Shown: positions 1-26,916 of the stretch, piece after piece | Position numbering within the stretch: position 1 is the stretch's first letter | Layout of the letters: each line of letters starts with the position of its first letter | Assembly: GCA_964654365.1 (NCBI GenBank) | Contig: CAZZIT010000147.1 | Location: forward strand, 1 to 26,916 | DNA: 26,916 nt | Direction: 5' to 3' | Origin: an uncultured archaeon | GTDB lineage: Archaea; Halobacteriota; Archaeoglobi; Archaeoglobales; Archaeoglobaceae | Made by a program: the position numbers and the translations under genes | Notes under the pieces: model-generated | The model's database searches: none | What the model was told of the DNA's origin: nothing | The model's input: only the letters and a program-made list of their open reading frames with translations

Positions 1-1
1 T

Positions 2-358
2 CTTTATCTTTTCATTTTTGCTCATCCATATTGGCCCAAGACCCAGGATCGTGACCTGCCATGTGTACCAGTAGGCCAAGCTGTAGAAGCCAAGAACTTC
101 GTTGTAGTCGCAAATTCGCCAAGTGTCCCATCTTGCATTCGGATCATCCGCGTATTGTGGCGGTGTCAGAAAAGTGTAGAAGATCTTCTCTTTTTTCTGG
201 AATTCCAGAAAGTCCTCATACCAGGTCATCTTCCTGTCGTTTTCCTTAAGCCTGTTCTTTCCCATTCTCTCGAAGAAGTCTATCGTTTTAAGAATCAGCT
301 CTCTGCTCTTCTCGTCCAAGTGCTCTCCTCTGAACTTTTTCGGGTTCAGCAGAATCAT
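2..358 (-). CDS. Acyl-CoA dehydrogenase family protein (FadE-like), N-terminal part, truncated by window start
   Basis: Not in ORF track. Hand translation from ATG at 358: MILLNPKKFRGEHLDEKSRELILKTIDFFERMGKNRLKENDRKMTWYEDFLEFQKKEKIFYTFLTPPQYADDPNARWDTWRICDYNEVLGFYSLAYWYTWQVTILGLGPIWMSKNEKIK..., open to the edge. The WYxDFL / WDTxR / YWYTWQVTILGLGPIW pattern matches an ACAD subfamily I recall from Actinobacteria. Confidence 0.8.
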   Translation of the reverse strand, partial: MILLNPKKFRGEHLDEKSRELILKTIDFFERMGKNRLKENDRKMTWYEDFLEFQKKEKIFYTFLTPPQYADDPNARWDTWRICDYNEVLGFYSLAYWYTWQVTILGLGPIWMSKNEKIK

Positions 359-378
359 GAGAAAAATTGACCCACCGA

Positions 379-387
379 ATTTATAAG
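379..387 (-). promoter_or_regulatory. Putative TATA box for the ACAD gene
   Basis: CTTATAAAT on the minus strand, ending about 21 nt before the ATG at 358; spacing typical of leaderless transcripts. Confidence 0.5.
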
Positions 388-398
388 AATTGCGAAGT

Positions 399-1472
399 CT
401 ATGTGCTCAGAAGCTCGTTGTATATTTTCTCGATCTTATTCGTAACAACTTCCCAGCTGAATTTCTCCTCTACAGCTTTCCTTCCAGCCCTTCCAAGTCT
501 GGTTGCGAGTTGGTCTCTTGTTAGAATTTCCTTAATTTTTTCGGAAAGTTCAGAAACATCGTTAAATGTCATTCCCCCATGCAAGGCGATTTCCGAAGGC
601 CCCGGAATGTTTGCCGAAATCACAGGCGTTGAGCAGGACATCGCTTCAAGGAGAACTATTCCGAAAGCTTCCAATCTCGAAAATGAGGGTAAAACGAGTA
701 CTCTAGCCCTCTGCATCCATTCAGCAACCTCTCTTTTCGAAAGTACTCCCATGAATGTTGCATTCACATTCAGCTCCTTAGTAAGCCTTTCAAATCTTTT
801 TCTGTCCTCTCCATCACCGACTATCACCAGATTAGCATCCAGTTCCCTCTGGACTTCGCTCATCGCCTTTATTAGCGTCGCCACACCCTTATATGCTACA
901 AGTCTTCCAACATAGAGAACTATCGGCTCTCTTTCTCCAGCGTTTTTCCCGGGCCTGAATTCACTAACGTCAACCCCATTTGGGACGATTTTAACCTTCT
1001 CCATGAATTTAGAGAGAACTGGGGAGCTCTCAGCATAGCTCTTAGTTGTAGCTATGATGACGTCAGCCTTTTCGAGAAGTTTGTTTACTATGAACTCGTT
1101 GACTCTCTCAATTCCGCTTCCGATGAATCTCGGTATCACCCACCCGTCAACCCTACTCGGAACTATCACGTCGTTGTGATACGTTATTACATGGGGTTTT
1201 CCCTCTCTCTCTGCAATTTCATCCATTTTTCGGGCAAAGAACGGTGATGGAACGTGTGAATGATAAATCTGGGACTTTATTTTCGGAAAGGAGAGGGGTA
1301 TGGGCGAATAGGGTATTTTCAAGGACCTGACAACGAGGTCGGATCCAGATGAGGAAGATAGAACGGTGACTTCGTGCCCCCTCTCTCTCAGATTCTCTAC
1401 CAGATTCTTCGCATGGATCTCTATGCCCCCGATGTGAGGAGGATAGTATGGTGTGGCGATCGCTATCTTCAC
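399..1472 (-). CDS. Glycosyltransferase family 4 (GT-B, RfaB-like)
   Basis: N-terminal PYYPPHIGGIE, VPNGVD, LYVGRLVAYKG and the EAFGIVLLEAMSC (ExFGxxxxEA) signature; AGGAG RBS upstream of a GTG start. Confidence 0.9.
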   Translation of the reverse strand: MKIAIATPYYPPHIGGIEIHAKNLVENLRERGHEVTVLSSSSGSDLVVRSLKIPYSPIPLSFPKIKSQIYHSHVPSPFFARKMDEIAEREGKPHVITYHNDVIVPSRVDGWVIPRFIGSGIERVNEFIVNKLLEKADVIIATTKSYAESSPVLSKFMEKVKIVPNGVDVSEFRPGKNAGEREPIVLYVGRLVAYKGVATLIKAMSEVQRELDANLVIVGDGEDRKRFERLTKELNVNATFMGVLSKREVAEWMQRARVLVLPSFSRLEAFGIVLLEAMSCSTPVISANIPGPSEIALHGGMTFNDVSELSEKIKEILTRDQLATRLGRAGRKAVEEKFSWEVVTNKIEKIYNELLST

Positions 1473-1507
1473 ACAATCTCCTGATTATTTCGGGTTAAAA
1501 GGCTTAA

Positions 1508-2821
1508 CTAAGGCTGAAGTGCCGGTGTCGTCACTTCCCTGTGCTCGATCCACTCCCTCAGCCAGCTCTTGATCCTGTCAATGGTTCTTACCTCCACGTC
1601 GTATATCGTTATCATTCCGAGGAGCTCTCCCCTTCTCACGTCTCCGTCTGCTATCGGAAGGAAGACTGCCTTCTCGATCTCCTTCTCCTCCTCCACCTTG
1701 CTCACTCTTCTCTGAATCGTGTCCAGGACAATGCCAAATGGATGCCTCATTATTCCGAAGGGATAAACTATCGTATTCTTTGGAAGCTTCAGCTTCCTGA
1801 TAGAGATCATACAAACCTCTCCAGCCTTCAATCTCCTGCTCTCGTTTGCAATCAAAGGCTCCCATCTAGCAACTGGAGACCTCCTGAAGCCGTAGGGTTG
1901 CACCTTTACGGCAGTCCTTATCACGCCCCCTCCGCTTCTGTGAACCGTCGTAAATGACTTCTCTTCTCCTTTCAAAACTTCTCTCAGGTCCTCGAAATCT
2001 ATGAAGTAAACAGCCACTGCTCCGAGCATGTCGCCCTGCTCGATTTTGCCGTCTTCTACAGGCAGAAATATCGCATGGCTGAGCTTTCTTTCCTCCTCCA
2101 CCCTCTTTGGCTTCCCATGCTGGATTACGTCGACGAGAGTTCCGTAGGCATTTGCCGTAAATCCAGTCGGTGCGACAACCGTGTTCTTTGGTAGTGAAAT
2201 GCACCTTATCCTCAACTTAACCACTTCGTTTCGCCTCACGTTTCTGCTCTCATCAGCTATAACAGGCTCCAGAAGAGCTATGTGGACCCTTCTGTAGATT
2301 ATGTCGTCCATTCTAAGCGCCTTCCTGACCACGTTTCCATTTTCTTTCCAGGTCAGTGTTCCGGATCTCTGCTCCTTGACGATCTCGAAGTTCTGCTGGC
2401 CAAGCCCCAATTTTTTGCCGAAAAAGTCTGTTTTAACGTAAAATACTTTGATGACGCCGATCAAATCAGACTTCTTTATCACGCCATCCTCTAAGGGGAG
2501 AAATATAGCCTGACTTATGCACTTCTCCTCCTCTATCAACGATGGCCTGCCATATTCAACGACGCTAACAGTAGTACCGAAAGCGTGACGGGTTTCGTTC
2601 AAACAACCAACCATCGTATTGGCAGGAAGGGAAATTCTCTGAACGTTAACAACTGCAGGTTTTCCCTTTTCGACAGGAGTATCCTTTTCGGCAATCAGGG
2701 GCTTCAGGTGAGTAAAGGGAGCCATTCTGAACTCAGATGGCCTTAGCTCCAGCTCGATCTTTTCAAGTTTATCCCCAACGAGTCCAGACCAGTGTCGGAC
2801 TTCGAACTTCATATCCCCCAT
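1508..2821 (-). CDS. Protein of three tandem about 100-aa repeats, DUF22-like
   Basis: Three internal repeats sharing PLIA/PVIA...(I/L)xLPxNTxV...(H/N)(A/P)(F/Y)G...EEE(K/R)...A(I/V)FLPxxDG...(L/M)(I/L)G; this architecture is recalled for archaeal DUF22 proteins. Confidence 0.7.
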   Translation of the reverse strand: MGDMKFEVRHWSGLVGDKLEKIELELRPSEFRMAPFTHLKPLIAEKDTPVEKGKPAVVNVQRISLPANTMVGCLNETRHAFGTTVSVVEYGRPSLIEEEKCISQAIFLPLEDGVIKKSDLIGVIKVFYVKTDFFGKKLGLGQQNFEIVKEQRSGTLTWKENGNVVRKALRMDDIIYRRVHIALLEPVIADESRNVRRNEVVKLRIRCISLPKNTVVAPTGFTANAYGTLVDVIQHGKPKRVEEERKLSHAIFLPVEDGKIEQGDMLGAVAVYFIDFEDLREVLKGEEKSFTTVHRSGGGVIRTAVKVQPYGFRRSPVARWEPLIANESRRLKAGEVCMISIRKLKLPKNTIVYPFGIMRHPFGIVLDTIQRRVSKVEEEKEIEKAVFLPIADGDVRRGELLGMITIYDVEVRTIDRIKSWLREWIEHREVTTPALQP

Positions 2822-2842
2822 TATAACAATTAAACGTTACCC

Positions 2843-2856
2843 TCTATAAACTTTTC
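2843..2856 (-). promoter_or_regulatory. BRE+TATA promoter for the DUF22-like gene (possibly also GT4)
   Basis: GAAAAG-TTTATAGA on the minus strand, about 22 nt before ATG 2821. Confidence 0.65.
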
Positions 2857-2902
2857 TGCCACCTCAAGGAAAAGCCTAAATCCTTTCAGTATAAAGCTGA
2901 TC

Positions 2903-4192
2903 ATGGAAAGACCGATACTTCAAGTAGCTTTAGACCTCGTTGAGCTCAAAAGAGCTCTCGAGATCGCTCAGGAGGCAATAGAGGGTGGTGCAGACTGGTT
3001 GGAAGCTGGCACGCCACTGATCAAGAGCGAGGGAATGAATGCGGTTAGAGAGCTGAAGAGGGCATTCCGGGACCACAAGATAGTTGCAGACATGAAAACG
3101 ATCGACACTGGAGCGGTTGAAGTGGAAATGGCCGCGAAGAGCGGGGCAGACGTCGTGATAATTCTTGCTCTATCAAACGATGCCACCATTGCGGAAGCGA
3201 TTCGCGCTGGAAGAAAATATGGTTGCGCGATCATGGCTGACCTGATAAACCATCCAGATCCCGTGAAAAGAGCAAAAGAGCTTGAAGAAATGGGTGTCGA
3301 CTATTTAAACGTTCATGTAGGTATAGACCAGCAGATGCTCGGGATTGATCCAATGGAGGTCCTTAAAAATGTTGTCGGAAGTGTGAACATCCCGATTGCA
3401 ACAGCTGGAGGACTTGACGCTGAGAGAGCTTCTTTTTGCGTCTCTCTCGGGGCAAAGATCGTGATAGTCGGCAGTAACATTGTGAAGTCCAGAAACGTCG
3501 TAGAGTCGGCAAAAAAAGTTAGAGAAGCCATTGATCGTAAATCGGGAGTATACGTTAAGAAGAGTATGGAAGAGGAGACCCGGGAACTCCTCATGAGGGT
3601 TTCAACCCCCAACGTGAGCGATGCCATGCACCGCGCTAAGGCCATGAGGGGGATCTACCCTCTGGTGAGGGGCAAGAAGGTCGTTGGAAAGGCTGTTACT
3701 GTTAGCACGATGGATGGGGACTGGGCCAAGCCTGTCGAGGCGATTAATGTGGCTGCAGAAGGAGACGTTATCGTTATAAAGTGCTCCGGCGACACAGCTG
3801 CAGTCTGGGGAGAGCTCGCTACGAGGAGCTGTCTGAACAGAAAGATCGCTGGAGTTATAATCGACGGGGCTGTGAGAGATGTGGACGACATAAGAGCGCT
3901 CGGATTCCCCCTGTTTGCGAGAAGAGAAGTCCCCAACGCCGGAGAGCCAAAAGGATTCGGGGAGATAAACGTAAGAATTATCTGCGGAGGCATTGAGGTA
4001 AATCCAGGAGACTGGATCGTTGCAGACGACAATGGTGTTATGGTGATCCCGAAGCAAAGGGCCTATGAGATAGCGAGGAGAGCTCTTGAAGTGAAAAAGG
4101 CTGAGGACAGGATAAGGGCTGAGATAGAGGAGAAGGGGAGAACACTCGCGGATGTCATCGAGCTATACAAGTGGGAGAAAGTTAGACAATAG
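2903..4192 (+). CDS. Bifunctional 3-hexulose-6-phosphate synthase / RraA-like (HMG aldolase family) fusion
   Basis: HPS motifs LQVALD, EAGTPLIK, DMKTIDTG, AGGL in the N-half; RraA-like C-half with TPNVSDAM, AVWG, IIDGAVRD, GDWIVADDNGV. Confidence 0.9.
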   Translation: MERPILQVALDLVELKRALEIAQEAIEGGADWLEAGTPLIKSEGMNAVRELKRAFRDHKIVADMKTIDTGAVEVEMAAKSGADVVIILALSNDATIAEAIRAGRKYGCAIMADLINHPDPVKRAKELEEMGVDYLNVHVGIDQQMLGIDPMEVLKNVVGSVNIPIATAGGLDAERASFCVSLGAKIVIVGSNIVKSRNVVESAKKVREAIDRKSGVYVKKSMEEETRELLMRVSTPNVSDAMHRAKAMRGIYPLVRGKKVVGKAVTVSTMDGDWAKPVEAINVAAEGDVIVIKCSGDTAAVWGELATRSCLNRKIAGVIIDGAVRDVDDIRALGFPLFARREVPNAGEPKGFGEINVRIICGGIEVNPGDWIVADDNGVMVIPKQRAYEIARRALEVKKAEDRIRAEIEEKGRTLADVIELYKWEKVRQ

Positions 4193-4214
4193 TCGAAATC
4201 GCTATAGTCAATTA

Positions 4215-4228
4215 GTTAAATTTATAAG
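4215..4228 (+). promoter_or_regulatory. Putative TATA box for the regulator-HMGCS-thiolase-DUF35 operon
   Basis: GTTAAATTTATAAG, TTTATAA ending about 22 nt before GTG 4249. Confidence 0.55.
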
Positions 4229-4248
4229 CCGAGAGAAAAATTAGCTTT

Positions 4249-4929
4249 GTGGAACATAAAAGGTTTGCGGAGCGAGTTTGTGGCGAGATAGCGCTTGCAG
4301 AGCATCATGGAGAAGCAATGAAAAAATGGAGGCAGATATTCTCAATTTCGCAGAGCGAAATCGCCAGGAAGCTTGGCATCTCTCCCTCGGTAATCAGCGA
4401 CTATGAAGCTGGACGCAGAAGTCCCGGAGTCGCATTCATAAAAAAGTTTGTTCTCGCACTCATAGAAATTGACTCTCAGAGGCCGAATCCCGTGATTTCA
4501 AAGTATTTGGACCTTCCAGAGTTATCTTCCGCAATCATAGACCTCGCAGAGTATTCCCGGGGGGTTAAAATCGATGATTTCTGCTCGAAGATCGATGGAG
4601 AGAGACTCAACAACTTTGAAAGACTCATAAACGGACACACGGTTATAGACAGCATCAATGCCATTTTAACGCTGAGCGCTTACGACTTCTACAGACTCTT
4701 CGGTTTTACGAGCGAGAGGGCGCTTGTCTTCACGAAAGTCACGAGCGGAAGGTCGCCGCTGGTTGCTGTCAGGGTTTCGAGCTTGAAGCCCTCTGCTGTT
4801 GTTCTTCACGGCGTCTCAAAGGTTGACGAAATGGCGATAAAAATTGCAGAAGCTGAAAAGCTTCCGCTGATTAGGACCGAGCTGGAGATTGGCGAAATGA
4901 TAGATAGGCTGAGGAGGGATTTTGTGTGA
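4249..4929 (+). CDS. XRE-type HTH transcriptional regulator with C-terminal DRTGG-like domain (COG1709-like)
   Basis: [31 protein letters not shown]; C-terminal [13 protein letters not shown]...AVVLHG...KLPLI; GTGA overlap with HMGCS. Confidence 0.8.
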
Positions 4930-5954
4930 TCGGGATCGTTTCATACGGAACCTACATTCCGAAGTTCAGGATCAGAGTTGAGGAGATAGCAAGGATATGG
5001 GGTGAAGACCCCGAGGCCATCAAAAACAGCTTAGGAGTTGCGGAGAAGTCCGTTCCTGATTTGGATGAGGACACGGCGACAATGGCTGTGGAAGCTGGAA
5101 GAGAAGCTTTGCAGAGGGCAGGAATTCCACCAGAGAAAATAGGGGCTATATTCGTCGGCTCGGAAAGCCATCCCTACGCTGTTAAGCCGACCGCAACGAT
5201 CGTGGGCGAGGCTCTCGGAATCGGGAATTACTACTACTGCGCCGATCTCGAGTTTGCCTGCAAGGCCGCGACAGCAGGAATGCAGCTCTGCTACGCAATG
5301 GTCAAGGCGGGGATGATCGAATACGGAATGTCCATAGGCTCTGACACGGCCCAGTCAAGGCCCGGGGATGCGCTCGAATACACAGCCGCTGCAGGAGCTT
5401 CTGCGATATTAATCGGAAGGGATCCGATTGCAGAAATCGAGGCAACGGTTTCCTACACAAGCGACACACCTGACTTCTGGAGACGCGATCTTCAGCCCTA
5501 CCCGAGCCACGGAGGAAGATTCACTGGAGCTCCCGCCTATTTCAGGCACGTTACCTCTGCAGCTAAGAAACTGATGGAGACGTGCGGATACAGCGAGAAG
5601 GACTTCGACTACGCTGTATTCCACCAGCCGAACGCGAAGTTTCCTCAGAGAGTTGCCAGAATGCTCGGGTTCGATGAGAAGAAAATAGCTGATGGGATGC
5701 TTGTCAAGGCGATCGGGAACACCTATTCTGCGGCATCTCTGCTGGGCCTGTGCGGGATTTTAGATGTGGCAAAGCCTGACCAGAGGATTCTGCTCGTTTC
5801 TTTCGGCTCAGGAGCTGGAAGCGACGCCTTTGCGATCAGGGTTACGGAGAAGATCCTCAGCTACCCCCGGAGTCTAAGGATCTGGGACAAGGTGAAGAAC
5901 TGCGTTTACCTCGACTACGCGCTTTATCTGAAGCATAGGAGGATGATAAAATGA
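4926..5954 (+). CDS. Archaeal hydroxymethylglutaryl-CoA synthase
   Basis: [12 protein letters not shown] (E80), [10 protein letters not shown] (C112), FHQPN (H233) and GNTYS motifs all intact. Confidence 0.92.
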
Positions 5955-7102
5955 GGGTTGCGATCATTGGAGTCGGCTGCACGGAATTCGGTGAGCTCTG
6001 GGAAAAGAGCTTCAGGAGCATATTCCTTGAAGCCGGGATTGAGGCGCTAAGGGACTGCGGAATTGAGGGAAAGGAGATAGGGGCGATATATGTTGGTAAC
6101 ATGAGCGGAGGAAAGTTCATAGACCAGGAGCACATTGCTGCCTTGATTGCGGACCATGCTGGCCTCGCTGAGTTCGGAATTCCTGCCGTTAGAGTCGAAA
6201 ATGCAGATGCAAGCGGCGGATCTGCGTTTCGACAGGCTTTTATGGCCGTAGCTTCTGGAATGCACGATATAGTCATTGCAGCGGGAGTTGAGAAGGTTAC
6301 AGATTCCGTCGACCCGATGGGAGTTCTTTCAACCTCCGTCGATCAGGAGTGGGAGAGGTTCGTGGGAGCGAATCTTCCGGCGCTCTACGCAATAATGGCA
6401 AGGCTTCACATGCACGAATTCGGCACGACCGAAGAGGATCTCGCAAAAATAGCCGTTAAAAACCACAAAAATGCCGTTCACAATCCAAAAGCTCAGTTCA
6501 GAAAGGAAATAAGTGTCGAGGATGTTCTCTCCTCAGAAGTCATAGCTGATCCGCTTAAAGTGCTCGACTGCGCCCCCTTAAGCGACGGCGCTGCTGCGTT
6601 GATCCTCGCAAAAGAAGAGATTGCAAGAAAACTCTGCGATACACCCATCTTCGTCGAGGCCTGCACCCAGGCGAGCGATTACTTGGCCTTGCAGTGCAGA
6701 AAGGATCTGGTGACAATGGGATCAGTTCTCAAAGCCTCGAAAGAGGCTTACAGAATTGCGAGGACTGAGCCAAGAGAGATAGACGTTGCTGAGGTGCATG
6801 ACTCCTTCACAATTGCAGAGATCATGGCCTACGAAGACCTCGGATTTGCGAAAAAGGGAGAGGGAGCGAAACTGATAAGGGAGGGAGAGACAGAAATAGG
6901 TGGTAGGATCCCGGTGAACCCATCTGGAGGTTTGAAAGCCTGTGGGCACGCGGTTGGAGCTACAGGGATAAGGCAGATCGTTGAACTCGTTCTTCAGCTC
7001 CGCGGAGAGGCTGGAAAAAGGCAGGTTGATGCTGAAAAGGCTCTGGCCCTCAACGTTGGTGGAACCGGTGCGACTGCTGTGGTTACGATTTTGTCGAGGT
7101 GA
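5951..7102 (+). CDS. Archaeal acetoacetyl-CoA thiolase orthologue lacking both catalytic cysteines
   Basis: Colinear with methanogen mevalonate thiolases (KFGELWE-like start, GQEH-like [33 protein letters not shown]), but ENADASGG (D86) and VHDSF (S285); ATGA overlap with HMGCS. Confidence 0.88.
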
Positions 7103-7106
7103 TTTT

Positions 7107-7460
7107 ATGGTTCCGAGATTCTGGAGAAAGATAAGATACAGATATGACGTCATTGGCAGCTACTGCGAGAACTGCGGAAGCCACTACTATCCAAAAAGAG
7201 AACTCTGCCCAAAGTGTAGAAGGAAAGGAAAGCTTAGAGACGAGAATTTCCCCGATGAAGGAAAGGTCATAAGCTATACAATCGTAAACGGAAGGATCAT
7301 TGCGATGATCGAGCTGAAAAACGGTGCAAGGACCCTCGCAGAGGTGTGCGCCGACAGGATCGAGATCGGGATGAGGGTAAAGAAGGCCTTCAGAAGGTAT
7401 GGAGAGGACGGAGAAACGGGAATAATCTACTACGGAACCAAATTCGTCCCGATATGCTAA
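7107..7460 (+). CDS. DUF35 family Zn-ribbon/OB-fold protein (thiolase-HMGCS scaffold subunit)
   Basis: Real start is probably ATG 7107 (MVPRFWRKIRYRY), not 6981; CENC...CPKC ribbon, FRR..EDG..G.I.YG.KF.P C-terminus. Confidence 0.88.
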   Translation: MVPRFWRKIRYRYDVIGSYCENCGSHYYPKRELCPKCRRKGKLRDENFPDEGKVISYTIVNGRIIAMIELKNGARTLAEVCADRIEIGMRVKKAFRRYGEDGETGIIYYGTKFVPIC

Positions 7461-7504
7461 AAAAGCTCCAATAAACGAAAAATTTCAAATTAGCCATTAA
7501 TTTT

Positions 7505-7762
7505 TTATTCCTGGTTCTGGTAGGCCTTCAGAACCGCGTCAACTATTTTATCTCTTGCCTCCTTGCTCATTGGATGGAAGACATCCTGATAGCTCCCATC
7601 CTTCCCCTTCTTGCTCGGCATACTCACCCAGAGCCCCTTTTCGCCCTCGATAACCTTCAGACCCTTAACGACGAATTCGTTGTCGAGGCTTACGGAGGCG
7701 TATGCCTTAACGTTTCCTTCTCCCTTCGATTTGTATATTCTAACTTCCGTAATTTCCGCCAA
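7505..7762 (-). CDS. spoVG: SpoVG family nucleic-acid-binding protein
   Basis: ITEVRIY...KAYASVSLDNEFVVKGLKVIEGEKGLWVSMPS...YQDVFHPM...R..I..AVL.AY, typical of SpoVG; AAAGGAGG RBS before TTG. Confidence 0.92.
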   Translation of the reverse strand: MAEITEVRIYKSKGEGNVKAYASVSLDNEFVVKGLKVIEGEKGLWVSMPSKKGKDGSYQDVFHPMSKEARDKIVDAVLKAYQNQE

Positions 7763-7805
7763 TTCTAACCCTCCTTTCAGTTTTTCTCAGCCCTTTGCAG
7801 GGCAG

Positions 7806-7820
7806 TATATAAGCCTTTCC
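7806..7820 (-). promoter_or_regulatory. BRE+TATA promoter of spoVG
   Basis: GGAAAGGC-TTATATA on the minus strand, 44 nt above the start codon, leaving room for a short RBS-containing leader. Confidence 0.6.
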
Positions 7821-7857
7821 AACTCACGCGCTTAAAATCACTAAAAAAGCTTAAAAT

Positions 7858-10206
7858 CTAAAAGAAGGCCTCAAGGCTTGTTTGCGAGGCTCCCCTGATC
7901 TTAGCTTCTGAAAATCCGAATCTCTCGAGAATCCTTAGCACCGCTGGAATTATCTGGTGCTCTATGTAGTAATCCTTATCCAGCTTCTTCATCTCCTCCC
8001 CTCCCTTCAGCCTGATCTTCAGATTCTCGCCGTCGAAGTGCTCGACCATATCGATCGGGTAAGCTCTGTCCCCAATGTTTCCAGCGCCCTTAACGACCAC
8101 AAAGCCAATTTTTGAGCCCACAGGATAGAATATGCCAACCTCCTCAGCCTTCTTTGCTGCCTTAACGTGCGCCTGTACAGCTTCATACTTCGAGGGCTTT
8201 TTCGTAAGTCCTTTGTAGATAATGATGTCCTCAAGTCTGACCTTTCCCTCCTTTATCGACTTCACGATCTCTCTGACATAATCCAGAGCTTTTTCGGGAT
8301 TCTTCTCCCTGAGAATTATCTCGATTACGGCCCTCTGAGCCCTCTTAGCCAGCTCGCACCAGTCTCCACGCCTGACTTCGAGTCCCCGAATTAGGATTTT
8401 CCCGTCAGCCGTAAGTCCTGCGTATCTCTTCTTTTCAACGAAGAAGATCGTCTCGAAGAGCTCGTCAAGCTCGATCTGAACTGGAAGCTTGATTGAGATC
8501 TCAGAGATTAGGTTGGAAACTTCCTCTTGAAGTTCTTTCAGGCTTTTTCCTGGCTTTGAAACAAAAATGCTGTCAGTATCTCCGTAAAGAACTTTAAATC
8601 CGAGTTCCTGGGCGATCTTTGCGGAAGTCTTTATGAAGTGCCTTCCCCAGGCAGTTGTGGCTTCAGCGCACTCCCTGCAGTACCATCTCGCACCAGTCCA
8701 CCCCATGTAGCCGTAGAAGGAATTTGTAAGCACTTTCAAGGTTTGCTGTTTTATGTCGAGGAGCTTATACTTCGGGTCGCCTTCGCTGAGCCCTCTCATC
8801 TCTCTCTTTATCTCCCTCCTCTTTTCTATCAGCATCCGCAGAATTCTCCTGAAAAATCCGTCTGGATGCTTTCTAAACCTGTAGCCAACCTCCGGGGCGA
8901 CATAACAGTCGTTACCACTCGTGATCGTGTCAGGGCTGACGTTGTAGGCTATCATGATCGACGGATACATGCTCGCAAAGTCAAGTTCCGCAACGTTTTC
9001 ATGCAGTCCCCGCTCCGGCTCTATTACAAAGGCTCCCTCGTAGCTTTCCATTGGCGTCTCTCTCGCATTTGGAGCCACTTCTCCGAGTTTTCTCGCCTCA
9101 CTCAGCAGAAGCCAGTCCACCTGCCTTCCCCTCCCCATTCTCGAAACATCGTCAAGCGGGAGCCTGATCAGCCTTGCAAGCTCGTAATGCATTGGGAGCA
9201 GTTCCTTGGCGATCATGTAGGTATGGATGACGTCTCTCCTTGCGTGAGCGAGAACCCTCTCTCTGTCCGTTTGCCAGTATCGATTTATGTCCTTGGCCTC
9301 TATGTCCTCGACGTCGATCTTGGCTCCTAAGAATTCCGCTATGTTTTCGAGTTTCTTGACCTTCACATCCGAAATTCGCAGAGCAATGTCGTAGAGGTCA
9401 ACGTTGAGCCTGCCTGCAATCTTTGGCCTTCCACCCTTGAATGTTACCGCACTGCCATCTCTTCCGACGTTAAGCGAGACCTTGAGCTTTTCAGCTCTCT
9501 TTCTCAGATAAGGCCAGTCAAAGGCATCCTGATTGTAGCCGACGATCACGTCGGGATCCACATGCCTGAGTCTTTCAACGAACCTTTGCAGGATCTCCCT
9601 TTCTCCGCCCTGGAGTATTTCCTCCTCATTTTCGCTTTCCCCCCATTTCATCGCTATAACTATCACTGGATCCCTCTCGGGGTCGGGCATCCCGAAAGTG
9701 GAAAGCATTTCGCAGTCGAAGGCAAAGATCTTCAATTCCGGGATTTCTTTGCTCACCCTCTCAATGCTCTCTATTTCATAGCTTCTGAGCTTTCCTTCAA
9801 TCTCTTTCCCCTCGATTGTTACGCCGTCGAGGCACGCAAGGTCTTTGTCTATCAAATAGCGGTAGGCAAAAGGTATATCTGCTTCTCTAACGTCCCCAAA
9901 CTGGGAGAAGTATTCCCTGAGCTTCGGAACGTGCTGGGGATGCTTTGCATATATCTTAAAAGCCGGAATCTTCTTTCCGAAGAAGCTAAGGTGCGTTTTT
10001 TCATACGAGTCCGGGGATATAACTTCCCTCCTCGTGCTCACCATCGCCTTCTGAATTATCTCCTCATCGATGTCAAGGACATAGAAATAAGGTTTGAAGC
10101 TTCCGTCATATGCCACAAAGGTTTCACGATCCTTACACCAGAGCCTAAGAACCGCTTTTTCGTTGATCGTGATGTATTCTGCATCCAGCAGCCAGCCCTC
10201 TATCAC
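7858..10206 (-). CDS. polB: Family B DNA polymerase (proofreading, no intein)
   Basis: Exo motifs FDCEM, GYNQDAFDWPYL; pol motifs DFASMYPSIM, KVLTNSFYGY, YGDTDS, KKRY; C-terminal PIP-box-like QTSLEAFF. Start moved to GTG 10206 (VIEGWLLDAEY); the track extension to 10359 is antisense to the next gene. Confidence 0.95.
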   Translation of the reverse strand: MIEGWLLDAEYITINEKAVLRLWCKDRETFVAYDGSFKPYFYVLDIDEEIIQKAMVSTRREVISPDSYEKTHLSFFGKKIPAFKIYAKHPQHVPKLREYFSQFGDVREADIPFAYRYLIDKDLACLDGVTIEGKEIEGKLRSYEIESIERVSKEIPELKIFAFDCEMLSTFGMPDPERDPVIVIAMKWGESENEEEILQGGEREILQRFVERLRHVDPDVIVGYNQDAFDWPYLRKRAEKLKVSLNVGRDGSAVTFKGGRPKIAGRLNVDLYDIALRISDVKVKKLENIAEFLGAKIDVEDIEAKDINRYWQTDRERVLAHARRDVIHTYMIAKELLPMHYELARLIRLPLDDVSRMGRGRQVDWLLLSEARKLGEVAPNARETPMESYEGAFVIEPERGLHENVAELDFASMYPSIMIAYNVSPDTITSGNDCYVAPEVGYRFRKHPDGFFRRILRMLIEKRREIKREMRGLSEGDPKYKLLDIKQQTLKVLTNSFYGYMGWTGARWYCRECAEATTAWGRHFIKTSAKIAQELGFKVLYGDTDSIFVSKPGKSLKELQEEVSNLISEISIKLPVQIELDELFETIFFVEKKRYAGLTADGKILIRGLEVRRGDWCELAKRAQRAVIEIILREKNPEKALDYVREIVKSIKEGKVRLEDIIIYKGLTKKPSKYEAVQAHVKAAKKAEEVGIFYPVGSKIGFVVVKGAGNIGDRAYPIDMVEHFDGENLKIRLKGGEEMKKLDKDYYIEHQIIPAVLRILERFGFSEAKIRGASQTSLEAFF

Positions 10207-10227
10207 GAGCTGAGTTGGCGCGGAAAG

Positions 10228-10265
10228 ATTTAAAGTTATCCTGAGAGGGGGAAAAATATTAAAAA
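10228..10265. promoter_or_regulatory. Back-to-back promoters for polB (minus) and the AsnC-top6B operon (plus)
   Basis: Minus: GATAAC-TTTAAAT (10240-10228), 22 nt above GTG 10206. Plus: GAAAAATATTAAAAA (10251-10265), about 21 nt above ATG 10286. Confidence 0.55.
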
Positions 10266-10285
10266 CTCCAAAGAAACTTAGAAAC

Positions 10286-10516
10286 ATGGTAGTCGGTGTA
10301 ACGCTTGTGAACGTTGTCGCTGGGAAAGAGAAGGAAGTATACGTGAAGATTAAGAACATGAAGAAGGTAAAGGACGTCTACCACGTGTTTGGCGAGTTCG
10401 ATTTTGTGGTCATAATCCACGCAGACAGCCTCTCCGAGCTGAACAAGACTGTGGACGAGATCAGAAGAATTGAAGGGGTTACAAAGACGCAAACGGTCGT
10501 CGGCGCCGAAATATGA
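10286..10516 (+). CDS. Stand-alone Lrp/AsnC ligand-binding (RAM) domain protein, no HTH
   Basis: 76 aa, [13 protein letters not shown]...I.....[19 protein letters not shown]...V..IR.IEGV..T.T; ATGA overlap with top6B. Confidence 0.85.
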
Positions 10517-12309
10517 GCGAGTTAAAGGAGATAAGCATAGCCGAATTTTTTGAAAAGAACAAGCACATCCTTGGTTACACGAATCCCGCGAGGGCGTTGA
10601 TAACGGTTGTGAAGGAGGCCGTAGACAACTCCCTTGATGCCTGCGAAGAAGCCGGAATTCTTCCGGACATCTTTGTGAGAATTTCCAACGTCGAAAATAA
10701 TAACTACAGGATCACCGTGGAAGATAATGGGCCAGGAATTAAAAAGGAACTCGTTGCGAGAGCATTCGGCAAGCTACTCTACGGTTCAAGATTTCATGAA
10801 ATAAGGCAGAGCAGGGGCCAGCAGGGCATAGGAATCTCAGCTGCAGTCTTGTATGCACAGCTGACCACTGGAAAACCAACCGTTGTCACGACCAAGCAGA
10901 TCGGAGCAGAAAAAGCTTACAGAGTTTTGCTTTACATAGATACGAAAAGGAATGAGCCCATCATTGAAAGTGAAGGGGAAGAAGACTGGTACATGCCACA
11001 CGGAACAAGGGTCGAATTCGAAATCTCTGGCAGCTACGTCAAGGACAGGAAGCAGAGTGTATTCGAATACCTCAAAGAGACCTCAGTCGTGAATCCGCAC
11101 GCAAAGATCACTTTTGTGGATCCCGAAGGAAACATATACGAGTTTAAGAGGTCGTCAAACGAAATGCCAAAACCCGCAAAAGCGATAAAGCCGCATCCAC
11201 ATGGTATAGAGCTTGGAAAGCTAATGGCCATGCTTAAGTTCACAGAGTCGCCAACGCTTAGGAAATTTCTAAAGGAGGAGTTCGTGAGGATCGGGGACAA
11301 AATTGCCGACGAAATCCTTGCAAAAGCAGGATTTTCGGGAAACGAGGATCCAAAGAAGCTTGGAAGGGAAGAGGCTGCAAAGCTTATTGAAGCTTTCAAG
11401 AGTGTTGAAGTACTTCCGCCGCCAGTTGACTGTCTCTCACCCATTGGTGAGGAGCTTCTCATGCGCAGTTTGATCTCCGAATACTCTCCGGAATTCGTCT
11501 ACGCGGTTACGAGAAGACCAAAGGTTTATTCCGGACATCCATTTCTCGTGGAGGCTGCAATTGCATACGGCGGAGAAATAAAGACAGAGAAGATCGTCCT
11601 CCTCAGGTTTGCAAACAAGATACCGCTTCTCTACCAGCAGGGTGGCTGTGCCCTAACGAGGGCAGTGGAGAGTATAAACTGGAAGAACTACGGACTTGAG
11701 CAGACAAAAGAAGAGCTGCCTTATGGAAATGCCGTAATCTTGGTCCACCTCGCCTCCACTAACATCCCCTACACCTCGGAATCGAAAGAGGCCATTTCTC
11801 CAATTCCAGAAATAATGGGCGAGATAAGACTCGCTCTTCAGGAAGTAGGAAGGAAGCTGAAGGAGTATCTGGACAGAAAAGAAAGACAGGAGGTAAAGAA
11901 GAAAAAAGAAGAGGTTATCGCAAAAATATTACCTTTAATTGCCAAAAAGGTATGCGAGGTGCTCGAAAAGGATTCCGTAGAGGTTGGCAGAATAGTTGCA
12001 AGGATTATGGGATATCTCCATGTGGAGAGGATCGTGAACGAGAGGAATGGTGTAAAGGAGGTCAAGATAGTCGTTTCAAACTTCACAAAGGCGAAGAGAG
12101 AGGTCAGGATTTTGGAGACATGCTCGGGAGAGGTTGAAGCTGATAATGCGAGAATTTCGGAGGGCAGGTATCCAACGATCGCATGGAATTTAACTCTGAA
12201 CCCCAATGAAGAGGTCGAACTCAGATATCGACTTAGGGGAGATGTCGTGAACAAAAACCCGATAGTCGAGGGGGTCGACACAACTATGCTCAGTGTTGTA
12301 ACTCGCTAA
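10513..12309 (+). CDS. top6B: DNA topoisomerase VI subunit B
   Basis: [41 protein letters not shown] (GHKL), [23 protein letters not shown]. Confidence 0.96.
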
Positions 12310-12371
12310 AATTTTTCTCTTCAGGGGCTTCATACAGCAAGCAATATTAATCCCCTCCCGCAGTTTTCCCT

Positions 12372-12974
12372 ATGAAACTTTTGGCAATAAATGGGAGTCC
12401 GAATAAGAGAAACACCTACGCCATACTGGAAGCTATCGCAGACGAAGTGAAAAAGCTTGGTGCAGAAGCGGAGATTTTGAACCTCGCAGATTATAACATA
12501 AACCCCTGCAAGGGTTGCGATAAGTGCCTCAAGGGAGAATGCATCCAGAAGGATGATATCGAAAAGGTGCTCGAAGCGATGAGAGCTGCTGACGCAATAG
12601 TTATCGGTGCCCCTACGTATTTCGGAAACGTTCCTGGAATCGTTAAGAATTTGATAGACAGGAGCAGAATGGACAGGATGGGTGGATTCAGACTCAAAAA
12701 CAAAGTTTTTGCCCCCGTAATTACTTCCGGGCTAAGACATGGCGGTGCAGAGTTCGTGGCGATGAGTCTGATCGTTTACGCCCTCGGGCAGGCTATGATA
12801 GTTGTATCGAATGCGGAGAATCCGATAACAACAGGAAGCTTCCCCGTGGGAGTCATTCAGGGAGATAACGGCTGGAGGGGAGTTAAGAAGGACGAGATAG
12901 CACTCAGCACCGCAAGAGCCCTTGCGAGAAGAATCGTAGAGGTTGCCAACGCTACGAAGAGTCTTAGAAGTTGA
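12372..12974 (+). CDS. Iron-sulfur flavoprotein (Isf) / flavodoxin family protein
   Basis: INGSPN, compact CKGCDKCLKGEC Cys motif, GAPTYFGNVPG..KNLIDR, HGGAE; candidate TATA AATATTAAT at 12343-12351. Confidence 0.88.
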   Translation: MKLLAINGSPNKRNTYAILEAIADEVKKLGAEAEILNLADYNINPCKGCDKCLKGECIQKDDIEKVLEAMRAADAIVIGAPTYFGNVPGIVKNLIDRSRMDRMGGFRLKNKVFAPVITSGLRHGGAEFVAMSLIVYALGQAMIVVSNAENPITTGSFPVGVIQGDNGWRGVKKDEIALSTARALARRIVEVANATKSLRS

Positions 12975-14170
12975 TGAATCTGAAATTCAGGATAAAGAGC
13001 ACAGAAGGTGCTGCAAGAACCGGAGTTGCCGAAGTTAGGGGGAAGAAATTCAAAACTCCAGCATTTTTGCCAGTAGCAACGCTTGCAAGTGTGAGAGCTC
13101 TGGATTTCAGAGATCTCAGGGAGATCGGCGTCGAAGTGGTGATGGCAAACACGTTTCACCTGCACCTGAAGCCTGGAGATGAGCTCATAAGGGAGCTGGG
13201 CGGACTTCACGAGTTCATGAAATTCGATGGTGTTATAGCAACCGATTCTGGCGGCTTTCAGGTTTTCTCTCTGGGCTTTGGAATGGAACACGGAATAGGA
13301 AAGATTGCGGACAACATATTTCTCGAAAGGCTGAGAAACGTCAGCAAAAAGGGAGAGAAATGGGTTGAGATCGACGAGGACGGGATCAGCTTCAGGAATC
13401 CTATAAACGGGAGCTTCATGCGCCTAACTCCAGAGAAATCGATGAAGATCCAGTCGAATCTTGGTTCCGATATTGTCTTCGTTTTCGACGAGTGCACTTC
13501 TCCGCTTTCAGACAAAGAATACACAGCAAAAGCTCTTGAGAGGACAAACAGGTGGATTCTTAGATGCTTAGAATGTTACGACAGAAATCAGGCAATATTC
13601 GGGATCGTGCAGGGAGGAGAGTACAGGGATCTTCGCATGAAATCCGTGGAGTTCATACTTAAGCACGATTTCGACGGTTATGGCATTGGCGGTTCCTTGG
13701 GGAAAAGCAAGGCAGACATGCTGAACATTCTGGAATGGGTAGTTCCCCTGCTTCCCGAAGAGAAGCCAAGGCATCTCCTCGGCATCGGGGCTGTGGAAGA
13801 CATATTCAGATCTGTAGAGAGGGGAATTGACATGTTCGACTGCGTCTCTCCGACGAGATGGGCCAGAAGGGGCGTTCTTTACATTTCTCCCGAAGGTGGT
13901 GGAAGCGCTGAAAACAAGTTCAGGGTTCACATAAAGAATGCAGATTTCAAAAAAGACAGGAAACCGCTGGATCCTGCCTGCGACTGCTTTGTTTGCCAGA
14001 ATTACTCGAGAGCATATCTGCACCACCTATTCGTATCGAACGAGCTAACTTATTTCCGTTTGGCATCCTATCACAACGTCCGCTTCTTTATAAGGCTAAT
14101 GGATGAAATTCGTGAGGCGATCGATGGGGGCTACTTTTCAGAACTCAAGAAAGAGTGGTTGCGGGAATAG
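12974..14170 (+). CDS. tgt: Bacterial-type (queuine/preQ1) tRNA-guanine transglycosylase
   Basis: TPAFLPVAT, ANTFHL, TDSGGFQVFSL, FRNPING, FDECT, VQGG, RHLLGIG, DMFDCVSPTR, Zn site CDCFVC...YHN; no PUA domain. ATG 12974 overlaps the Isf stop (TGATG). Confidence 0.93.
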   Translation: MNLKFRIKSTEGAARTGVAEVRGKKFKTPAFLPVATLASVRALDFRDLREIGVEVVMANTFHLHLKPGDELIRELGGLHEFMKFDGVIATDSGGFQVFSLGFGMEHGIGKIADNIFLERLRNVSKKGEKWVEIDEDGISFRNPINGSFMRLTPEKSMKIQSNLGSDIVFVFDECTSPLSDKEYTAKALERTNRWILRCLECYDRNQAIFGIVQGGEYRDLRMKSVEFILKHDFDGYGIGGSLGKSKADMLNILEWVVPLLPEEKPRHLLGIGAVEDIFRSVERGIDMFDCVSPTRWARRGVLYISPEGGGSAENKFRVHIKNADFKKDRKPLDPACDCFVCQNYSRAYLHHLFVSNELTYFRLASYHNVRFFIRLMDEIREAIDGGYFSELKKEWLRE

Positions 14171-14215
14171 AAAAAATTATATTGCATGTCTGCGAATTCT
14201 TGCTTAGAGTCGAGC

Positions 14216-14368
14216 ATGAAGCATGCGAAAAAGTTTAAGGAATACTTCGAGGACATAAGACCAGTAACGGACGAGGAGCTTGAAGAGCTCCTGAATGACT
14301 CCCCCGGTAGGAGCGAAAGAAACAAAAAGATTAAGAAAGCGAAGAAGGAGCTATACAGAGAGCATTAG
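14216..14368 (+). CDS. Small Lys/Glu-rich hypothetical protein (50 aa)
   Basis: MKHAKKFKEYFEDIRPVTDEELEELLNDSPGRSERNKKIKKAKKELYREH fills the gap between tgt and tpiA; purine-rich codons; AAAAAATTATATTG at 14171-14184 upstream. Confidence 0.55.
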   Translation: MKHAKKFKEYFEDIRPVTDEELEELLNDSPGRSERNKKIKKAKKELYREH

Positions 14369-15021
14369 ATCAGTCCAGCGAGCTCTTCAAGCGCCTTTTT
14401 TTGATCCTTAGCCTTAACGATACCGCTTGCAAGTAGCACACCGTCTGCTCCCAGATCGAGCGCTCTGACATAGTCCTCGTGGTTCGTTATTCCGGCTCCG
14501 CAAAGTACCTTCACTTCCCTGCAGATATTCCTAGCTGAAGCTATCGCATTCTCAACTACTTCTGGCTTCGCCTTGCTAACGGCAATTCCCGAACCAATGA
14601 GCTCTGGAGGCTCAACAGCAACGAAGTCTGGCCTAAGCGCTGCTACTGCAGCAGTTGTGGAGACGTTGTTCGTGCAGACTATCGATTTCATTTCCAGACT
14701 TCTAAGCTTTGAGATGCAAAAATCTATGTCCGCAAGCTTCATTCTTCGCTCGGAGTGATTCAAAAGGCTACCCTTCCCCCCATGTTCTTTTACCATCTCC
14801 GCATTAACTGCTCCAGTGAAGCTTCCAAACTCCACTGGATCGACATGCTGGGCGAAGACGTCAATGGCTACGCTTTTGGCAATAACTGGCAGATCCAGAT
14901 GGCTAACGGCAACTGCAATGTATACTCCACTCCTCTCCGCAACACTTTCGGCTATCTTCGCAAGCTCCAAAGCCTTTCTACCGAAGGCTTCCTTATAGGC
15001 CTTGAAGTTTATGAAGATCAT
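14365..15021 (-). CDS. tpiA: Triosephosphate isomerase, archaeal short type
   Basis: INFKAY, LLNHSE, AVEPPELIG, LCGAGI, GVLLASGIVKAKD. Confidence 0.96.
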   Translation of the reverse strand: MIFINFKAYKEAFGRKALELAKIAESVAERSGVYIAVAVSHLDLPVIAKSVAIDVFAQHVDPVEFGSFTGAVNAEMVKEHGGKGSLLNHSERRMKLADIDFCISKLRSLEMKSIVCTNNVSTTAAVAALRPDFVAVEPPELIGSGIAVSKAKPEVVENAIASARNICREVKVLCGAGITNHEDYVRALDLGADGVLLASGIVKAKDQKKALEELAGLI

Positions 15022-15023
15022 AC

Positions 15024-16202
15024 TCAGAAGTCCGTCATGATCCTGAACTGATCCGTATCGGGCTTTAGATGTGCCATGAACCTTCTCACCGCTCCTTCCA
15101 CATCCCTAGCCTTTGTGATCGCTCTACCAACGACTACGATGTCAGCACCGGCTGCGATAACTTCGGATACGTTCTCGGGCTTTATACCTCCCGCAACAGC
15201 CACAAGAACCCGATACTTCCTGATCTCCTTTGCAAGGGACCATGGTGGAACGCTCTGCTCGCTGTCTATGGCTCTGTGCAGCTCTACAACGTCGGGCTGT
15301 GCTTCTTTAACTATCTGATCCATTCTTTTCACCGGATCCTCCACGTTCAGCATATCAACGACCGCAAGCATTCCCGTCTTCTTCGCTTCGCTTACGCCCT
15401 TAGCGATCGTGCTGATCGGTGCCAGACCCGAGATCACGACAGCATTTGCCGTAGCGTCCGCGGCCATTCTTGCTTCAAGATTTCCGACATCGAGGGTTTT
15501 CAGATCGAGAATGAAGAAGGCATCTGGCTTCACATCTCTGAGCTTCAGAATAACCTCGCAACCGTATTTCTTAACTAAGGGCGTTCCCACTTCGAATATT
15601 ATGTGATCACTTTCTGGAATCTGCGAAAGCACGGAAATTACCTCCTCAAGGTCGGGAATGTCAAGGGCTATCTGCAGGTATGGCGGATCCCAGAGCTTCG
15701 TGAGCTTTCTTCCAACAAACGGATGGTGGCTGCGATCTTTCTCATATAGCATCGTACCCACGTCGGGGAAGTTCTGCATGGCTCTTTTGATCGCGAGCTT
15801 AGTCGCTCCGTAGTTGTAGTAGTAGATCTTGTGCTTGTTTTTTGCCATTGGATGTATGAAGACGCTAACGACTATCAGGTAGTCTTCCGCCCTTTCCTTT
15901 GGAATGTATCCCTCTTCAACTGCATCGGCAACTGCCTTCGCAACTGCAGCCTGTGCGGGACCAAAGATCAGCTCAGCCTGCTCCATGTTCCTGACAGTCA
16001 CCTTCGGAACTATCACTGCGGGAGGTTTCGTGATCAGGTTCGGTCTCAAAACTGCGAGGAGCGGCGTATGACCTGCTGAAAGCGTTGCAAGGGCGTTAGC
16101 AAAAGCTGCTGCGACCGGACTGTCTTTTGTGCCGATTAAGAGATCAACGTGAGCAACTTCGTAGCCCTCGCCGATCAGAGCTTCGCCAACCCTGAACTCC
16201 AT
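15024..16202 (-). CDS. fae-hps: Bifunctional formaldehyde-activating enzyme / 3-hexulose-6-phosphate synthase
   Basis: Fae domain GEALIG...AHVDLLIG...GHTPLLAV.RPN...PKVT...GPAQAAVAKAV...VFIHP; HPS domain LQIALD, EVGTPL, DLKTLDVG, AGGI, VGRAIT. Confidence 0.95.
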   Translation of the reverse strand: MEFRVGEALIGEGYEVAHVDLLIGTKDSPVAAAFANALATLSAGHTPLLAVLRPNLITKPPAVIVPKVTVRNMEQAELIFGPAQAAVAKAVADAVEEGYIPKERAEDYLIVVSVFIHPMAKNKHKIYYYNYGATKLAIKRAMQNFPDVGTMLYEKDRSHHPFVGRKLTKLWDPPYLQIALDIPDLEEVISVLSQIPESDHIIFEVGTPLVKKYGCEVILKLRDVKPDAFFILDLKTLDVGNLEARMAADATANAVVISGLAPISTIAKGVSEAKKTGMLAVVDMLNVEDPVKRMDQIVKEAQPDVVELHRAIDSEQSVPPWSLAKEIRKYRVLVAVAGGIKPENVSEVIAAGADIVVVGRAITKARDVEGAVRRFMAHLKPDTDQFRIMTDF

Positions 16203-16254
16203 ATGCCTTGCAATTCCTTTCGGTAATAAACTTTTTGTTCCACGAGAAATCTCG

Positions 16255-17016
16255 ATGATGAAGCAAATCGTCGTGTATTTCGTAGGAATTGCTGGCTCAG
16301 GAAAGAGCTATCTGACTAAGGCCTTTGGTGACTGGCTCGATTCGATGAATGCCGGAGTAATGCAGATCAATCTTGATCCCGGAGCCGATTATGTTCCATA
16401 CCCTGCTGACATTGACGTGAGAGACTGGTTCACGCTCGATGACATAATGCATAAATACAACGTAGGTCCAAATGGAGCCCAGATAATCTCTTCGGACCTT
16501 CTCGTAACGCTGATCGACGATATAAAATACGAAATCGACCTTTCGCAGCCAGACTTTGTGCTGATCGACACTCCCGGCCAGATGGAGATCTTCACACTCA
16601 GAGAGAGCAGCAAAATCCTGATCGAGGCTCTTGATATGAGCAGGAGCGTAATGGTCTTCCTTTTCGATCCAGTGGTCTCAAAAACCCCATTTGGATTTCT
16701 TTCCCAGCTATTCATGGCCAACTCAGCTATTTTCCGCCTCGAAATACCTCAAATAACGGTTCTATCGAAGTCTGACATTCTGGGAGATGAGGAAATCGAA
16801 AGGATCCTGAGGTGGAGCTCCGATCTGGACTATCTTTCGAGCTTCATAGAAAGAAAAACGCTAAGCGTGGAGCTCTTGAGAACCTTAAGGGATTCAGGGC
16901 TTTTCAGACCGCTCGTCACAGTTTCGGCGCTAAAAGGCTACGGGATGGAGGAGATCTACGACGGAATTCAGGAATACTTCTACGGAGGTGAGGACTTGGA
17001 AAGGGTTCTATTTTAA
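16255..17016 (+). CDS. GPN-loop GTPase
   Basis: P-loop GIAGSGKS, NLDPG, GPNGA, DTPGQME, SKSD. Confidence 0.92.
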   Translation: MMKQIVVYFVGIAGSGKSYLTKAFGDWLDSMNAGVMQINLDPGADYVPYPADIDVRDWFTLDDIMHKYNVGPNGAQIISSDLLVTLIDDIKYEIDLSQPDFVLIDTPGQMEIFTLRESSKILIEALDMSRSVMVFLFDPVVSKTPFGFLSQLFMANSAIFRLEIPQITVLSKSDILGDEEIERILRWSSDLDYLSSFIERKTLSVELLRTLRDSGLFRPLVTVSALKGYGMEEIYDGIQEYFYGGEDLERVLF

Positions 17017-18333
17017 CTGCTCGCCCACGAGTTCGTCGAAAACTTCCAAGAATTTTTCCTCCATTCCCTGCGGAATCAGGGCCCCAGCAGCAACGCTGTG
17101 CCCACCACCGCTTCCTCCAACTTTCTCCGCGGCGATCTTTATTGCTTTTCCGAGGTTCAAACCCCTCTCAACAAGCCGATAATTCGCCCTTGCGGAAACC
17201 TTTATTCCCTCCTCGTTTTCAGCGAAGGCAACTATTGGCTTCTCTGGGTTCTTGATCAGGCTCATCCCAGCAACTATTCCCACGATAGTATCCCTTATAT
17301 CTCTGCCCGCATGGAAAAACTGGATGTTCTTTCGCTCCTTTATCCCGATCTCCTCCACGAGCTTAAGCCCCTCGGATAAATTCCTCCTGTGATTCTGGAG
17401 CAGAGTTCTGGCTCTGCTGAATGCCTTTTCATCTCCGAAGCAAACTCCTAGGCCCACTTCTGCCTCATCATACCTTGCAGTTGCGTTCAAAAGGGTTGAG
17501 TACTCCATCGCATCCCTTTTCTCAGTCCCTTCCTCCTCGTGAATCAGAAGATAGCATTCACCCGCAATCCTCTTTATCTCATCGTATCTCATCCCGAGAC
17601 TCATGCAGTGCCTCACAAGAGCAGAAACCATCTTTTTTCTCTCCCCCGGACTCAAATCAATCCAGCTGAGCCATGGGTCTATGCCCAAATCGGAAAGGAA
17701 TTTCAGGCAGCCAGCTTCATTCCCCGTGATCCCAGGAATGACTGGATCCGTGTTGTATTCGAGCATCTTTGTCAAAGGCCTTGTCTGCTTTCCAAAGAAT
17801 CTGATATCCTTTCGAATTTCGATGCTCTTCCCGGCAAGTCTTTCTGCGATTTTTCTGTTCAATCCTACCAGCCTTCCAAATTTTGAGTCCTGCAAATCCC
17901 CCACTGAGCCAACAATGGCCAAAGCTCCAAGCCTTGCAGAGGGAAAAATTCTGCTCGCAACCAAAAATGTAGCCATCGCACCGCTCATCTCAATGCTGCC
18001 ATCTAATCCGAAATCATGCGGATTCAGCTGTCTTTCGTGGCTGAACTCAGGAATGTGGTGATCAGTTATCACGAAGTTCAACTCTTTAAGCAGGCTGAGC
18101 TGTCCGCTTCCAAGATCCGTGAACCAGACAAATTTTCCTTCGTCCGCAATTTTTTCTACCTCTTTTTTATCGAGCTGCTTCAAAAATCGGATTTCAGCCT
18201 CTATTCCGGCTTTTTTCAAAGCCCTCAGGGCTATGGAACCGGCGGTTATACCGTCCGCATCGATGTGAGTGACGACGATCACATCGTTCTGCCTTTTTAT
18301 CAGTTCTGCAAGCTCTGTCGCCTTTGAAATCAA
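17008..18333 (-). CDS. DHH/DHHA1 phosphoesterase, archaeal RecJ-like exonuclease
   Basis: HIDADG, FTDLG, TDHH, GDLQD, SARA, GSGGGHSVAAGA; start moved to TTG 18333, preceded by GGGAGG RBS. Confidence 0.88.
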   Translation of the reverse strand: MISKATELAELIKRQNDVIVVTHIDADGITAGSIALRALKKAGIEAEIRFLKQLDKKEVEKIADEGKFVWFTDLGSGQLSLLKELNFVITDHHIPEFSHERQLNPHDFGLDGSIEMSGAMATFLVASRIFPSARLGALAIVGSVGDLQDSKFGRLVGLNRKIAERLAGKSIEIRKDIRFFGKQTRPLTKMLEYNTDPVIPGITGNEAGCLKFLSDLGIDPWLSWIDLSPGERKKMVSALVRHCMSLGMRYDEIKRIAGECYLLIHEEEGTEKRDAMEYSTLLNATARYDEAEVGLGVCFGDEKAFSRARTLLQNHRRNLSEGLKLVEEIGIKERKNIQFFHAGRDIRDTIVGIVAGMSLIKNPEKPIVAFAENEEGIKVSARANYRLVERGLNLGKAIKIAAEKVGGSGGGHSVAAGALIPQGMEEKFLEVFDELVGEQLK

Positions 18334-18405
18334 ACCTCCCACGCTAAAAATTTCGAAATGGATTTTAAAAGCTTTACTGGAAACAGTTGAAAGATACCTC
18401 AAAAT

Positions 18406-19086
18406 TCAGACCTCGTAGCTTTCTCCCGGCTTCAGCACCACGACCTTGCAGATCTTCTCCGCAAGTCTCTTGAACTCCATGGGATCGGCATCGATGAGCG
18501 GAAATGTGCCGTAGTGCATCGGAATTGCAACCTTCGGCCTCACCAATTCCACCGCCTTCACGGCTTCCCTTATTCCCATTGTGTAAAAGTCACCGATGGG
18601 CACCAGCATCACGTCCGGCTCATAAAGCTCGCCTATTAGCTTCATGTCCATAAAAAGCCCTGTGTCGCCTGTGTGGTAAACCTTAACCCCATCCATTTCG
18701 ACGACGAAGCCAACTGGAGCTCCGCAGCTTATTATTTCACCATTTTCATCCTCAAAATCGGCTGAGTGCAGAGCTGGAACCATTGTGACGCGAATTCCCG
18801 AAGAAAAAGCGCTTCCGCCTATGTTCATTCCCATGGTTTCAACATCTCTCTTGGCTAAAATCCTGGATAGCTCGTGTATGCAGACAATGAGTGCATTGTT
18901 CCTCTTCGCAATCTCCACAGCATCGCCAAGATGGTCGCCGTGGCCGTGAGTCACAAGAATCACATCTGCGTTTATCTCGTCCACACTCAATGGAGCCATC
19001 GGATTCCCGGTTATGAATGGATCTATCAGCACCCTTTTGCTTCCCTCAAGCAGAAAAGCAGAGTGCCCCAGCCAAACTATCCTCAT
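18406..19086 (-). CDS. Metallo-beta-lactamase fold metal-dependent hydrolase (UPF0173-like)
   Basis: MRIVWLGHSAF, IDPF, THGHGDHLGD, HTGDTGLF, IPMHYGTF; start moved to ATG 19086. Confidence 0.9.
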   Translation of the reverse strand: MRIVWLGHSAFLLEGSKRVLIDPFITGNPMAPLSVDEINADVILVTHGHGDHLGDAVEIAKRNNALIVCIHELSRILAKRDVETMGMNIGGSAFSSGIRVTMVPALHSADFEDENGEIISCGAPVGFVVEMDGVKVYHTGDTGLFMDMKLIGELYEPDVMLVPIGDFYTMGIREAVKAVELVRPKVAIPMHYGTFPLIDADPMEFKRLAEKICKVVVLKPGESYEV

Positions 19087-19163
19087 ATTCGAAAATACAC
19101 CGCTAAAATTTAGTTTTTTCGGTGGGAGCAAAATGAAATAAATCATGAGCTACAACTTAAGGT

Positions 19164-20111
19164 ATGCTTACCGACGATATCGGCAGTTTCCCGCTACCAC
19201 TCGGGATAACCAGAGATTGGGCTGAAAAGAATTTCAGGAGCAAAGAATACGAGGAAATGGTTCAAAGAGCCTTTCTGATGAAATCAAAGTACGTGGATGT
19301 TCCAAACTATCCCCAGTTCAGGGACATGGTTAGAATGTTTCTCGAACCCATAAAGAATCCAGAACTTCAGGATGATGCCTACCTGATATCCGAAAAAGGA
19401 GCAACAATTCCCGAAGTGGAATTTGTCCAGAAGATGAGGGTTGAAAGGCTCAGGGTCTGCATAACTGGAGTATTCGAGCTCTATTACAGGGAATTCGGAG
19501 GGGTTATCTACGAGGATGTTCTGCAAAACTTCGCGGAATCCGTTTACAGGTTTGCAAGAAATGCCACAAGGTACGCCAACGTTGTTTGTCTGAGCTTCGA
19601 CGAACCCAGTTTGGGCGTTGCTCCTGACCTGCAGCCCAGCAAAGAGCAGATCGAGAGAGCTTACGATTTCAAGCTCAATGCCGACACCCAAGTGCATCTG
19701 CACGAGCCCCTCTTTTACGATCGCTTCCTCGAGACGGGGATAGGGATAATAGGAATCGAGACTGCCCGTGATCCGAAGAAGATTGATGCCCTCGACGTTG
19801 AAGCGCTGGAGTCGGCCGAAAAAAGGGTGAGAATAGGAGTCGCGAGGACGGACATAGACTGCATAATTTCTGAATTCAACGAGAGGCATAATGTGAACGC
19901 ATGGAAGAGTGAAGACCTTGCCATGCTGGCTATTGAGGAATTTGAGCCTGCAGAGAAAATCCTGGAAAGATTGAAAATCGCAAAGAAAAAATTCGCTGAT
20001 CTCCTGAGCTACATTGGGCCAGACTGCGGTCTTTTCGCATTTCCATCCCAGAGAAGCGCCCTGAAGCTTCTTGAAAACGTTAAAAGGGCAAAAGAGCTAT
20101 GGACTACCTGA
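19164..20111 (+). CDS. Core (single-barrel) MetE-like cobalamin-independent methionine synthase family protein
   Basis: DIGSFP, SFDEPSLG, HLH, IGPDCGL; 315 aa, lacks the N-terminal folate-binding barrel. Confidence 0.75.
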   Translation: MLTDDIGSFPLPLGITRDWAEKNFRSKEYEEMVQRAFLMKSKYVDVPNYPQFRDMVRMFLEPIKNPELQDDAYLISEKGATIPEVEFVQKMRVERLRVCITGVFELYYREFGGVIYEDVLQNFAESVYRFARNATRYANVVCLSFDEPSLGVAPDLQPSKEQIERAYDFKLNADTQVHLHEPLFYDRFLETGIGIIGIETARDPKKIDALDVEALESAEKRVRIGVARTDIDCIISEFNERHNVNAWKSEDLAMLAIEEFEPAEKILERLKIAKKKFADLLSYIGPDCGLFAFPSQRSALKLLENVKRAKELWTT

Positions 20112-20719
20112 TGTATTTCTTCAAGTGCTTTCTAACATTCTTCGTCATCGTTGACCCGCCTGGGAATCTGCCAATTTTCATCGGGCTAACCAGTAGGTTC
20201 AAAGAAGAGCTGAGGGAGAAGATATCGAAAAGGATGACGACGATAGCCCTCTCAATATTGATAATAACCACCATTTCCGGGGGAGCAATACTCGATTTCT
20301 TCCACGTTTCGATAAACAGTCTGAGAATTGCCGGCGGAATCCTTCTTTTCATAATCTCTGTCGACATCCTTCTTGGAGCCCATGGTAGGGAGGAATACCG
20401 AAAAAGAGCGGAAGAGAGTGCAGAAGTGGATTCCTTAGCCGTATTTCCGCTTGCTCTTCCCTTGTATACTGGTCCCGGAGCGATTACCGCGGGAATCGTC
20501 ATGTACTCGCAGGCATCGGATCTTATTTCCAAGCTGATAGTTGTTTTAAGCGCGGTCCTCGTTTACGCTATCGTAAGACTGACCCATATCTACAGCGGCT
20601 GGATAATAAAGTTGCTTGGAAAAAGCGGCGCTGATATAGTTGCAAAGGTGCTTGCAATATTCCTTGCTGCAATAGGGGTGGAATTCGTCATAGGGGGCTT
20701 TAGGAGCGAATTTGCCTGA
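20099..20719 (+). CDS. MarC family integral membrane protein
   Basis: FFVIVDPPGNLP, L.IAGGILLF, AVFPLALPLYTGPGAIT, LAAIGVEF; multiple TM segments. Confidence 0.92.
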   Translation: MDYLMYFFKCFLTFFVIVDPPGNLPIFIGLTSRFKEELREKISKRMTTIALSILIITTISGGAILDFFHVSINSLRIAGGILLFIISVDILLGAHGREEYRKRAEESAEVDSLAVFPLALPLYTGPGAITAGIVMYSQASDLISKLIVVLSAVLVYAIVRLTHIYSGWIIKLLGKSGADIVAKVLAIFLAAIGVEFVIGGFRSEFA

Positions 20720-21113
20720 CGAAAATCCTGCACTGATCACCACAGGAGGGAATGGCTTCTACCTCTATTCCAAAAGCTCTGAAAAATCCCTCCAAAAATC
20801 CCCTGCAAATTTTATCCGACTTCACAGCCTCCAAGGCATTCACGGGACACGACAGGAAAAGAACTCCTTCTTCCCGCTTTTCAATCTTTACACCCGAAAT
20901 CATGGACAAAAAAGTTGCCACTTCTCCGAAATCCCTTAATCTCAGGTTTTCCGCAATGTATTCTCCCCTCTCCCTTCCATAATCAAATGCGATCCTGTAA
21001 ACCTCATCACCGAGCCTTTCAGCGAGAGCTGATACGAGTCGGTAGGCGAGCAGCGGTCTGATTTTCGAAAGCTTGATCAGCCTCCACTTCTGAGCTATTC
21101 TTTCCTCCTTCAT
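20700..21113 (-). CDS. V4R/MetOD1-like small Cys-containing domain protein
   Basis: YGRERG helix, SCP, ICRGFLEGFF...G...CGDQC pattern resembling the V4R clan; ATGA overlap with the upstream gene. Confidence 0.6.
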   Translation of the reverse strand: MKEERIAQKWRLIKLSKIRPLLAYRLVSALAERLGDEVYRIAFDYGRERGEYIAENLRLRDFGEVATFLSMISGVKIEKREEGVLFLSCPVNALEAVKSDKICRGFLEGFFRAFGIEVEAIPSCGDQCRIFVRQIRS

Positions 21114-21379
21114 TCTCTCACTGTGGAGTAATAGATCGCGGCTATTCCACAGATCTGCAGCAGGATTCCTGCAATGTAGAGAATTTCAGAAATAGCCAGC
21201 GCGTAGGCCAGCACAGGCAAAGCCCCGCCTACAACCAGCGCAAAAAAACCAAGGCTCAGGAGGATCAGAAACCTCTGTTTTGTTCTCAAATATGCGTTGT
21301 AAACCTGAAGGATCAGGGCTCCGCCGAGAAGTAAAAAGGCCGGAGTCAGAATAAAAAGAAATGTTTGCAGGAAGTTCAT
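21110..21379 (-). CDS. Small 3-TM membrane protein
   Basis: 89 aa from ATG 21379 (GGGGTGA RBS, ATGA overlap with the Lrp stop); three hydrophobic segments with an AYLRTKQRFLILLSLGF motif. Confidence 0.75.
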   Translation of the reverse strand: MNFLQTFLFILTPAFLLLGGALILQVYNAYLRTKQRFLILLSLGFFALVVGGALPVLAYALAISEILYIAGILLQICGIAAIYYSTVRE

Positions 21380-21810
21380 AAGTTCACCCCCGGCTTCCAT
21401 GCCGTTTCCTTAAGCCTTCTTGTTGCCACTATGCACTCAACCATCACAACACCATCGAGGCTCGAAATCATATTCGTGATCTCGCTTATCTCCTCAATGC
21501 TGCCTCCTCTCACCTTCAAGATGAAATTGAAGTTACCGAAGGTCTGATAGAGCTCTATTATCTGAGGTATGTCCCTGAGCTTTTCAGCTGTTCTCTTGGG
21601 ATCTGCGCTCACGAGCAGGAAGGCAGTTATCTGGTTGAACTTCTCGGGGTTCAGTATGACAGTGTATCTTTCAATTACGTCTTTTTCGAGCTTCCTTATC
21701 CTCTTGTGTACGCTCGATACCGACAAACCGAGCTCCTCTGCAAGCTCGTGGAGGGTCTTGCGGGCGTCCTCGGTAAGGATTGATATCAGCTTAATATCTT
21801 TCTCGTCCAT
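21376..21810 (-). CDS. Lrp/AsnC family transcriptional regulator
   Basis: MDEKDIKLISILTEDARKTLHELAEELGLSVSSVHKRIRKLE HTH plus RAM domain (YQTFGNFNFILKV); start moved to ATG 21810. Confidence 0.92.
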   Translation of the reverse strand: MDEKDIKLISILTEDARKTLHELAEELGLSVSSVHKRIRKLEKDVIERYTVILNPEKFNQITAFLLVSADPKRTAEKLRDIPQIIELYQTFGNFNFILKVRGGSIEEISEITNMISSLDGVVMVECIVATRRLKETAWKPGVNL

Positions 21811-21830
21811 GATTAAAATTTGCACTCTAA

Positions 21831-21844
21831 ATGATAAACTTTTC
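21831..21844 (-). promoter_or_regulatory. BRE+TATA promoter of the Lrp-3TM-V4R operon
   Basis: GAAAAG-TTTATCAT on the minus strand, about 21 nt above ATG 21810. Confidence 0.6.
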
Positions 21845-21854
21845 GCCAATAAAA

Positions 21855-23726
21855 TTAGCCCACGGGCTTAGTGCTGAATATCTTCGCGTTTCCACTCTCG
21901 AAAACCTTGGCGATGCATCTTTCGATGTTTTCTTCGACCGAACCGAAAAGTCTTCTCTCCTCAAAGCCAAAAAACACATAAGAAACGTTGTATTTCTCCA
22001 GAATTTCGGCCATTTCTTCGCAGTCCCTTGAAGTGTAAAATTTCCTGACATCTTTGGCCCTCTCCGCTATCTTATCGTAATCCCTTCGCCACTGAAACTC
22101 ATGCCCTGTCCATGCAACCACTGCTGGATTTCCCGTAAAAACCGCCACCCTCCCCCCGTACTGATAGGCACAGAAGTATCCATGCGTGCAACCCTCTTCA
22201 ATAATCACGCCTTCCCTTTCCTTCAGCCACTGGAGCGCTTCGTATTCTCCGTATATCTTCGTGAACGCCATGCCATCTAGAGTAAATTCCGCAGTATGGT
22301 ATCGCAGCGGTGTCGCGACGATGGGATACGCAAGGCTTACGATAAGAAGAAGTGCGATTAAAGGTTTTGCTTTCCCTATTCCAATAATTTTCAGCCTCAA
22401 AACTGCTCCAAGAGAGAGCAAAATCCATGCGCAAAGATAGAATTTGAAAACAGTATTCAGTCTTGAATCGATCGCGATGAACTCTGGGATTATGAAGCAG
22501 GACAGCGCGGTGAATATGAGTGGGGCAGATGTGTCTTTTTTAATCATCCCGAATACGGAGCAGACGAGTAGCGGAATAAGGACTGGCAGAATTGGGCTGA
22601 AAAAGTAGAAGGGCAGAGAAAATGGAATGGAGTATAAGATCAGCTTTTTCTCTGGCAGGAAAGATAAGTAGGCCAAAAGCAAGATTGTAGCCGAATAGCC
22701 AAGGAACTCAACTGGATTGCTTCTTTCGGTTATAAAAACCAGATCCGTCTTCGGGAGGTTCATGGTAAGATAGTACGCAGCAACAAGGGGGAGAGAAGCC
22801 AAAGAATAAACCAGAATAGACCTATCCCTCGCAGAAATGGCGAAAAGGATTGCGAGCAAAAGCATTACTGGATAATCCCAAGAGTTAGCGGCAAACAATC
22901 CGAAAAGAGAGAGCGGAAGGAGGAAGTAAAGCTTTCTTTCCTTGGGCAGCAGTATTGAAACCAGAAAAAGCTTCATCGGAATTGCGAACACGTGGGCATG
23001 AAGGTCTGCATGGATGAAGCTGAAGTAAGGGAACTCATTTATCGTTCCGCTGATCACTCTCGTTGAATTCCAGTAGTAGAGAAAGTCCAAGCCTGTAAAT
23101 GGTCTATGGAGCAGATCGACAAAAGAGTAGGCATTTCCAGAAAACATTACAAAAATCAGGGCAAGAAGGGCAATTTTTCGATCTCTCTCGAATATTCCGT
23201 AAATAAGAATGGCTGTGTAAGCAGGAAGCGCTGCGACCGCGATGTTGTATCCGATTTCGGGCGGAGCTAAGGAAAGAAGAGTAATTCCCGCCCCGAGAAC
23301 ATGGCCAAAGTAGTAATAGCAGTCGAGCTTTTCGTTTGCAAAAAATGGATCGTTGGGCGGAAGAGAGGGTGAACTGAGTATCGAGTTCATGAAGGCCATG
23401 TCCATGAACTTCTCAGCATCGAATATGCCCGGATTCAGGAATCGAAGGAAGATGAAGAAAAAGAAAACGAGGGCAAATACTGCCTCGCTCTTCTCAATTC
23501 TGAACTGAAATCTTGCGATAATTAAGTAAGCAAGACCGGCCAGCAGAATTATGAGAATTGCAAAAAAGGCAATTTTAAAGTTCACGAAGTGCGCTAAGGC
23601 GAAGGAAACCATGGTTACGATGAAGAGAGAGGAGAATCTCGCGAGGCTGAATTTCATGAACCTTAGAAATGGAAGCGTGATGATCAATGAGGCGAGGTAG
23701 AAAAGAGGGGCGTAAACTAAGCTCAA
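21855..23726 (-). CDS. DUF2298 / Chlor_Arch_YYY-type polytopic membrane protein (probable GT-C fold glycosyltransferase)
   Basis: DAEKFMDMAF, PPNDPFFA, YYYFGH, YWNSTRVI..TINEFPYFSF.HADLHAH, NSWDYP, NTVFKFY; many TM helices and a soluble C-terminal domain. Confidence 0.8.
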   Translation of the reverse strand: MSLVYAPLFYLASLIITLPFLRFMKFSLARFSSLFIVTMVSFALAHFVNFKIAFFAILIILLAGLAYLIIARFQFRIEKSEAVFALVFFFFIFLRFLNPGIFDAEKFMDMAFMNSILSSPSLPPNDPFFANEKLDCYYYFGHVLGAGITLLSLAPPEIGYNIAVAALPAYTAILIYGIFERDRKIALLALIFVMFSGNAYSFVDLLHRPFTGLDFLYYWNSTRVISGTINEFPYFSFIHADLHAHVFAIPMKLFLVSILLPKERKLYFLLPLSLFGLFAANSWDYPVMLLLAILFAISARDRSILVYSLASLPLVAAYYLTMNLPKTDLVFITERSNPVEFLGYSATILLLAYLSFLPEKKLILYSIPFSLPFYFFSPILPVLIPLLVCSVFGMIKKDTSAPLIFTALSCFIIPEFIAIDSRLNTVFKFYLCAWILLSLGAVLRLKIIGIGKAKPLIALLLIVSLAYPIVATPLRYHTAEFTLDGMAFTKIYGEYEALQWLKEREGVIIEEGCTHGYFCAYQYGGRVAVFTGNPAVVAWTGHEFQWRRDYDKIAERAKDVRKFYTSRDCEEMAEILEKYNVSYVFFGFEERRLFGSVEENIERCIAKVFESGNAKIFSTKPVG

Positions 23727-25309
23727 CCCCTCACCTCTCTAAGGCTCAAGTTCATCGCCGAGAGGGCTATGAACCCGAGGGCCACAGTTACCGCGTTTTT
23801 CAACGCATGATCGACGAACGCAAGCGTGAACGCAACTGAGTAAGGCTGGTAAAATCCAATTATTGCAGTCAAAGCCAGCTCATACGTGCCAATACCTCCG
23901 GGGGTTACAGGGATTGCCTTTACGATGTTTCCAATTGCTACCGCGAGGGCTATTGCTGCAAAGCTGATTCCACCAAAGCTCAATGCGAGGATGTAACAAA
24001 CGAAGATGTCAAAGAACCACACCAGCAAAGAAAGGGAAAAGATCGCGGCCGAGTCGCCAGCGTTCATGGCCATCTTCGCCCTCTCCATGATTCTCCCGAC
24101 GAAGTTCTGCATTCTGGAAAGGGTCACTATCGCCACCACAATCAGTAAAGCGAATCCAATCGCATAAAATGGCTCCAAGTAGCTCGTTCCCAGGTAAAGG
24201 GAAGCTATTATGGCGACTACAGCTACTGAGAGAATGTCAAAGGTTCTCTCAACCGCAATTCCGCCCAAGGAGCAGGTGTAGCTTACCCCATACCTTTTGA
24301 AGACGTAAGCCCTTGCAAGATCCCCGAGCCTTACTGGCGTTATTACGTTCACGGTCTGCCCGATGCTGACTGCGAGAGAAGAGAGGCCCGCTGAGGTCTT
24401 TTCCCCGAGTCTGTCCACAATATACTTGAACCTGTATCCCCTCAGAAGGAACGAAGAGGTGTAAAGAATGGCTGCGATTGCAAGTAGATCGAACCTTATC
24501 ATCAGAAGAGCTTCAAAGAAGTTCTTAACGCCTGTAGTTATGACCAGAAGGCAGAGGATGGCTATTGCCAGAATCGTTGCGAAGGCAAAAAACCTTCGGG
24601 AGCGGGCAAGATCTTCTGAGAGCATCCTCAGAATCTGGAAGAACATGTACATAACATCCTTTCTGAAGCGAACTTTCGTTTCTCCACCGTGCTCCCAGAA
24701 AACCGGGATTTCTTTCACCCTGTACCCCATTTTTTGAGCCAGAACGAGAACTTCCGTATCCCAGAACCAGTGGGTATCTTTGGCCTTCTCTCCAATCTCA
24801 AGGATCGCGGACCTCCTAAAAGCTTTGAATCCGCACTGGTGATCGTGGATTTTTGATCCCAAAAGCAGGCGAACGAGAAAATTGTATGCCTTCGACGCAA
24901 TATCCCTCTTCAGTGGCCTCTTTGCAACGCTCTCCTTCATCAGCCTCGATCCCGTGGCTATGTCGTATCCTTCTGCGATTGCGGAAACGATGTCCTTCAA
25001 ATGCCTGAGGTCCGTCGAAAGATCAACGTCCATGTAAACGACCACATCCTTAGAGCAGTTTCTGAACGCATTCATAAGTGCCCTTCCCCTGCCAAGTCTT
25101 TGGTCTGAGTGCAAGTGCTTTACTTTTGGATTCTTCTCCGCCATTTCCCTCGCAATTCTGTCAGTTCCATCCGTGGAGCCATCTTCAGCAATAACGATTT
25201 CATAGTCGTATCCAAGCTCCTTCAAGTAATTCTCAATCTTCTCGACCGCGCTTCTCAGTCTCTTCGCCTCGTTGTAAGCGGGAAGGACTATGCTAATTCT
25301 CATCCACAC
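23723..25309 (-). CDS. GT2 dolichol-phosphate glycosyltransferase (AglD-like) fused to a UPF0104/LPG-synthase flippase-like TM domain
   Basis: VLPAYNEA, AEDGSTDGT, YMDVDLSTD, DHQCGFKAF, WFWDTEVL; C-half P.RLGDLARAY, ERTFD, PVTPGGIGTYE. Confidence 0.88.
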   Translation of the reverse strand: MWMRISIVLPAYNEAKRLRSAVEKIENYLKELGYDYEIVIAEDGSTDGTDRIAREMAEKNPKVKHLHSDQRLGRGRALMNAFRNCSKDVVVYMDVDLSTDLRHLKDIVSAIAEGYDIATGSRLMKESVAKRPLKRDIASKAYNFLVRLLLGSKIHDHQCGFKAFRRSAILEIGEKAKDTHWFWDTEVLVLAQKMGYRVKEIPVFWEHGGETKVRFRKDVMYMFFQILRMLSEDLARSRRFFAFATILAIAILCLLVITTGVKNFFEALLMIRFDLLAIAAILYTSSFLLRGYRFKYIVDRLGEKTSAGLSSLAVSIGQTVNVITPVRLGDLARAYVFKRYGVSYTCSLGGIAVERTFDILSVAVVAIIASLYLGTSYLEPFYAIGFALLIVVAIVTLSRMQNFVGRIMERAKMAMNAGDSAAIFSLSLLVWFFDIFVCYILALSFGGISFAAIALAVAIGNIVKAIPVTPGGIGTYELALTAIIGFYQPYSVAFTLAFVDHALKNAVTVALGFIALSAMNLSLREVRG

Positions 25310-26378
25310 CCCTCGGTAGGTAGATGCAACAGGGCTCTTCTGCGAGGTAGTCGCCAGTTAAAGCGTACGCCCTCGCCCTGCTGCCTCCGCATATGAACCT
25401 GAACTCGCAGATCCCACACTTTCCCTTCAGACTGTTCGGATCCCTCAGCTTGACGAAGATATCCGAATTTTTATAGATTTTCTCAACTCTCTGCTCCCTC
25501 ACATTTCCAGCGGAGATCTGAAGGAAGCCGCTCGGATAGATATCGCCCGTGTGGCTTATGAAGAACATTCCCCTCCCATCCGTAACAAAGGCTCTGTGCA
25601 TACCTTCCTTTGCCCCCCGCCTTTCAAACTCGTTCCCAAAATCGAGCCTATCAAGAAGCTTCCAGTAAAGTTCACTAACCTCCGGCATCTTTCCCCTGCT
25701 CCTCATAATCTCGATCCTTCTGAAGTGCACGGCTGCTGAGCTTTTAACATTTATAAATTTCCCCACGTCGTAAAGCCAGCAGAGAACATCTTCGAATTCC
25801 TGCGGAGAGGGCATGAGCTCAGCTTTGGCCCTTCCCGTTGGAACGATGAAGAATACGTCCCACATCTCCGCTCCCAACTCGACGCAAAGCCTCGCAATTT
25901 CCGGAAGCTCGTAGATGTTATCCTTCGTTACCGTGGTGTTTATCTGGAAGGGCAGGCCCACTTCGCGAGCTTTCCTGAGGACTACCAAACTTTTTGCGAA
26001 AGCTCCCCTGATCCCCCTGAAGCTGTCGTGCGTTTCCTCAAGCCCGTCTATGCTGATCGCAATTCTCGAAACCCCTGCATTTTTCAAATCTTCCAGCCTT
26101 TCCTTAGTAGCCTTCTCCGTTCCGCTGAATGCAATTGAAACTCTGAACTTCTTTGATGCGTAGGAAACGATTTCACCGAGATCTTCTCTCATCAGCGGGT
26201 CTCCGCCGGTGAATACAAGCATCGGCCTCGAAAAGCTTGCAATTTCGTCAAGAACCCTGAAGCATTCCTCCTTTGTGAGCTCATTCGGGCTTCTGTTGCG
26301 AATGGCCTTGGCCCTGCAGTGCCTGCATGCAAGCATGCACGCTCTCGTGAGCTCCCAGAAGACTATAAAGGGGTCCAT
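25293..26378 (-). CDS. Radical SAM protein with reduced SPASM domain (TIGR04053 / AhbD-NirJ-like)
   Basis: WELTRACMLACRHCRA, FTGGDPL, ISIDG..ETHD.FRG, QINTTV, IYPSGFL, CGICEFRFICGGSRARAY, EPCC. Confidence 0.85.
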   Translation of the reverse strand: MDPFIVFWELTRACMLACRHCRAKAIRNRSPNELTKEECFRVLDEIASFSRPMLVFTGGDPLMREDLGEIVSYASKKFRVSIAFSGTEKATKERLEDLKNAGVSRIAISIDGLEETHDSFRGIRGAFAKSLVVLRKAREVGLPFQINTTVTKDNIYELPEIARLCVELGAEMWDVFFIVPTGRAKAELMPSPQEFEDVLCWLYDVGKFINVKSSAAVHFRRIEIMRSRGKMPEVSELYWKLLDRLDFGNEFERRGAKEGMHRAFVTDGRGMFFISHTGDIYPSGFLQISAGNVREQRVEKIYKNSDIFVKLRDPNSLKGKCGICEFRFICGGSRARAYALTGDYLAEEPCCIYLPRGVDEN

Positions 26379-26487
26379 ATTCTTCGTCTAAAAAGTTCAT
26401 GAATGTGATAAAAATTTTTGCAATCGAAGATCAATTAAGGACGGCCAAAGCATATCAATCTACAATCTCCTTTGCTCCGCGAGAATC

Positions 26488-26503
26488 GAAAGTATTATAT
26501 TTA
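26488..26503 (+). promoter_or_regulatory. BRE+TATA promoter of cas6
   Basis: GAAAG-TATTATATTTA, about 21 nt above ATG 26524. Confidence 0.6.
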
Positions 26504-26523
26504 CCATACAAGACTACCAAATA

Positions 26524-26916
26524 ATGAGATTGAGATTACATTTTCACACTACACCTGGTTCGCAGATAGATCTCAACTATTCCTATCACCTCGCCTCCGC
26601 AATTTACCGTGCAATTGAAAGGGCGGATCCATCCACTTCCATAGACCTTCATCTGCCAAATGTGCCAAAGTTCTTCACCTTCAGCAAGCTTATGATTCCC
26701 GAAAAGAGAATCGAGAATGGTAAGATACTCATAGAATCGGATGAAGTTTACCTCTTCTTTTCAACGATGAAGGATAAGACTGCGCAAAAACTGGTCGAAG
26801 GACTTTTCATGAAGCCTGAGATCAAGATTGGAGATACAAAAATGGATTTATCTCAAATTGAGGTTTTAAGGGAGAAAAAAATAGGAAGAAGGGAGAAATT
26901 CGTGACTCTAAGTCCA
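26524..26916 (+). CDS. cas6: CRISPR-associated endoribonuclease Cas6, N-terminal part, truncated by window end
   Basis: Not in ORF track. Hand translation: MRLRLHFHTTPGSQIDLNYSYHLASAIYRAIERADPSTSIDLHLPNVPKFFTFSKLMIPEKRIENGKILIESDEVYLFFSTMKDKTAQKLVEGLF...EKFVTLSP; NY.Y.L.S.IY, LH, K.FTFS.L and F.TLSP are Cas6 hallmarks. Confidence 0.9.
   Translation, partial: MRLRLHFHTTPGSQIDLNYSYHLASAIYRAIERADPSTSIDLHLPNVPKFFTFSKLMIPEKRIENGKILIESDEVYLFFSTMKDKTAQKLVEGLFMKPEIKIGDTKMDLSQIEVLREKKIGRREKFVTLSP

Follow-up and report, generated by a model that had tools for sequence, protein, structure and literature searches.

Archaea are said to meet the uphill first step of isoprenoid lipid synthesis almost universally with a thiolase/HMG-CoA synthase (HMGCS)/DUF35 complex. 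The nucleophile of its thiolase is a Cys, as in every working thiolase known. In the present study, we analysed a window (the whole stretch of DNA, 26,916 nucleotides, from an uncultured member of the Archaeoglobaceae) in which this position is Asp and the second catalytic Cys is Ser, in a subunit that is still encoded between HMGCS and DUF35. The question raised by this locus is what such a subunit does in a mevalonate operon. The first-pass annotation had offered two answers, a dead scaffold or a new chemistry. The sequence evidence favours a modification of the first: the subunit would be a non-catalytic partner whose pocket is still constrained and which is not simply dead.

The operon and its thiolase-fold subunit

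The locus is a conserved four-gene unit on the forward strand. It is opened by a protein of 226 aa with an XRE-type helix-turn-helix (4249..4929; Pfam HTH_3), whose 3' end overlaps the start of HMGCS (4926..5954; NCBIfam NF003274, 551 bits against a cut-off of 244; 6ESQ chain I, E 6.6e-130). The HMGCS stop and the thiolase start overlap in ATGA at 5951-5954, and an AGGAGG ribosome-binding site read from the sequence (5937..5942) stands 8 nt 5' of the thiolase ATG. The SCP2-type thiolase-fold subunit of 383 aa follows (5951..7102), and then the DUF35 protein (7107..7460) with its zinc ribbon and OB fold (Pfam zf-ChsH2 and OB_ChsH2_C; 6ESQ chain E, E 2.3e-28). Coupling of the thiolase to an HMGCS with intact E80, C112 and H233 had been claimed before, and alignment to the HMGCS of 6ESQ bears this out and adds N265 to complete the catalytic tetrad, which does not vary among 32 Asp-clade and 11 canonical loci. 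The DUF35 zinc ribbon likewise has all four Cys in place (C20/C23/C34/C37). The genes around the thiolase in the window are HTH, HMGCS, DUF35, SpoVG and PolB, and no second thiolase was found within the window.

The subunit is a full-length orthologue of the mevalonate-operon thiolase, as the first-pass annotation had it. It matches the Methanothermococcus thermolithotrophicus thiolase of 6ESQ over residues 3-382 (phmmer E 5.3e-115, about 50% identity), and its AF2 model (pTM 0.90) was superimposed by Foldseek on 6ESQ_A with a TM of 0.95 and an rmsd of 1.7. It scored 567 bits with the NCBIfam subfamily model NF004720, above the cut-off of 420, and 554 bits with the equivalog NF053570 (AcCoTHIOL_METTL), below the cut-off of 600. 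In the 6ESQ alignment, Asp86 (GAT, 6206..6208, in VENADASGG) falls at the nucleophile position, under the Cys of EAACASG, and Ser285 (TCC, 6803..6805, in VHDSF) falls under the acid/base Cys of HDCF; both codons and both motifs are as first read. The two histidines are also retained, namely His283 of HDxF (6797..6799; oxyanion hole 1), which is invariant in 119/119 members of the Asp clade and 25/25 canonical thiolases, and His333 of GHA (6947..6949, in GHAVG; activating His and oxyanion hole 1), which is invariant too. Of the two canonical motifs given earlier for archaeal orthologues, the Cys of the EAACASG-type motif stands, but HDCF is not universal, since 30 of the 105 Cys-type representatives, the P. 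furiosus thiolase 7YVY among them, read HDAF. The loss of C285 alone is for this reason not diagnostic, and the loss of C86 is.

Spread of Asp86 and selection on the subunit

Asp was found at position 86 in all 120 closest database proteins and at all 33 Archaeoglobales genome loci, and a residue-by-residue comparison gave Asp in 119/119 clade members against Cys in 25/25 canonical operon thiolases. Codon 86 is GAT at 29 and GAC at 4 of the 33 Asp loci, against TGC in 11/11 canonical relatives. The step from TGC to GAT takes two base changes, which confirms the earlier count of at least two for Cys to Asp. Position 285 is Ser in 110 clade members, Val in 8 and Leu in 1, and all four TCN codons are in use for Ser285 among the clade. 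The order HTH-HMGCS-thiolase-DUF35 is kept at the 33 Archaeoglobales loci and also in the canonical Methanocellales and JdFR-42. The HTH homologue lies directly 5' of HMGCS at all Archaeoglobales loci, A. veneficus included, and beyond this order in JdFR-42, Methanocellales, Met33H, L041, L044/45 and L086.

The fixed differences that define the clade are C86D, M116V and F142L only (plus C285S/V/L), and clade-specific changes are almost absent from HMGCS and from DUF35. Val116 (6296..6298; VEKM/VTD) and Leu142 (6374..6376) stand where 25/25 canonical thiolases have Met and Phe, respectively; both are fixed, and the change at 142 recurs in other Cys-less lineages. P334A (GHP to GHA) and H367L were considered as clade-diagnostic and rejected, as GHA and AANVGG are also read in the M. 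thermolithotrophicus enzyme, which is active. Over 119 sequences, down to about 65% identity, D86, H283, D284, H333 and G370/G371 are invariant and N368 is kept in 116/119. Canonical operon thiolases share 82 positions with a conservation of at least 90%; of these, the Asp clade keeps 61, has 5 switched and fixed, and varies at 16, mostly conservatively.

In the neighbour-joining (NJ) tree, the Asp clade is monophyletic (bootstrap 100/100); its sister group may be either the canonical JdFR-42/Methanocellales (39/100) or P0121/L041/Methanomassiliicoccales. JdFR-42, a deep Archaeoglobi lineage, and the Methanocellales are canonical at both positions (Cys/Cys). It is mainly because JdFR-42, a member of the Archaeoglobi, is canonical that the losses in Archaeoglobales and Methanomassiliicoccales are taken to be independent. 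The best explanation is that the changes from Cys86 to Asp and from the HDCF Cys to Ser arose in the common ancestor of Archaeoglobales.

The subunit is under purifying selection. Relaxed selection, which would have pointed to simple decay, was looked for, and the dN/dS of the Asp-clade thiolase was 0.03-0.05, matching the value for the adjacent HMGCS over the same pairs of genomes and not exceeding the 0.04-0.08 of canonical clades, as calculated from 6 Asp-clade and 8 canonical pairs with dS < 1.5, dS being saturated for most pairs.

The role of a thiolase subunit without its cysteines

We judge the chances to be about even that this is a non-thiolytic, ligand-binding partner which HMGCS needs, and that acetoacetyl-CoA comes from canonical thiolase/DUF35 pairs. 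Loss of the acyl-accepting Cys would close the ping-pong route of Claisen condensation and thiolysis via an acetyl-S-enzyme, and the need of HMGCS for the subunit would explain why it is kept at an HMGCS-like stringency. The pocket would remain in use, most likely by binding acyl-CoA, capturing acetoacetyl-CoA or CoA and passing it to HMGCS. Asp86 would cap the active-site helix at its N terminus and pair with the histidines in place of the thiolate; in the AF2 model it is two positions ahead of helix 88-101. Acetoacetyl-CoA would be made elsewhere, by Cys/HDCF/GHP thiolase-DUF35 pairs of the beta-oxidation type. We infer no thiolase activity, a role in CoA binding or assembly, an external supply of acetoacetyl-CoA and a structural role of Asp.

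Several observations are consistent with this explanation. In the M. thermolithotrophicus complex, both active-site clefts are reportedly fused into one CoA-binding chamber, and DUF35 is said to staple the two enzymes. Lost catalytic residues, purifying selection and a conserved partnership are found together here, and this combination is one mark of a pseudoenzyme. The pocket has not been abandoned, as both oxyanion-hole histidines and the GG loop do not vary and N368 hardly does. Moreover, a passage of PMC12960953 that cites Vogeli 2018 states that, expressed singly, archaeal HMGS shows no activity and ACAT is insoluble.

Other thiolases that could supply acetoacetyl-CoA are present in the order. 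Canonical thiolases (C/HDCF/GHP in 118/120) are encoded in A. fulgidus, A. neptunius, A. sulfaticallidus and Geoglobus, and in A. fulgidus (canonical P0341; Asp-type P0052) and A. neptunius they stand alongside the Asp form. At one locus (L008), 4 kb separate the Asp-type operon from a canonical thiolase, which belongs to a thiolase-DUF35-acyl-CoA dehydrogenase-crotonase cluster. Annotated acetyl-CoA acetyltransferases number 13 in A. neptunius and two in A. veneficus (PMC8322695). Against an external supply, A. profundus is without two of the four beta-oxidation enzymes.

The state of the pocket also counts against a silent partner. A pure scaffold would be expected to drift there, as the operon thiolases of Thermoplasmata do (for these and Methanomassiliicoccales, nucleophile S/G/A/D, H333 often N/Q/R, N368 and F286 variable), and the Archaeoglobales pocket is invariant but for N368, which is nearly so; the Thermoplasmata set is phylogenetically deeper than the Asp clade, which confounds this comparison of degeneration. 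C86D, M116V and F142L, switched and then frozen, read as the signature of a function that would be changed, not lost. At the nucleophile position, Asp is the commonest non-Cys residue (12 of 41 residue-bearing representatives, 4 further rows being gaps), and its recurrence suggests that Asp is specifically favoured. It arose in several separate lineages, with an HMGCS operon in every case of known context, and one other Asp-type archaeon has it in a lipid operon of the order GGR-GGGPS-G1PDH-HMGCS-THL-DUF35-prenyl synthase.

These same observations feed the principal alternative, unlikely but a serious contender, that the subunit is still an enzyme, Cys-independent, and that the complex makes acetoacetyl-CoA or performs another C-C reaction feeding HMGCS. 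Asp86 could be the general base, the part that Asp plays towards acetyl-CoA in citrate and malate synthases; it could accept the acyl group on its carboxylate, forming a mixed anhydride in the manner of class III CoA-transferases; or it could build with His283 and His333 a 2-His-1-carboxylate metal site that would stabilise the acyl-CoA enolate. The invariance of D86 despite synonymous codon turnover argues for such chemistry, as do the invariant histidines and GG loop with the nearly invariant N368, the co-fixed M116V and F142L, which place smaller side chains beside Asp (F142L recurring in Cys-less lineages), and the repeated origin of Asp in HMGCS operons of other archaea. However, the base for enolising the second acetyl-CoA is gone, position 285 being S, V or L and therefore not catalytic; in the heat at which these hyperthermophiles grow, an acetyl-aspartyl anhydride would break down very readily; and the canonical thiolases in several Archaeoglobales genomes mean that a new activity is not required. 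We know of no Asp nucleophile in the thiolase superfamily, and no precedent for one was found in our literature searches. Nucleophile-less thiolase-fold enzymes such as Ltp2 and Sal can nonetheless be catalytic (PMC12329534). The fullest version of the proposal is a longer shot still: that Asp86, alone or with His283/His333 in a 2-His-1-carboxylate and possibly metal-binding arrangement, supports Cys-independent C-C chemistry in the thiolase fold, so that Archaeoglobales and other archaeal Asp-type complexes would make acetoacetyl-CoA or HMG-CoA by a mechanism new to the superfamily.

It is improbable, in our estimate, that the subunit serves as a regulatory sensor, whose pocket would bind acetyl-CoA, acetoacetyl-CoA or CoA and tune HMGCS allosterically. 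A ligand-binding pocket conserved without the catalytic Cys and the obligate association with HMGCS would suit such a role, but by sequence it is indistinguishable from the HMGCS-partner explanation, of which it is a variant. The first-pass annotation had also suggested a relocated catalytic residue in the Cys of KACGH (Cys331, 6941..6943), so that the protein would be an ordinary thiolase whose active site is rearranged around this or another Cys. Cys331 is two residues ahead of the catalytic His333 and is Cys in 111/119 clade members, but canonical relatives with Cys86 in place have it too (JdFR-42, Methanocellales, Met33H; 14/25), it is Phe in 8 of the 119 Asp-type sequences (L016, L027 and others), and the invariant columns of alignment A1 hold no Cys. 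This residue appears to be ancestral and non-essential; its distribution contradicts a moved nucleophile, which we hold to be very improbable. Finally, nothing beyond the odd residues themselves speaks for an error of sequencing or assembly, or for a pseudogene in decay. This reading is refuted by the agreement of over 150 independent sequences, from both isolates and metagenome-assembled genomes (120/120 homologues and 33/33 independent Archaeoglobales assemblies concur, with both Asp codons), by the two base changes needed, on account of which a single error had rightly been thought unlikely, by the intact frame with its ribosome-binding site and translational coupling, by the dN/dS of 0.03-0.05 and by the confident AF2 model.

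These findings indicate that a whole order, including the model organism A. fulgidus, keeps the complex minus the catalytic cysteines of its thiolase, and that several other archaeal lineages do likewise. Since Asp86 is order-wide and under strong selection, the first isoprenoid step in Archaeoglobales must differ from that of the textbook archaeal complex. No published description of a Cys-less, Asp-type mevalonate thiolase was found. If the subunit is silent, it would be a clean natural pseudoenzyme retained for a shared CoA-binding site, the first mevalonate step would be a case of non-orthologous displacement, and channelling of the intermediate would be dispensable where other thiolases exist. 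If it is active, a much-studied superfamily would gain a new type of catalysis. In both cases pathway annotation is affected, as JGI calls these genes acetyl-CoA C-acetyltransferase, and the result bears on metabolic models of Archaeoglobi and on isoprenoid engineering with this complex.

Comparison with known systems

A parallel that speaks for the partner explanation is found in Thermoplasmata and Methanomassiliicoccales (P0123, P0124, P0130, P0138, P0140, L041, L044/45), where an HMGCS-THL-DUF35 operon has likewise lost both Cys. There the decay is further advanced, and the sequences fall on separate branches of the NJ tree, which has little resolution at depth. One such Cys-less operon has a fully canonical bacterial-type thiolase and a 3-hydroxyacyl-CoA dehydrogenase as divergent neighbours. 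The M. thermolithotrophicus complex (6ESQ/6ET9; Vogeli et al. 2018) shares the operon position, the HDxF and GHx histidines, N368 and the GG loop, but it has Cys85 where Asp86 stands here and the HDCF Cys where Ser285 stands, and it differs also at M116V and F142L.

ST0096 of Sulfolobus tokodaii (4YZO), another archaeal protein with an SCP2-type thiolase fold, also lacks both Cys (DNTSGSGG and HDMA; E 2e-68, TM 0.85), with 35% identity to the window thiolase, but it has Ser and not Asp at the nucleophile position. Literature look-ups for 4YZO and 7YVY yielded no useful publication. The KSQ/chain-length-factor ketosynthases (Cys to Gln) and TbSLP also replaced the nucleophile by a polar residue and kept a two-His (or His/Asn) site, and KSQ ketosynthases retain malonyl decarboxylase activity. 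This activity is retained in TbSLP as well (PMC12329534). Both belong to another branch of the family and have another residue, and no malonyl-CoA link is evident for the Archaeoglobales thiolase.

Ltp2 and Sal (6OK1; PMC12329534), the former having been put forward earlier as a precedent, are SCP2-thiolase folds with no nucleophilic Cys and a DUF35 partner, as here. The precedent does not transfer directly, since they have a catalytic Tyr for the HDxF His (YDHF/YDCY) and act on steroid side chains (PMC12329534), whereas the window subunit keeps this His in HDSF, lies in a mevalonate operon and has about 27% identity to them. The context of steroid side-chain degradation (hydratase ChsH/Shy) is absent around the Asp-type thiolase in the window.

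The Friedel-Crafts acylases PhlACB and MucABC (5M3K, 9VBO; PMC12960953) are likewise built of three proteins, an architecture that stems from the archaeal complex, and one of their subunits is catalytically silenced. In these, the thiolase-like subunit (PhlC/MucB) keeps its Cys and is without HDxF, and the silent one is the HMGCS-like partner, which is without the E-C-H-N tetrad (PMC12960953). The Archaeoglobales complex is the reverse: its thiolase has lost the Cys but not HDxF, and its HMGCS has the whole tetrad.

The cysteine-less thiolase and its operon

The open reading frame at 5951-7102 (+) codes for a thiolase-fold subunit of 383 amino acids without the catalytic cysteines, and an AGGAGG site is found at 5937-5942 (+) ahead of its start. 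As read from the sequence, codon 86 at the nucleophile position is GAT (6206-6208, +; Asp86) and codon 285, at the position of the HDCF cysteine, is TCC (6803-6805, +; Ser285). The best solved relative was the acetoacetyl-CoA thiolase of 6ESQ/6ET9, the Methanothermococcus thermolithotrophicus thiolase/HMG-CoA synthase (HMGCS)/DUF35 complex (E 5.3e-115, residues 3-382). In the alignment to the 6ESQ thiolase, Asp86 falls on the Cys of EAACASG and Ser285 on the Cys of HDCF, and H283 and H333 are retained. By NCBIfam scores the protein belongs to thiolase subfamily PRK06064 (567 bits against a cut-off of 420), and its 554 bits do not reach the 600 required by the equivalog model of the M. thermolithotrophicus acetyl-CoA acetyltransferase. 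The AlphaFold2 model, with 51 homologues as input, was confident (pTM 0.90) and superposed on 6ESQ chain A with a TM of 0.95 and an rmsd of 1.7 Å. In this model D86 lies two residues ahead of helix 88-101, in its N-cap region. Thiolases put their nucleophile at a helix N-cap region, and the role of the helix dipole is well established.

The thiolase start overlaps the HMGCS stop (ATGA, 5951-5954), giving translational coupling, and the DUF35 gene begins five bases past the thiolase stop. The HMGCS matched 6ESQ chain I (E 6.6e-130) with E80, C112, H233 and N265 present, and the DUF35 protein matched chain E (E 2.3e-28) with four zinc-ribbon cysteines; each of them has only two small changes specific to the Asp clade. 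Every detail observed in the first-pass annotation, namely Asp86 and Ser285, the full-length ORF, both histidines, the coupling and the intact HMGCS, was confirmed by the sequence and the 6ESQ alignments. The DUF35 protein (7107-7460, +) has about 10 residues fewer between the zinc ribbon and the OB fold than its M. thermolithotrophicus counterpart, seen as a gap in their alignment.

An HTH_3/XRE protein of 226 amino acids (4249-4929, +) overlaps the HMGCS start with its 3' end. Its homologue precedes HMGCS in all Archaeoglobales loci, A. veneficus included, and stands in the same place in JdFR-42, Methanocellales, Met33H, locus L041, Methanomassiliicoccales and locus L086; therefore, the conserved unit consists of four genes, and this protein may regulate the mevalonate entry complex or belong to it as a fourth component. 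The remaining window is ordinary Archaeoglobaceae housekeeping DNA, and no second thiolase was found in its 26,916 nt. Two distinct 3-hexulose-6-phosphate synthase fusions occur within these 27 kb (2903-4192, +, and 15024-16202, -), one joining Hps to an RraA-like domain (NF005442), the other Fae to Hps. In the family B DNA polymerase ORF (7858-10359, -), the first ~60 residues are of low complexity and rich in Phe, Thr and Ser before the conserved N-terminus, and the true start probably lies further downstream than the one listed.

Spread of Asp86 and selection on it

The best 120 database homologues (67-92% identity) are Archaeoglobaceae proteins, including those of A. fulgidus, A. veneficus and A. 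neptunius, and all 120 have Asp at the nucleophile position. Public databases name such proteins 'thiolase domain-containing protein' (NCBI) or 'acetyl-CoA C-acetyltransferase' (JGI). Among 80 loci from a scan of species-representative genomes, Asp86/Ser285 was present in 33/33 Archaeoglobales/Archaeoglobaceae loci, with the order HMGCS-thiolase-DUF35 in all of them wherever the contig reaches far enough; in A. veneficus the operon reads HTH-HMGCS-THL(D)-DUF35-ferredoxin-GGR, where THL(D) is the Asp-type thiolase and GGR geranylgeranyl reductase. Next in relatedness come JdFR-42, a MAG from a deep branch of Archaeoglobi (62% identity), together with five Methanocellales and one Methanosarcinales MAG; they share the operon and have canonical EAACASG, HDCF and GHP. 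The Asp clade was monophyletic in 100/100 NJ bootstraps.

Within this clade Asp86 is encoded by GAT in 29 cases and by GAC in 4, and all four TCN codons occur at 285, so both residues have persisted despite long synonymous turnover; canonical relatives have TGC or TGT at both codons. In pairs with unsaturated dS, the dN/dS of the Asp-type thiolase was 0.031-0.048, compared with 0.032-0.062 for HMGCS in the same genome pairs and mostly 0.04-0.08 for canonical thiolases (0.39 in one pair that is nearly identical, dS 0.03). Across the clade, thiolase and HMGCS lose amino-acid identity in parallel, and selection on the Asp-type thiolase is not relaxed. Asp86 is a real, clade-wide and selected feature of a known complex.

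At the nucleophile position, the 150 best representatives of clusters built at 50% identity had C 105, D 12, S 10, P 7, G 6, E 3, A 2 and N 2, with 4 gap rows, and Asp-type proteins stood on several separate branches of the tree. Outside Archaeoglobales these were in HMGCS operons wherever the context was readable: in a seven-gene lipid operon (L081, 1-6540; GGR-GGGPS-G1P dehydrogenase-HMGCS-THL(D)-DUF35-polyprenyl synthase, GGGPS being GGGP synthase, PcrB), as G1P dehydrogenase-HMGCS-THL(D)-DUF35 (L084), as HMGCS-THL(D)-DUF35 (L085) and as HTH-HMGCS-THL(D) with HDCF retained (L086). A Thermoproteota MAG has an Asp-type protein (L083) and a canonical thiolase (L047) in the same assembly. Thermoplasmata and Methanomassiliicoccales carry more degenerate thiolases in the same operon, with S, G or A at the nucleophile and, in many, N, Q or R for the GHP histidine. 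Those of Methanomassiliicoccales, a group not known for beta-oxidation, read EGGGACGG, HDNY and GQP (L044, 2269-3567; L045, 5860-7158), with Gly at the nucleophile and a Cys two residues further on. In one Thermoplasmata MAG (L089), an HMGCS-THL(Ser-type)-DUF35 operon (2458-5059, +) is divergently adjoined by a canonical bacterial-type thiolase (CGSG / NEAY / GHP / CLGGG) with 3-hydroxyacyl-CoA dehydrogenase (232-2259, -), an arrangement that looks like displacement of the catalytic thiolase. Boucher et al. reportedly found in 2001 that archaeal class II HMG-CoA reductase is confined to Archaeoglobales and Thermoplasmatales. The A. fulgidus enzyme is of class II (PMC13488460). Both this class and the Cys-less operon thiolases occur in these two groups, which may mean that the early part of the mevalonate pathway was remodelled in a linked way.

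The altered pocket and its possible role

A comparison of 119 Asp-type sequences with 25 operon thiolases of the canonical type gave no more than five positions that are fixed in both groups yet different: C86D, M116V, F142L, P334A and H367L. P334A and H367L were dropped as diagnostic changes, as GHA and AANVGG also occur in the active enzyme of M. thermolithotrophicus. Position 285 is S in 110, V in 8 and L in 1 of the clade. The pocket residues E83, S88, H283, D284, F286, N323, G326-K329, G332, H333, N368 (116/119) and G370/G371 are common to both groups and invariant or nearly so. Canonical enzymes share 82 positions with a conservation of 90% or more, of which the Asp clade has kept 61, switched and fixed 5 and made 16 variable, mostly by conservative swaps (S/T, L/I, Y/F, A/G). 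Position 142 is Phe in 25/25 canonical operon thiolases (Leu142 codon of the window, 6374-6376) and Leu or another non-aromatic residue in many other Cys-less lineages (database proteins P0121, P0123, P0127, P0130, P0134, P0195, P0261); its loss appears to be a convergent, independent companion of nucleophile loss.

Characterised thiolases work via an acetyl-S-enzyme intermediate on the nucleophilic Cys; with Cys86 absent, this intermediate cannot form. The simplest account, to which we give about an even chance, is that the subunit was retained since HMGCS depends on it to assemble and to bind CoA. Free canonical thiolases would have taken over its catalytic role, its frozen pocket would go on binding acyl-CoA, and Asp86 would cap the helix and pair with the histidines. 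Archaeal HMGS reportedly was inactive and the thiolase insoluble when each was expressed alone, and the two clefts form one fused CoA-binding chamber joined by DUF35 (PMC12960953). In one Archaeoglobaceae MAG (L008), a beta-oxidation-type cluster (8810-12306, -) follows 4 kb downstream of the Asp-type operon; it encodes a canonical thiolase (C / HDCF / GHP), DUF35, acyl-CoA dehydrogenase and enoyl-CoA hydratase (crotonase) and is absent at the corresponding place in the window. Of the best 120 homologues of this thiolase, 118 were C/C/H and two had no score at the GHP motif; A. fulgidus, A. neptunius, A. sulfaticallidus and Geoglobus acetivorans are among the organisms represented. Acetyl-CoA C-acetyltransferase genes are reported to number 13 in A. 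neptunius and two in A. veneficus (PMC8322695); A. profundus is without two of four beta-oxidation enzymes, the thiolase not being explicitly among them (PMC3035285).

The main alternative, possible but rather unlikely, is a new kind of catalysis in the pocket, where Asp would serve as base, acyl acceptor or metal ligand with the two histidines. The invariance of D86, H283 and H333 (N368 in 116/119), the co-fixation of M116V and F142L and the repeated, independent origin of Asp count for such chemistry; S, V or L at position 285 leaves no second base, an anhydride on Asp would be labile at high temperature, and other thiolases at hand reduce the need for it. Less probable still is an allosteric sensor, which by sequence is inseparable from the account of a non-catalytic partner. 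The relocated KACGH nucleophile proposed in the first-pass annotation is very improbable: Cys331 is ancestral, being found in canonical JdFR-42, Methanocellales and Met33H proteins, and dispensable, being Phe in 8/119 Asp-type sequences, and the invariant columns of the clade alignment hold no Cys. Sequencing error is contradicted by Asp in all 120 homologues and 33 Archaeoglobales loci and, selection not being relaxed (the relaxed selection in close relatives that would signal simple decay was not seen), decay is ruled out, so that together they deserve practically no weight.

Comparison with known systems

No description of an Asp-for-Cys thiolase was found in the full-text literature searched, whose coverage leaves out the primary paper of the complex; in that literature Asp86 is a previously undescribed variant of the thiolase/HMGCS/DUF35 complex, and the function of the subunit can be tested directly. 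The statement that archaeal orthologues have EAACASG and HDCF holds for JdFR-42, Methanocellales and 6ESQ, but HDCF is not shared by all Cys-type relatives. The P. furiosus thiolase PFC_04095 (7YVY) has a Cys nucleophile but HDAF, as do 30/105 Cys-type cluster representatives, so presumably active archaeal thiolases do not all have the HDCF cysteine. ST0096 of S. tokodaii (4YZO), an archaeal Cys-less relative with a solved structure, has Ser at the nucleophile, and no publication on it was found. The window protein is orthologous to the 6ESQ thiolase, but two catalytic features that define that enzyme are missing, and its score lies under the cut-off of the curated equivalog. Nor is it an Ltp2/Sal aldolase: the HDxF histidine, which it keeps, is replaced by Tyr in those. 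In PhlACB/MucABC the HMGCS-like subunit is the silent one, the mirror image of the complex described here.

Follow-up and report, generated by a model that had tools for sequence, protein, structure and literature searches.

A divergent subfamily of bacterial-type tRNA-guanine transglycosylase that in archaea appears linked to a queuosine precursor transporter

We identified a gene for a bacterial-type tRNA-guanine transglycosylase (Tgt) in a 26,916-nucleotide stretch of DNA (contig CAZZIT010000147.1; this whole stretch is referred to as the window) from an uncultured hot-spring archaeon of the Archaeoglobaceae. The surrounding genes, which encode a family-B DNA polymerase, topoisomerase VI subunit B, an archaeal TIM, Fae-Hps, a GPN-loop GTPase and a DUF22 protein, are archaeal genes of Archaeoglobi. 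The closest genomes are Archaeoglobi metagenome-assembled genomes (MAGs), such as WYZ-LMO2 (93% identity). A single long open reading frame occupies the tgt position (12971/12974..14170, forward strand), and the ATG at 12974 is the start chosen by gene callers on identical metagenome contigs. The gene itself is already known, having been annotated since the 1997 Archaeoglobus fulgidus genome. The A. fulgidus DSM 4304 homolog is AAB89762.1 (on AE000782.1), in agreement with a preliminary description of this DNA that had mentioned such an annotation, and a literature search for AF1485 found nothing relevant. The features of the locus are collected in Table 1.

Table 1. Genes, motifs and insertions at the tgt locus. 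Motif positions come from alignment to E. coli Tgt; coordinates were read off the DNA.
Feature	Coordinates	Strand	Basis or correspondence
Flavodoxin-like FMN reductase gene with C-x2-C-x2-C-x4-C motif, upstream of tgt	12372..12974	+	Pfam FMN_red, 125 bits
tgt, 398-residue bacterial-type tRNA-guanine transglycosylase, divergent GGSLG/PRHLLGIG subfamily	12974..14170	+	Profiles, AF2, Foldseek
DSGG, D91-G94	13244..13255	+	D91 = E. coli D89 / Z. mobilis D102, general acid/base
Subfamily-specific insertion, residues 101-131, begins GFGMEHGIGKIADN	13274..13366	+	Not present in the Tgt of E. coli, T. maritima or Z. mobilis
DEC, D172-C174	13487..13495	+	D172 = Z. mobilis D156, base recognition; C174 = C158, retained
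QGG	13610..13618	+	Q213 = Z. mobilis Q203; aligns with E. coli QG motif
Pocket loop GGSLGKSK, replaces canonical GGLAVGEPK	13688..13711	+	DNA read and alignment
PRHLLGIG, replaces PRYLMGVG	13766..13789	+	Z. mobilis Y258 to H, M260 to L
DMFD, D286-D289, then CVSPTRWARRG	13829..13840	+	D289 = E. coli D264 / Z. mobilis D280, catalytic nucleophile
Second subfamily insertion EGGGSAENK, 9 residues, ~residues 307-315	13892..13918	+	Alignment
Zinc subdomain C336-x-C338-x-x-C341 ... H351 ... H367	13979..14074	+	CDCFVC 13979-13996; H367 14072-14074

The stop codon of the flavoprotein gene (TGA) shares one nucleotide with the tgt ATG (TTGATG), and the two genes are thus probably co-transcribed. This adjacency is kept in nine related Archaeoglobaceae MAG loci (L093-096, L099-101, L104 and L107) and is absent outside this one lineage among the loci compared. 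PDB and NCBIfam matches of the flavoprotein reveal generic WrbA/FMN-reductase similarity only. We considered the flavoprotein as a reductase partner of Tgt and rejected this candidate because of the lineage-confined adjacency and generic similarity. Within the window, we detected no queuosine (Q) or archaeosine gene besides tgt, no tRNA gene, no Rfam match such as a preQ1 riboswitch and, by tblastn, no queuosine precursor transporter (QPTR).

The 398-residue protein contains a single Pfam TGT domain (residues 14-397, 427 bits), and Pfam assigns it no PUA or other second domain. Its NCBIfam TIGR00430 (tRNA guanosine(34) transglycosylase Tgt) score of 515.3 bits lies above the equivalog threshold (cut-off 306.75). 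Identity with arcTGT was rejected on the basis of the TIGR00432 score (123.5 bits, cut-off 350) and the single TGT domain, and identity with DpdA on the basis of the NF041059 score (22.5 bits, cut-off 200) and the absence of dpd-like neighbors from the window. PDB sequence matches likewise include bacterial TGT (bTGT) at E = 1e-99 and arcTGT at E = 1e-23. The archaeal Tgt shares with arcTGT/TgtA the catalytic TIM-barrel and zinc superfamily and an archaeal host needing preQ0 chemistry, but it has none of the C1/C2/PUA domains of that enzyme. An AF2 model (pLDDT 86.6, pTM 0.88) shows a (beta/alpha)8 barrel followed by a zinc subdomain at the C terminus, and Foldseek aligns it to Zymomonas mobilis TGT with TM-scores of 0.88/0.94 and an rmsd of 1.4 A. 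The TIGR00430 and TIGR00432 scores, the lone domain and the archaeal neighbors bear out the preliminary description of an intact bacterial-type Tgt in an archaeon that lacks a PUA domain.

Alignment also recovered all of the bacterial catalytic and zinc residues that had been reported from a reading of the sequence: DSGG, DEC, QGG, DMFD, and CxCxxC with its His. DSGG is invariant in alignments A1 and A2 and in every representative covering that region, and the zinc Cys and His residues are all invariant in alignment A2. D172 aligns with E. coli D143. H367 aligns with E. coli H333 and Z. mobilis H349, a position that we take to be a zinc ligand from the Tgt crystal structure. Both Arg of the PTRxxR motif, which presumably contact U35 in the Z. 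mobilis complex, are kept. Across 120 homologs, the protein is 61-99% conserved and all catalytic and zinc residues are invariant, which argues for purifying selection. The archaeal Tgt further shares with canonical bTGTs (E. coli, Z. mobilis and T. maritima) its fold, ~40-48% identity, the catalytic Asp pair, the zinc site, a single-domain architecture, the base contacts equivalent to D156/Q203/G230, Cys158, and dimer-interface aromatics that are conserved or conservatively replaced.

Canonical bTGTs lack four features of the archaeal Tgt: a 27-residue insertion, a 9-residue insertion, the GGSLGK loop and PRHLLGIG. The first insertion occupies the region of residues 101-131, after DSGGFQVFSLG. 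Nearly all subfamily representatives carry 17-93 residues here with a G-x-G...G-K motif, and the close clade shows no variation at E105, H106, G109, K110 and A112. The AF2 model has a pLDDT below 50 in this insertion. GGSLG (G239-G243) was found at exactly the positions given in the preliminary description, 13688-13702, in place of GGLAVG/GGLSVG, and GGSLGK is near-universal in the 120 close homologs. The loop is one residue shorter than the canonical one and has no Glu at the position of Z. mobilis E235 (E219 in E. coli). Because of this shorter length and a lower local model confidence (pLDDT 78 for block 241-250), a one-to-one assignment to Z. mobilis L231-E235 is impossible. By alignment, the elements of preQ1 specificity (GGL[AS]VGE with its Glu switch, and Tyr258/Met260) are replaced in the archaeal Tgt. 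The two insertions, PRHLLGIG and the loss of the post-loop Glu had gone unmentioned in the preliminary description.

Three of these traits co-vary over 150 representatives: an insertion of mostly ~20-60 residues, the change from GGL[AS]VGE to GGS[LF]Gx, and that from PRYLMGVG to PRHLLGIG. In a neighbor-joining tree, a single split sets 48 of the 53 signature-bearing sequences apart, with no canonical sequence on their side. Judged by these sequences, the subfamily is separate from standard Tgt and near-monophyletic. Its members come from Archaeoglobi, Methanosarcinales, Thermoplasmatota, DPANN archaea and CPR bacteria, and in related CPR enzymes Glu or Asp replaces the Ser of the loop (GG[ED][FL]G). 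PDB sequence and fold searches matched no structure of a subfamily member, and literature searches found no assay of one. The subfamily, together with the transporter link described below, appears to be new.

The pocket had been likened to that of queuine-salvaging enzymes, a comparison that we consider overstated, as a loop that is one residue shorter and has lost its Glu resembles neither known type. Queuine-inserting TGTs carry the signature GG[LS][AS]G (PMC11570991), which GGSLG misses through Leu at the fourth position, with the qualification that loop lengths differ and positional equivalence is ambiguous. A second rule for queuine TGTs is the replacement of Cys158 by Val, as in eukaryotic TGT (PMC3660597, PMC5699537); here Cys is kept as C174 of DEC. 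On account of the missed signature and the retained Cys158, the pocket gives no positive identification of queuine. The archaeal Gly two residues after GG may match the pocket-enlarging Val233Gly of queuine-inserting TGTs, enzymes that are without the His/Leu change and the insertion. Human QTRT1, as we understand it, keeps the post-loop Glu (GGLSGGE) that is missing from the archaeal Tgt, and we know of no QTRT2-like partner for the archaeal subtype.

We identified the subtype Tgt within the 6-kb flanks of QPTR in 57 of 80 species genomes, a sample that was retrieved through QPTR itself and in which many loci come from MAGs with uncertain binning and taxon labels. The median gap between the two genes is 92 bp, and 45 pairs lie within 120 bp. 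The transporter gene scores 234 bits against TIGR00697 ('queuosine precursor transporter', cut-off 51). The pair takes three arrangements, which are convergent in Archaeoglobi and DPANN, divergent in Thermoplasmatota, and tandem in Methanotrichaceae. The genes are direct neighbors, separated by 8 bp, in cultured A. sulfaticallidus PM70-1, whose genome is complete. In the closest relatives of the window, a single MAG encodes both genes but on separate contigs (WYZ-LMO2, JZ-3_D_bin_138, DJKA128, DRTY-1_bins_47, SKYB47 and others), and no QPTR was found within 10 kb of tgt in A. fulgidus DSM 4304 or G. ahangari.

Canonical tgt is linked to queA, whereas subtype tgt is not and is instead linked to QPTR in relatives of the window gene. 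QueA lies within 10 kb of 21 of 28 canonical Tgt loci versus 1 of 47 loci of the GGSLG subtype, and was not found within 6-10 kb in ~90 archaeal loci of the subtype. We also clustered 176 neighboring ORFs from 29 loci and found no QueA/C/D/E/F/G/H among them. This search for a third conserved partner of the Tgt-QPTR pair yielded lineage-restricted neighbors only (AspRS, translin, Ham1, TiaS, a histidine kinase and unknowns), and the idea of such a partner was rejected. Some neighbors of subtype loci point to anticodon and tRNA biology. In four Archaeoglobaceae loci, the next gene downstream encodes TiaS, which acts on C34 of tRNA-Ile2. Seven DPANN-like loci have a bacterial-type AspRS next to the Tgt-QPTR pair, and locus L010 has HisRS at a distance of two genes. 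A class II aminoacyl-tRNA synthetase without a GAD domain lies beside QPTR in one Archaeoglobus MAG.

In Chlamydia and Bartonella, Tgt and QPTR without QueA constitute a queuine/preQ1 salvage configuration (PMC11570991), and the archaeal relatives share this pairing and the lack of a nearby QueA. We favor, with moderate confidence, a reading in which the archaeal Tgt and QPTR make up a salvage module of two genes, where Tgt is the enzyme and places an imported 7-deazaguanine, queuine or preQ1, into G34 of GUN tRNAs. QPTR would import a base released by neighboring bacteria. Tgt, probably a homodimer like bTGT, would then use Asp289 to attack C1' of G34 in tRNA-Asp/Asn/His/Tyr, release guanine and insert the imported base in one step, and neither QueA nor QueG/QueH maturation would follow. 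In the source organism, tgt would be co-transcribed with the flavoprotein gene and the transporter would be expected elsewhere in the genome. We consider queuine the most likely substrate, preQ1 the second and preQ0 the third. In DPANN, QPTR could serve arcTGT instead, since archaeosine synthesis in archaea also requires preQ0. In the literature that we searched, no archaeon is described as carrying Q, preQ1 or preQ0 at position 34. The salvage proposed in the preliminary description gains comparative support from the pairing of subtype Tgt with QPTR across archaeal phyla, almost never near QueA, with queuine the likeliest of the options named there, ahead of endogenous preQ0 and another RNA.

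Insertion of preQ0, either from the organism's own archaeosine pathway or imported through QPTR, into G34 of GUN tRNAs or another position would give a preQ0-type wobble base rather than queuosine, and we regard this as unlikely. The reading draws on the lost Glu, which normally lets Tgt flip the Leu231/Ala232 peptide and expose a carbonyl to preQ1. With the NH exposed, the pocket suits guanine (PMC3660597) and would presumably also suit a nitrile. Archaea make preQ0 (PMC5699537), the QPTR-family member YhhQ of E. coli imports it (PMC5372724), and the tgt of the window is unlinked to a transporter. However, tight pairing with an importer is hard to explain in Archaeoglobi, Methanosarcinales and Thermoplasmatota, which are expected to make their own preQ0. 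The GG[ED][FL]G loop of CPR relatives would better suit a cationic aminomethyl or amine group than a nitrile, and no amidotransferase or other follow-up enzyme recurs near subtype loci.

Ordinary de novo queuosine synthesis would instead have preQ1 supplied by QueF and finished by QueA and QueG/H, all encoded elsewhere in the genome, as in some DPANN and Methanosarcinales. Passages of Castelle et al. (2021) report co-localized QueA, QueH and Tgt in DPANN and Methanosarcinales, in 34 archaeal genomes (PMC8204110), so that the earlier premise that Q-pathway genes would be new to archaea is dated; these passages do not mention Archaeoglobi. The genes they describe share with ours a bacterial-type Tgt in archaea, presumably horizontally acquired, but form a de novo-type finishing pathway, whereas the subtype described here is partnered by QPTR and has no QueA in its neighborhoods. 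The TIGR00430 score above the equivalog cut-off and a QueA homolog 1.4 kb from the CPR subfamily locus L127 are also consistent with de novo synthesis. Nonetheless, the contrast in QueA proximity between subtype and canonical loci, the absence of QueA from the surveyed archaeal surroundings, and the replacement of both the GGL[AS]VGE loop and the Tyr/Met of PRYLMGVG make this reading improbable for the subfamily. A 2005 survey, by which time the A. fulgidus genome was available, likewise found QueA in bacteria only (PMC1282579).

Least probable of all is a different target (rRNA, another tRNA position, or DNA as for DpdA) or a horizontally acquired gene with no current role: the 27-residue insertion beside the active site could change binding, as could the divergent PTRWARRG segment, and the gene context of the window is uninformative, but the DpdA score and lack of dpd-like genes argue against DNA, the TiaS, AspRS, HisRS and QPTR neighbors and the two retained Arg of PTRxxR argue against another target, and the conservation across homologs, with invariant catalytic and zinc residues, argues against loss of function.

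Queuosine is classically a modification of Bacteria and Eukarya, and archaeosine one of Archaea. If the salvage reading is extended to the whole subfamily, a possibility that we raise tentatively, Archaeoglobi, Methanosarcinales, Thermoplasmatota and DPANN symbionts may bear queuosine or another salvaged 7-deazaguanine at the wobble position by means of this TGT subfamily and QPTR, a two-gene cassette passed between phyla. Bacteria and Eukarya would then not be the sole domains with queuosine, and high-temperature archaea, like eukaryotes, would rely on bacterial neighbors for a tRNA micronutrient. The Tgt-QPTR pair, conserved and selected in four or more archaeal groups, suggests that the queuosine/archaeosine division has exceptions and that a micronutrient dependency crosses domains, including in communities at ~77 C or hotter. 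Cultured strains with both genes exist, namely A. sulfaticallidus PM70-1, G. acetivorans and A. neptunius, which makes the question open to direct testing. The different substrate pocket, with no Glu switch, the His/Leu change and the insertion, is relevant to TGT enzymology and to tRNA engineering with artificial bases, and the plain name 'Tgt' given to such proteins in databases probably over-transfers preQ1 function.

The window tgt (Table) begins at an ATG that shares one base with the TGA of the upstream gene (TTGATG). Gene callers choose the same ATG in four identical metagenome contigs sampled at Great Boiling Spring; the '77' in the record names of the samples we take to mean about 77 °C. 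Pfam assigns the 398-residue product a single TGT domain (residues 14-397) and no PUA domain. The protein passes the TIGR00430 model for tRNA guanosine(34) transglycosylase Tgt (515 bits against a cut-off of 306.75). It falls below the cut-offs of the arcTGT (123.5 against 350 bits) and DpdA (22.5 against 200 bits) models. Its best solved relatives are the E. coli, T. maritima and Z. mobilis Tgts (E about 1e-99 to 1e-91), and P. horikoshii arcTGT matches at only 1e-23. The preliminary description of a bacterial-type Tgt without PUA is thus borne out. Alignment and reading of the DNA recovered every Tgt motif it named, with GGSLG exactly where it had been placed. The protein has a bTGT fold with nucleophile Asp289, acid/base Asp91, base-binding Asp172 and Gln213, and a zinc site, all strongly conserved.

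Several features set the window Tgt apart from E. coli Tgt. It has a 27-residue insertion right after DSGGFQVFSLG (residues 101-131) and a second insertion of nine residues (EGGGSAENK). The loop GGSLGKSK replaces GGLAVGEPK and is one residue shorter, with no counterpart of Z. mobilis Glu235. PRHLLGIG replaces PRYLMGVG (Tyr258 to His, Met260 to Leu), PTRWARRG replaces PTRNARNG, and Cys158 (DEC) is kept. When 1.84 billion cluster representatives were searched and the relevant columns extracted, the loop, insertion and PRHLLGIG/PRYLMGVG states proved to covary. PRHLLGIG sequences have a 17-93-residue insertion, starting with a G-x-G...G-K motif conserved subfamily-wide, and a GGS[LF]Gx or related loop with no conserved Glu, whereas PRYLMGVG sequences have GGL[AS]VGE and no insertion. 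A simple, unrooted neighbour-joining tree built from 150 representatives has a single split that places 48 of the 53 His/Leu sequences, and no Tyr/Met sequence, on the same side.

An AlphaFold model of the window Tgt (pLDDT 86.6, pTM 0.88; insertion pLDDT below 50) superposes on Z. mobilis TGT with TM 0.88/0.94 and an rmsd of 1.4 Å. Its top fold matches are all Z. mobilis TGT (about 40% identity), and the insertion is absent from the PDB matches inspected by residue (E. coli, T. maritima); we therefore found no solved structure of the subfamily.

Two other signatures occur in these data. A third class, unlike both canonical (standard preQ1-type) Tgt and the window subfamily, combines GGE[ST][IV]G[YF] with PRY[TS]MGVG (representatives P0126, P0146, P0147, P0168, P0173, P0201, P0217 and P0240). 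Hybrids with a canonical-like GGVSVGE loop, PRHLLGVG and an insertion (locus L134, Patescibacteria UBA10108; P0132, P0222 and P0259) possibly represent transitional forms linking the two types of pocket, and might serve to work out which change matters.

Nearly all of the 120 closest homologues (61-99% identity) have GGSLGK; where a source is named, it is Archaeoglobus, Geoglobus, Aenigmatarchaeota or Nanoarchaeia. The cultured carriers are A. fulgidus DSM 4304 (AAB89762.1 on AE000782.1, beside an archaeal PEP carboxylase gene), which bears out the earlier mention of an annotated bacterial-type tgt in A. fulgidus, A. fulgidus DSM 8774, A. neptunius, A. sulfaticallidus PM70-1, G. ahangari and G. 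acetivorans. Distant members (44-50% identity, loops GG[SED][LF]G) occur in CPR bacteria (Saccharibacteria, Paceibacterota, Parcubacteria). Two Archaeoglobaceae MAGs, ZMQL_201709_bins_20 (L123) and DRTY-6_201912_bins_46 (L164), each carry a further, partial match to Tgt on a different contig (64% over residues 45-398 and 90% over residues 69-389, respectively); paralogy, pseudogenes or binning artefacts may account for them.

In two DPANN-like contigs, the subfamily tgt adjoins a Vut_1 protein that scores 234 bits (cut-off 51) against TIGR00697, the queuosine precursor transporter (QPTR). This transporter served as the query for a scan of GTDB at one genome per species, which gave 80 loci. Locus counts are not an unbiased census, because loci were retrieved by peptide patterns. 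Of the 80, 57 encode a subtype Tgt within 6-kb flanks. These Tgts have GGSLG[KR] and are 50-70% identical to the window protein; the gap to QPTR has a median of 92 bp and lies within 120 bp in 45 pairs. The pair is convergent in Archaeoglobi, Woesearchaeota, Nanoarchaeota and MAGs labelled Methanosarcinales, divergent in Thermoplasmatota and tandem in Methanotrichaceae. Most of these loci are MAGs, and some taxon labels look doubtful (for example, some 'Methanosarcinales' MAGs have DPANN-like synteny). That the pair has stayed together through such rearrangements in different phyla is difficult to account for unless the two genes are functionally coupled. Cultured A. sulfaticallidus, whose genome is complete, also has them adjacent, convergent and 8 bp apart.

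No QPTR was found in the 26.9-kb window, nor within 10 kb of tgt in A. fulgidus DSM 4304 or G. ahangari; G. acetivorans has both genes, unlinked. When genomes were scanned again, now with a QPTR profile from Archaeoglobi, the transporter turned up on other contigs of the MAGs with the closest Tgts (WYZ-LMO2, JZ-3_D_bin_138, DJKA128, DRTY-1_bins_47, S1_Bin_MAXBIN_075, 21I_069.bin.26, SJ3.Bin61 and SKYB47). Judging from these relatives, the window organism very probably has QPTR elsewhere in its genome.

Among loci retrieved with the window Tgt, QueA lies within 10 kb in 21 of 28 canonical loci, usually directly upstream, and in 1 of 47 subtype loci, a CPR bacterium. Clustering of 176 neighbouring ORFs from 29 loci revealed no QueA, C, D, E, F, G or H and no further conserved partner of Tgt-QPTR; the absence of QueA, QueF, QueG and QueH refers to tgt neighbourhoods.

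The lineage-specific neighbours are informative all the same, and it is the gene neighbourhoods that hold the functional signal. In four Archaeoglobaceae loci (L032, L035, L036, L038), tgt is directly followed on the same strand by TiaS, the tRNA-Ile2 agmatidine synthetase that modifies C34 of tRNA-Ile2. This would be an apparent operon of two enzymes modifying the wobble position (34). Seven DPANN-like loci have a bacterial-type, GAD-domain AspRS next to the Tgt-QPTR pair, and HisRS lies two genes away in another locus; queuosine substrates in bacteria include tRNA-Asp and tRNA-His. A wider DPANN-like block around the pair (L007, L011, L012, L013, L015, L021, L023, L031) holds this AspRS, a translin-family protein and a Ham1-like NTP pyrophosphatase. 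Several of its genes appear to be of bacterial origin and could have been transferred as a group.

From sequence and gene context, we lean towards the window Tgt working like a salvage TGT. It would catalyse the ping-pong exchange usual for Tgt at G34 of GUN tRNAs, with a replacement base delivered by QPTR and no QueA or QueG/H step after insertion. We rank queuine first as this base, preQ1 second and imported preQ0 third. The window Tgt has the defining pocket features of neither preQ1-type nor queuine-type TGTs. In canonical Tgt, Glu235 permits a Leu231/Ala232 peptide flip between NH-out (guanine) and C=O-out (preQ1) states (PMC3660597). With this Glu lost and the loop one residue shorter, Ser241/Leu242/Gly243 cannot be mapped onto Leu231/Ala232/Val233. 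If Gly243 does replace Val233, the pocket would be enlarged as in eukaryotic TGT. The 'queuine-salvage-like GGSLG pocket' proposed earlier stands as to the motif, but evidence counts against a simple queuine-type label: GGSLG departs from the published queuine signature GG[LS][AS]G (PMC11570991) at the fourth position, and residue 158 is Cys rather than Val.

The separate alternative that Tgt inserts preQ0, including endogenous preQ0, appears unlikely. The importer is kept beside Tgt even in lineages that presumably make their own preQ0, which argues that it brings in a compound beyond their own synthesis. The Ser hydroxyl at the first loop position would favour an amine-bearing C7 group, as in preQ1 or queuine, over a nitrile, and so would the Glu/Asp carboxylate of CPR relatives. 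This fit also counts against a simple queuine-type label for the salvage enzyme we favour.

Bacterial-type tgt in archaea is not new; the A. fulgidus gene, AF1485, goes back to the genome of 1997. Castelle et al. 2021 (PMC8204110) described 34 genomes of archaea, from DPANN and Methanosarcinales, in which QueA, QueH and Tgt are co-localised. In the searchable literature we found neither a description of the Archaeoglobi-type Tgt as a separate subfamily with a different pocket, nor of its pairing, in different archaeal phyla, with QPTR and not QueA, nor an assay of a subfamily Tgt, nor experimental support for a 7-deazaguanine at position 34 in archaea. Public annotation gives these proteins the plain name 'Tgt' by transfer.

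Gene content marks the window as archaeal, with genes for family-B DNA polymerase, topoisomerase VI B, archaeal TIM, Fae-Hps, a GPN-loop GTPase, DUF22 and SpoVG, and the nearest genomes are Archaeoglobi MAGs (e.g. WYZ-LMO2, 93% protein identity). The compact cysteine motif of the upstream FMN reductase resembles that of archaeal iron-sulfur flavoproteins. Among loci retrieved with the window Tgt, the FMN reductase-tgt order is shared by nine related Archaeoglobaceae MAG loci and is absent elsewhere; that the flavoprotein acts with Tgt, perhaps as a reductase, is purely speculative. The window holds two hexulose-phosphate-synthase-family (OMPdecase/HUMPS) fusion proteins: a fusion with an RraA-like domain, and Fae-Hps, which adjoins TIM. 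The DUF35 protein is ChsH2-like, with a zinc ribbon and an OB-fold.

Table. Window tgt and other features of the window.
Feature	Position	Strand	Remarks
tgt	12971/12974-14170	+	sole long ORF at the site (ORF scan); ATG at 12974
GGSLG loop motif	13688-13702		
Flavodoxin-like FMN reductase	12372-12974	+	C-x2-C-x2-C-x4-C motif; stop overlaps tgt start
Small ORF just 3' of tgt	14186-14368	+	60 aa (ORF scan) or 50 aa (gene callers); no family match; called in 4/4 identical metagenome contigs
HUMPS-family fusion	2903-4192	+	
HUMPS-family fusion	15024-16202	-	
HTH_3 regulator, then archaeal HMG-CoA synthase/thiolase/DUF35 trio	4249-7460	+	overlapping genes
SpoVG homologue	7505-7762	-
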